A DNA stretch of 64,000 nt. It comes from an uncultured Gemmatimonadales bacterium (GTDB lineage Bacteria > Gemmatimonadota > Gemmatimonadetes > Gemmatimonadales > GWC2-71-9). A program made the translations under genes and the position numbers. The notes under the pieces were generated by a model. The model worked only from the letters and a program-made list of their open reading frames with translations, had not been told where the DNA came from and did not search any database. Shown one piece after another: positions 1 through 64,000 of the stretch (positions within the stretch are counted from its first letter, which is position 1; each line of letters starts with the position of its first letter). Location of the stretch: the NCBI GenBank assembly GCA_963844035.1, contig CAWJMT010000036.1, positions 1 through 64,000 on the forward strand. The letters are read 5' to 3'.

Positions 1-108
1 GGCGACATCCTGCCCGTGGACCTGTGGGTTCCGGGCTGCCCGCCCCATCCACTCACGACGCTCGACGGCCTGCTCCGGGTGCTGGGTAGAATCAACGGGC
101 GACCGTGA
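1..108 (+). CDS. C-terminal fragment of a NuoB-like / group 4 hydrogenase small-subunit Fe-S protein
   Basis: Frame 1 reads GDILPVDLWVPGCPPHPLTTLDGLLRVLG; PVDxxVPGCPP is the NuoB/HycG motif. TGA at 106-108 overlaps the next GTG start. Confidence 0.75.
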   Translation, partial: GDILPVDLWVPGCPPHPLTTLDGLLRVLGRINGRP

Positions 109-1506
109 GCGGCGCCCGCCCCTCGCTCGAGTTCCTCGGCGCGGCGGGAACGGTGACCGGGTCTATGCACCTCGTGCGGCGCAAACGGGCGGCGGATTCT
201 GCTCGATTGTGGCCTGTTCCAAGGGCAGAAGGACCTGCGAGTCCGCAACTGGGAGGAGCGGGTTCCCGACCCGCGCACGATCGACGCGGTTGTGCTGAGC
301 CACGTTCACGTCGACCACTCGGGATACTTGCCGCTGCTCGCGCGCCAGGGGTTTCGCGGTCCCATCTTCTGCACCTCCGGCACCGCCGATCTCCTCGCGA
401 TCGTCCTCCCTGACGCCGCCCACTTGCAGGAGGAAGAAGCAGAGCGCGCCAATCGCCGCGGGTACACCAAGCACCACCCGGCGTTGCCGCTGTACTCGGG
501 CGAGGACGCGCAGGCGGCGCTCCGGTTGGTGCAGGCGCGGGACTACGATGCGCCGTTTGCCGTGGTGGGTGGCGCACGTGCGTTGCTGCGGCGCGCCGGC
601 CACATTCTGGGGTCAGCGACGATGCAGCTCGACATCGACGCCGAGCGCAACGCCCGCCTGGTATACACCGGGGACCTCGGTCGCTACGGCCGGCCGATCC
701 TGCGCGACCCCGAGCCGGTGCCGGCGGCCGACGTGCTGCTGCTCGAGTCCACCTACGGGAATCGGACGCACGAGACGGGCGCCGCCGACGAGATCGCCAA
801 GATCATTCGGGACACGGCGCGGCAGGGTGGCACGATCCTGATCCCCGCGTTCGCGGTGGACCGGACGCAGGAGCTGCTGTGGATGCTCCACCGCCTTGAG
901 CAGAGCAATGCGATCCCGATCCTCCCAGTGTACTGCGACAGTCCAATGGCGATCGAGGTGAGTGAGGCGTACCGGCGCCATCCCGAGGACTATGACGCCG
1001 AGCTGGCGGCCGCGTTCAGCACAGGCGATGCGCCGCTCGGCACGCGCCTGCTGCGGTTCGCGCGGTCTCCGGAGGAATCGCGGCGCATCAACGATGTGCG
1101 CGGTCCCGTGATCATCATCTCGGCCAGCGGGATGGCGACGGGGGGCCGCATCCTGCACCACATGGCGCTGCGGCTGTCCGATCCCCGCACGACGGTGCTG
1201 CTCGTCGGATTTCAGGCGGCCGGCAGCCGGGGGCGCGCCTTGCAGGACGGCGCCCGGGAAGTGCGCATCTTCGGGACTCCGGTGCCGGTGCGGGCGAAGG
1301 TGGCGCAGATCACGGCGCTGTCGGCGCACGCCGACCGTGACGAAACGCTGCGCTGGCTGGCGGGGTTCAAGACGCCGCCCCGGATTACGTACCTCGTGCA
1401 CGGCGAGCCCGAAGCGTCGCAGGCGCTCGCGGAGGCGATTCGCGCGCGCTACGGGTGGTTGGTCGTGGTCGCGGCCGCGGGGGAAACGGTCAGCCTGGAG
1501 GCGTGA
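105..1506 (+). CDS. MBL-fold beta-CASP metallo-hydrolase (RNA-processing exonuclease family); one frameshift near 185
   Basis: FLGAAGTVTGS, then in the shifted frame LLDCGLFQG, HVHVDHSG, AGHILGS, ESTYG, SAHAD and VHGE. Confidence 0.9.
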
Positions 1507-1521
1507 GCTGACACGCCGTGA

Positions 1522-4308
1522 TCATCCACGTAGCGCGGCAAGTTGCCGCAGCACGTACTCGAGGATCCCGCCGTGGCGGTAGTACTGCAGCTCTTGCGGC
1601 GTGTCGATGCGGACCGTGGCGCGAAACTCGACCGTTTTGCCGTCCGCCCGCGTGGCGCGGACCGTGAGGTCCTTCCCGCGTGGGAACCCTTCCGAGAGTA
1701 TCTCCGCCAAACCGGCGATGTCGTATCGCTCCGTGCCGCTCAACGCGAGCGTCACCGGGGTCTGGTCGGCGAGGAACTGCAAGGGCAGGATGCCCATGCC
1801 CACCAGGTTCGAGCGGTGGATGCGCTCGTAGCTCTGCGCGATCACGGCGCGGACGCCGAGCAGGCGCGGACCCTTGGCGGCCCAATCGCGCGATGACCCG
1901 GAGCCGTACTCCTTGCCGGCGATCACGAGCAGCGGGGTACGCTCCTTCTGGTACTGCACCGAGGCATCGTAGATCGACATCTCCTTGCCGTCGGGCAGGT
2001 GGACCGTGAACGGTCCTTCGGTGCCCGGGGCGAGCTGGTTCTTGAGCCGGACATTGGCGAAGGTGCCGCGCACCATCACCTCGTGGTTGCCGCGGCGCGC
2101 GCCGTAGGAGTTGAAATCCACAGGTTGCACGCCCTGGGCGACGAGGTATTGCCCTGCCGGGCTTGTCTTTCTGATCGATCCCGCCGGCGAAATGTGATCG
2201 GTCGTAATACTGTCGCCGAGCAGCGCGAGCACGCGGGCGCCTGTGATGTCCCGGATCGGGGCTGGCGTCTTGGGTAAGCCGTCGAAGTACGGTGCCTGGC
2301 GGATGTAGGTCGAGTCGCCGTCCCAGGCGAAGCGATCACCCTCGGGCACCGGGAGGCTCGCCCAGCGTTTGTCGCCCTTGAAAACCTCGCCGTAGTGCTT
2401 GCGAAACATCGCGGACTGGATCGACGCCCGGATGACGCTGTCGACCTCCTGTGGCGTCGGCCAGATGTCGCGCAGGTAGACGGGCTTCCCGTCTTTGCCG
2501 GTGCCGAGCGGCTCGTGCACGAGATCCACGTCGATCCGGCCCGCCAGCGCATAGGCGACCACGAGCGGCGGCGACGCCAGGTAGTTGGCCCGCACTTCCT
2601 GCTGGATACGGCCTTCGAAGTTGCGATTCCCCGAGAGTACGGCGCACGTCACCAGGTCGCCCTCGGTGATCGCCGCCGAGACGGCGTCCGGGAGCGGGCC
2701 GGAGTTTCCGATACAGGTGGTGCAGCCGTAGCCCACCAGGAAAAAGCGCAGCTGTTCCAGGTACGGCGTCAGGCCGGCGCGGTCCAGATAGTCGGTCACG
2801 ACCTTGGAGCCGGGCGCGAGACTCGTCTTGACCCAGGGTTGGGTCTTGAGCCCGCGCTCGACAGCCTTCTTCGCTACGAGTCCCGCCGCCACCATCACCG
2901 AAGGATTGGACGTGTTGGTGCAGCTCGTGATCGCGGCGATCACGACGGACCCGTGGTGGAGCCGGCAATCGACGCCGTCGATCTTGAGCTCAACGTGCGC
3001 CGGTCGCTGTGGCGGTGCCTGTACCGCCGCGGCGACGCTCCCGCCTTCAGCTTCCCAGCGGCCCCCGTTGGCGGGCGGTGGCGCGGCGGGTCGCGCGGGA
3101 GCCTTCACGAGTGTCGGGAGCGCGTCCTGAAATCCCTGTTTTACGGCTCGGAGCGACACCCGGTCCTGGGGGCGGCGTGGGCCCGCGAGGCTTGGCTCCA
3201 CCGTGGAGAGATCGAGCGCCAACGTGTCGGAATAGGCCGGCTCCGGAGCGCCGGGCGTGTGAAACAGCCCCTGTTCCTTCATGTACGCCGCGACCAGATC
3301 GATCTGCTCCTTCGACCGGCCGGTGAACTCGAGGTAGCGCAGTGTCTCCTCGTCCACCGGGAACATCCCGGCGGTGGCGCCGTACTCGGGCGCCATGTTG
3401 CCGAGGGTGGCGCGGTCGGCGACGGGCAAGGCGGCGACGCCTGGGCCGTAGAACTCGAGGATCTTCCCGACGACACCCTTCTTGCGGAGCATCTCGGTGA
3501 CCGTCAGCACGAGGTCCGTCGCGGTCGCCCCTTCGGCGAGCCGGCCCGTCAGACGAAATCCCACGACCTGCGGAATCAGCATGGAGACGGGCTGTCCGAG
3601 CATCGCCGCCTCGGCTTCGATGCCGCCGACTCCCCACCCGAGCACGCCGAGGCCGTTGACCATGGTCGTGTGCGAGTCGGTGCCGACCAGCGTGTCGGGA
3701 TAGGCCTGCGGCGTCGGGCCGTCGGTGGTGCACACGACGCGCGCCAGGTACTCGAGGTTCACCTGATGCACGATGCCGGTATCGGGCGGGACAACCCGGA
3801 AGCCCTGGAACGTCTGCTGCGCCCAACGCAGCAGCGCATAGCGCTCACCGTTGCGCTGGAATTCGAGATCGGCGTTGGCCTGGAAGGCGGACGCCGTGCC
3901 GAACTGATCGACGATCACGGAGTGGTCGATCACGAGCTCGGCCGGGAGGAGCGGGTTCACATGCTTGGGGTCCCCGCCCAGGGCCCGGATCGCGTCGCGC
4001 ATCGAAGCGAGGTCCACGACGGCGGGCACGCCGGTGAAGTCCTGGAGCAGGACCCTGGCGGGCATGAACGCAATCTCTTCGTCAGGAACCTTGCCGGGAT
4101 CCCAGCGCGCCAGCCGCTCGATGTCCGCCGCGCGCACGGCGCGGCCGTCCTCCCTGCGCAGGAGGTTCTCGAGCAGGATCTTGAGCGAGTAAGGGAGGTG
4201 GGAAATCGCGAGCCCGCGACGCTCGAGCGTGTCGAGGCGGAAGATTTCGAATGTCCGCCCACCCACCGTGAGCGCGCTTCGTGCTCCGAAGCTGTTCGGG
4301 GGGCTCAC
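1522..4308 (-). CDS. acnA: Aconitate hydratase AcnA
   Basis: 928 aa with [36 protein letters not shown] and [10 protein letters not shown]. Confidence 0.97.
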
Positions 4309-4682
4309 TCGACGGGTCGGGAATCGGTCACCCAGTAGCCGGTTTCGCCGAAGCAGCTCGTCGGAATTCCCAGGTGCTGGTTATAGGAAAGCGCGACGCG
4401 CTTTCCCAGGGACGCGTTGATCCGGGCGGCCACCGAGTCGTTGCGCACCGTAAAGAAGAATTTCTCCGGCATCGTTCCCGGGAGCGAGACCATCGCCAGC
4501 TCGCCTTCCCAGGTCTTACAGATCCACCCCTTCTTGGAAAACTTCTGCACATAGCCGGCGCGCTCACCCGACGAGTAGCTCCAGGTCATCGCCATCCAGG
4601 CGTAGGCGGTGAACACGATGACTGGCAGGAGCACGACGCCGGCGATGATGCGCCTCTGGGACCGGGAGAGAGTGAAGGCCAT
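4305..4682 (-). CDS. Membrane-anchored hypothetical protein
   Basis: N-terminal TM helix, then [27 protein letters not shown]; stop overlaps the acnA start. Confidence 0.7.
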
Positions 4683-4709
4683 GCAGGGAATTTAGCGGCA
4701 GTGCGCGCG

Positions 4710-5210
4710 CTACGTCACCTCGTACGTTTCAGTGCGATAAATGACGAACCCGCGCGCCTGGTAGTTGGGAATGGCGTGCGGGTGGTCGAGGGTGCAGGTG
4801 TGGACCCAGACTCGGGCGGGGCCGAGCGCCCACGCGTCGCGCACGGCGCAGGAGAGGAGATGTTTCCCCAGGCCGAGGCCGATGACCCCGGGTGCGAGGC
4901 CGAAGTAGGCGATCTCCATCGAGTCGTTCTCCGTCACGCGGCGCAGCTCGTACCACCCCGCGAACCGCCCCCGCTGAATGGCAACATGCAGGCTGATTTC
5001 GGGTTGCCTCAGGTGCGCACGGATTTCCGTGTCCGTCCAGTGCCAGCGGTCGCGCCAGTGGTAGGCCTCGCCGACGGTCTGGTAGCACGATCGGTAGAGC
5101 TCGGGGGTCGGTTCTGCCACGCGCTCGACGACGAGGCCCGGAAACGCCCCGAACGCGGGCCGGAACTGGGCGGGGTCCGTCAGATGGAGGTAGGTCCGTA
5201 CTGCCTGCAT
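4710..5210 (-). CDS. GNAT N-acetyltransferase
   Basis: IAYFGL..IGLGLGKHLL (motif A), VHTCTLDHPHAIPNYQARGF. Confidence 0.85.
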   Translation of the reverse strand: MQAVRTYLHLTDPAQFRPAFGAFPGLVVERVAEPTPELYRSCYQTVGEAYHWRDRWHWTDTEIRAHLRQPEISLHVAIQRGRFAGWYELRRVTENDSMEIAYFGLAPGVIGLGLGKHLLSCAVRDAWALGPARVWVHTCTLDHPHAIPNYQARGFVIYRTETYEVT

Positions 5211-5272
5211 GGAGGTCGCGCTCGGGCGATGAACGTGTATCTTACTGCCGACACTCGCACTCTGGGATCTTC

Positions 5273-5626
5273 ATGGCCAACCGGATGACCACCGTCCCGC
5301 TGCCGCTCAGCCTGCACCTGGCCGGCTTCGCCGTTATCGGTCTGTTCTGCGCATTTGCAGGCGGGCTGAACCTACTCGATCCTACGAAGTATCTGCACGC
5401 GCTCGCATTCCTCGGCGTGACGGGGGCGAGCTGGGGCTACGTATTCGGGATCTACATGGGCCGCAAGGAAGTTGTCACCTTCGGGCTCGTTCAGAGCGCG
5501 GTGTACCTGGCGTTCGGGGTGTGGAAGCTGTCCGTATACGCCCCCCTGGGTCTGTTACTGCTCGCGATCGGTGCCTACGGTCTGGGATCGCTGCTCTACT
5601 ACCGCAAGGTGATTCTGGAGATCTAG
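5273..5626 (+). CDS. Small 4-TM membrane protein
   Basis: 117 aa with four hydrophobic segments; fills the gap between flanking genes. Confidence 0.65.
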   Translation: MANRMTTVPLPLSLHLAGFAVIGLFCAFAGGLNLLDPTKYLHALAFLGVTGASWGYVFGIYMGRKEVVTFGLVQSAVYLAFGVWKLSVYAPLGLLLLAIGAYGLGSLLYYRKVILEI

Positions 5627-5637
5627 CCGGCCGGATC

Positions 5638-7566
5638 TCAGCCGACCGTCGAGACGACAAAGTTCTCGGGCGCGGCCGGCAGGTCCACCACGAATCGGGC
5701 TCCCCCAAGCGGGGACGCTTCAAGCCAGATCTTCCCTCCCACCTCGCTCACCACGCGCTGACAGATGGCAAGGCCGAGGCCCGTCCCCTCGTCCGGGCCT
5801 TTGGTCGTGAAGAAGGGGTCGAAGATGCGGTGGCGGATCTCCTCCGGGATACCCGGCCCGGAGTCTTCGACCGCGAACCGCACCCATCCGTCCCGCGCCT
5901 GCGTGCTCAACGCGATGATGGCGGGTGCCCGTCCTCGGATGGCGTGCTCGGCGTTCGTCACGAGATTGATGACGACCTGCTGGAGCTCCTGTCCGAGCCC
6001 AAGGACCGCAGGTGCGGCGCCATCCACCTCCGAGCGGATCTCGATGCTCTCCGAGCGCAGGACGCGCTGGCGGATTTCGACCACGTCGCGGACCAGCTCG
6101 TTCATCTGCACCCGCGTGGGCGTTGTGTCGGCCCGGCGCGCAAGGCGCAACAAGCTGCGCACGATGCGCGCGGCGCGGTCGACTTCGCGCGTCATGGTGA
6201 CCGCCGCGGCGGTCGTATCGGGGTCCTTGTTCGCCCGCACGAGCAGCTCCGCTTCCATGCGGATGGCGGTCAGCGGGTTGTTGACTTCGTGCGCCACGCC
6301 GCTCGCGATCTCGCCGACCGTGGCCAGCTTCTCGCGAGCCACGAGCTCGCGCTCGGCCCGGAGCTCGTCGGTGCGATCGTACAGCGCGACGAGGAGGTGA
6401 CTCGACTCGACTCCGGCGAGGCCGGTGACGGTGCAGTCGCACGTCCGCCGGTCACCGTCGCTGCGGGTGACGAGCACGCGCCCATGCCACGCCTTGCCGG
6501 CGAGCGCCTGCGCAAGGACCACATGGAGCGGGAATCCGGTCGGCGACAGCCCCAGGCCCTCGAGATGCTTCCCGAGTCCCTTCGCTTCGACGGTGACCCC
6601 GAACAGCCGGCAGGCGGCGGCGTTGAGCTGCTCCACGCGGCCTTCGCGGTCCACCAGGGCGAGCGGCAGGGGACTGCCGTTCACCATCGCACGCGCCTGC
6701 TCCGCGGCCGAACGCACGCTCGCCAGGGCCTCGGTAAGCGCCAGGCCTCCGGCGATGTGCGCGACGACGGCGCTGACGTACTGGAGCTCGACGAGCGTAA
6801 ACGGCGCGGGAGGTAGCGTGCTGTCGGGAACGGCAAAGCGCACCACGCCGATGGCGCCCGTCACCCCGTTCGAAGTGCGGAGCGGCGTGATCATCACCGC
6901 TCGCGCCGTGCCAGAGGGTGACGCGAGGAACCTGGCGTCGGGCTCGAGCTGAACGTTCTCACTCATGAACGCCTCCCCCGAGGTGACCACCCGGCCCGTC
7001 GCGCTGCTGTCCAGGGGGAGGACCAACCCTTCCATTTCGGCCGACTGGCCGAACGTAGCGGCGACCCGCAACGAGTCCCCATCCGCGTGCCGCAGCGCCA
7101 CGAAGGCGCCCTGCGCATCGACCAGGCTGGTGAGGCTCTGGATCGTGTAGCGCAACAACAGCTCCCGGTCGGGCGCGGCGAGCAGCCAGCGCGACAATTC
7201 GACCAGGAACGTGCCCAGGCGGCGCTCCCGCTCGAGACTTGCGCGGCGGCCAACCATCCCGGCGAGCTGCAGGGCGACGTCGACCATGGCTTTGAGCTCG
7301 GCGGTCGGGAATGCGGCGGGTGCTCCGTCGATTGAGATGTCGACGACGCGGCCATCCGCTTCACGGACCACGACGTGCACGGGGTCGCTGCTCGCCGGCT
7401 TGGTTCCCGCGGTGACCGTGCCGGATTCGCCGTGCCCTTGATACGTCAGCTCGACGTGGGTGCTGCCGGACCACTCCCGCAAGACACCGGCAGCCGTCTG
7501 CCAGAATGCCTTGGATTCCTTCGCGGTATTCGCCTCGGAGAGCAGCTGCCGGATGGGATCGAGCAT
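5638..7566 (-). CDS. GAF/PAS sensor histidine kinase
   Basis: H box AHEVNNPL, N box [29 protein letters not shown]- and PAS-like regions upstream. Confidence 0.92.
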
Positions 7567-7574
7567 GGAGCGGG

Positions 7575-8285
7575 CTAGGGGTTCGTTGGCCGGATGTCGA
7601 GCTCGCTCACCATCGCGCGCTCGGAAGCGGTGAGCGCGGCGACGACGGCATGCGCCACGTCGTCGGGGGCGAGGGCGCGGTCGCGATTCGGGTGCTCGCG
7701 GGGCTGCTTGTCCATGAATGGCGTGGCGACAGATCCCGGACAGATTGCCACGACCCGGATGTTGTGCTTGCGAACCTCAGGCATCAGCGCCTTCGAGAAA
7801 CCGAGGACCGCGTGCTTGGATGCGCAATAGGCGGTGCCCCCTTCGAACCCGTTCTTCCCAGCGAGCGATGCAATGTTGACGATGGTACCGCCGCCCTGCT
7901 TCATGCCCGCCAAGAACGCCCGGGTCATGAGGAAGAGGGAACGGACATTCACGGCCATCGTCGCGTCCCAGTCTTCGAGCGACAGCTCGCTCAGCGGCTT
8001 GAAGCGCCCGATGCCGGCGTTGTTCACCAGTACACGCGGCGCGCCATGCTGCTTGACCGTGAAGGCTGCGAACGCATCCACGCCGGCCGGATCAGAGACA
8101 TCACAGGGCATCCCCACCGCATCGATGCGCGCGTCCCGGAGCGCCTGCACTGTGGCGCGCACGTTGGGCTCGGTGCGGGCGCAGATGGCGAGCTTGGCAC
8201 CGGCACGCCCTAGTCGGAACGCAATGGCGCGACCGATTCCTTCGGTCGCGCCAGTCACGACGGCAAGTACTCCGGACAGCTCCAT
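7575..8285 (-). CDS. SDR family oxidoreductase
   Basis: TGATEGIG, VNNAG, YCASK. Confidence 0.93.
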   Translation of the reverse strand: MELSGVLAVVTGATEGIGRAIAFRLGRAGAKLAICARTEPNVRATVQALRDARIDAVGMPCDVSDPAGVDAFAAFTVKQHGAPRVLVNNAGIGRFKPLSELSLEDWDATMAVNVRSLFLMTRAFLAGMKQGGGTIVNIASLAGKNGFEGGTAYCASKHAVLGFSKALMPEVRKHNIRVVAICPGSVATPFMDKQPREHPNRDRALAPDDVAHAVVAALTASERAMVSELDIRPTNP

Positions 8286-8332
8286 GAGAGAATATACGCC
8301 GCGCGGGGGGCGCGGCGCTGCTGGACTGGCTG

Positions 8333-9587
8333 CTACGCCCGAACGGCGCCGGGGAAGCGTGCGGAGTCGGGTGTGAACCCCGGAAAGATGGACGAGAGGT
8401 CGGACGCCCCCATGTGACGGGTGAGCACTTCACCGAAGAGATCGCGGAAATCGGTCGTCACGGCGACGTCCCGTCCTTCAAAGCGCGCGGCGGCGGCGAG
8501 ACCGGGCCAGCGCCCGAGCACCTTGCCGCCGTTCACCGGACCGCCCAGCACGAGCATCGCGGTCGCGTGGCCGTGGTCGGTGCCAAGCGACCCGTTTTCG
8601 TGAATCGTCCGGCCGAACTCCGACATCGTGACGACGACGACGTCGCGCATGCGGTCGCCCATGTCGCGCGCGAACGCCGCGAGCGCATCGCCAAAGTCCG
8701 CGAGCCTGGTCGCGAGCTGGCCGTCGCTCGCGCCCTGGTTCACGTGTGTGTCCCAGCCCGTGGCGTCGGCGAACGCCACCTCCAACCCGACGTCCGCCTT
8801 GATGAGCTGAGCGATCTGCCGCAGCGCGGCTCCCAGCCGGCCGCGCGGATAGGTCGCGCCACCTGAAGGTTGGTACTGGGCGGGATTGGCCTTCTGGAGC
8901 AGCTGCACCGCTTCGAACGCTTCCTGTGACGACGATGCCAGGACACCAGTGGCCGCGCCCGCGTACAGATCTTCAAACGCCCGGGTGACCTTGCCCCCTC
9001 CAGCCTCGGGTGCCCTGACGCCGAAGGTTTGCAGGTCCTGAACGGCCAGGCTCGGCGCGGTCCCGGCGAGGATGCGCGGCAAACGGGGCCCGAACGCGAC
9101 CGCGCGGAACGGAGTGCGGAGGTGTTCGCGGTCGTGTTCGCAGTAGCGGTTGAGCCAACCGTCCGACGTCGCCTTCCGCCCGGGTGTCCCCGACTCCATG
9201 TAGTCCTGGGCATCGAAGTGGCTGCGCGTTGCATCGGGGGAGCCCGCCGCGGGGATAACCGCGAGGCTCTTGTTGTCCCACAGGGTCTTGAGCCCCGCCA
9301 ATCGCGGGTGCAGCCCGAAATAGCCGTCCAGGTCCACGACGTCCCGCTGCGGTATGGCGATGCGCGGGCGTGCCTCGTAATACAGGCGATCGCCATGCGG
9401 CACGACCATGTTCAGGCCGTCCACCGCACCGCGCTGAAAGAGACAGACGAGAATGGGCCGGGAAGGCGGGAAGGCGGGTAGGCGGGAAGAACGCGAAGGC
9501 GGCCCGCGCGAGGAACAACGGATCGAGGCCGAAGCTGACAAGCGCCAGACCACCGGACTTCACAAACACCCGTCTCGAGATCGCCAT
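8333..9587 (-). CDS. DUF1501 family protein with Tat-like signal; frameshift near 9460-9490
   Basis: MAISRRVFVK signal; FQRGAVDGL, RSHFDAQ, GWDTH, SEFGRT, GTDHG. Confidence 0.88.
9459..9489. repeat. Octamer tandem repeat (CGGGWAGG)x~4 inside the DUF1501 coding region
   Basis: cgggaagg cgggaagg cgggtagg cgggaag. Confidence 0.85.
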
Positions 9588-9610
9588 CGTCACATTTCTC
9601 CTTGGCTGCG

Positions 9611-9638
9611 CTTCCCGCCTACCCGCCTGCCCGCCTTC

Positions 9639-9639
<1 letters not shown>
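9611..9639. repeat. Octamer tandem repeat, inverted copy of 9461-9489
   Basis: cttcccgcctacccgcctgcccgccttcc matches the reverse complement of 9461-9489 at 28 of 29 positions. Confidence 0.85.
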
Positions 9640-11225
<1,586 letters not shown>

Positions 11226-11301
11226 CGGGTTATATTGACGCACCGCACTCGAGGAAAGTTAAGCTCTGACCCCCCCGGCCCGATTCGTTTCCCACGGGAT
11301 C

Positions 11302-13155
11302 ATGCCCAGTCCCAAGAGCCTGCTCTCGGGCGGCGAAACCAAGCCGCCCAGCTGGAGCGAACGGCTGCAGGCCCTCAAGTACGTCCCGCCGCTCCTCAAG
11401 TTGGTGTTCCAGACCCACCGCGGCTACACCGCGGGGATCCTGCTGCTGCGCGCGGTCCGATCGTTCATCCCGCTGGCGGTCCTTTGGATCGGCAAGCTGA
11501 TCATCGACGGTGTGATCGCCGCCGTGCGCACCCGGGCAGCCGGTGGAGAGGTGGACTGGTGGTATCTGGGCGGCCTGGTCGCGATCGAGCTCGCCGTGGC
11601 GGTCGGGGGTGAGGGGTTGGCGCGCCTGTCGTCGTTGCTCGAGAGCCTGTTGGGGGACCTGTTCTCCAACCGGATCAGTGTGCGCCTGATGGAGCACGCG
11701 GCCACGCTCGACCTGGCGCAGTACGAGGACTCGGAGACCTACGACCACCTCGAGCGCGCGCGCCGCCAGACGGTGGGGCGGATCGGCCTGGTGGCGCTGC
11801 TGCTCTCGACGGCCCAAGACCTGGTGACGCTCGTCTCGTTGGCAGCGGTGCTGGCCGTCCAGCTCCCCTGGCTGCTCGTGCTGCTGGTCATCGCGGTGGT
11901 GCCGTCGTTCCTCGGGGAGACCCACTACGCGGCGCTGGGCTATTCACTGCTGTTCTCGTGGACACCCGAGCGGCGGCTGCTCGACTACCTGCGCTATGCG
12001 GGCGCCTCGGACGAGATGGCGAAGGAAGTCAAGCTGTTCGGGCTGTCGGATTTCCTGATCGGCCGCTACGCCAAGCTGTCGGGTGAGTTCTACCAGGCGA
12101 ACAAGCGGCTCGCGATCAAGCGCAACGTCGTGTCGACGGTGTTCGTGACGCTCGGTACGCTCGGGTACTACGGCGCCTACGCCGTGTCGATCTACCTCAC
12201 GGTGCTGGGCCGATTCAGCCTCGGCGCGCTCACCTTTCTGGCCGGCTCGTTCCGGCAGAGCCGCGATCTGATCCAGCGCATCCTGTTGTCGCTGTCCCAG
12301 GTGTTCGAGCAGAGTCTGTATCTCTCCGATCTGTTCTCGTTTTTCGACGTGATGCCGCGCGTCACCTCGCGGCCCGGAGCGCGGCCGGTCCCCGTTCCGA
12401 TCCGGCGGGGTTTCGAATTCGAGGATGTCGGGTTTCGCTATCCGGGCTCGGACAAATGGGCGGTGCGGCACCTCTCGTTCGCGATCGCGCCGGACGAGCG
12501 GATTGCGCTGGTCGGCGAGAACGGCGCGGGAAAGACGACGCTGGTGAAACTGCTGGCGCGGCTGTACGACCCGGACGAAGGACGCATCCTGCTCGACGGC
12601 GTGGATCTGCGCGACTACGACCTGGTGAGCCTGCGGAAAAACATCGGCGTGATCTTCCAGGACTTCGTGCGCTATGACTTTGTCCTGAAGGAGAACATCG
12701 GTGTGGCGCAGGTGGATGCGCTCAACAACGACGAGCGGGTCCGGGAGGCGGCGCGGCGCAGCCTGGCCGACTCGGTCGCCAGCCGGCTCGCCGGCGGGTA
12801 CGATCAGATGCTCGGGCGCCGCTTCGACGGCGGCGTGGATCTCTCGGGGGGCGAATGGCAGAAGGTGGCCCTGGGCCGCGCCTACATGCGCGACGCCCAG
12901 GTCCTGATTCTCGACGAGCCGACGGCGGCGCTCGACGCCCGTGCCGAGTACGAGGTGTTCCTGCGGTTTGCCGAGCTGACCAAGGGCCGCATGGCCGTGC
13001 TGATCTCGCATCGGTTCTCGACCGTGCGGATGGCGGACCGGATCGTTGTACTGCAGGGGGGCGAGCTGGCCGACCAGGGGACACACGAAGAGCTGGTGGC
13101 CCGGGGCGGGTTATACGCGGAGCTGTTCTCCCTTCAGGCGGCGGGGTACCGCTAG
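11302..13155 (+). CDS. ABC exporter, fused permease/ATPase
   Basis: N-terminal TM domain; GENGAGKT, LSGGEWQ, ILDEPT, SHR. Confidence 0.95.
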   Translation: MPSPKSLLSGGETKPPSWSERLQALKYVPPLLKLVFQTHRGYTAGILLLRAVRSFIPLAVLWIGKLIIDGVIAAVRTRAAGGEVDWWYLGGLVAIELAVAVGGEGLARLSSLLESLLGDLFSNRISVRLMEHAATLDLAQYEDSETYDHLERARRQTVGRIGLVALLLSTAQDLVTLVSLAAVLAVQLPWLLVLLVIAVVPSFLGETHYAALGYSLLFSWTPERRLLDYLRYAGASDEMAKEVKLFGLSDFLIGRYAKLSGEFYQANKRLAIKRNVVSTVFVTLGTLGYYGAYAVSIYLTVLGRFSLGALTFLAGSFRQSRDLIQRILLSLSQVFEQSLYLSDLFSFFDVMPRVTSRPGARPVPVPIRRGFEFEDVGFRYPGSDKWAVRHLSFAIAPDERIALVGENGAGKTTLVKLLARLYDPDEGRILLDGVDLRDYDLVSLRKNIGVIFQDFVRYDFVLKENIGVAQVDALNNDERVREAARRSLADSVASRLAGGYDQMLGRRFDGGVDLSGGEWQKVALGRAYMRDAQVLILDEPTAALDARAEYEVFLRFAELTKGRMAVLISHRFSTVRMADRIVVLQGGELADQGTHEELVARGGLYAELFSLQAAGYR

Positions 13156-14514
13156 CGGGCGGCCGCCGCGATCTTCGCCTTCGCTTCGGCGCCGGCCTCC
13201 GCGGTCAGGTCCTTCGGGCCGAGCTGCACCCCGATCTTCTGCAGGAACTCGTTGGGCGGTGTCCCGCCGGCGAACACCCACGTGTAGTCGTTCGGGATCA
13301 CTCGGGTTTCGCCAGCCACCTCCATCCGGACGGACTTCTCCCCGATCTCGACCGGCTGCGAATTGAAGATCACCTGGAGCTTGCCGTTCTTCGTGTACTC
13401 GGGCAGGCGGCGGGCGTTGCGGTCCTTGATTCGGGCGAATGCTTCTTTGCGATAGGAGAGTGTGACCCGGTTCCCTTTCTGGTGTGCCAGGCCCATCGCG
13501 GCTTCGACCGCGCTGTCGCCTCCGCCCACGACCAGGATGTTGGCGCCGGTGTAGGCGTCGGCTTCGATCAGGCTGTACATCACTTTCGAAAGCTCTTCGC
13601 CCTTGATGCCGAGCTTGCGCGGGGTGCCGCGGCGGCCAAGTGCGAGAATCACCGCCCGCGCCCGATGCCGGCCCTTGGACGTCTCGATGGTGAAGAGGCC
13701 GTCGGGCTCCCGCTGAATGTTCTCGACCTTCTCGTTGGTGTTGACCTTGAGTCCCGCCTGGCGGTGGAGCTGCGTCCAGAACTTCAGCAGCTCCTCCTTC
13801 GAGATCTGGAGCTTCTTGAACTTGCCGTGGAGCGGAAACTCGACCGGGCTTGTCATCACGAGCTTCTGGCGAGGGTACTTGGCCACGGTGCCCCCCAGCT
13901 CATCCTGCTCGACGGTGACGTAGCTCAGCTTGCGTTCGATGGCACGAAGCGAGGCGCTGATCCCCCCAGGGCCCGCGCCGACGATGCAGACGATCGTACA
14001 CCCCCGGCGACGGACGACGTCCGGTCTTGGCCAGGCGGGATGCGATGGTATCGACGCAGTCACGTCCCTGGTTCACCGCGTTCTTGATCAGCGCGAGCCC
14101 GCCCAGCTCTCCGACGACGAACATGTTGGGGACGGTGGTCTCGTAGGCGGGTGTGAGCCGCGGCATGTCGGCGCTCACACTGGGGTTCGCCATGACGATC
14201 GTGATGGCCCCGACCGGGCAGGCGTCGGCGCAGAGTCCGTGCCCGATGCACTTGTGGCCATTGACGATGGCGGCCTTGCCCCCGATCACCGCCAGCACGT
14301 CGCCCTCTGGACAGACATCTACGCACGCACCACACCCGATGCAGTGGCTCGCGTCAATGTGGGGGTGCTGGGCCCGGGGGCCGTCGGAAAACAGCTTGCC
14401 GCGCTTGGCGGCAGCGATGGCAGCGGCCTCCTTCTTCCTCGTGCGCCGGATGTGCGATAGGACCGAGAATCCAAGGATTGCCGCGAAGGCGACATACATC
14501 AGGGTGTCGTTCAT
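13152..14514 (-). CDS. Membrane-anchored 2x[4Fe-4S] ferredoxin fused to a TrxB/YpdA-like FAD/NAD(P)H oxidoreductase; frameshift near 13995
   Basis: SD GAAGGAAG then MNDTLMYVAFAAILG (TM); CIGCGACVDVCP and CIGHGLCADACP; after the shift CIVGAGPGG, LALGRRG, VVGGGDSAVE..YRK. Confidence 0.88.
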
Positions 14515-14577
14515 GCTTCCTTCATGAAGGCCGGAGGACCGCAGGAAACATAGTGCGGGGCGTGCGTCCGGTTTGCC

Positions 14578-14627
14578 TGTAGCCCAAGTCACAGACGCAT
14601 CTGTCCAGTGGGCGTAAATCGTATACT
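14578..14627 (+). promoter_or_regulatory. Possible CRP/FNR-family site and -10 box in the divergent promoter
   Basis: TGTAG-N6-TCACA (14578-14593) and TATACT (14622-14627) upstream of ATG 14638. Confidence 0.3.
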
Positions 14628-14637
14628 GATACCTACT

Positions 14638-15621
14638 ATGCCTCTCTCCGGAGCTGTTCCCGCGCCCCCGGTGCGGCTGGAGCGTCGCTCGAGCGTTCCC
14701 GCCCCCCCGCTCCAGCGTAGCGCGCCGGCTCGCCCCACTCCGCACCCCCGCGAGCGGCCGCGCGGGCGGAAAACGCTGTTGTTCAGCGTGGTCGTGCTCA
14801 CCGGGATCTGCATCGCCGGCCTGCCGTACTACACGCTTTCCCCTGGCGCTCGTATGCGGGATCCGCTGCATCCCTGGCTCAGGCCATCGGGATACATCGG
14901 CCAGAGCGCCGGGCTGCTCGCGCTCGCGATCTTTGTGTTCCTCTGGCTGTATCCGGTCAGAAAGAAGTTCCGCTGGCTCGCGTTCACCGGCACGATCGCC
15001 AAATGGTTCAACGTGCACGTGCTGGCGGCGCTCGCGCTTCCCCTGCTGGTCGCCATCCACGCCGCCTGGCGGTTCGACGGTCTGATCGGCCTCGGCTTCT
15101 GGTCCATGATGGTCGTGTGGATGAGCGGCATCGCGGGGCGTTACGTCTACGCCCGCATTCCGCGCGGCAAAGCAGGCGTCGAGCTCACCATGGAGGAGAT
15201 CGCGGCCCAGCGCAAAGCGCTGCTGGCCGAGATCGCCCAGCGGAGCGGGTTGGAGCCGAGCCGGGTCGAGTCCACGCTCGCCGCCGGCCAAGGGTCTGCC
15301 GCCAAGCGCGGAATCGGGGCGACGCTCATCCGCATGGTCGCCGACGACCTGGCACGGCGCCGGGCGGCGCGAGAGCTGCGGCGGCTGTGGCGGACCAGCG
15401 GACGAGCCCGGCGCAAAGAGGATCGGAAGGTCGTTGCGACGATGCTGCAGCTGGCCCGCCGGGAGATGGCGCTGGCGCAGCAGGCGCGCATGCTCGATGC
15501 CACCCACGCGGTGTTCCGCTACTGGCACGTACTGCACCGTCCAGTGGCGGTGGCCGCCCTGTTGGCGGTGCTGGTCCACGTAGCAGTGGTGGTCGCGCTC
15601 GGCGCGACGTGGCTGTGGTGA
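14638..15621 (+). CDS. Inner-membrane ferric-reductase-like (putative di-heme b) protein
   Basis: About 5 TM helices; two H-x13-H pairs (HVLAALALPLLVAIH and HRPVAVAALLAVLVH). Confidence 0.75.
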   Translation: MPLSGAVPAPPVRLERRSSVPAPPLQRSAPARPTPHPRERPRGRKTLLFSVVVLTGICIAGLPYYTLSPGARMRDPLHPWLRPSGYIGQSAGLLALAIFVFLWLYPVRKKFRWLAFTGTIAKWFNVHVLAALALPLLVAIHAAWRFDGLIGLGFWSMMVVWMSGIAGRYVYARIPRGKAGVELTMEEIAAQRKALLAEIAQRSGLEPSRVESTLAAGQGSAAKRGIGATLIRMVADDLARRRAARELRRLWRTSGRARRKEDRKVVATMLQLARREMALAQQARMLDATHAVFRYWHVLHRPVAVAALLAVLVHVAVVVALGATWLW

Positions 15622-17408
15622 GGTATGGCGCACTGGTGCTGGCTCTCATGTGCCTCGGAACTCCGGTGATCGCGCAGATCTCGCCGGGGCCGCTGGCCAA
15701 GCCGCACGAGCAGCTGGAGGGGGCGCTGCAGTGCGTCAAATGTCATGGCGGAGGTCGCAAGGGCGGCAAGGAGCAGATGCAATCGCTCTGCCTGGATTGC
15801 CACAAGGAAGTCGCGTGGCTGGTCGAGCGCAATCGAGGCTTCCACGCCGGCGTGCGCGCGCAGCGCTGCACCAGCTGCCACCCCGACCATGGCGGAAAGG
15901 ACTTTGCCCTGATCAGCTGGCCGGCAGGCGATCAGCAGAGGTTCGACCACGCCACGGCCCGGTGGCCGCTCGAGGGCGGTCACCGGAAGGTGAAATGCGC
16001 GGACTGCCATAAGCAGAAGTTTCGGGTCTCGAACGCGGCGACGCTCTCGGCGCGGAAGGCTCCCGAGTGGGGGTGGGTGGGACTGGAGCAGCGCTGCGCT
16101 TCGTGCCACGAAGACGTGCACCGCGGGCGTCTTGGCACGACGTGCGACAAGTGTCACGTGGCGCTGAATTGGAAGACGATCAATAAGTCCTCGTTCGACC
16201 ACGACAAGACGAAGTATCCGCTGCGCGGCCGGCACGTGGAGGTGGCATGCGACAAGTGCCACAATTTCTCCGCGGGCAAGGCGGTGACCAGTCCCCTGTT
16301 CGCGAAGTGCACCGACTGTCACAAGGACGACCACGCGGGGACCGCCACGCTCGCCGGCCGGGTTGTGGACTGTGCCGCGTGCCACACCGTGAGCGGATGG
16401 CAACCATCGACGTACACGGTGGTCCAGCACCGGCAGGCGAAGTACGCGCTCGACGGCCGGCACGAGCAGGTGAAGTGCAACGCCTGTCACGTGAAAGCCA
16501 AGCCCGGCGTGCCGGTCACGCAGGTCGGTGTGGCCGGTGTGGTGATGCGCCCCGCGGCGAGCCAGTGCCGCGATTGCCACGCCGATGACCATGGGGCTCA
16601 GCTGGCCCGCCGGCCGGACCGCGGCGCGTGCCATACTTGTCACACCGTGAAGGGGTGGAAGCCGAGCACGTACACCGTCGCGACGCACGCAACGCTGCGG
16701 CTGCGCCTCGAGGGCAGGCACGCGGAGATCGAATGTCGCGCATGCCATGGGCCCAATCGCCTGGGCCTGCCGGCGCTGCCGGACACTCAGGTCCTGGGCC
16801 GGGCTCGGGTGATGCTCACACTGAAGGAGATCGAATGCGCGGCGTGCCACGTCGATCCCCACAAGGGACGCTTCGCGGCGGGAGGGACGCGCGCTAAGCC
16901 CAAGGGATGCCTGGCCTGCCACGATGTGCGGACGTTCCGCACCTCCACGACCGACGTCGCTGCGCATGCGACGTTCGGTTTCGTCCTCGAGGGTGCCCAT
17001 CGGGCGACGGCGTGCGTCGGATGCCACGAGGAGTTCAAGCGCTCGGGCGCAACCAAACGCTCGTCGCTGCTACTGGCCGCCAGCGGCATCGGCGAGCTTC
17101 GCTTCGAGGCGAAGCGCGACTGCGCGGCGTGCCACCAGACACCACATGGGCGTCAATTCGATGCGCGGAAGGACCGCGGCCGGTGTGACGCCTGCCATGG
17201 GGTAGACGGCTTCGCTCCTGCTTCGAAGTTCGATCACACCAAGGACGCGACGTTCTCCACCCGGGGCGCGCACGAGCGTGTCCCGTGCAACCAGTGCCAT
17301 GCGGTTGACCAGAAGAGTCGTACGCCGCAGGTCGTGATCTACCGACCGGTCTCCGGAAAATGCGAGAGCTGCCACGGGAACGAGCCAAACAAGGGTAGGT
17401 CCAAATGA
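15618..17408 (+). CDS. Secreted multiheme cytochrome c, 20 CXXCH
   Basis: GTG start overlapping the upstream TGA; signal peptide then QISPGPLAKPH; 20 CXXCH counted manually. Confidence 0.93.
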   Translation: MRYGALVLALMCLGTPVIAQISPGPLAKPHEQLEGALQCVKCHGGGRKGGKEQMQSLCLDCHKEVAWLVERNRGFHAGVRAQRCTSCHPDHGGKDFALISWPAGDQQRFDHATARWPLEGGHRKVKCADCHKQKFRVSNAATLSARKAPEWGWVGLEQRCASCHEDVHRGRLGTTCDKCHVALNWKTINKSSFDHDKTKYPLRGRHVEVACDKCHNFSAGKAVTSPLFAKCTDCHKDDHAGTATLAGRVVDCAACHTVSGWQPSTYTVVQHRQAKYALDGRHEQVKCNACHVKAKPGVPVTQVGVAGVVMRPAASQCRDCHADDHGAQLARRPDRGACHTCHTVKGWKPSTYTVATHATLRLRLEGRHAEIECRACHGPNRLGLPALPDTQVLGRARVMLTLKEIECAACHVDPHKGRFAAGGTRAKPKGCLACHDVRTFRTSTTDVAAHATFGFVLEGAHRATACVGCHEEFKRSGATKRSSLLLAASGIGELRFEAKRDCAACHQTPHGRQFDARKDRGRCDACHGVDGFAPASKFDHTKDATFSTRGAHERVPCNQCHAVDQKSRTPQVVIYRPVSGKCESCHGNEPNKGRSK

Positions 17409-19294
17409 GAGGCCTCGTCTTAGTTGGGCTCGCGCTGGTGGTTGCGACTCCGCTCGCCGCCCAGGAGCGCACGCGTTCACCGCACGGCGCTCTGAAGATG
17501 GAGTGCATGAGCTGCCACGTGTCGACCGGTTGGACCCCGGTGCGGGTGGCCAAGACGTTCGATCACTCCAAGTTCGGGTTTACCCTTGGCGGCGCTCATG
17601 GAGCGGCCAACTGCCGGGCCTGCCACCAAGCGCTCGATTTCAAAGGCGTCAAGTCGGATTGCGTCTCCTGCCACACGGATCGACACCGGGGCGAGCTGGG
17701 CGCCAACTGCGCCCGCTGCCACACGGCGCGCAGCTTCCTCGATCGCGACTTGATGACCAAGGCCCATCAGCTGAGCCGGTTCCCGCTGCAAGGCGGGCAC
17801 CTGGGCGTGGACTGCTCCAGCTGCCACAAGTCGGGCGCGCAGGGTTCAATGCAATTCGTGGGGACGCAGAGCGAGTGCGTCGTCTGTCACAAAGCGGACT
17901 TCAACACCGCGCCGAACCACGTCGCCAGCAGTTTCCCGACCGGCTGCGTGGGATGCCATAACCAGGTAGCCTGGAACCGGGTGGGCGGCCTGGGCGGCGC
18001 CCATCCGTCGGTCCCGCTTGCGTTGACCGGGGTCCACGCCAACCGGCAGTGCACCGACTGCCATCTGGCCGGCCAGGCGCATGCCGCGGTGAAGCAGACC
18101 TGCGACGGGTGCCACCATAGCGACTTTGTCGCCGCCAAGGACCCGGACCACGTGGCCGCGCCGTTCTCCACCAGCTGCACCACGTGCCACGCGCTCGTGG
18201 CAGGGTGGACCGGCGCCACGTACGCCACGCACTCGACAGCGCCGATCAACCCCAAGCAGGGAGCGCATGGCGCGGTGACCTGCACGCAGTGTCATACCAG
18301 GGCGCCCTACTCGAGCGCGCCGACGACCTGCGACGCGTGCCACCACACCGACTACGTCGCAACGACCAGATCCGAACCATACGTCCGCCGGGTACTCGAC
18401 CAACTGCGTCACCTGCCACCAGGTGGTGGCTGGCTGGGCCGGGGCCACCGTCAATCATCCAACCACCCCGATCGCGCTGACTGGGGTGCACGCCAACCGG
18501 CAGTGCACCGACTGCCATCTGGCGGGCCAGGCGTATACCGCCGTGCAGCAGACCTGCGACGGCTGTCACCACAGCGACTTTGTCGCCGCCAAGGACCCGG
18601 ACCACGTGGCGGCGGCGTTCTCGCCAAACTGCACTACGTGCCACGCGCTCGTGGCGGGGTGGACCGGCGCCACGTATGCCACGCATCCCACCGCGCCGAT
18701 CAATCCCAAGCAGGGAGCGCATGGCGCGGTGACCTGCACACAGTGTCATACCAGGTCCCCCTACTCGAGCGCGCCGACAACCTGCGACGGGTGTCACCAC
18801 GCCGACTACGTCGCGACCAACAATCCGAGCCACACGGCCGCCGGCTATTCGACCAACTGCGTCTCGTGCCACCAGGTGGTGGCTGGCTGGGCCGGGGCCA
18901 GCGTCAATCACCCGACCACCCCGCTTGCGCTGACCGGGCAGCACGCGATACCACCCCGGACCTGCGGCGATTGTCACACGACCACGACGTACTCCAGTGT
19001 GGCACAGACCTGCGACGGGTGTCATCACGCCGACTACGTGGGCGTGACCGACCCGAACCACACGGCGGCCGGCATGGGGGCCTTCGCCGCGGCGAACTGC
19101 ACCACCTGCCACTCGCCGACCAGGACCTCCTGGAGCGGGCCGACGTGGACTCACATGGCCATCGTCAATCCTCGACGGGTTCGGCTGCCCCATGAAGGCG
19201 CGTCCTGCGCAGACTGCCATCAGACGGCCAGCAACTACACGTCAAGAGCTGTGCGGGCTCCGGGTGCCACAAGAACGCGAACGGCCCCAACTGA
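17405..19294 (+). CDS. Secreted multiheme cytochrome c, 23 CXXCH plus one CX4CH; frameshifts near 18369 and 19240
   Basis: Signal MRGLVLVGLALVVATPLAAQ; 12 motifs before and 11 after the first shift; the reconstructed C-terminus is ..SCAGSGCHKNANGPN* (TGA 19292-19294). Confidence 0.88.
18020..18930 (+). repeat. Intragenic tandem duplication, about 453-bp unit (151 codons, six hemes)
   Basis: cacgccaaccggcagtgcaccgactgccatctggc occurs at 18035 and 18489; the downstream sequence stays near-identical. Confidence 0.9.
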
Positions 19295-19297
19295 CCA

Positions 19298-21837
19298 ATG
19301 GCGCGCGCACTGCCGATGGGCGGTGCTCCTGGGGCTCGTGTTGCCGACCACAGTCGTGGCCCAGAAGGTCGGTCCGACGCGCACCGCAAGCGTCACGTAC
19401 CTGGGCCGTGGCTGGCTGTTTGTCGACGCGGGGTCGGCGGAGGGACTGCGGGAGGGTAGCCAGGTCGAGATCGTGCGGCGCGGCCGCACCGTCGCTGTGC
19501 TACGGGTCGAGTCTGTGGATGTCCACCAGGCGAATTGCACTGTGGTCAGCCGCCAGCTTGGTCCAATCGTCGGCGATTCTGTTCGATTCACGCCCGTTGC
19601 CTCGCCAGCCAGGAAGTTGCCCGTCGTGGCTGCACGGCCACCCGCGCTGCCCGCGCCAGCTGCGCCGTCCGCCGAGTCCACGGGTGCCGCGACCATGACA
19701 CGTCCGCAGGTGGCGCCCCCGCGCCCGGACTCCACGCAGACGTTGCGGTTCGTGAGCCCAGAGTCGGTCATTCGTCCACCCCTGGTCGAGCAGCCGGTCC
19801 TGGACGCGACGGCGTCGCGGCAGGGCGGCACTGCAACGGTCACGTACATGAGCGGTGACTGGCTGCTTGTCGACGCGGGATCGGCAGAGGGACTGCTTCG
19901 GGGCAGTGAAGTGGAGGTTATGCGGCGCGGCCGCACCGTCGCCCTGCTGCGGGTCGAGTCGCTGGTTGACCACCAGGCGAACTGCGCCGTGGTGAGCCGT
20001 CAGCTTCCTTTGACAGTCGGCGACTCGGTTCGCTTTACCCCCATCGAGCCTCCAACCAGGACGCCACCGGTGATTGCCGCACAGCCGCCCACTCCGCAGG
20101 TGGCGCCGCCATCGGTGCGGGCGGTACCGCCCGTGCGCCCCCCCGACGTCGCGGTCGGTGCGGCGACAAGGGTCCCGGCCGTTTCGCCCTCCCGCAAGGA
20201 CTCGATCGCGGCACGGGCGCTTGTGACTCCCGCGTCGGCTCCTGCCCCATCGGTGGTGCGCCAGCCTCTCGCGGTCGCGACGACGTTACGGCCAGGCATA
20301 ACGAACGTGACCTTCGTGTCCGGTGCGGAGATCTATGTGGGCGCGGGACGGCGGGAAGGACTATTGGACGGCGCGGAGCTGTACGTCGTCCGACGCGATT
20401 CTGTTGTCTCGACGCTGCGCGTGAAGTTCCTCTCATCACACCAGGCCTCGTGCGAGGTGATTCAGGGCGTCAGTGATCTCGTGGTGGGAGACGTAGTGCG
20501 CTTCGTGCCGAGCCTCTCGGTGCCCGGAACGGGCACCATGGCGATGGCAGATCGCCCGCGGCGCCCCCGCCGACTGAGCGGGCCGGGCATCCACGGTCGC
20601 CTTGGCTTGCGCCATCTCCGCGGGACTTCTGGTATCAGTAACGGATTCGTCCACCGTGCAGACCGGGCGCACCGCTTTCAATCAGCCGTCGTTCGACCTG
20701 CGTTTGGCCGGTCTCAGCATCGGTGGCACCCCGATGGGGCTCGCGGTGGATCTCCGGACCCGGCGAACCGCGACTACCTCGACCGGGCAGGCGAGCAGCG
20801 TCGATGGAAGAACCCGTGTCTATCAAATGGCGGTGTTCTGGGGTGCGCCGGGCGCTCCACTGCGGACAGTCGCCGGGCGCCAGTATCTGGCGGCGGTCAC
20901 GTCGGTCGGCATGTTCGACGGCGGCTTGGTCGAGGTCAACCGCTCGCACGTCACGCTGGGCGTATTCGGCGGCCTCGAGCCGGACGCCGCCAACCTCGGC
21001 TTCTCCCGGGCCATTCAGGACCACGGCGCCTACGTCCAAGTTCACAATCGCCCGGGTACGCCCAGCTCGTGGTTCCTCACGACGGGCGCCGTCCGATCGT
21101 TCCAGGCTGGTTCCGCCAACCGCGAGTTCGGTTTCATGCAGGCGAGTGCCAGCAGCAGCCGCTTCTCCTTCTACGGACTGCAGGAGGTGGATTACTACCC
21201 GTCCTGGAAGGTGCAGCTGGGCGAAAGGCAGTTCTCCTTCACCAGCCAATATGCCAGCGGCCTGTACCGTCCATCCCACTGGCTCTCGTTCAACGGCACC
21301 TATGACAACCGGCGCAGCGTTCGCCTCTATCGCGACACGCAGAACCCCGAGACGAGCTTCGACGACGCGTACCGCCAGGGCTATGGCGGTGGTGTCCAGC
21401 TCACCGCCCGCAAGGCCTACGTCGGCGGAGACTGGCGGCGGAGCACCGGTGGGACGGCCGGCGCAGCCGACTCCTACACTGGGACCTTGGGACTGGACCG
21501 GTTCACGCCGCTCAAACTTGGCTTCTCGGCGCGAGCGACCTGGTATCAGAACCAGAATGACTCCGTCTCCATGCGGACCCGGGGACAACTCTACGCCGGG
21601 CGGCTGGGCTTCGATCCGGTGAGCATGCTGCATATCGATTTGAATGGAGGCTTCCGACGGGAGCACAATCCCAGCAGCGCCGTGCTACAGCAATCGACGT
21701 GGTTCGGCGTGGACATGGATGCGAGCGTGGCCCGCTCCTGGTTTGTGTCGTTTTCCGGACTGCGACAGAAGGATCCTGCCAACCCGGGCACCATCACCAC
21801 GACCCAGATGTACGCCAGTGTCACGTGGCGCTTCTAG
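19298..21837 (+). CDS. Outer-membrane beta-barrel protein with three N-terminal repeated domains and Pro-rich linkers; frameshifts near 19314 and 20610-20640
   Basis: Reconstructed signal MARALRWAVLLGLVLPTTVVAQ; 3x VTY/F..(D/G)AG..EGL..G..HQAxC..VGDxVRF; amphipathic strands; C-terminal YASVTWRF (BAM-type signal). Confidence 0.8.
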
Positions 21838-22027
21838 GCCTCGGGTGCGAAGCCTACCGGACCTCCTCCCCTGTCACGGTGTATCCCCAAGCGTGCCAGT
21901 TCCCCATGACTCGGCGCGTAGTCACCTCTCTTTCGCTCCCGCCCTTCCCACACGCATCACAATTCTGATGGACCTCGTCGGGTATGGGAGCGCCGCGCAG
22001 ATGCCACGAACAGGTTGTGAGGGGGGC

Positions 22028-23251
22028 ATGAGAAGAGCGCATCTTCTCCTGGGCACGCTGGGGGCGTGGCTCGTGTGCGCGCCCCTGGGCGCCCAGCAAA
22101 CGACCCGGAATCCCCACGGGAAGCTGGCCGAAGAGTGCGCCGTGTGCCACAGCGCCGACGGGTGGGTACCGGCGCGCGTCAGCACCAAGTTCGACCACTC
22201 GAAGAAGGGGTTCGTGCTCGCCGGCGCGCACGCCACCGCCACCTGCCGGAGTTGCCATGCCACGCTGGACTTCCACGGCGCGTCGCGGGATTGCGCTTCC
22301 TGTCACAAGGACGTCCACCACGGCGAGCTCGGTGCGGACTGCAGCCGCTGCCACACGCCGCGCAGCTTCATCGACCGGTCGGGCATGGCGCGGGCGCATC
22401 AGCTGACCCGCTTCCCGCTCACCGGCTCACACCTCACGCTCGACTGCGAGGCCTGCCATCCACCGACCACTCAGGGCCGGCTGACGTTCGTCAACGTGCC
22501 GACCCAGTGCGTCGGGTGCCATCGCCCGAACTATCAGGCGGCCAAGAATCCCGACCACGTCGCCGGGGTGTTCCCGCAGGACTGTTCGCAATGTCATGCG
22601 ACCACCCTCTGGGCCAACGCCCGGTTCAATCATGACGCCGCCGGGTTCTCGCTCACCGGGGCACACCGCGCCATCACCTGCGCGCAGTGCCACACGGGGC
22701 CGAATGCGAGCGCCGGCACCCAGTGCCAGTCGTGCCACCAGCAGGACTACGCGGGGACCACCAATCCCGGCCATGCAGCGGCGGGGTTCCCCACGACCTG
22801 CCAGACCTGCCACTCGACGAGCAGCTGGAGCGGCTCGGCATTCAATCACGACGGCACCGGTTTCTCGCTCACGGGCGCCCACCGCACCGCGAGCTGCGCG
22901 CAGTGTCACGTCGGCGGTCACTACTCCGGTACGAGCTCCGCGTGTGTGTCCTGCCACCAGCAGGAGTACAGCGGGACTATCAACCCCGGCCATACATCCG
23001 CGGGATTCCCGACGACGTGCGAGACCTGCCACACGACCACCCGCTGGACGGGAGCGACGTTCAATCACACGTGGTTCCGGGTGCCGCATCACGGCGTCCG
23101 GAACTGCACCCAGTGTCACACGGCGGGTGCCAACTACGCGCAGTTCGACTGCACGACGTGCCACACGAAGAGCCAGACGGATCCGGACCACCGAGAGGTG
23201 AACGGCTACGTGTGGAACAGCACCAACTGCTACGCCTGTCATCGCCGGTGA
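22028..23251 (+). CDS. Secreted multiheme cytochrome c, 16 CXXCH
   Basis: SD GAGGGGG, signal MRRAHLLLGTLGAWLVCAPLGAQ; 16 CXXCH; N-terminus paralogous to the 17405 gene. Confidence 0.93.
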   Translation: MRRAHLLLGTLGAWLVCAPLGAQQTTRNPHGKLAEECAVCHSADGWVPARVSTKFDHSKKGFVLAGAHATATCRSCHATLDFHGASRDCASCHKDVHHGELGADCSRCHTPRSFIDRSGMARAHQLTRFPLTGSHLTLDCEACHPPTTQGRLTFVNVPTQCVGCHRPNYQAAKNPDHVAGVFPQDCSQCHATTLWANARFNHDAAGFSLTGAHRAITCAQCHTGPNASAGTQCQSCHQQDYAGTTNPGHAAAGFPTTCQTCHSTSSWSGSAFNHDGTGFSLTGAHRTASCAQCHVGGHYSGTSSACVSCHQQEYSGTINPGHTSAGFPTTCETCHTTTRWTGATFNHTWFRVPHHGVRNCTQCHTAGANYAQFDCTTCHTKSQTDPDHREVNGYVWNSTNCYACHRR

Positions 23252-24846
23252 GCCGGATGACTCGACGCGCCCGCTGGGCGGGACTGCTCGCATGCCTGGC
23301 AACGCTCGCCGCGCCGGCGGCCGCTCAGGACTCGGCCGCGGCGAAGACCGCGCGCATTACGTACCTCACGGGCGCCTCGGCGTACATCGACGCCGGAAGG
23401 TTGGACGGTCTGCGTGAGGGAGCGCGTGTGGAGGTCGTGCGTGGCGGTGAGGCCATCGCTGTGCTTAAGGTCGCATTCCTCGCGTCGCATCAAGCGTCGT
23501 GCGACATCGTCACTATGTCTGCCCCGCTGACGGTGGGCGACTCGGCGCGATTCCTGCCCGTGGTCACTCCGCCGGACTCAGCGCTCGCCGGGAAGCGCCC
23601 CCGCCCGGCGCCGCTCGTCGCCCGTCGCCCCGCCGTGCCGGTGCTGCGCGGTCGCATCGGCGCTGAGTATCTCGCGGTGGACCAGCTGGGCCTTGCCGCG
23701 GGCGGCTTCTCGCAGCCATCCCTCACGATGCGTCTCGACGGGCATCCGTTCGGCGCGCCCGCGGTCGCAGTAGCCCTGGACATGCGCGCCCGGCGCACTT
23801 ACGCGAACCTTGCGGACGGGACCGCGCTCACGGATGGACGCAACCGCGTGTATCAGGCCGCGCTCATGCTGGGAGCACCGGACCAGCCGCTCCGGGTCAC
23901 TGCCGGCCGGCAGATCTCCGCCAGCCTCGCCTCAGTGGGCATGTTCGACGGCGTGCTCCTGGAGTACAACGACAAGCAGTGGGGCGCCGGATCGTTCGCC
24001 GGCACGCAGCCGGACCCCGTCGAACTCGCCTTCTCGACCAGGATCGTCCAAGCGGGTGCCTACGTGCAGAGCCACAGCCGCGCGAGCGCTGCGTCGCACT
24101 GGGCGCTCACGCTCGGCGCCAGCGGCTCGTATGACAGCGGCCAGGCGAACCGCGAGTTCGGTTACGTGCAGGCGTCGTTTCTTAGCCCAAGGCTTTGGAC
24201 GTTCTTCGCGCAGGAGATCGATTACTATCGGCCCTGGAAGCTCATGACCGGCATGAGCTCGATCTCTCCTACCAGCACCTTCGCGGTGCTGCGATACCAA
24301 GTCACGAGGGCCGTCACGCTGGACGCGGGCTACGACAACCGCCGTAACGTCCTGCTGTATCGCGACGTCGCGAATCCGGCGACGGCGTTCGACGACACCT
24401 ATCGCCAGGGAGCATGGGCGGGGTGCTCCTTCCTATTCGGCCGGCGCTACTTGCTGGGTGTCGATGCTCGCTCGAGCAGGGGCGGCCCGGCAGGGCAGGC
24501 CGACGCCTATACGATGTCGTTCAGCACCAGCCAGATTCCCGCGATCAGGGCGAGCTTCCGGTCCCGCACCACGTGGTACTCGGGCCCCCAACTGACGGGG
24601 TGGCTGCAATCCGTCGCACTGGGCTTCGCCCCGAGCGGGCGACTGCACTTCGAGCTGAACGGCGGCGGGCGCCAGGAGCGGAACGTGCTGGTGGATCCCC
24701 CTGCCAACGCCTGGGTCACGTGGGTGGGCGGCGACATGGACCTGAGCATGGCGCGCTCCTGGTTCCTCATCGTCTCGGCGAACCACGAGAGCGGCACCCT
24801 CGACGGTAACAACCAGATCTATAGTGGCCTGAGCTATCGGTTCTGA
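23248..24846 (+). CDS. Outer-membrane beta-barrel protein, paralog of 19298-21837 with one N-terminal domain
   Basis: Signal peptide ..APAAAQ; ITYLTGASAYIDAG..HQASC; shared AGRQ, VGMFDG, ANREFG, QEIDYY, YDNRR, FDDxYRQG; ends YSGLSYRF. Confidence 0.87.
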   Translation: MSRMTRRARWAGLLACLATLAAPAAAQDSAAAKTARITYLTGASAYIDAGRLDGLREGARVEVVRGGEAIAVLKVAFLASHQASCDIVTMSAPLTVGDSARFLPVVTPPDSALAGKRPRPAPLVARRPAVPVLRGRIGAEYLAVDQLGLAAGGFSQPSLTMRLDGHPFGAPAVAVALDMRARRTYANLADGTALTDGRNRVYQAALMLGAPDQPLRVTAGRQISASLASVGMFDGVLLEYNDKQWGAGSFAGTQPDPVELAFSTRIVQAGAYVQSHSRASAASHWALTLGASGSYDSGQANREFGYVQASFLSPRLWTFFAQEIDYYRPWKLMTGMSSISPTSTFAVLRYQVTRAVTLDAGYDNRRNVLLYRDVANPATAFDDTYRQGAWAGCSFLFGRRYLLGVDARSSRGGPAGQADAYTMSFSTSQIPAIRASFRSRTTWYSGPQLTGWLQSVALGFAPSGRLHFELNGGGRQERNVLVDPPANAWVTWVGGDMDLSMARSWFLIVSANHESGTLDGNNQIYSGLSYRF

Positions 24847-24853
24847 GCGGACC

Positions 24854-25380
24854 CTACTTCAGGTAGCGCTCCCGCAGGATCCCCAGATGGTGCCGCTCGT
24901 GCCCGGCAATGATGTAGGCGAGGGCGCGCACTGAAACATCCTGGTTGTTGGCGAGGCCCCGCCGCGCGAATGCCTCCGGCTCGAACCCGCTGAACAGCGC
25001 GATCGTGGCGTGACGCACCACGTCGAGCTCGGCGGCGAGATCGGGCAGTGGGCGGGCGTCGAATTTCCCCGCTGGAGCGTAGACCTGTTCGTCGAATCCG
25101 GGCAGGGGCGTCTGATCGCCGCGAGCGAACCGCAAGGCCCGGTAGCAGAACACTCGCTCGCCGTCCATGATGTGCCCGACCACCTCTTTGATACTCCACT
25201 TGCCAGGCGCATACCGGTACAGTCCTCTCCCTTCCGCAATGCCGGCGAGCAAAGCCTGGGTCTCGTGTCGCTGGTCTTCGAGCGATGTCGATGAGGTTCC
25301 CGGTCGGGGACCTTCGACACATACCGCTCGTAGTTCGGAGCGTACTCGGAGCGTCGGGGCGGGGTATGGTGGGTCATCAT
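24854..25380 (-). CDS. DinB family protein; two apparent frameshifts near 25285-25310
   Basis: SEYAPNYERYV, YAPGKWSIKEVVGH, IAGHERHH. Confidence 0.85.
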
Positions 25381-25757
25381 GCGCGACTCCTTTCGATCCA
25401 GGCGGCCCACGTGTCCGGAGCGAGTCCGATGGTGAGCTCGCGCTGATGGCGCGTCAACGGCACGCGCAGCAGCAACGGCTCGAGACTGAGCTGTTCGAGC
25501 CAGCGCTCGTCCGACAACCGGGCGGACGCGAGGCCAAGCGCGGCGAACCGTTTCGACTCGCGGTCGATCAGCGCCGCCACCCCGAACTTCTGCGCGAACC
25601 GCTTCAGCTCGCCGAGCGACGCGGCGCGCTCGTTCAAGTCCACAAAGTGCGTCTTGATCCGCCGCTCGGCAAAATACCGCAGAGCGGCCCGTGTGTCGGC
25701 GCTCTTGCGGACGCCGAACACCTGGATCTCAAGAGGCGGCTTGGCGGGTGGCTCCAT
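25377..25757 (-). CDS. ArsC/Spx/YffB family protein (start could lie further upstream)
   Basis: IQVFGVRKSADTRAALRYFAER..EPLLLRVP..TIG. Confidence 0.75.
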   Translation of the reverse strand: MEPPAKPPLEIQVFGVRKSADTRAALRYFAERRIKTHFVDLNERAASLGELKRFAQKFGVAALIDRESKRFAALGLASARLSDERWLEQLSLEPLLLRVPLTRHQRELTIGLAPDTWAAWIERSRA

Positions 25758-25881
25758 TGTGCAGGTCCCGGTCGTGGTGTCGCAGTCCACAATGTACAGG
25801 GTCTGCCTACTTGACCTCCGCCCGCGCGGGTAGCAGAATCGCCCCCGTCCAGTTCGGCCGGTCACATCTCGTGGAGGCGCA

Positions 25882-26361
25882 ATGGGCAACCTGTTCAAGC
25901 GCGGGGGCCTCGCGATTCTGGGGCTGGTCGCGGTGCTGGCCTACTGGTCACTTCGCGGCGATAGCTCATCGAAGGCTTCAGAAGGGATTCCGTCCCAGGT
26001 GTGGGGAGGGGGCGCCGCGACCCTCGCGATTGACGTCGAGACCACGGCGCCCGCCCGCTTCAGCGTCACGTTCGCCGAGCGGGACAAGCAGGACGGCCGG
26101 ATGCTCGAGACCTGGACGAAGGTGGCAGCGGGCTCCCACTCCTGGACCATTGATGTGCCCTCACGCGTCGGCGGCTACATCGAGCTGGGCGCCGAGCACC
26201 CCAACGTCGGCGACCGCCTGCGCTTCGGTATCCGCGTCAACGACCGGGTCGTCTCCGAGCAATCCGACACTCTCCGCGAGGCTCTGCAGCCCGGGTACGC
26301 CTTCTTCGTCCAGGCGCATTTCGAGGATTACTCCACCGCCGACGTGGGCGACGACGACTGA
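25882..26361 (+). CDS. Exported or membrane-anchored hypothetical protein
   Basis: SD GGAGG, N-terminal hydrophobic helix, beta-rich body. Confidence 0.7.
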   Translation: MGNLFKRGGLAILGLVAVLAYWSLRGDSSSKASEGIPSQVWGGGAATLAIDVETTAPARFSVTFAERDKQDGRMLETWTKVAAGSHSWTIDVPSRVGGYIELGAEHPNVGDRLRFGIRVNDRVVSEQSDTLREALQPGYAFFVQAHFEDYSTADVGDDD

Positions 26362-26421
26362 GTCGGCGGAGCTGCTGCTGATCGGGCCGGACCAGCGCCG
26401 CCCGGTTTAGATTGTAGCCCC

Positions 26422-27638
26422 ATGCCATCCTCCAGCAGGCGCTTCGGCGTCCTTTTTCTGACGGTGCTGATCGATCTGATCGGCTTCGGCATCGTCATCC
26501 CGATCATGCCGGGCTACGCCGTGCAATTCGGCGCGCACGGCTTCGAGTTCGGCGCGCTGCTCGGCGTGTACTCGCTGATGCAGTTCGTCGCCAACTCGAT
26601 TCTTGGGCGCTGGTCGGACCGCGTGGGACGGCGCCCGATCCTCCTCGCCACGATGCTCCTCAATGCGGTCGGGTACATCTTGTTCGCGTTCGCGGGCAGC
26701 TATTGGATGCTGCTTGCCTCCCGCGTGATCGGCGGCTTTGCGGGCGGGAACCTGGGTGTCGCCCAGGCGTACGTGGCGGACATTTCCAGCCCGGCCGAGC
26801 GGTCACGGGGCATGGGGATGCTGGGCGCGGCGTTCGGGATCGGGTTCGTGCTGGGTCCCGCGATCGGCGGCCTCGCGGGCCACTATCTCGGACGCGCCGC
26901 CCCGGGGCTCGTGGCCACTGCGCTCTCGCTCGTGAACTTCGTCTCCGCGTGGTTCATCCTCAAGGAATCGCTGCGGCCCGAGCACCGCGCCACCGAGCGG
27001 GGGTTCGGATTCGCGGCGATCGCGCGCGGCTTGGCCGACCGGCGGCTGCGCCCGCTGATGCTGGTGTGGGCCATCTTCCCGTTCGCGTTCTCCGGCTACA
27101 CCACGGCGCTGCCGCTCCACGCACTGCCGTGTTCGGCTGGGGCGTGCGCGAGCTCGGCTGGTTCTTCACGGTGTTCGGGATCACCGGCGCGTTGGTGCAG
27201 GGCTACCTGTTCGGCAAGGTGGCGCGCCGCTTTGGCGAGCGGACCCTCGTGATCATCGGAACTGCGGGCGTAGCACTCGCGATCGGCATCGTCCCGTTCG
27301 CCCACAGCTCCCTCGCCCTCTATGGATGGACCGTGGTGCTCGCGTGTGCGCAGGGGCTCGTGTCCCCCGCGGCGAGCGGTCTCGTGTCGGTGTACGCGTC
27401 GCCGAGCGAGCAAGGGGCCACGCTGGGCGCGGCTCAGGCGCTCGGGGCGCTGGGCCGGATGGTGGGCCCGGAAGCCATCGGCTGGACGTACGACGACTAC
27501 GGCGCAACGGCGGCGTTTCTGGCCGCCGCTGCGGTGATGGCGCTCGCGTGGGTCGCTACCTGGGGGTTGGAGCGTACGGGAACCGGCCGAAGGGGTGCGC
27601 CGGTCGAGGCGCCGACCGCGAGCAGCGCCGGCCCGTGA
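26422..27638 (+). CDS. MFS transporter (TetA/DHA1-like); frameshift near 27125
   Basis: DLIGFGIVIP, GRWSDRVGRRP (motif A), GFVLGPAIGG (motif C). Confidence 0.9.
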
Positions 27639-27702
27639 GCCTAGCCGACCCCCGTTTTTCCCGCTCTATTTTCTGCCTCCCCAGCAGGAGTGGGTTGCGC
27701 CT

Positions 27703-29803
27703 ATGCGCGTGTACAAGACCGCCGAGATCCGCAACGTGGCGGTGGCGGGCCACGGGGCAAGCGGCAAGACGTCCCTCGTCGACGCTCTCGCGTTCGTCGC
27801 CGGGACAAGTAAACGCCACGGAGCGGTAAAGGACGGCACCGCCCTCACCGACTACACCGCCGACGAAATCGAACGCAAGTACTCGATCAACCTCGCCCTC
27901 GGCGTCGCCGAGTGGATGGAAACCAAAATCAACCTGATCGACACACCGGGCTACCTCGACTTTACGGGGGATGCCCTGGCGGGCATTCACGCCGCCGACG
28001 GCGCCGCGATCGTGGTCTCGGCCACGGGCGGGGTCGAGGTGGGGACCGAGAAGGCGTGGGACTACTGCGATGCCCGCGGGCTCCCCCGGATCTTCTTCGT
28101 GTCCCTGATGGACAAGGAGCACGCCGACTTCGAGCGCGTCTACAACCAGGTCAAGGACCGCCTCACGCCGAAGGTAATTCCGGTGGAGATCCCGGTCGGT
28201 GAGGGGCCGGCATTTCACGGCATCATCAACCTCTTCTCCCGGAAGTGCCATCTGTACAAGAAGGGCACGAAACTGGGGGAGTACGACGAGGTGGAGGTCC
28301 CGGCCGAGTACGCGGAACGCTTCGAGCGGTACTCAAAGGAGCTGATGGAGCGGATCGCCGAGACCGACGACACGCTGCTCGAGCGGTACCTCGCCGGCGA
28401 GGAGATCAAGCGCGACGAGGCGATCAATGCCATGCGGGCAGGCATGGCCCGCGGGGAGATCTATCCGCTGTTCTGCGGCGCCTCGGAGCTGACCTACGGG
28501 ATGCGCGCCCTGCTCTCGAAGATCGTCGAGCTGCTCCCGGCGCCCAACGAGCGCCCGCCGGTCGAGGCCCAGAAGTGGGGCAGCGCGGAGAAGGTGACCG
28601 TCAAGGCGGACGACGCCGCGCCGTTCGCGGCCCAGGTCTTCAAGACGATTTCGGAGCCCCACGTTGGCGATGTGAGCTATTTCCGTGTGTTCTCGGGCAC
28701 AGTAAAGAACGGGCAGGATGTGTACAATGCCCCGCGCTCGGCGGTCGAGAAGCTGAACCACCTGTGCGTCGCGCTCGGCAAGGACCGCTTCGAGACGCCC
28801 GAGCTGCACGCGGGAGACATCGGCGTGGTGGCCAAACTCCGCGACACGCACACCAACGACACGCTCTCAACGCGCGAAATGCCGATCGTGCTGAAGAAGA
28901 TTCCGTTCCCCGACCCGGTGATCACCGAAGCGATCGAGGTGAAACAGCGGGGCGAGGAGGAAAAGCTGTCGACGGGCCTGCACAAGCTGCACGAAGAGGA
29001 TCCGACGTTCCAGCACGAGTACAACGGCGAGCTGGGCCAGACCCTGATCCGCGGGCTGGGGGAGCGCCACCTGGAGATCATCGTCGGGCGGCTGGCGCGG
29101 AAATTCGGCGTGCACGCCCAGATCACCAAGCCGAAGATTGCCTATCGCGAGACGTTCAAGGGAAAGGCCGAGGGCCAGGGCAAGCACAAGAAACAGACCG
29201 GCGGCCGCGGCCAGTACGGGGACTGCTGGATCCGCATTGCGGCGCTCCCGCGCGGCTCCGGGAATCCAGTTCGTGGATGAGATCGTGGGCGGGGTGATTC
29301 CGCGGCAGTACATCCCGGCCGTCGAGCGCGGGGTGCAGGAGGCGGCCGCCCGCGGCCCGATCGCGGGGTATCCCGTGGTCGATTTCAAGGTGGAGCTGTA
29401 CGACGGCTCATATCACGACGTGGATTCGAACGAGATGTCGTTCAAGATGGCCGGCATCCTCGCGTTCCGGAACGTCAGTCCCGGCGCGCGACCGACGCTG
29501 CTCGAGCCGATCCTCGAGATCGAGGTGTGGACCCCCGACGACTACCTGGGCGCCGTCATGGGCGACCTCTCGTCGCGGCGGGGCCACATCCTTGGCACCG
29601 ATCCCGACGGGCGGCATGTGAAGGTCAAGGCGCACGTTCCGGAGGCGGAGCTCGACCGCTACGCCACCACGCTGCACTCGCTGACCCACGGGCGGGGCAC
29701 GTACCGGCAGAAATTCCACATGTACCAGGAGGTGCCGCCGGAGGCCGCCCACAAGGTCGCCGAGATGCGGAAGAAGGAACTGGAGGAGGCGAAGGCGTCG
29801 TAA
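27703..29803 (+). CDS. fusA: Elongation factor G paralog (EF-G2-like); frameshift near 29265
   Basis: GHGASGKT, DTPGYLDF, KKQTGGRGQYG, GSYHDVDS, LLEPI. Confidence 0.92.
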
Positions 29804-29806
29804 CTG

Positions 29807-30752
29807 ATGCGTCTATCCCGAAGCGGTCTCGCCTTGTTGTGCGTCATCGGCTGTCGATCGGGTCCCGAGCGGGTGCCGCGGCGTTGGGACACGTCGCAAA
29901 CGACCTTTCGCATCACCGCGCCTGGCGTCGTGGCCGTGGCGAATCCCCGGGTGTGGCCGGAAGGGATCGCAAGCGACTACGTGCGCGCGTTCCTCGACGA
30001 ATTCGACGTTGCCGCAGACAGCCTGGAGCGCATGGGCTATCAAGTGGGGGTCAGCTTCCGCGACAGCCTCCACGTCGTGCAGGGGTCCGACACCTTCGAT
30101 CTGCGGCCATGGAACGCGGGAGAGTACTCCGGCTATTACTTCCTCACGCCGGGTCATGCGCCGCGCTTCGTGGCTGGGAAACGGCGCGGCGCGGCGCTGG
30201 TGCACGCGGTGCGGGCATGGGAGGGCATGCGAGACGCGGTTGACGCAAGCGCGCGAAACGGCCGCGGCCCCACAGTCAGCGTCGGCGCGTCCCTGTCCAC
30301 GATCCGGAACCTCGTGCCAGTGCTTTTGCCACTCGATTCCTTCCCTGTTCTCCCGGCCGCAGCCCGCCGTGTATTCGAGCAGAGGGGCTGTCGCGTTCCG
30401 CAGTCCGCGGAGGGGGGGCAGCCGAACAACGTGATACAGGGCCACTTCACCAACAAGGACCAAACGGATTGGGCAGTGTTATGCGCCACGGGCGAGACGA
30501 TGAATGTTGTCGTCGCGTGGGGCGGACCCTCCGGCTGCTCCGACACGCTTGACCTGAGGTCACGGCCGGTGTCGGCTCAGGTCGCCATATGGCCGTTGGA
30601 TTCGGCGGGTGTCGAAAGGATTCATGCGCTCGGCGGAGGGCAGCAGCGCGGTTCCGGATCACGACGCGATCGAGGTCGGCACGGAGGCGATGGTCGAGGC
30701 CCAGTACTGTCACCAGGGCGAATGGTCGGGGTTCCTGGAGACTCCGGACTAG
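29807..30752 (+). CDS. Hypothetical lipoprotein; probable frameshift near 30620-30650
   Basis: Lipobox-like VIGC; the shifted frame continues DHDAIEVG..YCHQGEW..* to TAG 30750-30752. Confidence 0.55.
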
Positions 30753-30762
30753 GGAGACCTGC

Positions 30763-31768
30763 TCACCGCGCCCCCTCGGTCACGAGCAGCACGGCGGCGC
30801 CGCGGACACGGCCCGAGCGCAGTGCGTCGAGCGCCAGGTTCGCCTGCTCGAGCGGATACGGCTCGACGCGCGTGCGGACCGGGATCGAGGCCGCGAGCGC
30901 CAGGAATTCCTCGCCGTCTTTCCGGGTGAGGTTCGCGACCGAGCGGACCACCCGTTCGCCCCACAATAACTCGTAGGGAAACGCCGGGATGTCGCTCATG
31001 TGAATGCCGGCGCACACCACCGTCCCGCCCTTCACGACGGCGCGCAGCGCGACCGGGACAAGCGCCCCGACGGGCGCGAACAGGATGCCCGCGTCGAGGG
31101 GCTCGGGAGGGGGTGTGTCCGATCCCCCTGCCCACGCAGCACCGAGCTCGAGGGCGAGTTGCTGGGCGATGGTGTCACCGGGCCGGGTGAACGCGAACAC
31201 CCGGCGACCCTGGTGCCTCGCCAGCTGCGCCACGATGTGCGCCGCCGCGCCGAAGCCGTACAGACCGAGCCGCTCAGCGTCGCCGGCGGCCACCAGGGCC
31301 CGGTACCCGATCAGCCCGGCGCACAACAGCGGTGCGGCCTCCATATCGCTGTATTGGGGCGGGAGCGCGATGGCGTAGCGGGCGTCCACGAGGGTGAAGT
31401 CGGCGTAGCCGCCGTCGATCTGGTAACCGGTGAAGCGCGCCCGGTCGCACAGATTCTCACGTCCCGCGCCGGCAATAACGGCACTCACCGCAAGTCCAGC
31501 CCAGCCACGGAACCCCCGCACGATCGCCGACCCTGAAGGCCGCGGCCGCGACGCCCGCTCCTACAGCGGCGACGGTGCCGACGATCTCGTGCCCGAGGAC
31601 CAGAGGAAGTTTCGGGTGCGGCAATTCGCCGTCGGCGACGTGGAGGTCGGTGCGACAGACGCCGCACGCGTGGACGGCGAGGAGCAGCTGGCCGGGCCCC
31701 GGCGTAGGACGCTCGACGTCGGCCGCGCGCAGCGGGCGCCTGGGAGCGTCGAGGAGCATGGCGCGCAT
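30763..31768 (-). CDS. Zinc-dependent alcohol dehydrogenase family protein; frameshift near 31470
   Basis: CGVCRTDLH, GHE, CGECRYC..ENLC, APLLCAG, GFGAAAH. Confidence 0.92.
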
Positions 31769-31782
31769 GGGGATAAACATAC

Positions 31783-31810
31783 GTAGGGGCACGACATGTC
31801 GTGCCCCTAC
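31783..31810. repeat. Perfect 28-bp palindrome, REP-like
   Basis: GTAGGGGCACGACA|TGTCGTGCCCCTAC in the intergenic gap. Confidence 0.85.
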
Positions 31811-31836
31811 TCGTGTGCGCCGGATTGCTCTCGTCG

Positions 31837-32937
31837 TTACCCGACGAGCACCGGCTCGAGCATCGGCCGCTTCGCCCGGTCCTTCTTCGGCTGCTTGTAC
31901 CGGTAGATCTGCCCGGTGTAGTTCCGCAGCACGACCTCGCGGTCGGTGATCTTCACGACGTACTCGGGGAGCAGGGGGATCTTGCCGCCGCCCCCCGGGG
32001 CGTCGATCACGAAATGGGGCACGGCGAGTCCTGAGGTCCAGCCCCGCAACGCCTGAATGATTTCCAGGCCCTTCTCGATCGTCGTCCGGAAGTGCTCCGC
32101 ACCCGCCACCTGGTCGCACATGTAGATGTAGTACGGCCGCACCCGCGCGGCGAGCAGCTTCTGCATCAGCAGCTTCATCACGTCCGGATCGTCGTTCACG
32201 CCCTTGAGCAGCACCGTCTGGCAGCCGAGCGGGATGCCGGCGTCGGCGAGCATGCCGAGGGCCTTCACGGCGGCCGGGGTCAGCTCGTCGGGGTGGTTGA
32301 AGTGCGTGTTGATGTACAGCGGGTGGTAGCGCTTCAGGATCGCGCACAACTCCGGGGTGATCCGCTCCGGGAGGTGGCAGGGGATGCGGCTCCCGATTCG
32401 CAGCACTTCGAGGTGCTTGATCGATCGGAGCCGCTTGCAAATCTCATCGATCCGGCGGTCGGACAAGAGCAACGGGTCGCCACCCGACATGATCACGTCG
32501 CGGATCTCGGTGTGCTCCTCGAGATACTGGAAGGCGGACTCGAGCTGCGCCAAGGGAATCTTCGAGGGGTCGCCGACTTTGCGCCGCCGCGTGCAGAAGC
32601 GGCAGTACGTGGCACACACCGGCGAGACCAGGAAGAGCGCGCGATCGGGATAGCGGTGCGTGATGTTCGGGACCGGCGAATGCTCGTCTTCGGCGAGCGA
32701 GTCGACGATGCCGTCGTGCACCTCGAGCTCCTGGAGATCGGGCACATACTGCCGCCAGATCGGATCGCCGGGCGCCTTGATGAGGTCCACCATCGCGGGT
32801 GAGATCCGGAACTCGAAGTTCTCGGCGGCCTGCCGCAACCGTTCCAGGTCCGGGAAATTCCCGGCGCCGAAACGGTCCGCGAGCGCATCGAGAGATGCGA
32901 GGCTCTTCTTACGTAGCAGGTCCTGCCACTGCTCCAT
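31837..32937 (-). CDS. KamA-family radical SAM protein (lysine 2,3-aminomutase-like)
   Basis: THRYPDR, CATYCRFCTRRR, SGGDPL, HFNHP, QTVLLKGVND, PYY, DAPGGGGKIP (PLP Lys). Confidence 0.93.
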   Translation of the reverse strand: MEQWQDLLRKKSLASLDALADRFGAGNFPDLERLRQAAENFEFRISPAMVDLIKAPGDPIWRQYVPDLQELEVHDGIVDSLAEDEHSPVPNITHRYPDRALFLVSPVCATYCRFCTRRRKVGDPSKIPLAQLESAFQYLEEHTEIRDVIMSGGDPLLLSDRRIDEICKRLRSIKHLEVLRIGSRIPCHLPERITPELCAILKRYHPLYINTHFNHPDELTPAAVKALGMLADAGIPLGCQTVLLKGVNDDPDVMKLLMQKLLAARVRPYYIYMCDQVAGAEHFRTTIEKGLEIIQALRGWTSGLAVPHFVIDAPGGGGKIPLLPEYVVKITDREVVLRNYTGQIYRYKQPKKDRAKRPMLEPVLVG

Positions 32938-33409
32938 GCGTCAGATCCTTGAGATAGATGACCAGGTCATCGCCCAGGGCGTAGTACGCCTCGATCCTGG
33001 CGGTCCTGGCATACCCGCGCCGCTCGTAAAACGCGCGCGTCGGGGCGTAGTCCTCTCGCGACGACGTTTCCACCACGATCAACCGGCACCCTGCGCCGCG
33101 CAGCCGCTGCTCCACTGCGTTCAGCAGCTCGGTACCGATGCCTCGCCGCTGCCGTGCCGGGTCCACGACGATCCAGTAGAGATCGCAGGTCCCCGTGGTC
33201 CCGGGCGTCTCCCCCCAGCACGCGTAACCCAGGAGGTCGTCGCCGTCATATGCGCCGAGGAACTGGTAGTCCTCGTCCCCGGCGAGACTCTCGTCCAGCA
33301 ACTCCAGCGCGGTGGCCACCTCCTCCGGCCGGAACCGGCCGGTGGCCGCCGTCAGCTGCTCAAGTCGTGCGCGCTGCGCGCGACCGACGGGCCGGAGCGA
33401 GCAGCTCAC
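32909..33409 (-). CDS. GNAT N-acetyltransferase
   Basis: DLYWIVVDPARQRRGIGT, VETSS, TRAFYERRGY. Confidence 0.9.
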   Translation of the reverse strand: MSCSLRPVGRAQRARLEQLTAATGRFRPEEVATALELLDESLAGDEDYQFLGAYDGDDLLGYACWGETPGTTGTCDLYWIVVDPARQRRGIGTELLNAVEQRLRGAGCRLIVVETSSREDYAPTRAFYERRGYARTARIEAYYALGDDLVIYLKDLTHGAVAGPAT

Positions 33410-34379
33410 GTGCAGCCTTGGCGCCCTGCGCTTCGCGGAGGGCGACCTCGGCGATGCGACGGATGAGTTCGGGGTACGCCCACCCGGCCGCCCGCGCCAT
33501 CCGCGACAGGCCGGCGTCGTCGTTCAAATCCGGATTCGGGTTGACGTCCAGCACCCAGGGGCGTCCTTGCTCGTCTACCCGCAGGTCGACGCGGCCGTAG
33601 CCCTTCCCCTGCATCGCCCGCCAGGCGGCGTCGGCAACCTTGACGATGCGGTCGGCGAGCTTCTGGGGCACGTTCGCCGGGCACACCGGGACGCTGCCCA
33701 TGTCTTCGGGAGAGCCCGTGTCCCACTTTGCCGCATAGGTGAGGATCGGCCAGTTGCCCGCCGGCATCCCGGAGAAATCGATCTCGGCGATCGGCAACAC
33801 GCGGTCCCCGACGAATCCGACGTTGAATTCGCGGCCCGCGATGTATTCCTGCACGACCACTTCCTCGAACTGCTCGGTCATCGCCGCCACGCGAGCGCGC
33901 AGCGCCTTCCGGTCGGTCACCACCGAGCCGCGGTCCAGCCCGGCGCTCGCGTCCTCGGCGGCGGGCTTGACGATGGCGGGAAGGGGGAAATCGTCCTCGA
34001 TCTTCCCCTGCGCCATGGTCCAGCGGGGGATCGGGATACCCGCCTGGGCCAGGATGGCGTTGGCGATCGTCTTGCGCCGGCACGCGCCGAGGGTAAAGAC
34101 GCCGGCACCGGTCACCGGCACACCGGCGAACTCGAGCGTCGCGACAACGTGCTCCTCCCACTCGCTGCGCCCGTGCACGCCCTCACAGAGATTGAACGCG
34201 AGATCGGCGGCGCGCGCGGTCCGCAGCCAGCGCATGTCGTGGCGCACAGGGACCTTGCGGACCGCATGGCCGAGCGCGCTGAAGATGCGCCCGACCTCGC
34301 CGACCGCCTTCAGGACGCCCCGAATGTCCTGCGGCGTCCAGTCGTCCGCACCGGGATCATAGAGGAGGACAACCCTCAC
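33360..34379 (-). CDS. D-Ala-D-Ala ligase-like ATP-grasp protein
   Basis: GTG start overlapping the upstream TGA; FNLCEG, VKPAAEDAS, EYIAGREF, YAAKW, RVDLR, VNPNP. Confidence 0.88.
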   Translation of the reverse strand: MRVVLLYDPGADDWTPQDIRGVLKAVGEVGRIFSALGHAVRKVPVRHDMRWLRTARAADLAFNLCEGVHGRSEWEEHVVATLEFAGVPVTGAGVFTLGACRRKTIANAILAQAGIPIPRWTMAQGKIEDDFPLPAIVKPAAEDASAGLDRGSVVTDRKALRARVAAMTEQFEEVVVQEYIAGREFNVGFVGDRVLPIAEIDFSGMPAGNWPILTYAAKWDTGSPEDMGSVPVCPANVPQKLADRIVKVADAAWRAMQGKGYGRVDLRVDEQGRPWVLDVNPNPDLNDDAGLSRMARAAGWAYPELIRRIAEVALREAQGAKAARELLAPARRSRAARTT

Positions 34380-35455
34380 GCGTGTGCTCCCGCCGGCTGG
34401 GGCGCCGCCGGCAGAGCGCCGGTCGTGACGGCCAGGTCCTGCCCCGTCAGGCGCCGCCACGCGATCTGCACGACTTCCTGTATCAGCTCGTCGTACGACA
34501 TCCCGGCCGCCCGGGCGGCCTTGGGGAAGCACGAGTTCATCGCGGGGTCGGGAATGATGCCGGGCAAGGGATTCAGCTCGAGCACGTTCGGTACGCCGAA
34601 CCGGTCCACGCGGATGTCCACGCGGCACCAGTCGCGGCACCCGAGGGCGTGGTAGGCGTCGAGCGCGGTCCGCTCGATTTCCCGGTAGAGCGAGGGCGCC
34701 ACGGGGGCGGGGCATTTGAAGATCGCGAGCGGCCGCTCCGGCGTGTCCCAGATCCACTTGGCCTCGTAGCCGTACACCGGCGGCGCCCCCGGCGGGAGCG
34801 CGGAGAAGTCGAAGCCGATGACGGGGAGGCAATAGGCCGCGGGACCATTGCCGAGGATCGCGACGGTGAACTCGGGGCCCGGGAGGTAGGTCTCGACGAT
34901 CACCGGCTCCGCGTACTGCTCGAGCAGCATGAACGTGCGCTCTTCGAGCTGCGAGGGCGATTCGCAGACGTTGTCGCTGAAGACGCCCTTACCCGACCCT
35001 TCCGCAATCGGCTTCACGAACACCGGGTAGGGCAGCACCACGCGCTCCAGGTCCGCGACGCGCTCGACGCACGCGAACGGCGCGGTAGGAACGCCGCGGT
35101 ATGCGAGCAATTCCTTCGCGCGGCCTTTATGGAGCGAAAGGCCCAGGGCGAGTGGGTCGCTGCCGGTGTAGCGGATGTTCAGGAATTCGCAGATCGCGGG
35201 GACCAGGGACTCACGGGCTTGCCCATGCAATCCCTCAGCCATGTTGAAGACGATGTCGGGACGGGCCAATGCGAGCTTGTGTGGGAATGCGGCGTCTGCT
35301 TCCAGCCGGATGACGCGTCCGAACCGACTGAGCGCCTGCGCCACCGCGTCGATCGTGAGCGGCTCATCCCACTCGGCGAATGCGTCGGTGGTACTCGGAG
35401 GCTCGTCGGGAGAGCTGGGATCCGGCTTCTGGTTGTACGCGAGACCGATGCGCAT
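34376..35455 (-). CDS. D-Ala-D-Ala ligase-like ATP-grasp protein
   Basis: FNMAEG, YTGSDP, VKPIAEGSGKG, YEAKW, RVDIR, ELNPLPG. Confidence 0.9.
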   Translation of the reverse strand: MRIGLAYNQKPDPSSPDEPPSTTDAFAEWDEPLTIDAVAQALSRFGRVIRLEADAAFPHKLALARPDIVFNMAEGLHGQARESLVPAICEFLNIRYTGSDPLALGLSLHKGRAKELLAYRGVPTAPFACVERVADLERVVLPYPVFVKPIAEGSGKGVFSDNVCESPSQLEERTFMLLEQYAEPVIVETYLPGPEFTVAILGNGPAAYCLPVIGFDFSALPPGAPPVYGYEAKWIWDTPERPLAIFKCPAPVAPSLYREIERTALDAYHALGCRDWCRVDIRVDRFGVPNVLELNPLPGIIPDPAMNSCFPKAARAAGMSYDELIQEVVQIAWRRLTGQDLAVTTGALPAAPQPAGAHA

Positions 35456-35477
35456 GTGGTCTCGGGTGACCTCCTAC

Positions 35478-35503
35478 AAAAAAGGCCGCGCAGATCGCGG
35501 TCT
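35478..35503 (-). terminator. Terminator-like hairpin plus U6 in the 5' leader of the ATP-grasp/KamA operon
   Basis: The minus strand reads AGACCGCG-ATCTG-CGCGGCC-TTTTTT, directly followed by GTAGGAGG (SD). Confidence 0.5.
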
Positions 35504-35530
35504 GGAGATGAGTGAAGCGTTGTCGGATAC

Positions 35531-35559
35531 ACAATATGAAAAAGCGAAGAGATGCGCAA
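35531..35559 (-). promoter_or_regulatory. Sigma70-like promoter
   Basis: TTGCGC-N17-TATTGT in an AT-rich patch. Confidence 0.55.
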
Positions 35560-35582
35560 TAGGTGCGCGCGACGAATTTTCC

Positions 35583-35609
35583 GACGTCGGACGACTGTCG
35601 TCCGACGTC
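35583..35609. repeat. 13-bp perfect inverted repeat downstream of thyX
   Basis: GACGTCGGACGAC-T-GTCGTCCGACGTC. Confidence 0.8.
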
Positions 35610-35635
35610 ACACGTCGGTCATTCGATGTCGGTCG

Positions 35636-36388
35636 TCACACCTTGTGGTACGCGACGCGCGCGGCTTCGTGTCGATCGTCGCCGACGTACGTCTCGAAAT
35701 CGGAGAAGAGCGCGACCGCTTCGCGCTGCAGTGCCCGCAGGCACGCGATCGCCATGCGGCGGATCTCGAGCTCCGCGCCCTCACCGCAGCGCAGCTCGAG
35801 CATCGTGCGCCAGGCGCGCGCGTTGGCCGACACGACGATTTTCACCTCGGTCGCGTTGGGCAGCACGCTGCGCGCCGCCTCGCGCGCCATTTTGCGGCGG
35901 TGCACCTTGTCGGTCACCCACGCGTAGCGCTCCATCAGCGCGTCGACCGCCTGGACGTACGCGGCCTGCGAATTCGCGATCTGGTTCTCCCACGCCGCCT
36001 CGAGCGGCGCGTCACCGATCACAGCCGGCGGAATGACGAACGCCGCGTGCGACTCGTCCACGTAGCGTTGCGAGAGCTGGGAGTAGCCGAACCCCGCGCG
36101 GTGCCGCACCAGCTCGTGCGAGCAGGAGCGGGAAATGCCCTCGATCAACAGGACGTACACCGCGTGCTCGAGCACGGAGCCGTGGCCCTGCTTCTTGATG
36201 TTCTCGAGGTACTCCGCGGTCGAGCGGTGCGCGGGATTGTGCTGGCTCATGTAGCAGATGCGTCCCGCGAATTCCGCGAGCCGCTCGCCGGCGGAGGCGT
36301 CGCCCTGCCACTCGACGCGCAGATGCTCCGGCTCGAGGAACTCGGGACGGGCGATCAGTGTGACGCGCGGGGCGCGGAAGATTTCCAT
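35636..36388 (-). CDS. thyX: FAD-dependent thymidylate synthase
   Basis: GHGSVLEH, SHELVRHR..SQLSQRY, AREAARSVLPN, EIR. Confidence 0.96.
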   Translation of the reverse strand: MEIFRAPRVTLIARPEFLEPEHLRVEWQGDASAGERLAEFAGRICYMSQHNPAHRSTAEYLENIKKQGHGSVLEHAVYVLLIEGISRSCSHELVRHRAGFGYSQLSQRYVDESHAAFVIPPAVIGDAPLEAAWENQIANSQAAYVQAVDALMERYAWVTDKVHRRKMAREAARSVLPNATEVKIVVSANARAWRTMLELRCGEGAELEIRRMAIACLRALQREAVALFSDFETYVGDDRHEAARVAYHKV

Positions 36389-38005
36389 TTAGGTGCCAGG
36401 TGTCAGGTGTCGGGTGTCAGGGGTGCGCCAGTCGACCTTCGGAACACTCCAGGCCGCGTTGCGCTCGGTGTCGCGCAGCCGGCCGGCGATGTCGTCGGGA
36501 ATCGGTGCCGCCTGCGGGCCCACCTTCAAATCGGCGAGCGGCGCCCAATCGGCGGCAGGAAGTATAACGCCCGGGTTCAGTATGCCGAGCGGGTCGTAAG
36601 CGTGCTTCACGTCGCGGAACAGCGCCATCACCTCAGGTCCGTAGAACCGCTCGAGCACCCCGGCCCGCAGCCGCCCCGCGCCGTGCTCGCCGCTCGGCAC
36701 GCCGTGCAGGCGTACGAGGAGATCGGTCGCTTCTTCGAACAGCGCGCCGAGCCGCTCCTTCCAGCCCGGGCGCGTCGTGTCGGGAAGCGCGTTCACGTGC
36801 ACGTGGCCGTCTCCCGCGTGCCCGAAGATCGCCACCGTGACCCCGTGGCGCTCGGCCGCCGCGCGGATCCCGCGGACGTACGCGCCGAGCTGCTCGAGCG
36901 GCACGCACCCATCCTCGATCACCTGCAGCGAGCGCTGCGCGTCGCCCCGGCGTGCGAGCGCGGGGCTGGCCAGGCGGCGGACCGCCCACAGGCGTTCGAG
37001 GCCGGCGCGATCCACCGCGGTCTCCACGTGGCTCGTCAGCGATTTCAGGCCGCGCACCGCGTCTCCGACCACGCCGCGGGCGGCGGCGCCGGTCTCGCGC
37101 TCGAACTCGACCAGCAACACGCCGGCCAGGCCGGCGGGAAGCTGCGCCCCCGCCTCGCGGGCGAATTCGAGGAACGTGGCGTCGAGCAGCTCGACCGCGG
37201 ATGGGTTGAGCGCGACCAGGTACGCCACGGACTCTCCCAGCGCGTCGAGGCTTCCGAATCCCAGCACGGCGCCCGCGACATCGGGCGGAACGGGGTCGAG
37301 GCGCCACTCCACCGCAGTCACGAACGCGAGCGTCCCTTCGGACCCCACCAGCAGATCCACCTCATCCCCAGTCTCCGCGTAGCGGTCGAGGGCGTACCCA
37401 CTCGAGCTCTTGCGGGTGCGGGGGAAGCGGGCACGGACGAGGTCCCGCGCCGCCGGCGTGAGCGCCCACCGGGCGGCATCCCGATCGCCCCGTGCCACGC
37501 GCCGCGCGGCGCCGTCGGCCTCCACCACCTCCACCGCGTTGATCCAGCTGCGCACGCTGCCGCAGCGGACGGAGCGCGGCCCGGCGGCATTGGTTGCCGC
37601 CATGCCTCCCGACGTCGCGAAACTTGCCGAGGATGGATCCGGGGGCAGGCGCAGACCGAACGGGCGTGCTGCCTCGTTTACCTGGGCGCAGGTGACCGAG
37701 GCTCCCACACGCACGGTCCGCGCGCGCCAATCGGGAGCCACCGCGCCGAACCCCTGGCTCAGGTCGACAATCACGCCGCGGCCGACGCTGCCACCCGCCA
37801 TGCCGCTCCCCGCGCCGCGGGGAACGAGCGGCGTGCGCGACGCGGCAGCCCAGCGCACGATCTCTTGCAGCTCCTCCACGTTCCGAGGCACGGCGACGGC
37901 CGAGGGAACGATGCGGTAGATCCCGGCGCCTTCGGCATAGGCGGCGCGGATCCGAGCGTCGGTCAGCAGGGCAGGGTGCGTGGAAGGTGGTGCGTGGTCG
38001 GGCAC
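36389..38005 (-). CDS. FAD-binding oxidoreductase (GlcD/D-lactate dehydrogenase-like)
   Basis: PRGAGSG, PPDPSS, GSEGTL, GHAGDGHVH, SGEHGAG, DPLGILNPG. Confidence 0.9.
   Translation of the reverse strand: MPDHAPPSTHPALLTDARIRAAYAEGAGIYRIVPSAVAVPRNVEELQEIVRWAAASRTPLVPRGAGSGMAGGSVGRGVIVDLSQGFGAVAPDWRARTVRVGASVTCAQVNEAARPFGLRLPPDPSSASFATSGGMAATNAAGPRSVRCGSVRSWINAVEVVEADGAARRVARGDRDAARWALTPAARDLVRARFPRTRKSSSGYALDRYAETGDEVDLLVGSEGTLAFVTAVEWRLDPVPPDVAGAVLGFGSLDALGESVAYLVALNPSAVELLDATFLEFAREAGAQLPAGLAGVLLVEFERETGAAARGVVGDAVRGLKSLTSHVETAVDRAGLERLWAVRRLASPALARRGDAQRSLQVIEDGCVPLEQLGAYVRGIRAAAERHGVTVAIFGHAGDGHVHVNALPDTTRPGWKERLGALFEEATDLLVRLHGVPSGEHGAGRLRAGVLERFYGPEVMALFRDVKHAYDPLGILNPGVILPAADWAPLADLKVGPQAAPIPDDIAGRLRDTERNAAWSVPKVDWRTPDTRHLTPGT
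36391..36420. repeat. Heptamer tandem repeat (RGGTGYC)x4
   Basis: aggtgcc aggtgtc aggtgtc gggtgtc encodes the C-terminal TPDTRHLTPGT tail. Confidence 0.75.
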
Positions 38006-38017
38006 GCACCGAAGTTA

Positions 38018-38052
38018 CCACGCGCCACGCACTACGTACCACGCACCACGCG
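38018..38052. repeat. Heptamer tandem repeat (CCACGCR-like)x5, intergenic
   Basis: ccacgcg ccacgca ctacgta ccacgca ccacgcg. Confidence 0.75.
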
Positions 38053-38104
38053 CGCTTCATTCGCGCTTGACACGGCCTGAGGCCCGGGTGATCCTTGACG
38101 AGCC

Positions 38105-38905
38105 ATGGCCGCTGACGCCACCCGCGCACAACTGATCCGCATTGAGACCGACCGACGGCTGGGCCACGAGTGGGACGAGTGGGACGGCCAGCCACTTCCC
38201 AACATCGGTGATTTCTCAGCTCCCCCCGGCCTGTTCTTTCGTTATGCGGCGGTGACCCTGTGCGCCGGCGTCGCCCTCCTTGCCGGCCTCCTGTACCTCC
38301 TCAGTCCCCGTCTGGCTCTGCTTCACCCCGTCATCCCTGGGGTACTCGCGGCGGCGATCACCGCCGCGGCGGCGCTGGCCTGCGCCTGGTTCGTGTTGTT
38401 GCTCCTTTCCTTCTATGGGACCGGGGTGCTGTTGCCGGAGCGCCTGCTCGAGCGGGGTCCGTACCTGCAGCTGATGAACGCGACGTCGTACCTGGCCCGC
38501 TTGGTCCACCGGCGCGACTGGGTGGAGCACGCCGCCATCGATGTGTACAACGCCCTGGCGGAGCGGCGGCAGCGCCGCGTGCAGAAGGGTGAGCTGCTGG
38601 TGCTCATCCCGCGGTGCCTCTCGAAAGACACGCTCGATGGTGTGCTGGAGATCGCGGGACGCTATGAGGTGCCGGTGTTCGTGGCGACCCGCGGCCAACT
38701 CGCCCGCCGGGTGATTCGCGAGCGCCGGCCACGCGCCGTGGTGGCGGTGGCGTGCGAGCGCGACATGATGACGGGTCTGCGCGACGTGGCCGGCAAGCTG
38801 CCGGTTCTGGGACTCACCATGCAGCTGCCGAATGGGCCGTGCCGCGACGCGGTGCTCGATCTCGACGTGATGGACCGCTGGGTGCGGTCGCTCGTCGGGA
38901 AGTAG
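38105..38905 (+). CDS. DUF116 domain membrane protein
   Basis: LIPRCL..VATRG..AVACERD..NGPCRD after TM helices. Confidence 0.8.
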   Translation: MAADATRAQLIRIETDRRLGHEWDEWDGQPLPNIGDFSAPPGLFFRYAAVTLCAGVALLAGLLYLLSPRLALLHPVIPGVLAAAITAAAALACAWFVLLLLSFYGTGVLLPERLLERGPYLQLMNATSYLARLVHRRDWVEHAAIDVYNALAERRQRRVQKGELLVLIPRCLSKDTLDGVLEIAGRYEVPVFVATRGQLARRVIRERRPRAVVAVACERDMMTGLRDVAGKLPVLGLTMQLPNGPCRDAVLDLDVMDRWVRSLVGK

Positions 38906-38907
38906 TT

Positions 38908-38934
38908 CCTAACCGCCTAACCGCCTAACCGCCT
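38908..38934. repeat. Octamer tandem repeat (CCTAACCG)x3 between convergent genes
   Basis: cctaaccg cctaaccg cctaaccg cct. Confidence 0.85.
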
Positions 38935-38938
38935 GTCG

Positions 38939-39424
38939 TCAGGGCGACCCAAACCGCTTCTTCATCTCCTCGAGCAGGTCGATCGCCAGGCTATCCGCGA
39001 CCTGTCCCGGCGGCACGAGGAGGTCAAGCTCTCGGCCCTCGAGTGACGGGTCGTAGTGGCGACGATACGCGACTTCGATTGTAAGGATGGTCTGACCGGG
39101 TATGTAGGGGTCGGCCCAGCACCGCAACTTCACCGCATGGACCAGATCCGGCACACTGCCGTCGTTTCGAAACGAGCGGCGGGTGCGCGTGTCGTACCAA
39201 TCGGTCTCGAGATAGCCGTCCCGGACGTTGGACGCCCGAACGCGCAGGCTTTCGGCAGCCACGACGGCGGAGAGGGCGGGAATCACGAGCTGTGGCCGGG
39301 CGAAGATCTGTGCCGAGCGCGCCTTGGGCAGGGGCCGGATGTCAGGACGGGTAGTGGTCGGATTGCAGGCGGCGGCTGCGATCCCCATAGCGAACGCGCG
39401 TTCCCAATTCCGCATTCGGCTCAA
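38939..39424 (-). CDS. Hypothetical lipoprotein
   Basis: AAAAC lipobox-like; GYLETDWYD; overlaps the upstream stop. Confidence 0.6.
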   Translation of the reverse strand: MSRMRNWERAFAMGIAAAACNPTTTRPDIRPLPKARSAQIFARPQLVIPALSAVVAAESLRVRASNVRDGYLETDWYDTRTRRSFRNDGSVPDLVHAVKLRCWADPYIPGQTILTIEVAYRRHYDPSLEGRELDLLVPPGQVADSLAIDLLEEMKKRFGSP

Positions 39425-39930
39425 TGCTCGTGCTCCCCGTCGTGCTCGTGTTGCTTCTCCAAACCTCGATCACGGATTTCCGGGGCCAGGGCGGAGGTGG
39501 GAACGCCCGCCGCGTGCTCGAAGTACATCTTGCCCCCGAGCCACGCGGTCCACAGCAGCATGAGCAGCCCTGCGAACGAGACGGTTCGCGAGACCCATTC
39601 CTCGATGCGGGGCAGCTGTCCCCGTCGAAACAGCTTGTGCGCCAGCACGACGGTAAAGACACCCATCGTGAAGAGCGCGAGGGTTTCGTGCGGCTCCATC
39701 AGCTCGTGAATCGCGCCACCGTGGTCGATCACCTCTTCCGCCTGAAGCCCCGCAACCACGGCCATCCACCCGCCGATCACTCCGGCCCAGAGCGTCCACA
39801 GAGCCACGGCGCGCAGCGACTCCCGCTTTGTGATCCAGGAGGCGACTTCGAACAGCACTGTGACGAACAGCAGGGCTGCGGGTAGGTCGTTGAGGGCCGC
39901 GTGCAGGCGGGGCCAATCGTAACCGAACAT
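39421..39930 (-). CDS. DUF2231-like membrane protein
   Basis: RLHAALNDLP, four TM helices, LGGKMYFEHAAG, His-rich tail. Confidence 0.75.
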   Translation of the reverse strand: MFGYDWPRLHAALNDLPAALLFVTVLFEVASWITKRESLRAVALWTLWAGVIGGWMAVVAGLQAEEVIDHGGAIHELMEPHETLALFTMGVFTVVLAHKLFRRGQLPRIEEWVSRTVSFAGLLMLLWTAWLGGKMYFEHAAGVPTSALAPEIRDRGLEKQHEHDGEHEH

Positions 39931-39948
39931 GTGCAGGGAGGCTCCTGG

Positions 39949-40836
39949 TTAGAGGCCGAGATCGGACACGGCGGGCGGGTTCAGCGTGTAGTCGTAGAAT
40001 CCCTTGCCGCTCTTGCGGCCGGTCATGCCGGCCAGCACCATGCGGCGAAGCAGCGGGGGCGGTGCGTACCTCGCCTCGCGATATTCGCCGAACATGATCT
40101 CCGCAATCTTATACGTGGTGTCGAGCCCGACAAAATCGAGCAGTGTGAGGGGGCCCATCGGGTGGCCACACCCTTGCTCCATGGCCTTGTCGATATCGGG
40201 GACCGTACCCACCCGGCGCTCCACCGCGCGGATTGCGTCGAGCAGATAGGGGATCAGGAGCAGGTTCACGAGGAAGCCGGAGGTATCCTTGGCTGCGACC
40301 GGCTCCTTGCCGAGTGAGCGGGCGAAGGCGAAGGCGCGGGCGAAGGTCGCCTCCGAGGTCGTCACGGTCCGGACCACCTCGACGAGCTGCATGAGCGGGA
40401 CCGGATTGAAAAAGTGCAGTCCGACGAACCGGTCGGGGCGCTTGGTCGCGGCGGCCATTGCGGCGATCGTGAGGCTCGACGTGTTCGATGCGAAGATCGT
40501 CGCAGGGCCGCACACCTGGTCCAGCTCCTTCCAGAGGGCGTTCTTCAGCTCCAGGTCCTCGGTGACCGCTTCGAGGACGATGTCGCACGCCCGCAAATCG
40601 GCCGTGGCGGTGGTGAAGGTGAGCCGCCCGAGCGCGGCGTCGCGCTCGGCGGGCGTGAGCTTCCCCTTCTCGACGAACTTGGCGAGGGATTTCTCGATGT
40701 TGGCGCGCGCGCGGGACCAGATCTCCGGCGCCACGTCGCGGACGATCGTCGCGTAGCCGCCGGTCGCCGCGACCTGGGCGATGCCGCTGCCCATCAGCCC
40801 GCACCCCAGCACGCCCACCCGCTTGATGTCGGTCAT
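39949..40836 (-). CDS. 3-hydroxybutyryl-CoA (3-hydroxyacyl-CoA) dehydrogenase
   Basis: GCGLMGSG, SNTSS, GLHFFNP, HPMGP, GRKSGKGFY. Confidence 0.95.
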   Translation of the reverse strand: MTDIKRVGVLGCGLMGSGIAQVAATGGYATIVRDVAPEIWSRARANIEKSLAKFVEKGKLTPAERDAALGRLTFTTATADLRACDIVLEAVTEDLELKNALWKELDQVCGPATIFASNTSSLTIAAMAAATKRPDRFVGLHFFNPVPLMQLVEVVRTVTTSEATFARAFAFARSLGKEPVAAKDTSGFLVNLLLIPYLLDAIRAVERRVGTVPDIDKAMEQGCGHPMGPLTLLDFVGLDTTYKIAEIMFGEYREARYAPPPLLRRMVLAGMTGRKSGKGFYDYTLNPPAVSDLGL

Positions 40837-40843
40837 GGACCTC

Positions 40844-41659
40844 TCAGAAGTCGAGCGACTTGCGCAGCTCGTCGGCGATGCGGCCCAGCGTGCCGGCGCC
40901 CGGGTTGGAAGGCTTAAGGGCAGGTCTCGAGTCGGCCCGCTCGAGACGATCGAGCAGCTGCTCCAGGGCGACGTGAATCCGATCGGTGTCGCGCTGGTGG
41001 CCCCGGCCGTACAGGACCGCGGCGAACCCCATCCCTACGAGCGGAACGAACATCCAGGGGAAGAGCGCCCCCAGGATGGGCGCGATCGCGGCGGCGAGCG
41101 CGCCGAAGCCCAGCATCGAAGCGATGCCAGCGAGCCGCTGGCGGCGCAGGTTGCCGACGTCGGCGCGAACCTGCACGTGACAGAACCCGCTCTCCAAGGG
41201 CACGACGTTGCCCCCAACCTCTGCGGCGCGCGCCAGGGCGTAGGTCTTGCCGCCCGTCTTCAAGGCGCGCTGCAGCGACGCGAACGCTCCGCCTTTGGGT
41301 TCCCAGGTGGTGTGGTCGGGGTAGCGGCGCTTGACCTGCATCAGCTCGTCCTGTTCCAGCCAGGCGGCGAGCGCCGCCTCGACGGCAGCGCGGTCTCCGG
41401 GCACGACGCGGGTCGCCGCAAGGCCTATGGGACCGGCGAGCCAGGCGACGATGCCTCGCTCCGGCGCGCGGCCCGTGCGTGCTTCCTCCTCGACCAAGGC
41501 CTGCTGGAGGTAGCGCGCCGGGATGCCGACGTCCTTGCCCAGCGCGAGCACTTCGTCGCGCGTCAGTCCGTCCCCCACGTCCTGCGCCTGCGTTTGCAGC
41601 TCCGCGGCGCGCTGGACGATGCGCTCCAACGCCTCGCGGGTGATCAGCTCACGGCCCAT
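40844..41659 (-). CDS. Hypothetical membrane protein
   Basis: 271 aa within the operon; two TM helices near the C-terminus. Confidence 0.7.
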   Translation of the reverse strand: MGRELITREALERIVQRAAELQTQAQDVGDGLTRDEVLALGKDVGIPARYLQQALVEEEARTGRAPERGIVAWLAGPIGLAATRVVPGDRAAVEAALAAWLEQDELMQVKRRYPDHTTWEPKGGAFASLQRALKTGGKTYALARAAEVGGNVVPLESGFCHVQVRADVGNLRRQRLAGIASMLGFGALAAAIAPILGALFPWMFVPLVGMGFAAVLYGRGHQRDTDRIHVALEQLLDRLERADSRPALKPSNPGAGTLGRIADELRKSLDF

Positions 41660-41660
41660 C

Positions 41661-42497
41661 CTAGGCCCTGACCTTGTCCTCGCCCCGGCTGGCCGGGAGC
41701 GTCTCTCCCGAGGTCTTGGCAGGCAGCGCGGGCGCGGCGGGTTCCTTCCTCGTACCGAGCAGCTCCAAGACCCCCCGGAACAAGTCGAGTGGGATCGGGA
41801 AGATCGTGGTCGAGTTGTTCTCCGAGGCGATTTCGGTCACCGTTTGCAAGTACCGCAGCTGGATCGCCGCGGGCTCGGACCCGATGATCCGCGCCGCCTG
41901 CGCCAGTTTCTCGGACGCCTGCAGCTCGCCCTCGGCATTGATGATCTTGGCGCGCCGCTCCCGCTCGGCTTCGGCCTGTCGTGCCATCGCGCGCTTCATC
42001 TCGGGCGGCAGGTCCACGTCTTTCACCTCGACCGCCGAGACCTCGACGCCCCAGTCTTCGGTGCGCTTGTCGATGATGTTCTTCAGGATGTCGTTGATCT
42101 TTTCGCGGTTCATCAGCAGCTCGTCCATCTGAGTTTCCCCCAGCACCGAGCGGAGCGTGGTCTGGGCGAGCTGGCTCGTCGCGTACAGATAGTTCTCGAC
42201 CCCGATGACGGCCTTCACCGCGTCCTTGACCCGCATGTAGAGAACGGCGTTCACCTTGAGGGAGATGTTGTCCTTGGTGATCACGTCCTGCGGCGGGATG
42301 TCGAGCGCGACGACGCGCAGCGAGACCTTTTGCATCTTGGCGAACACCGGCGGCAGGAAGATCAGCCCCGGGCCCTTGGCGCCCCACGACCGGCCGAGAA
42401 AGAAGTACACGGCGCGCTCGTATTCCCGCAGTACCCGCAGGCCGGCGAACAGGTACACGACGATGAAGCCGATGGCGGGAAGCAGCAATGTGCTCAT
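41661..42497 (-). CDS. SPFH/stomatin (slipin) family protein
   Basis: [37 protein letters not shown]. Confidence 0.95.
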
Positions 42498-42510
42498 GAT
42501 CGGTATCTCC

Positions 42511-43719
42511 TCAGGCCGGGTACGCTTCGACGATCACTGCCGCGCCCTGGCCACCGCCGATACAGGCGGCACCGAGCCCGAACCGCTGTTTGCGCTCGCG
42601 CAGCGCGTGCAGCAGATGGATGGTGATACGCGTGCCGGTCGCCGCGAGCGGGTGCCCCAGCGCGATGCCGCCACCGTGCACGTTGGTCCGCGCGCGGTCC
42701 AACCCCAGCTCGCGTTCCACCGCGAGATACTGCGGCGCGAACGCTTCGTTCACTTCGACCAGATCCATCTGCTCGAGCTGCATCGCTGCCTTCGCGAGCG
42801 CCTTCCGCGCGGCCGGAGCGGGACCGATGCCCATGACGCTGGGCTCCACCCCGACCACCGCCCAGGCGACGAGCCGGCCCAGCGGCTTGAGGCCGCGCGC
42901 CTGTGCGAAGGCAGCGCCGGCGATTACGGTGGCGGCCGCGCCGTCGACGATCCCCGAGGCGTTCCCGGCGGTCACGAGTCCGTCCTTCTTGAAATATGGT
43001 TTGAGGCCGCGTAGCACCTCGAGGGTCGTCGCGGGCCGCATGTGCTCGTCCGCTCGGAACTCCGTTGCCTCACCCTTCTTACCCTTTACCGGGACGGCGA
43101 TCACCTCGTTCTGGAACATGCACGCGTCCCACGCCTGCTTGGCGCGCTGTTGCGAGGTGAGCGCCACCTGGTCCACCTCGTCGCGCGTGAGGTGGTAGCG
43201 CTCCGCGAGGCGCTCGGCGGTTTCGGCCATCGACAGCCCGCACTCCGGGTCGCGCAGCGCTTCCCACAGCAGGTCCTCGAGCGGCGCGGCGGGACCGAGC
43301 CTGATGCCCCAACGGGCGCCGCGCACCACGTGGGGCGCCTGGCTCATGGACTCCGTCCCTCCGGCGAGCACCGCGTCCGCTTCGCCGAGCAGGATCAGCT
43401 GGGCGCCCTGCGTGATCGCTTCGAACCCCGAGCCGCACAGCCGGTTGACGGTCACGGCGGGCACCTCGATCGGCAGGCCGGCCTTGAGCCCGACGTGGCG
43501 CGCGCAGTAGATCGCGTCGGCCGACGTCTGGAGCGCGTTGCCGAACACCGTGTGGCCGATTTCTCCGGCGGGCACTCCCGAGCGCTCGATGGCGTGACGC
43601 GCGGCCACGGCTCCCAACTCGGTGGCGGACAGATCCTTGAGCGTGCCCCCGAAGGCCCCGAAGCCCGTGCGGACTCCGGAGAGAAAGACGACGTCTGTGG
43701 TGGATCCTTGGGTTTTCAT
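42511..43719 (-). CDS. Acetyl-CoA C-acyltransferase (thiolase)
   Basis: [27 protein letters not shown]. Confidence 0.95.
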
Positions 43720-43742
43720 GGTGGGAAGCTCCGTGCGTCCTC

Positions 43743-44777
43743 TCAGAGGGCGGAATATACCGCCGCGGCGACCTCCTTGGTTGTCGCGGTTCCTCCCACA
43801 TCCGGGGTCCTGATACCCGCCGCCAGCGTGTCCCGCGCCGCCCGTTCCAAATCGCGTGCGGCGGCCGCCTGGCCGAGATGTTCGAACATCAGCGCGCCCG
43901 TGAGGATGGCGGCGATCGGGTTCGCCACGCCCTTCCCTGCGAGATCGGGTGCCGAGCCGTGCACGGGCTCGAACAGCCCCGGACGCCCGGGGTGCAGGTT
44001 CGCGCTCGCCGCGACGCCGAGCCCGCCCACGAGCCCCGCGCCCAGGTCCGAGAGAATGTCGCCGAACAGGTTGTTCGTGACGATCACCTGGAACCGCTCG
44101 GGTTCGCGCACCAGCTCGAGCGCGAGTGTGTCGATGAAGCGGCGTTCGGAGGTGATGGCGGGATGCTCCGCCGCCACCTGCGTGAACTTCTCCTCCCAGA
44201 TCCGGTGCGCGGGGATCGCGTTCGATTTGTCGCCCATGGTCACGAGGGTGCGGCCGTGCACCTTGGCCCATTCGAACGCGGCGCGGATGATGCGCTCCAC
44301 GCCCTTCGCGGTGTTCACTTCTTCCGCGATATACTCGTCGCCGTCGATTCGCCCCCGGGCGCCGTAGAGCCCCTCGGTGTTTTCACGGAAGATGACGAAA
44401 TCAATTGGGTGGCCGGACCGAAGTGCCGCCAAATCCCTGTGGAGCAACTGTACCGGTCGGAAGTTGACGTACAAATCGAGCCGGACCCTGAGCCCCAGGA
44501 GAATGTCGCGCGCATGCTCATTGCCGGGCACCCGCGGATCGCCGAACGCGCCGACGAGGATCGCGTCCACGTCGTCCCGCAGGTGGCGGAACGCCGCTTC
44601 GGGGAGTGTTTCTTTCGTCCGGAGGAAATGATCGGCGGAGTACGGCAGCCGCTCGAGGGCGAGCGCAAAACGGTGCTTCGCCGCCGCGCGCTCGAGCACC
44701 GGGATCGCCGCCTCGATCACCTCGGGCCCGATTCCGTCCCCGGCGATCACGGCGACCCGGTACTTCACACCGGCCAC
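43743..44777 (-). CDS. Isocitrate/isopropylmalate dehydrogenase family protein (LeuB-like)
   Basis: GDGIGPEV, RENTEG, NLFGDILSD, FEPVHGSAPD. Confidence 0.9.
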   Translation of the reverse strand: MAGVKYRVAVIAGDGIGPEVIEAAIPVLERAAAKHRFALALERLPYSADHFLRTKETLPEAAFRHLRDDVDAILVGAFGDPRVPGNEHARDILLGLRVRLDLYVNFRPVQLLHRDLAALRSGHPIDFVIFRENTEGLYGARGRIDGDEYIAEEVNTAKGVERIIRAAFEWAKVHGRTLVTMGDKSNAIPAHRIWEEKFTQVAAEHPAITSERRFIDTLALELVREPERFQVIVTNNLFGDILSDLGAGLVGGLGVAASANLHPGRPGLFEPVHGSAPDLAGKGVANPIAAILTGALMFEHLGQAAAARDLERAARDTLAAGIRTPDVGGTATTKEVAAAVYSAL

Positions 44778-44778
44778 G

Positions 44779-45462
44779 TCACTCGAATCCCGTGGAGCGC
44801 CCGCAGCTCACGCAGTACCCCCAGCCCACGTCCACTTCACTGCCGCAGGCCGGGCAGCGCAGCTCGCCCGACGGCGGCTGGCCGCAGTGCGGGCAGAAGT
44901 TCACCTTGCGGGCACCCGGGAGGGTGCCGCCACAGTAGGCGCACTGCAGGCTCTGCGTTTCCGACTCATCCAGGGAGAAATGCGACGAGGAAGCCGGCCT
45001 GGGTCTGACCTCCGGCACGGACTCTTCTTCCTCTTCTTCATCCTCTTCGTCTACCTCTACGCCAATGCGACCCGACTCGCCGGGCTCGAGGACCGGCGGG
45101 GCAAAGGCGCGTTCCCCCTTGAGGAACCGTTCCGCCGCGATCCGGTTGATCATCACCAGGACCTCGGGGAAGTTGCGGAACAGGCCCGCATCGGGATTGC
45201 TGGCGGCGGCTTCACGCTGCAGCGCTTCGCGCACGTCCACCGGCTCGAGGCGGGCGTAGCCGCGCTCCCCGGAGAGCAGCCGTAACACCGTCATCTCGTA
45301 GTCCTGGTGGGTCGCGACGTTCAGCCGCGCCCGGTTGGACCGGTAGGGCACCAGCCGCTCATACAGCTCGGCGGCGACGAACGGCGTGGCGAGCCGACCC
45401 GGCCCGGACTCGGCCAGTGCCTCGACGAGACGCCCGAAGAGGCGGTCGAGTTCATCCGCCAT
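44779..45462 (-). CDS. Double zinc-ribbon domain protein
   Basis: C-terminal CAYCG..CPHCG..CPACG..CVSCG after an acidic linker. Confidence 0.8.
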   Translation of the reverse strand: MADELDRLFGRLVEALAESGPGRLATPFVAAELYERLVPYRSNRARLNVATHQDYEMTVLRLLSGERGYARLEPVDVREALQREAAASNPDAGLFRNFPEVLVMINRIAAERFLKGERAFAPPVLEPGESGRIGVEVDEEDEEEEEESVPEVRPRPASSSHFSLDESETQSLQCAYCGGTLPGARKVNFCPHCGQPPSGELRCPACGSEVDVGWGYCVSCGRSTGFE

Positions 45463-45498
45463 GCAGTACCCCTCCCACTTCCCCCGTCCCCCGTCCCC

Positions 45499-46002
45499 TC
45501 ATCGCCACTCTTTCACCCACCGGTCGTACAGCACCGGGGTGACGCCTCCTTGCCCGAGCACCTCGATCCCCGATGGATCCCGGTACGCCTTGCGATAGAA
45601 CACGTGAGACACGCCGGAATTGATGATCAGCTTGGCACACATCACGCAGGGGGACGCGCTGATGAACATCACCTTGTCGCGCACGTTGCCGGGCGCTTTG
45701 ACGAGCGCGTTCATCTCGGAGTGAATGCAGCCGCAGCTTCCGGGCACCGAGGAATCGCACTTGTTCGGCAGCCCACGCGCGTTCCCGTTGTAGCCGATCG
45801 CGAGCACGTTCTCGAGCAACTGGTCGGTGATCACCGATCCCACCTGCAGGCGCACGCAGGTCGAACGCTTGGCGAGCTCTTCCGCCATCCGCATATAGAC
45901 CTCGTACAGCGGAATCCGCTCGACCCGCGGCGCCACTGCGCCGTCGGCGAGGACGTTCAAGCCGTGGGTGTTCGCGAGCACGTCATCCTTATGAACGCTC
46001 AT
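45499..46002 (-). CDS. dCMP deaminase (ComEB-like)
   Basis: RSTC..VG, GYNG, HSEMNAL, PCVMC. Confidence 0.9.
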   Translation of the reverse strand: MSVHKDDVLANTHGLNVLADGAVAPRVERIPLYEVYMRMAEELAKRSTCVRLQVGSVITDQLLENVLAIGYNGNARGLPNKCDSSVPGSCGCIHSEMNALVKAPGNVRDKVMFISASPCVMCAKLIINSGVSHVFYRKAYRDPSGIEVLGQGGVTPVLYDRWVKEWR

Positions 46003-46573
46003 GCAGCTCCAGGTCCGGATCGTAGTTTGCGTAATTGCCTCGCTCCCGTTGCTGCCTGAGCCAGGCGTCGAAGTTCGACGGGATCAGCCCGTTCGAGCGC
46101 TGCTGCTGCTCTGCGGCCTGCACCGCGCGCACGTTGGCGTACTCATTCTTCGGGTGCCCGGCATGGCCGCGCACCCAGCGCCATTGGACCGTGTGCCCGG
46201 CTTCCGCCTGCACCAGCTTCTGCCACAGCTCCAGATTGTCGACCGGGCCGGTCTTCCGTTTCCAGCCGCGCGCCTGCCAGTCCTTGACCCATTCCGACAT
46301 GCCCTTGATGAGGTACTCGGAGTCGGAAACGTACACCGCGTCCACGCGCTGCCACCGCCGCCGCAGCCATTCCAGCACCGCGATCGCGCCCGCGAGCGCC
46401 ATTTTCTGGTTGGTCGTGTTGGGCGAGCATTCGAAGAAATCCCATCGGGCCAGGCTGTCCCCCGCCGGGACCTCGATCAGGGCGGCGTTGCCGCCCGGAT
46501 TGGGGGGCTCGGTGCCGTTTCCCAGGCAGCTCTCGTCCGCATGGACCAGCACGCGGTTGAGTGGCTCGGCCAT
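45989..46573 (-). CDS. rnhA: Ribonuclease HI
   Basis: DESCLGN..PGG, TTNQKM, SDSEY, NLELWQ, WVRGHAGHPKNE. Confidence 0.88.
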   Translation of the reverse strand: MAEPLNRVLVHADESCLGNGTEPPNPGGNAALIEVPAGDSLARWDFFECSPNTTNQKMALAGAIAVLEWLRRRWQRVDAVYVSDSEYLIKGMSEWVKDWQARGWKRKTGPVDNLELWQKLVQAEAGHTVQWRWVRGHAGHPKNEYANVRAVQAAEQQQRSNGLIPSNFDAWLRQQRERGNYANYDPDLELHERS

Positions 46574-46574
46574 C

Positions 46575-47318
46575 CTAGGGCTGCACCACCACGGGAATGT
46601 CGGTGTGCAGGAGGATCTCCTCGACGTGCGAGACGCCGGCGATGCTCGCCCTGCCTTCTCGCTGCTCCATGTGCGCGCCGGCGAACAAGGCGTCGCAGCC
46701 GACCCGCTCGACCACGCGCGCGATCACCTCGCCTGGCGCGCCCGCCTCCACGTGCGAGCCGAACGCGACGCGCTGCAGCGACAGCGCCGCTTCCGCCGCG
46801 CCCAGGACCTTGAGACCCGCCTCGTGGTCGGTAGCGGCATGGATCACGTGCACCGTGCTGTTCGCGACGCTCGCGAACCGGACCGCCAGCTCGAGCGCGC
46901 GCTGGCTCGTTTCCCTGCCGTCGAATGCGACGGCGCAGGTGCGCATCGGCGAGGGCAACCCGGCACATGCGATCACACACCGCCCGGCGTGGCGGATCAG
47001 GGACCGGGCGGTCGTCCCGAGCGCCTGCTCAGTGTTCGTGCCACGCCGCCCTATCAGCACGGCGTCCGCGTCCTGAGCGAGCGTCGCGAGCACCGAGTCG
47101 GGGCTGCCGGTCTCCTCCACCAGCTCGCTTTGCAGGTCGGCCGCCAGCAGGCGTTCGTGGGCGCGGTCGAGCATGGCGCTGCCGTCCTCGCCGCCCGGCT
47201 CGCGCACGTGCGCGACGACGACTGTGCTCTGAAACCGCGCGCCCAGCAGCACCGCCTGCTCGAGTGCCGCGTCCGCGCGGGGGCTTCCGTCGAGGCCTAC
47301 CAACAGGCGGGTGAACAC
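46575..47318 (-). CDS. Universal stress protein (tandem Usp domains)
   Basis: LLVGLDGS, IGRRG, VAFDG, PVVV. Confidence 0.85.
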   Translation of the reverse strand: MFTRLLVGLDGSPRADAALEQAVLLGARFQSTVVVAHVREPGGEDGSAMLDRAHERLLAADLQSELVEETGSPDSVLATLAQDADAVLIGRRGTNTEQALGTTARSLIRHAGRCVIACAGLPSPMRTCAVAFDGRETSQRALELAVRFASVANSTVHVIHAATDHEAGLKVLGAAEAALSLQRVAFGSHVEAGAPGEVIARVVERVGCDALFAGAHMEQREGRASIAGVSHVEEILLHTDIPVVVQP

Positions 47319-47320
47319 GG

Positions 47321-47557
47321 CTACGGCAGCACCGCGAAGGTCTCGAGCTCGCGCAGCGGGAACGCCAGGATTTCGCCGGTCATGGGGAGACGTCCCTCGA
47401 GGCGCTCGTCGCGGGCGCCGGTGTCGAGCCGGATCGCGACGACCACGTAGTCGGTGCCGCGGCGCCGGAGCGCGACGCGCCGGTGCTCCCGCACGGCGCG
47501 CTCCAGCGCATCCAGGGCATCCGGCGTGAGGTCGCGATACTCAGGGATGACGGGCAT
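47321..47557 (-). CDS. Small hypothetical protein
   Basis: 78 aa ORF packed between the selD and Usp genes. Confidence 0.55.
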   Translation of the reverse strand: MPVIPEYRDLTPDALDALERAVREHRRVALRRRGTDYVVVAIRLDTGARDERLEGRLPMTGEILAFPLRELETFAVLP

Positions 47558-47566
47558 GCCGCAACG

Positions 47567-48643
47567 CTACGCCGCCTGGCGCCGCACAGTGATGGCTCCC
47601 GCGCTGCCCGCCGTCACCGTGCCGACGCGCGCGTAGCTATTTCCGGGCACGTGCGATAGGCGACCGAACGCCGCAGCGAGCGCGTCGGCGCGCTCCGGCG
47701 GCACGGCAATGAGCAGGCCGCCCGATGTCTGGGCGTCGCACAGCAGGAGGCGTTCCACCTCACTCACCTCGGGAGCGAACGTGACCGCGTCCTTGAGGCT
47801 CTCGAGGTTGCGCCTGGTTCCGCCGGCGATCGCCCCGCGCTCTGCCAGCTCCCGTGCGCCGGGCAGCAGTGGCACGCGCTCAGCCTCGATGGCCGCCGAG
47901 ACACCGCTGGCGCGCAGCATGTTGTGCAGGTGGCCGAGCAGGCCGAACCCCGTGACATCCGTCGCCGCGTGCACGCCGACTTCGACCATGGCGCGGGCCG
48001 CTTCGGCGTTCAGCGTCGTCATCACGGTGACGGCGCGCTGCAGCTCGGCCTCGTCGATGAGATCGCGCTTCAAGGCGGTGGTGAGCACGCCCGTCCCGAT
48101 CTCCTTGGTCAGCACGAGCACGTCGCCGGGCTTGGCGCCGGCGTTCGTCACTACACGGTCGGGATGGACCTCGCCGATCGCCACCATACCGAACTTCGGC
48201 TCCGGGTCATCTATGGAGTGGCCGCCGACGATGAACGCCCCCGCCGCGCGAACGACGTCGGCCCCGCCGCGGAGCACGTCACCCAGCAGCGCGAACGGCA
48301 GGTTCTCGCGCGGCCAGCCGACCAGGTTGAGTGTGAACAGCGGCGTTCCCCCCATCGCGTAGATGTCCGACAGGGCGTTGGTCGCGGCGATGCGGCCGAA
48401 GTCGTATGCCGAGTCCACGATGGGGGTGAAGAAATCCACCGTCGCGACCAGCGCGCGGTCGGGCGTCATCCGAAACACGGCGGCGTCATCGCGAGTGGAG
48501 GCGTCTACCAGAATGCGCGGGTCGGTAGCCAGGGGGATGTGGCGCAGCACCTGCGCCAGGTCGGAGGGGCCGAGTTTGCACGCGCAGCCGGCGCCGTGCG
48601 ACAGGGCCGTGAGTCGAATCGTCGTCGGGGGTGCGGTCACCAT
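47567..48643 (-). CDS. selD: Selenide, water dikinase (Cys form)
   Basis: HGAGCACK, DDAAV, VDFFTP, GGHSIDD, TDVTGFGL, DAQTSGGLL. Confidence 0.95.
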   Translation of the reverse strand: MVTAPPTTIRLTALSHGAGCACKLGPSDLAQVLRHIPLATDPRILVDASTRDDAAVFRMTPDRALVATVDFFTPIVDSAYDFGRIAATNALSDIYAMGGTPLFTLNLVGWPRENLPFALLGDVLRGGADVVRAAGAFIVGGHSIDDPEPKFGMVAIGEVHPDRVVTNAGAKPGDVLVLTKEIGTGVLTTALKRDLIDEAELQRAVTVMTTLNAEAARAMVEVGVHAATDVTGFGLLGHLHNMLRASGVSAAIEAERVPLLPGARELAERGAIAGGTRRNLESLKDAVTFAPEVSEVERLLLCDAQTSGGLLIAVPPERADALAAAFGRLSHVPGNSYARVGTVTAGSAGAITVRRQAA

Positions 48644-48660
48644 CGTCAACCGAAGATAGC

Positions 48661-49020
48661 CTATCCCAATCTCCAGGCGAGGATGGCGCCGGCCACCAGG
48701 TAGCGCACGAGATCAGTGGAGAGGCCGAGGAGCGACGAGCGCGACACGGTCCAGGCCGGGACGGTCGCGAGCGCGCCGACCAGCAGGAAGACGAGCCACC
48801 ACGCACCGCTTCCCAGGGTGTCGAACCAGAGCGAGCCCAACAGGGTGAGCAATCCGGCTTCCACGAGCCGGGACTTGAGCAGCGGCAACGGCACTCCCAC
48901 CATCCACGACGGTTCCTGGCCCTCCTGCCGTGACGCCAGACTGACGAGACCCGCGCTGGCCGCGGTGGCGAGCAGGAACCATAGGGTCACCAGCATCCAC
49001 GCGAGCACGAGACGGGTCAA
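48661..49020 (-). CDS. Small membrane protein
   Basis: TTG start overlapping the upstream TGA; about four hydrophobic helices. Confidence 0.6.
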   Translation of the reverse strand: MTRLVLAWMLVTLWFLLATAASAGLVSLASRQEGQEPSWMVGVPLPLLKSRLVEAGLLTLLGSLWFDTLGSGAWWLVFLLVGALATVPAWTVSRSSLLGLSTDLVRYLVAGAILAWRLG

Positions 49021-50382
49021 CGCGTCCAGGTTCTCCGCAGCGAATCGGGGTACAGGATCCGCCCGCGGCTCATCACCCAGGCGATATCCCGCGTGGCCGC
49101 GATGTCGTCCATCGGGCTGGCATTCAACACGACCAGGTCGGCCACGGCGCCGGGAGCGATGCGGCCGAGCGAGTCGGCATGGAGCAGCTCCGCGCCCTTC
49201 CTGGTGGCGGCGTTGAGCGCCTCGCTCGCCGTGAAGCCGGCGTCCACGAGCATCTCGAGTTCGTCGTGCAGCGCCGCGCCCGGGACGAGCAGCGTGCTTG
49301 CCGCGTCGGTCCCCGCGGCGACGAGGCCTCCAGCCCGTTTGAACTCGCGGACAAACTGATCCTGGCGGGCACGCGCGCGGCGGAACGCGGCGAAGTGCTC
49401 CGGGGCCCATCCGGTTTCCGCGAGCAATCGCGCGACGTCGCGCACGCTGGCGGCGGATGCGGGAACGTCACCCATCGTGGGACGGGTGCGGAGCGCGATG
49501 TCGTTCCAGTGGGAGCGCATCTCGTGTTGTATGAGCGTGGGGACCAACGCGACATGAGTGGCGGCCAGCGCCTGGGCCGTGCTTGCCACGGTGGCCGAGT
49601 CGAGCAGGCCCCACTGGCCTTCCTCCAGGGCCCAGCCCGCGAACGGGCGCGCATGCGCCTGAAAGTAGGGTGCCGGGTTGGGCACGCTCGCTTGCACGAT
49701 CCCCGCCAGCTGCTCGATCGAACGCACACCCGCGCGCGCGACGCTGAGCGCGTCCATCATCCCCGGATGGGCGGCGACCGCCATCCGGAGCGTCTGGGCT
49801 TCGCGCATGATCGTGGGCATGAGGAGCGGCGTGATGCGGCCGTGAATCGCCACATAGTCCGCACCGGCGGCGCCCCGCAGGTCGACCGCGCGCCGCGCTT
49901 CCACGTCGGTGGTCACGCTCGTCGCCCTGGGACTCTCGGGCGGGCACGCCGTCGATGATCGGGCCCGACGTGAACATCCGGGGGCCGGTCAGCGTGCCGA
50001 GGTTGAGGTCGTTCTTGACCGCGAACACCGAGTCGCCGCCGGCGCCGAGATCGCGTACGGTGGTGACTCCCCAGGCGAGATACCGCGGAGCGGCCCAGCG
50101 CTCGACGCGCGCATGGGCATCGATGAGCCCCGGGATGATGGTCTTGCCCGCCAGGCTCACACGCACGGCCCCGCGCGGCACGGCAATCTCATCGCCGCGG
50201 CCGACCGCCTGGATGTGGCCGTCTTTGATCAGGATGATCGATTCGCGAATGGGGGGCCCGCCGCTGCCGCTCAGCAGGGTCGCTCCCTCGAGGACGACGA
50301 CGCCTTCGCCCGCGGGAGTGCACGCCGCGAGGCAGCAGACGATGAGTAAGGCTGCCCGCCTGCCCGCCTTCCCGCCTGTCAC
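49017..50382 (-). CDS. Amidohydrolase-family lipoprotein with a degenerate metal site; frameshift near 49925
   Basis: LAAC lipobox; PGLIDAH, GVTTVRDLG, AGTDA, GRIAPGAVADLVVL..P. Confidence 0.8.
50352..50377. repeat. Octamer tandem repeat (CCCGCCTK)x3 in a signal-peptide coding region
   Basis: ctgcccgcctgcccgccttcccgcct. Confidence 0.75.
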
Positions 50383-50834
50383 TTCGGATCCGACGAAGAG
50401 TGATCGTGGATGATGAGCCACCGGTCGCCTCGTTTCGCGAGGATCAGGGTGAACGGCCCGCTGGCGATCACGTGCCCTGCCCGATGGAGCGCGAAGCGCG
50501 CAGTGCACAACACCAGGTCGGTTGTGAGCGGCCGTACGCGCACCTCGCCGAACGCGAGTGAGTCGCGTGACTTGCCGGGAGCGAAGTAGTGCTTTTGGTA
50601 AATGTCGTAGATCGGCTGCCAACCGTACTGCACGTGGCCACCCGCCACAAAGCTGGTCAGGGAATCGCGGGCGTAGTCGTTCATGAACTCCGCGAGGTCG
50701 CCTCGATTCCACGCGGTGGCGCTCCGCGTCAGCTGCGCGCTGACCTCGACCTGCGGGTCGCCGCGCGGGGCGGGAGGCGCGGAGCACGCGCCCAACATCG
50801 CCAGCGCCCAAACGCAACGCGGGAGCGCCCTCAT
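50379..50834 (-). CDS. NTF2/SnoaL-like (DUF4440-type) lipoprotein
   Basis: LGAC lipobox; WNRGDLAEFM..Y, SGPFTLI, WLIIHDHSS. Confidence 0.85.
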   Translation of the reverse strand: MRALPRCVWALAMLGACSAPPAPRGDPQVEVSAQLTRSATAWNRGDLAEFMNDYARDSLTSFVAGGHVQYGWQPIYDIYQKHYFAPGKSRDSLAFGEVRVRPLTTDLVLCTARFALHRAGHVIASGPFTLILAKRGDRWLIIHDHSSSDPK

Positions 50835-50890
50835 GGAGATGGCTGCTGCCATCCGGAAGGCGCTCCCGCTGCTTGGGCGCTGAAAAGAAA

Positions 50891-51178
50891 CTAGCGGCGT
50901 TTCCGCTTGCCTTTGGCGCGCTTCGCCTTGGCCTTCGGGCGCTTGCTCTTCGCCTTCTTCGCCTTCTTCGCTTTCTTCACCTTCTTCTTCGTCGCCTTCC
51001 TCTTGGCCTTCGGTCGCGCGGCCTTTTTCGCCTTCGGCTTCCGCGCCGGCATGCTGGACTCCTCCGCCATCGGGGAGGGCGAGGGAGTGGACGGCATCGA
51101 GGGCATCGAGGGCATCAGCGGCTCCATCATGCCTGGGCCGGTCCAGCCACTCTCCGAAAAATCGGTCTGCTGACGCAT
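50891..51178 (-). CDS. Small Lys/Ala-rich histone-H1-like basic protein
   Basis: SD GGAGGAG; MPS repeats, then a KKAKKAKK-type tail. Confidence 0.6.
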   Translation of the reverse strand: MRQQTDFSESGWTGPGMMEPLMPSMPSMPSTPSPSPMAEESSMPARKPKAKKAARPKAKRKATKKKVKKAKKAKKAKSKRPKAKAKRAKGKRKRR

Positions 51179-51357
51179 CGGATCACTCCTCCGCATGGTG
51201 GTCGGTGGGCGTGGCCTATAGCTTACGCACCGAAGCGTGCGACGCAAGTGACGGAGCGCACCGGCCCCGTGTGGGGCGACCTCCCGCAGCCGTGCCGGTG
51301 CTCGGGAGGACAAGTTAGCTTGACAACGGGAGTTACGTGGACTTAGGTTCGCGCCGC

Positions 51358-53606
51358 ATGACCCATTCCTTCAGGGTCGCTACGCTGCTCTTGGCGCTCC
51401 CCGGCGCCGCCGTCGCGCAAAATGTGACGGAAGTGCAGGTTGCTCCCCCCTCGCTGACACTCCGCGTGGGGGAGCGCAGCGTACTCCTCGCGACGGCGTT
51501 CGATCGCGCCGGCAACGTGCTCTCCACCGTCCGCCCACTGTGGTCCTCGAACAACGTGCTGGTGGCGAAGGTGGACAACAACGGCAACGTCACCGGGATG
51601 TCGAACGGGGTCGCGATTGTCGAGGCACGGGTGGGCTCGCGCAAAGGGAGCGCCGCGGTCCAGGTGGTCGGTGGCGCGTCAGCCACGCCGGCGCCACAGC
51701 CGACTCCGGGGCCCCGGCGACGCCGCGCTGGCCGGACAGGCCGTGGGAACGGGGCCCGCCACCGTGCTGCGGATCGAGCCTCCCACGATCTACCTCCTGC
51801 CGTCGGAGAACCTGCGAGCCGTGCCCCGGGCCCTGAAGGACGACGGTTCCCCGGCGGCTCCGGTCATGGTGACCTGGAAGTCGTTCAGGCCCGAAATCGC
51901 GAACGTGGATCCCAACGGCGTCGTCGTGGCTTTGAGCATTGGCCAGGCAACGGTACAGGCGACCGGCCCCAATGGGCTCACGGCCACCGCGCCGGTCGTG
52001 GTGCAGCAATCCGACTTCGGCATCCAGGAAGGGGGGCCGCTCACCCTCGGCCCGGGAGAGCTGGACACGGTGCATGTGGTCGTGCCCACCCAAGGTGGAC
52101 GCCTCGTCAGTCCGCTCGCGCTGCAGTGGACCTCGAGCGACCAAAATATCGTGCGGGTCAGCCTGACGGGTGTGCTCACCGCGGTGAACGCGGGCAAGGC
52201 GACCCTGACGGTGTCGGGGTTGCTCCAGTCGAAGAGCGTGGATGTGGTCGTGCATCGCCCGGTGACGCTGCTCGCCGTCCGGCCCCGCTGGCAAGACGAA
52301 GTGCTCGTTCCGGTCCGGGGCACGACGAAGTTTGAGGCATCGGGGCTGGGGACCGATCGGACCCCGGTTCCCGAAGCGCCGCTGACCTGGAGTGTCGCGG
52401 ACACGACGATCGCCCGCTTCGACCCAGTCACTGGTCTCCTCACGGGAGTCAGCTCCGGAAAGACTCAGCTCGTCGTCAAGGGACCCGGACAAGGGCTGGT
52501 CGTTACCTGGAACCTGCGGGTGCTCGCTGGGCCCGTGAAATTGTCCGCCGCCCGCATCGGGCTCCCCGTCGGCAGGAAATACGCCGTGAAGGCCAGCTAC
52601 ACTGATGAGACGGGAGCGGTGATCGGCCCGGCCAGCGGCGTCACCTGGGCGTCGGCCAACCCACAGGTGGCCACCATCGGCGACGACGGAACGATCACGG
52701 CGGTGGATAACGGGCACGGACAGGTCACGGTCACCGCTCCAGGCGGCACCAGCGCGACCGTCGACGTCTTTGTGCAGGGGGACTTCGTCGTCGCGAGCTC
52801 GCGCTCGGGAGTCTACCAGCTCTACGTGGGCGACCGCTCCAAGCTCGTGCAGCTCCGCCGGCTCGTCGCCGACACCGCGACCGACCCGGCGTTCTCTCCC
52901 GATGGCTCGCGCATCGCGTTCACGTCGACGACGCTGCGCGGGGCGCGGCGCGACATCGTCGTCATGGACGCCGACGGCACCAACGCCACCCGCATCCCCA
53001 ACTCGTTTGGGAGCGAAAGCCATCCCCAGTTCACCGCCGACGGGAGCGCCGTCGTGTTCCAGTCGGAGCGCACCGGGCACTCGCAGGTGTTCCAGCAGGC
53101 GATCGGCGGCCCGACCGCCGTGCAGCTCACGCAGGAGCCTGGCGGTCAATTCGCGCCCCACGGTTTCGCCCGACGGGGAGACGATTGCGTTCGTCTCGAC
53201 GCGGGATGGCAGCGCGAACATTTGGTTGATGAAAAAGGACGGGTCGAACCAGCGCCCGTTTACGCGCACTGCGGGCGCGGCCAAGAGCATCAACCCGGAC
53301 TTCCTGCGGGACGGCTCCCTGGTGTATCTGCTCGAAACCAAGGTCAACGGTCGGACGACGACGCAGATCATGAAGGCCGACCTGCCGACGGGGCAGGTGG
53401 TCCCACTGACGGGACTGGATCTCCCGCTGATCTCCGATTTCGCCGTGAGCGCCGCCGGTGACCAGCTCGCGCTCGTCGTCAACGTCCAGCAGGGCGGGAA
53501 ACCGTACTACAAAGTGTATCTCCTGCCGGTTGGGACGGCCGGCAGCCCCGTCCCGGTTCCAACGACGGGCACCGATCAGATGGTGACGCCGACCTTCATG
53601 CCGTAG
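51358..53606 (+). CDS. Secreted protein with Ig-like (Big_2) domains and a TolB/PD40 beta-propeller; frameshifts near 51715 and 53145
   Basis: Signal ..PGAAVAQ; repeated WxSSx..VA.VD..G.VT; PAFSPDG, PQFTADG, PTVSPDG. Confidence 0.85.
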
Positions 53607-53628
53607 GGCCGCCGCTCCCTTTCGCTCC

Positions 53629-54675
53629 ATGCACGCCTGCGCCATCCGCGCCACCGGCGGCCTCGACCAGATTCAGCTGCTCGATCTTCCCGCGGCGCCG
53701 CCGCCCGCGCCCGGTACCGTGCGGGTAAGCATCCGCGCCGCAGCCCTGAACCATCTCGATCTGTTCGTGATCCGCGGACTGGCGCACGACATCGCCTTTC
53801 CGCACATCCTCGGCGCCGACGGAGCCGGGGTGGTGGACGCGGTTGGGAGCGGCGTCACTCGTGTGAAGCCGGGTGATCGCGTGATGATCAATCCCGGCAT
53901 CTCCGACTACACCTGCGAGTACTGCCGCAGGGGCGAGCATTCCCTGTGCGTCACGTTCCGCCTGCTGGGGGAACACCTGTCCGGGACGATGGCGCAGTGG
54001 ATCGTCGTGCCGGAGCACAACGTCGCGCTGGTGCCGTCGTGCGATCCGCCGCTCAGCTGGGCTGAGGCGGCGGCATTCTCGCTGGTGACGCTCACCGCCT
54101 GGCGCATGCTCGTTACGCGCGCAGCGGTCCAGGCCGGTGAGACCGTGCTGGTGTGGGGCATCGGGGGTGGCGTGTCGCTTGCGGCGCTGCGGGTGGCGAA
54201 GCTCCGCGGCGCGCGCGTGATCGCGACGTCGTCCAGCGACGCCAAGCTGGCGGCCGCGCGCAAACTCGGCGCCGATGTCGTGCTCAACTACACCACGCAA
54301 TCCGTGGCGCGTGAGGTCCGGGCCCACACCGGGGGGCGCGGCGCCGACGTGGTTGTGGAGAACGCCGGAGAGGCCACGTGGGAAGAGTCGCTCCGGGCGC
54401 TGGCCCGCGGCGGACGCCTCGTGACGTGCGGCGCGACCACTGGCCCCAAAGTCGTGACCGACCTCCGGCGGGTGTTCTGGTACCAGTACACCATCCTGGG
54501 ATCGACCATGGGCAACGCCGCCGAGTACGTCGAAGTCACCCGGGAGCTCGGGCGTGGGCACCTGCGGCCCATCATGGATCAGGTTTTCCCTCTCGCACAG
54601 GCCCGGGACGCCTTTCACCGGCTCGCCCAGGGTGAGCAGCTCGGCAAGATTTGCGTCGAGATCGCCGCGGAGTGA
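53629..54675 (+). CDS. Zinc-binding dehydrogenase / NADPH:quinone oxidoreductase family protein
   Basis: ALNHLD, LGADGAG, CEYC..C, GIGGGV, CGATTG, GSTMG. Confidence 0.9.
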   Translation: MHACAIRATGGLDQIQLLDLPAAPPPAPGTVRVSIRAAALNHLDLFVIRGLAHDIAFPHILGADGAGVVDAVGSGVTRVKPGDRVMINPGISDYTCEYCRRGEHSLCVTFRLLGEHLSGTMAQWIVVPEHNVALVPSCDPPLSWAEAAAFSLVTLTAWRMLVTRAAVQAGETVLVWGIGGGVSLAALRVAKLRGARVIATSSSDAKLAAARKLGADVVLNYTTQSVAREVRAHTGGRGADVVVENAGEATWEESLRALARGGRLVTCGATTGPKVVTDLRRVFWYQYTILGSTMGNAAEYVEVTRELGRGHLRPIMDQVFPLAQARDAFHRLAQGEQLGKICVEIAAE

Positions 54676-54738
54676 GCGGGCCGTCCGCAGCTCCTGCGTA
54701 AGTCCATTTCCCGTCCTCATTTAGGGACGGGGTCCGCG

Positions 54739-54779
54739 TTGCATTTTCCCCTCTAAGTTATTATTTTTCCGCAACTTAG
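54739..54779 (+). promoter_or_regulatory. Putative gyrA promoter with an inverted repeat flanking the -10 box
   Basis: TTGCAT-N17-TATTTT; CTAAGTT-N13-AACTTAG spans the -10. Confidence 0.55.
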
Positions 54780-54833
54780 GCCGATGCCCGGCTCCCTGGA
54801 AAACCGACTTCTGACATCCCAAACCGGCCGCTC

Positions 54834-57335
54834 ATGACCGCTCCGAACGTCCGCGAACGCATCCTCCCGCGCCTCATCGAAGACGAGATGAAGGAGTCGT
54901 TCCTCGACTACTCGATGAGCGTCATCGTGCAGCGCGCGCTGCCCGACGTGCGCGACGGGCTCAAGCCCGTGCACCGCCGGATTCTGTACGCGATGAACGA
55001 GCTGGGGCTCGTCCCCGGACGCCCGTACAAGAAGAGCGCGACGGTGGTCGGCGACGTGCTCGGCAAGTACCACCCGCACGGCGACGTCGCCCTGTACGAC
55101 TCGCTCGTGCGCATGGTGCAGGATTTCTCGCTGCGCTATCCGCTGATCGACGGCCAGGGGAATTTCGGCTCGGTGGACGGCGACTCGGCAGCCGCGTACC
55201 GCTACACCGAGGCGCGCCTGACCCGCATCGCCATGGCGATGCTCGAGGACATCGACCGGAACACCGTCCCATTCATCCCCAACTTCGACGGGCGCCTGCA
55301 GGAGCCGGTCGTACTGCCGTCCCGGCTGCCCAATCTGATCGTCAACGGCTCGGCGGGCATCGCGGTGGGGATGGCGACCAATATCCCGCCGCACAATCTC
55401 GGCGAGACGGTCGCCGCGATCGAGCATCTGGTGGACCACCCCGACGCCACGATCAAGGATCTCCGGAAGTTCATCAAGGGTCCGGACTTTCCGACGGGCG
55501 CGATCATCTACGGCCGCGACGGCGTCAAGGAATGCTACGAAAAGGGCCGGGGGCGGATCGTCATCCGTGCCCGCGCTACCGTCGAGGAGCGGGAGTCGAG
55601 CGGTAAGCAGCAGATCGTCGTCACCGAATTCCCCTACCAGGTGTCGCCGGAACGGGTGCTCGAGCAGATCCGCGACCTGGTGCTCGCGAAAAAGCTCGAG
55701 GGGATCTCCGACTTGCGGAACGAGTCGGATCGCGAGGGAATCCGGATCATGATCGAGCTGAAACGGGACGCCGTGCCATTGGTTGTCCTGAACCAGCTCT
55801 ACACGCGCACCCAGATGCAGGTGACCTTCGGCGCCATCATGCTGGCGCTGGTGGATGGCGCACCGAAGGAAATGAACCTGAAGGAGCTGCTCGAGCACTT
55901 CATCGAGCACCGTCACACCGTTATCACCCGCCGCACCCAGTTCGAGCTCACGCGGGCGCAGGACCGCGAGCACATCCTCGAGGGGTTGAAGATCGCCGTC
56001 GACAATATCGACGAGGTGATCAAGATCATCCGTAAGGCGAAGGACACGCCGACGGCGGATGCGGCACTGCGCAAGCGGTTCAAGTTGTCGGAGAAGCAAT
56101 CGGCCGAGATCCTCAACATGCGCCTGGCGCGGCTGACCGCGCTCGAAGTCACCAAGCTCGAGGAGGAGCTGCGCGAGGTCCGCAAGTTCATCAAGGAGTG
56201 CAAGGAAATCCTCGCCTCAAAGCCGCGCCGCATGAAGATCCTCAAGGAGGAGCTCACCGAGCTGTCCGCCGGGTTCGGCGACGAGCGCCGCACCGAGATC
56301 GTTGCCGATCAGGGCGAGTTCTCGATCGAGGATCTGATCGCCGAGGAGGACATGGTCATCACCGTGTCCCACGACGGCTACATCAAGCGGCTGCCGGTCA
56401 CGGCGTACCGGCGCCAGCACCGCGGCGGGCGCGGCATCACGGCGGCGCACACCAAAGAAGACGACTGGGTCGAGCATCTGTTCATCGCCTCGACTCACGA
56501 CTACGTGATGGTGTTCACCCAGAGCGGCCACTGCTACTGGCTCAAGGTGCACGAGATCCCGCAGGCGGCCCGGGCGGCGCGTGGCAAACCAATCATGAGC
56601 TGCGTCGCCATGAAGACCGAGGAGCGCCTCGCCGCCCTGGTGCCGGTGCGCGAGTTCTCGGAGGACGCCTACCTGTTCTTCACCACCAAGAACGGCGTCG
56701 CCAAGAAGACGGTCCTTTCCGAGTTCGGCAACCCGCGCTCGAGCGGCATCCGCGCGATCAACATCGAGGCCGGCGACGAGCTCATCGACGTGCAGGTGAC
56801 CGACGGCTCGAACGACATCGTGCTCGCCACACGCCACGGGATGAGCATCCGGTTTCACGAGAAGGACGTGCGCGACATGGGCCGCACGGCCACGGGCGTG
56901 AAGGGCATCGAGCTCGACAAGAAAGACTTCGTCATCGATATGGTGGTCGTGCGCCGCAAGTGCACGCTGCTCGTCGTCACCGAGAAGGGGATGGGCAAGC
57001 GTTCCGAGCTCGACGAGTACCGCGTGCAGCACCGCGGGGGCCGTGGCATCATCACATTGAAGCGCTCGCCCAAGACCGGCGACATCGTCGCGCTGAAGGA
57101 AGTGATGCCGGACGACGAGCTGATGATGATCACGAAGAAGGGGATCATGATCCGCGTCCCCGTGGAAGGCATTCGCGTCTCCGGGCGGAACACGCAGGGC
57201 GTGAAGGTCATGAACCTCACCGCCGCCGACCTCGTGGTGGACGTCGCGCGCGTGGTCAAGGAGGACGAAGCAGAGAACGGCGCTGCGGACGACGATGAGC
57301 CGGCAAAGCCGAAAGCTCGTGCCCGCAAAAAATAG
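54834..57335 (+). CDS. gyrA: DNA gyrase subunit A
   Basis: [28 protein letters not shown] (catalytic Tyr), GyrA-box QHRGGRG, beta-pinwheel C-terminal domain. Confidence 0.97.
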
Positions 57336-58266
57336 CGCGGTCGATGCCTCGGCCGTGCGGGATGCCGCCGCCGCGCTGCGGGGCGTGGCCGTCCGCACGC
57401 CGCTGCTCTACGTCGAAGCGCTGGGCGTCCATCTCAAGCTCGAGAACCTGCAGCCGATGGGCGCCTTCAAGATCCGCGGCGCCTACAACGCGATCCGGAA
57501 ACTCCCCGAAGCCGCCCGTACCCACGGGGTGCTCACCTATTCGAGCGGCAACCACGGGCAGGCGGTCGCCTACGCCGCCCGCTTCATCGGGATCCGCGCG
57601 GTCGTGGTCATGCCGGAGACCGCGCCGGCGGTGAAGGTGGCCGGAGTGCGGCGCTGGGGCGGCGAGGTCGTGCTGGCGGGCCGCACGTCGGAGGACCGCC
57701 GGGCGAAGGCCGAGGAGATCGCGGCGCGGGAGGGACTCGTCGTCGTCGCTCCCTACGACGATCCTGACATCGTGGCCGGGCAGGCCACGATGGCGCTCGA
57801 GATCGTGGAGCAGCTCCCCGATGTGGCGACGGTGGTGGTGCCGGTGGGTGGCGGCGGGCTCATCGCGGGCGTGTTGACGGGGCTGGCGGCAGCCCAGAGC
57901 CAGGCGATCGTGTGGGGCGTCGAGCCGGCGGGTGCGCCCAAGCTGCAGCGCTCCCTCGCCACGGGACGCCGCACGCGCCTGGAGCGCACCACGAGCATCG
58001 CGGACGGCCTGATCACCCTTTCCGTCGGCGAGGTCCCGTTCGGCGAGCTGATGCGGCACCGGGACCGCCTGGCCGGCGTGGGTCTGGTGGACGATGACAG
58101 TCTCCGCGAGGCCATGGCTTTCTTGTGGCGCACCTGCCGCCTCGCCGTCGAACCCTCTGGCGCGGCCGCCGTCGCTGCCGTGCGATCGGGCTCCGTGCGT
58201 CCCGCCGCGCCCGCCGTGGTGATCGTGAGCGGCGGCAACATCGATCCCGCGCTCCTCCAGGACTGA
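57295..58266 (+). CDS. PLP-dependent threonine/serine dehydratase (start uncertain)
   Basis: [38 protein letters not shown]. Confidence 0.92.
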
Positions 58267-58273
58267 GGCTCGA

Positions 58274-59715
58274 TTGGCCGCCCTCCCCGCACCCAAGATT
58301 CTGGTAGCGGACGACGATCAGTCGCTCCTCCGCACGTTGACGTGGATCCTCAAGGAAAGCGGATATCGACGTCGTCGCCGCGCCTGGAGGGGAAGGGCTG
58401 CTCACGCTGCTGGAACAGGAGCGCCCCAACATGCTCCTGCTCGACATCATGATGCCCAAGACGGACGGGCTGCAGCTGCTCGAGCGGCTCAAGGCCGACG
58501 AGCGCTTTCGCGATCTCCCGGTGCTGATGGTGTCGTCGATGCCGCCGGAGGAGGCGACGGTGAAGGCGCTGGGTCTCGGCGCCGCGGATTTCATCGCCAA
58601 GCCGTTCCGGGTGCGCGAGCTGCTCGCGCGGGTCGAGGCGCACCTCCGCACCGCCGGGGCGCTGGGTCGGGCGCGCGAGGAAGCCGAGAGCCGCGCCGCC
58701 ATCGTGGACATCCTGCACGAGGTGACCGATTCGCTCAAGCCGGACGACATCTACCACATCCTGGCCCGCCGTATCGCCCGCGTGCTCAACCTTTCGAAGT
58801 GCTCACTGGTGCGCGCCAAGCCTGGGGACCAGATCGGCGTCGTGGTGGCCGCGTTCGAAAACCCGATGCTCCGCAATCTGCAGATCGAGCTCAGCCGCTA
58901 CCCGGAGATCCAGCGGGCGCTCGCGTTGGGACGCCCGGTGCTGGTCGAGGACGTCGAGACCGATCCGCTCTACACGGACGAGCGGGCGCGCTGGAAGCGC
59001 GACGGCATCACCGTCCTGACGCACTCCGCGGCAGCCGTGCCGTTCACGATGAAGGATCAGCAGGTCGGCGTCTGCTTCCTGCGCACCACCGGCTCGGATC
59101 CCGCGATCACGCGCGCCGACTGCCAGTTCGCGGAGACGGTGATCCGCACCGCGGTCGCGGCCATGGAGAAGGCCTACGACTTCGAGACCGCCGTCTCCGA
59201 CAAGGCGCGGCTCGAGAAGCTGGCGGCGACCGACCCGCTCACGGGTTGCCTCAACCGGCGCGCGCTCGCTGATGCGCTGGCGCAGGAGCTCGACCGGGCG
59301 CGGCGCTACGACCTTGCGATCACGATCCTGCTCGCCGACATCGACCAGTTCAAAGACGTCAACGACACGCGCGGCCACGTTGCGGGCGATGCCGTTCTGC
59401 GGCAAGTTGGTGAGATCCTGCACCGCGAGGCGCGGTCGGTGGACATCGTAGCGCGCTACGGAGGCGAAGAGTTCGTGATCGTGATGCCGGAAACGGCCCC
59501 CGACGGCGCGATGACCTTCGCCGAACGGCTGCGCCTGCGGATCGAAGAGCACGACTTCGCCGATCCGGGGACGCGACCCGCTCAACGTCACGGTCAGCAT
59601 CGGGCTCGCGTCGTTTCCGGACGACCGCGTCACAGGGCCCGATACCTTCGTCGCGCTCGCCGACCAGGCGCTGTACCGCGCGAAGAACGACGGCCGCAAC
59701 CTGGTGCGTCAGTGA
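58274..59715 (+). CDS. REC-GAF-GGDEF diguanylate cyclase; frameshifts near 58365 and 59575
   Basis: LVADDD, LLDIMMP, AKPF; DPLTG..NRR, RSVD I-site, GGEEF; the shifted frame gives TVSIG..ADQALYRAK..GRN. Confidence 0.88.
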
Positions 59716-60782
59716 GCGAGCGCCGCTGTCCGCGCTGCGGCGCGGTGTACACCGACGGGGCCCGGTTCTGCTCGCGGGACGGCAGCATGCTGGCCGAGGT
59801 GCAATCCAGGCCCCGCGCCCAGCCGTCGGCGGACGGCGCCACGGCCGTGCGCACACCGCTGCCGCTCGCCCAAGGCGCTCGATCGCGCCGCGAGACTCTC
59901 CGGACAGCTGCTCGACTCCCGCTACCAGGTGCTGAAGAAGCTGGGCGAGGGCGGGATGTCGTACGTCTACCTCGCCAAGGACATCCCGACCGGCCAGGAA
60001 GTCGCGATCAAGGTCCTCTCGCCCAAGCTCGCGAGCGACAAGACCGCCGTGGAGCGGCTGCGGCGCGAGGCCGGGCTCGCCATGCGGCTCGATCACCCCA
60101 ACGTCTGCCGCATCATGCGCCTGGGGGAGTCCGAGGACCGGCTGATCTACCTCGTGATGCCGTTCCTCAAGGGCGAGCTGCTCTCCGATCGAGGAGGTGC
60201 AGGGCGGGCCCGATGGACATCGCGGCCGGCATCGAGATCCTGCAGCAGGTGTGTGCCGGGCTGCACCACGCGCACGAGCTGCAGATCATCCATCGCGACC
60301 TGAAGCCGGAAAACATCATGCTGGTGGCGGAAGACGGCCAGCCGCAGCGCGCCGTGGTCATGGATTTCGGGCTCGCCAAGGAACGCCGGGCCGATCCCGC
60401 GATCGCGAAGCTCACGGCCACCGGGATCATCCTCGGGACGCCGGAGTTCATGAGCCCCGAGCAGATCCGCGGGAAGCCGCTCGACGCGCGATCGGACGTG
60501 TACGCCCTCGGCATCGTGGCGTTCGAGATGTTCAGCGGCAAGCTGCCGTTCCAGGGACGCAATGCGCAGGAGATGATGATCGCCCGGTTGCGGGGCCAGC
60601 CGCTCACGCTGCGCCAGCTGCGGCCCGACATCCCCGCCCCGGTCGAGCGGGCGCTGATGCGCGCGATGGATACCAACCCGGACGCGCGGTTTGCGACGGC
60701 GCTGGAGTTCGCCCAGGCGCTGACGGCGCCCTCATCCGCTCCGGGCGGCGTCTTCGGGAAGTTGAAGGAGAAGCTCACCTAA
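59712..60782 (+). CDS. Ser/Thr protein kinase with N-terminal zinc ribbon; frameshifts near 59880 and 60195
   Basis: CPRCG..FCSRDG; LGEGGM, VAIK, HRDLKPEN, DFG, GTPEFMSPEQ. Confidence 0.9.
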   Translation: MSERRCPRCGAVYTDGARFCSRDGSMLAEVQSRPRAQPSADGATAVRTPLPLAQGARSRRETLRTAARLPLPGAEEAGRGRDVVRLPRQGHPDRPGSRDQGPLAQARERQDRRGAAAARGRARHAARSPQRLPHHAPGGVRGPADLPRDAVPQGRAALRSRRCRAGPMDIAAGIEILQQVCAGLHHAHELQIIHRDLKPENIMLVAEDGQPQRAVVMDFGLAKERRADPAIAKLTATGIILGTPEFMSPEQIRGKPLDARSDVYALGIVAFEMFSGKLPFQGRNAQEMMIARLRGQPLTLRQLRPDIPAPVERALMRAMDTNPDARFATALEFAQALTAPSSAPGGVFGKLKEKLT

Positions 60783-60800
60783 CCGGCCGGCAGGACAAGC

Positions 60801-61901
60801 GTGCGTCGTTTCGCAGCGTTCGATCCCCCCGAGTACCTCGCCTGGAAGCCGGACGCCAGCGCTCGCACGCGCGTATCGGGCGACCGTCGAGGCCGATCCC
60901 GAGCGCGCCCGCGTGGTGCAGGCCCTGTCTGCGGACGACCAGCTCTCACTCTACGCCGGCCTGCTGCGCGCGCGGCTGCACGACATTCAGCTCAAGCGCT
61001 GGGTCCGGGGCGGCGTCATCTCCAAGGCATGGCTGGGCACCGGCGAAGAGGCCACGACGGTCGGGCCGGCGCGCGCGCTCGCAGCGCGGCGCCGACGTCG
61101 TCGCGCCGATGATCCGCAACGCCGCCGCCTGCTGCGAGATGGGGATGCCGGTCGCCGACATGCTCCGCGCCTACCTGGCCACCGCCGACTCGCCCTCCGG
61201 GGGACGGGACGTGCACGTCGGCGATCTGGCGCACGGCGTGCTGCAGCCCATCTCGCACGTCGGCGACATGGTCCCCGTCGTCGCCGGCATCGCGTTGACC
61301 TTCAAGCTCCGCAGCGAGGCACGCGTGGCCCTCACCTGGGTGGGGGACGGCGCCACCAAGACCGCCGCGGCGCACGAGGGGATGAACTTCGCGGCCGTGC
61401 AGAAGGTGCCCGCGATCTTCGTCCTCCAGAACAACCAGGTGGCGCTCGGGACGCGCCTCGCGGCGCACCACCTGCCGCAGGACTTCCGGGACTGGCCGGC
61501 GAGCTACGGGATGTTCGGAGCGGCGTTCGACGGCAACAACGTCGCTGGACGCGTATGCCGCGACCGTGCTCGCCGCCGCGCGCTGCCGGCGCGGTGAAGG
61601 GCCCGTGATGCTCCTGGCCGAGACGTTTCGCATGGGCGGCCACGCCACCCACGACGATGCGGAGGCGCGCGCCACGTTCCCCGACGCCACGTTCAAGGCA
61701 TGGGGAGCGCGTGATCCCATCGGCCTGTACGAGGAATATCTCAAAGGCGCGGGGCGGACAGCGCGGGAGCTCGAGGACGTCGAGAGCGACACAACTGCGC
61801 AAATGGAGCGAGCCGTCGCGGAGGCCCTGGCAAGCAAGCAGCGCGTCCCGGCGGGAACGTCGGCGTTGAATGGCGTGTACGCGGGGAATGACCATGGCTA
61901 G
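60801..61901 (+). CDS. TPP-dependent 2-oxoacid dehydrogenase E1 alpha-like subunit; several frameshifts
   Basis: GTGEEA, GGRDVH, GDGAT..HEGMN..QNN, DGN, FRMGGHATHD, RDPI across shifting frames. Confidence 0.85.
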
Positions 61902-63031
61902 AGCACACCGTCGCGGGGTTGGTCCTCGGCCTCATTGCCTGCACGTCCCCGGGATCGCGAGCGGCCGAAGCACCGGCCGGGCCGCACGACACCGTGACGA
62001 TTGCCGGTCACCTCCTGTACGTCCCCACTGGATTCTCGGTGAATCTGTTCGCCCAGGGACAAGATGGCCCGCGCTTCCTGGCGCTCGGTCCCGGTGGCGC
62101 CGTGTACGCGACCCTGTCGGCAGCCGGAAAGATCGTGCGGTTTGCGGACGCGGACGGTGACGGGGTGGCCGAGTCGGTCACGACGGTGCTGGCCGGCCTC
62201 GCCAACCCGTCGGGCATCGCGTTTCGCCGCGACACGCTGTATTTCGCCGAGACAGCGGCGCTCAAGCGGCTCGATCCCGGCAAGACCGTTCCGGTCTTCC
62301 TGGCGGGTCTACCGGCCGGTGGTGCCCACATCACCCGAACGATCGTCTTCGGTCCCGATAATCTCATGTACGTCGCCGTCGGCTCGTCGTGCAACATCTG
62401 CGACGACGCCCTGCCGCGGGCCGCCGTCACGCGCTTCAACCTCGACGGCTCGCATCCCCACACGTTCGCCACCGGCCTCCGCAACTCGGTGGGACTAGCG
62501 TTCAACCCTACCACCGGAGAACTCTGGGCGAACAACAACGACCGCGACAACATTGGACCGAACCAGGCGGCCACCGACAGCCTCCCGCCCGAGCGTCTGA
62601 ACATCTTGAAGGATGGAAAGTGGTACGGCTGGCCCCAGTGCTACCTGCCCGGCAAACCCAACTACGACCGGTATCCGGGGGCCGACTGCTCGGGCGTCGA
62701 GCCACCGGCGCTCACCTTCCAGGCGCACTCGGCGCCACTCGGCCTCGCCTTCTACACCGGTGCGATGTTTCCATCGGATTATCAGGGCGACGCGTTCATG
62801 ACGTACCACGGGTCATGGAACCGGAACGTGCCCACGGGCGCGAAGGTCGTCCGGGTGAGGGTGCGAAATGGGCGGCCCGTCGCCATCGAAGACTTTGTCA
62901 CTGGATGGCAGCTCACGAACGGGTCGCGCTGGGGCCGGCCGGTGGCGGTCTTGGTGGCGGCGGACGGGGCGTTGCTCGTGAGTGACGACCACGGCGGCAG
63001 GATTTGGAGGGTGAGCTTTGGGAAAAGTTAG
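61894..63031 (+). CDS. PQQ-dependent sugar / L-sorbosone dehydrogenase-like lipoprotein (5' frame uncertain)
   Basis: LIAC lipobox; GSSCNIC, GLRNSVG, YGWP, AHSAPLG, HGSWNR, GRPV, VSDD. Confidence 0.88.
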
Positions 63032-63086
63032 GCGGTTAGACGGTTAGTCGGTTAGATCACCTGACCGCCTAACCGCCTAACCGTCT
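63030..63086. repeat. Inverted pair of octamer tandem arrays forming a ~26-bp imperfect hairpin between convergent genes
   Basis: aggcggttagacggttagtcggttag-atcac-ctgaccgcctaaccgcctaaccgtct. Confidence 0.8.
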
Positions 63087-63092
63087 GTCTTT

Positions 63093-64000
63093 TCAGTTAC
63101 GGCGCGGTCCGATATAGACGCGCGCGCTGTCGAGCGCCGTATCGCGCCCCGCGAGCCAGTCGTCCACCGTTTGCTCGACGGCGATCTCAGGCGGAATTCC
63201 GACGCCGGTGAACTCGGTCCCGTCCGGGAAGGCTTCACGCACCACCGAGAGGGACAAGCTCCAATCCTTGAGCAACGCCAGCTCGAGCGGCCGTCCGGGA
63301 CTGCCCGACGAGGTCGAGCCGACGATCACGCCCCGTCCGGTGTTGCGGAACGCGGCCACGAGATCCTCCGCGGCACCGGCGGAGGCGGCGGAGCTGAGCG
63401 CTGCGATCGGGCCGGTGTAGCCCGGCAGGTCGATGCGCGGAGCGATCGAATCGACGGGGAACGCGTACCAGGTTTGGGCGGAGTCGGTCGGCCCGAATAT
63501 GCGCAAACCGGGCCGGTACGCCGGCGTACGTCGGCGGACAGTCGGAAACGCCTGCGTCGTCAGCCGCGCGAGGATTTGATAGCAATACAGTGGCTCCCCC
63601 GGCGCGGGGCTGCGCAGGTCGAGAATCAAGCCGCGCACGCCGGCAAATGTTGGGAACGCGCGGTCGAACTGCTCCACCACCTCGCGGCTGTCGAGGCGGG
63701 TGAGACGCACCGCCACGATGCCGTCGGGCAGCGAGTCGATCTGCAGGGCGGGGGGTTGGAGCGGCCAGCGATCCGCGAGCGATACGCTGCGCGTGACGCT
63801 GATCCCGCGCAGCTGGTCTCCCGGCAGCCGGAGGACCAGCTGCAGGGATGTGCCCCTCGGGCCCTCGAGCATGTCCCGGACGGCACGTTCCCAGCGTGCG
63901 GCCGGAGTCGCTCCACTGACTTGGGGAAGGATCGAGTCGCGGATCCACTGGTCCGCCGGGACGCCTTGCACGGAGACGATCTCGGCCAGGCGCTGCGGCC
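63093..64000 (-). CDS. S41-family peptidase, C-terminal part (runs off the window)
   Basis: GLILDLR, SAGAAED, VGSTSSG, GVGIPP; PDZ-like region upstream. Confidence 0.75.
   Translation of the reverse strand, partial: PQRLAEIVSVQGVPADQWIRDSILPQVSGATPAARWERAVRDMLEGPRGTSLQLVLRLPGDQLRGISVTRSVSLADRWPLQPPALQIDSLPDGIVAVRLTRLDSREVVEQFDRAFPTFAGVRGLILDLRSPAPGEPLYCYQILARLTTQAFPTVRRRTPAYRPGLRIFGPTDSAQTWYAFPVDSIAPRIDLPGYTGPIAALSSAASAGAAEDLVAAFRNTGRGVIVGSTSSGSPGRPLELALLKDWSLSLSVVREAFPDGTEFTGVGIPPEIAVEQTVDDWLAGRDTALDSARVYIGPRRN

Follow-up and report, generated by a model that had tools for sequence, protein, structure and literature searches.

What does an operon make that unites two ligases with a D-alanine-D-alanine ligase (Ddl) fold, a GNAT acetyltransferase and a radical SAM aminomutase of the KamA family? 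Four such genes lie together in the window, a 64,000-nucleotide stretch of DNA from an uncultured Gemmatimonadales bacterium (Table 1), and the first-pass annotation had read them as a route to an acylated beta-amino-acid di- or tripeptide. A literature search found no description of the operon, and Iyer et al. 2009 may describe the neighbourhood.

A conserved four-gene operon and its control region

Ligase A, ligase B, the GNAT and KamA are encoded by four minus-strand open reading frames that overlap by 4, 50 and 29 nt. Pfam assigns Dala_Dala_lig_C to both ligases, Acetyltransf_1 to the GNAT, and Radical_SAM with LAM_C to KamA. The operon is flanked upstream by thyX and a FAD-linked oxidase gene and downstream by a zinc alcohol dehydrogenase gene; mur, van, efp/epmA and lysine-fermentation genes are all missing from the ten or eleven neighbouring ORFs scanned. 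Both the overlapping arrangement and the lack of such neighbours had been claimed in the first-pass annotation and are borne out. Its proposal also depended on the four genes being conserved together, and they are. Of 80 related Gemmatimonadales loci, 72 show the order A-B-GNAT-KamA, and the remaining eight break off at a contig end. Among 80 distant metagenome loci, 26 carry all four genes, with a B only 33-43% identical to that of the window. At 21 of these 80 metagenome loci the ligase pair and KamA (D) stand without a GNAT in the fetched stretch (A,B,D at 17; A,D at 4); it may sit elsewhere in those genomes. B stands alone at 13 of the 80, and eight of these have a different neighbour. In a quick-version inference of the ligase tree, the six B proteins included from those eight loci form a separate paralogue clade, and B-only loci are therefore not counted as this operon.

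Among 151 Gemmatimonadota genomes, 74 have a B orthologue (E no higher than 2e-70, the next match being at 8e-57), and 75 have the GNAT, namely the same 74 plus one with a weak match. The operon is found in about half of the sampled genomes of the phylum. Its parts also have named homologues in Myxococcota, Planctomycetota, Acidobacteriota, Desulfobacterales, Desulfovibrio and Proteobacteria. Searches of plasmids did not recover the operon and returned nothing closer than subfamily relatives at 32-37% identity, and scans of viral contigs gave nothing useful for it. Metatranscriptome contigs of relatives span parts of all four genes, with small word shares and in contig form only, and we do not count them as evidence of expression.

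Table 1. Features of the operon and its flanking signals, in window coordinates
Feature	Position	Strand	Size	Basis or remark
Ligase A, Ddl-fold ATP-grasp amide ligase	34376..35455	-	359 aa	Pfam, Ddl models, alignment
Ligase B, Ddl-fold ATP-grasp amide ligase	33360..34379	-	339 aa	Pfam, Ddl models, alignment
GNAT acetyltransferase	32909..33409	-	166 aa	Acetyltransf_1; start codon may be off by a few codons
KamA, short KamA-family radical SAM/PLP enzyme	31837..32937	-	366 aa	TIGR00238, 2A5H alignment
-35 hexamer, sigma-70-like operon promoter	35554..35559	-		conserved in thyX-to-A spacers of relatives
-10 hexamer, operon promoter	35531..35536	-		conserved in thyX-to-A spacers of relatives
5' leader	35456..35530	-	~75 nt	hairpin, U-tract, Shine-Dalgarno, second small hairpin
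Terminator hairpin after KamA stop, probable	31783..31810	-	12 bp	closes operon

Of 78 thyX-to-A spacers, 73 contain a promoter pattern, and in 72 of those 73 the two hexamers stand 17 nt apart; its strict form occurs twice in the whole 3.47 Mb genome, and a consensus promoter scan gave the -35/-10 site no score. An ATG lies 8-11 nt past the -10 hexamer in 30 of the 73 relatives, leaving gene A leaderless there, and this position supports the hexamers as a real promoter. The four genes are one conserved operon with its own conserved promoter. The leader, found in 43 of the 73 promoter-bearing spacers, contains a short hairpin (35502-35484), a U-tract and a Shine-Dalgarno sequence (35475-35470), the end of which is covered by a second small hairpin. 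About 30 columns are invariant across 38 aligned leaders. One stem pair is altered on both sides in ten of the 38, which are likely kin, and most pairs are invariant. Folding energy was no better than that of shuffled sequences (z -0.3 to -1.5), and an Rfam search of the leader gave no match. The leader may act as an attenuator or translation switch. The hairpin past KamA is the probable operon-closing terminator because of its position and not because of site counts, the scan having returned 3 terminator-like sites against a shuffle mean of 1.7.

The aminomutase and a probable supply of beta-lysine

KamA exceeds the cut-off of its family model TIGR00238 (287.4 against 199.2 bits). The best of five more specific models is that of AblA, TIGR03820, which it matches under the cut-off (445.6 against 525.4), as it does the glutamate (TIGR04368, 393.4 against 650), arginine (TIGR04468, 318.9 against 600) and EpmB (232.7 against 369.3) models. 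In an alignment to 2A5H (E 3e-107), a protein longer by about 50 residues, it keeps the CxxxCxxC motif and the PLP lysine. D275, D312 and K319 are equivalent to D293, D330 and K337 of 2A5H, and both aspartates are kept in the eight commonest motif variants, which account for 36 and 46 of 50 aligned KamA rows. We take Asp293 and Asp330 of 2A5H to be the ligands of the lysine side-chain amine. KamA is accordingly predicted to be a lysine 2,3-aminomutase supplying beta-lysine; of the two products first suggested, the retention of these residues favours beta-lysine over beta-glutamate. Use of glutamate, arginine or ornithine instead, leading to a beta-glutamyl or beta-arginyl amide, would fit the shortened protein, its score under the AblA cut-off and the arginine-decarboxylase genes that adjoin some operon copies. 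However, the glutamate and arginine models score lower than that of AblA, and both aspartates are kept; we consider such a substrate very unlikely.

No second KamA was found in this genome, which is 84% complete. The operon-type KamA is present in 64 of the 74 B-bearing Gemmatimonadota genomes and in none of the other 77. A long KamA of 462 aa, from another subfamily, occurs in ten genomes of the family: nine carry A-B-GNAT without the operon KamA, and the remaining one is without B. It is found in none of the 64 operon-KamA genomes. In the last of the 74 B-bearing genomes the contig ends after the GNAT. The long gene lies directly behind the GNAT in one genome, G143, and outside it in a cluster of aminotransferase, CoA-transferase and permease genes. 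Both KamA types keep the D293/D330/K337 equivalents. That the operon KamA can be replaced in trans by the long form indicates a need for a KamA product that can diffuse, which is likely beta-lysine.

Ligase pockets, the acetyltransferase and the acceptor

Ligase residues are numbered here as in E. coli DdlB, in which K97, K144, K215, R255, D257, E270 and N272 are presumably catalytic and H63, S150, Y216, G276 and S281 presumably form the D-Ala pocket. Across 44 A-type and about 73 B-type rows, equivalents of the first group vary little or not at all, B of this genome having Asp at the E270 equivalent. The pocket residues are not retained as a Ddl/Van set in either ligase. In both, the His63 region has become an FNxxE loop and Tyr216 is Trp or Arg. 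A retains Ddl G149-S150, G276 and mostly S281, and has conserved basic residues R81 and K156; it is predicted to handle an amino-acid (carboxylate-bearing) acceptor. B has Asp at positions 149 and 276 in 100% of B-type rows, Ala or Gly at 150, and mostly Ala in place of Ser281, and is predicted to take a cationic amine acceptor. The acidic pockets suit a polyamine, but equally another beta-lysine or the lysine of a protein. Other lineages have B fused to the GNAT or to A, and the A+B fusion proteins make an A/B heterodimer plausible.

Could the pair simply make D-Ala-D-X for peptidoglycan termini, as spare or Van-type ligases? By sequence and by fold, all close solved relatives are Ddl or Van ligases; the structure model of B (pLDDT 95.4) has only Ddl enzymes as top fold matches, at 16-26% identity. 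Against the Ddl models NF002378 and TIGR01205, with cut-offs of 243 and 245.65 bits, A scores 167.8 and 134.5 and B 135.1 and 117.3, and both are likewise far under the cut-offs of the Van models. A separate true Ddl in the same genome scores 302.2 and 273.8, over both cut-offs, and replacement of Ddl by A or B was rejected on these scores. The depositors of 2R7H, the solved orthologue of the GNAT, did name it a putative D-alanine N-acetyltransferase. Yet His63 and Tyr216 are replaced, van genes are absent and the dependence on KamA is strict. We give D-Ala-D-X ligation scarcely any credence.

The GNAT is orthologous to Dde_3044 (PDB 2R7H; E 1.5e-35, 42-45% identity, fold TM 0.87-0.94), for which a literature search found no functional study, the structure alone being known. 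Its conserved charged residues are six acidic and two basic, and it is predicted to be an amine N-acetyltransferase. The AblB model TIGR03827 (266 positions) matched neither the GNAT nor anything else in the 84% complete genome. Because AblB was not found there and KamA falls under the AblA cut-off, the AblAB pathway was rejected. Among 120 long GNAT homologues, 82 are fused to a ligase and 34 to a deacetylase domain of the acetylpolyamine-amidohydrolase (APAH) type, whose best PDB matches are 9GKZ, 6PHR and 3Q9B (E 6e-76 to 6e-64); single HDAC domains match it at only about 1e-36. Deacetylase-fused and ligase-fused GNATs are interleaved in a tree. The link from the APAH fusion to the operon would run through GNAT homology. 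Together with the operons that are missing the GNAT, the deacetylase fusion points to reversible, optional acetylation.

The ligase fusions also bear on a different product. If the GNAT acetylated an amino acid, be it beta-lysine or a different one, and the two ligases made an acetylated di- or tripeptide, zwitterionic or neutral, of amino acids alone, the result would be a compatible solute resembling NAGGN. The GNAT-ligase B fusion in the 82 long homologues recalls Ngg (PMC8070244), KamA with an acetyltransferase yields a salt-induced osmolyte in archaea (PMC11337218), and the Ser281 position and conserved basic residues of A would be in keeping with such a substrate. We nevertheless regard a compatible solute as unlikely, for the GNAT is not AblB, is absent at the 21 metagenome loci and is deacetylase-fused in other lineages, and the pocket of B is acidic.

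Some neighbours suggest what the acceptor might be. A pyruvoyl arginine decarboxylase (ADC) gene lies immediately upstream of A at seven of the 80 distant loci, with agmatinase at five of the seven and a deoxyhypusine-synthase-family gene at one of the ADC-linked loci, L151. At another locus, L203, a group IV PLP decarboxylase gene stands between B and KamA. The ligase tree places its six ADC-linked A proteins together in a single clade (support 94), so the link may be a single event. An obligate link to the pyruvoyl ADC in Gemmatimonadota was rejected, the gene being present in 32 of 74 operon genomes and 17 of 77 others. No polyamine gene adjoins the operon in the window, and agmatinase was not found in its own genome, 84% complete. 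A homospermidine-synthesis gene lies beside a third Ddl-like paralogue of this genome; it is given no weight because another gene separates the pair in a relative. The aspartates of B, the polyamine-gene neighbours and the deacetylase-fused GNAT point to a cationic amine acceptor.

That acceptor might instead belong to a macromolecule. Beta-lysine, singly or as a chain, would then be attached to protein, cell wall or lipid and capped by the GNAT. The all-or-none presence of the operon and its constitutive-looking, often leaderless promoter suit a housekeeping role, the acidic pockets could accommodate a lysine side chain, and certain ATP-grasp enzymes modify proteins (PMC4431377). However, EF-P is excluded as a general target, its tip being without lysine in this genome and in 12 other operon-bearing genomes examined; an extra EF-P with a lysine tip occurs in three further operon-bearing genomes and also in four operon-less ones. 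The EpmA/EpmB system was rejected on the same lysine-less tip, the best EpmA-family match being a LysRS under the cut-off and EpmB also falling under its own. The neighbours that recur across lineages include neither a mur gene nor a substrate gene, and the Ddl fold closes over small substrates. We think macromolecular beta-lysylation improbable.

A candidate pathway beside known systems

Taken together, we see an even chance that the operon makes beta-lysine, joins it by an amide bond to a cationic amine and adds a removable N-acetyl cap. The aminomutase would supply free beta-lysine, and A and B, perhaps as a heterodimer, would use ATP to form amide bonds from beta-lysine to a cationic amine, which would probably be a diamine, a polyamine or another beta-lysine. 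A may build a beta-lysyl-amino-acid bond, with B transferring the acyl unit to the cationic amine. Acetylation by the GNAT would serve as a charge switch or self-protection and not as a committed biosynthetic step. The end product is probably a small molecule not yet described. More tentatively, the heterodimer could make (oligo-)beta-lysyl polyamines by a widespread undescribed route, the GNAT/deacetylase pair switching charge. What survives of the beta-amino-acid pathway first proposed is a conserved amide-building unit, separate from Ddl, AblAB and EpmAB. A di- or tripeptide osmolyte made only of amino acids is not supported in that form, given the invariant extra aspartates of B, the polyamine-gene neighbours, the operons missing the GNAT and the deacetylase fusions.

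A close parallel is phevamine A, in which a spermidine derivative receives amino acids from two ATP-grasp enzymes (PMC6187163). HsvA, HsvB and HsvC likewise comprise two ATP-grasp enzymes, which work one after the other, and one tailoring enzyme, with no NRPS. In the present operon, however, a radical SAM enzyme likely provides beta-lysine as the building block and the tailoring enzyme is a GNAT instead of the amidinotransferase HsvA, which has no counterpart among the four operon genes or the scanned neighbours. The ligases belong to the Ddl clade, which may set them apart from HsvB and HsvC. In soil and sediment lineages the operon also has the look of a core trait, whereas that for phevamine is a virulence locus.

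AblA and AblB, a KamA and a beta-lysine N6-acetyltransferase (PMC11337218), similarly place an acetyltransferase in the same operon as a lysine 2,3-aminomutase; ours adds two ligases, its GNAT of 166 aa has no AblB match, and its KamA is under the AblA cut-off. Ngg combines N-acetylation and peptide-bond formation in one protein, and NAGGN synthesis (Ngg, AsnO; PMC8070244) couples N-acetylation to a non-ribosomal peptide bond, much as ligase-GNAT fusions are common here. Our operon differs in that it lacks an amidotransferase, has two ligases with acidic pockets and a source of beta-amino acid, and involves acetylation that appears optional and reversible; AsnO was absent from the annotated recurrent neighbour clusters of the 80 metagenome loci and from beside the window operon. 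In EpmA/EpmB, too, a KamA-family enzyme supplies beta-lysine for ligation (PMC6522883), but the ligases here are ATP-grasp enzymes and not LysRS-like, EpmA is missing and the EF-P tip is without lysine. With DdlB and Van enzymes A and B share the fold and the ATP, Mg and acyl-phosphate residues, but their substrate-pocket residues are replaced, their scores fall under the family cut-offs and a separate true Ddl exists. The deposited name of Dde_3044, the GNAT orthologue from Desulfovibrio G20, a laboratory organism, points to a Ddl-like neighbour there as well.

The substrate shortlist, beta-lysine plus diamines and polyamines, is directly testable with three soluble enzymes. If correct, our reading would explain lysine 2,3-aminomutases without EpmA or AblB in many non-fermenting, non-halophilic bacteria, would revise the annotation of a large group of proteins now named D-alanine-D-alanine ligase, and would provide a function for 2R7H. 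Were the beta-lysyl-polyamine route true, it would represent a new class of endogenous polycation in abundant bacteria of soil and sediment, perhaps controlled by a leader RNA of its own.

Architecture and conservation of the operon

Searches with Pfam and NCBIfam upheld the four overlapping genes of the first-pass annotation and their identities: two Ddl-fold ATP-grasp ligases (A and B), a GNAT acetyltransferase, and a KamA-family radical SAM aminomutase. In gene order the overlaps are 4, 50, and 29 nt. The neighbors scanned are thyX, an FAD oxidase, and a zinc dehydrogenase. Of 78 thyX-to-A spacers, 73 contain a promoter pattern, in 72 cases with a spacer of 17 nt, and a 12-bp hairpin lies after KamA. 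The recurring promoter and the hairpin indicate that the operon is a unit with its own boundaries.

Features of the operon and its surroundings in the window
Feature	Coordinates	Strand	Basis or observation
Ligase A	35455-34376	minus	ORF, Pfam and NCBIfam
Ligase B	34379-33360	minus	ORF, Pfam and NCBIfam
GNAT	33409-32909	minus	ORF, Pfam and NCBIfam
KamA-family enzyme	32937-31837	minus	ORF, Pfam and NCBIfam
Promoter and leader	35456-35559	minus	conserved; leader about 75 nt
MFS transporter gene	26422-27638		in two frames
EF-G-like gene	27703-29803		in two frames
Zinc dehydrogenase gene	30763-31770		in two frames

Among the 73 promoter-bearing spacers, 43 have a leader, mostly of 71-80 nt, and in 30 it is removed entirely, leaving a leaderless gene. 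Where the leader is kept, the arrangement of hairpin, U-tract, and Shine-Dalgarno is invariant. Alternative pairings could mask the Shine-Dalgarno, making the leader a candidate attenuator or small switch; it has no match in Rfam. The EF-G-like gene is matched by relatives, so the frame splits in the table are likely assembly indels.

The operon is real and widespread. Its closest relatives are nearly all labelled Gemmatimonadota, and the four genes are conserved together, as the first-pass proposal required: A-B-GNAT-KamA is found in 72 of 80 related loci, the contig ending first in the remaining eight. We also scanned metagenomes with an alignment of distant B proteins, took the best 80 of 591 confirmed loci, and determined gene content by tblastn. 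In these best 80, all four genes are present in 26 and KamA in 55; 21 have the ligase pair and KamA with GNAT missing from the fetched stretch, and 13 have B alone. Named members come from Myxococcota, Thermopirellula, Thermoanaerobaculia, Longimicrobiales, Competibacteraceae, Desulfobacterales, and Alphaproteobacteria, and the GNAT has an orthologue in Desulfovibrio, Dde_3044 (PDB 2R7H). Fusion proteins tie the parts of the operon to one another: the 150 best representatives include B+GNAT and A+B fusions, and of 120 long GNAT homologues, 82 are fused to a ligase.

Other arrangements were also seen. In two proteins (P0151 and P0243) a B-type ligase is fused to DUF3109, once N-terminally and once C-terminally. 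One lineage, represented by L158, L164, and some 20 loci like them, has A split off from KamA-B by a sensor kinase and response regulators of the sigma-54 type, and no GNAT was seen nearby.

Aminomutase replacement and probable beta-lysine supply

One set of 151 Gemmatimonadota genomes was searched for B, GNAT, operon-type KamA, and a long KamA. B has an orthologue in 74, and GNAT occurs in 75, namely these 74 and one weak match. Operon-type KamA (at least 67% identity) is found in 64 of the 74 B genomes (split in one) and in none of the 77 others. A 462-aa KamA of a divergent subfamily, without a Pfam match at 1e-5 (L129:4902-6290; L128:3252-11487), occurs in ten genomes, all of the window's family. 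Nine of these have A, B, and GNAT but lack the operon KamA (one match is partial), the tenth lacks B and GNAT, and none of the 64 genomes with operon KamA has the long form. In the last of the 74, the contig stops directly behind GNAT.

This swap spans five genera. Two also contain sister genomes that keep the operon KamA, suggesting that it probably occurred more than once, although kin are not independent. In one relative (G143) the long KamA lies immediately behind GNAT; in the other genomes it usually shares a cluster with a class III aminotransferase, a regulator, an APC permease, and the subunits of a CoA-transferase, a set that likely serves lysine catabolism. Replacement of one aminomutase by the other suggests that what the ligases depend on is a KamA product free to diffuse. 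In both KamA types, residues matching Asp293, Asp330, and Lys337 of the solved lysine 2,3-aminomutase 2A5H are retained, and the lysine model scores best for the operon KamA. Together these make beta-lysine the likely product. A different KamA context is seen at L141:2204-5769, where the gene after a full-length KamA encodes a sodium:solute symporter with a fused GNAT domain.

Ligase pockets and the acceptor

Both ligases fall far under the Ddl cut-offs and a true Ddl lies elsewhere in the genome; we rejected them as Ddl. The predicted model of B is confident and matches Ddl structures only, at 16-26% identity. Aligned to E. coli DdlB, A and B retain the ATP and acyl-phosphate residues and thus look active. 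The His63 region is replaced by an FNxxE loop in both, and Tyr216 by Trp, or by Arg in some A. A retains Gly149-Ser150, Gly276, and mostly Ser281, with conserved basic residues added. In every B-type row, positions 149 and 276 are both Asp; position 281 is mostly Ala. The pattern would fit a diamino-acid donor; the acceptor would be an amino acid for A and, for B, a cationic molecule without a carboxylate.

Several observations bear on a polyamine as that acceptor. A pyruvoyl arginine decarboxylase lies directly upstream of A in seven of the best 80 of 591 metagenome loci. Agmatinase accompanies it in five of these, and a deoxyhypusine-synthase-family gene together with a third ATP-grasp does so in one (L151); in four of the seven, KamA is absent over several kb downstream. 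The tree included six of the linked A proteins, and these form one clade of two sub-lineages (53-61% identity, different flanks), so the link may be a single event. In L203 a group IV PLP decarboxylase lies between B and KamA. As a separate lead, a deacetylase domain is found in 34 of the 120 long GNAT homologues, seen as proteins outside genomic context, and the best solved relatives of this domain are acetylpolyamine amidohydrolases. Enzymes of this cluster are reported to deacetylate acetylputrescine and related compounds (PMC11532494). Deacetylase-fused and ligase-fused GNATs interleave in a tree. The conserved charged residues of GNAT are six acidic and two basic. Against the polyamine idea, pyruvoyl arginine decarboxylase occurs in only 32 of 74 operon genomes and in 17 of 77 others, and agmatinase was not found in the window's own genome. 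Beta-lysine has a 1,4-diamine, as putrescine does, and the acidic pockets may therefore simply bind a second beta-lysine.

L203 (5774-11879) is of low GC and probably archaeal, judged by its SRP54 neighbor; it holds A, B, a 441-aa protein without any family match, the decarboxylase, and KamA, with no GNAT. Related ligases also occur apart from the operon. In the window's own genome (G000:C1:90549-93858; L093:6547-9859), a homospermidine-biosynthesis (deoxyhypusine-synthase-like) gene precedes a third Ddl-like ligase, one of the B-type subfamily, which overlaps a double-zinc-ribbon/Peptidase_Mx gene; ligase and peptidase make up a separate, uncharacterised pair. Another B-type paralogue clade (L235:1330-3407, L236, L239, and metagenome loci L166, L185, L191, L194, L214, L219, L224, L228) adjoins a protein of ~260-300 aa, presumably peptidase-like, with a cysteine motif conserved close to the N-terminus and no Pfam or NCBIfam match. 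The Thioflavicoccus mobilis plasmid pTHIMO01 (L126:2557-8038) carries one ligase belonging to this broad subfamily beside sbnA, an ornithine-cyclodeaminase-family gene, diaminobutyrate transaminase, and a convergent KamA; this is a separate diamino-acid amide cluster. A biotin-carboxylase gene of the window's own genome (G000:C4:424854-426030), whose high Lys, Ile, and Asn content sets it apart from the otherwise GC-rich genome, is possible contamination or recent transfer.

Known systems and the likely product

Beta-lysylation of EF-P was rejected: the EF-P tip here lacks lysine and the best EpmA match is LysRS. Lysine-tip EF-P copies in relatives do not follow operon presence. The GNAT was likewise rejected as AblB. 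Phevamine A synthesis is closest in mode of working: there, a pair of ATP-grasp enzymes attaches amino acids to a spermidine derivative (PMC6187163). Some parts are common with AblAB (PMC11337218) and NAGGN synthesis (PMC8070244); a defining test for each sets the operon apart from all three. The literature searched gave no paper on the operon and no product for it; most subscription papers were beyond reach, so novelty in print is unproven.

Taken together, the operon is a variant of NRPS-independent ATP-grasp amide synthesis. A polyamine as the specific acceptor is doubtful, and a cationic amine more generally is an even call. We consider it fairly probable that the operon makes a small amide containing beta-lysine.
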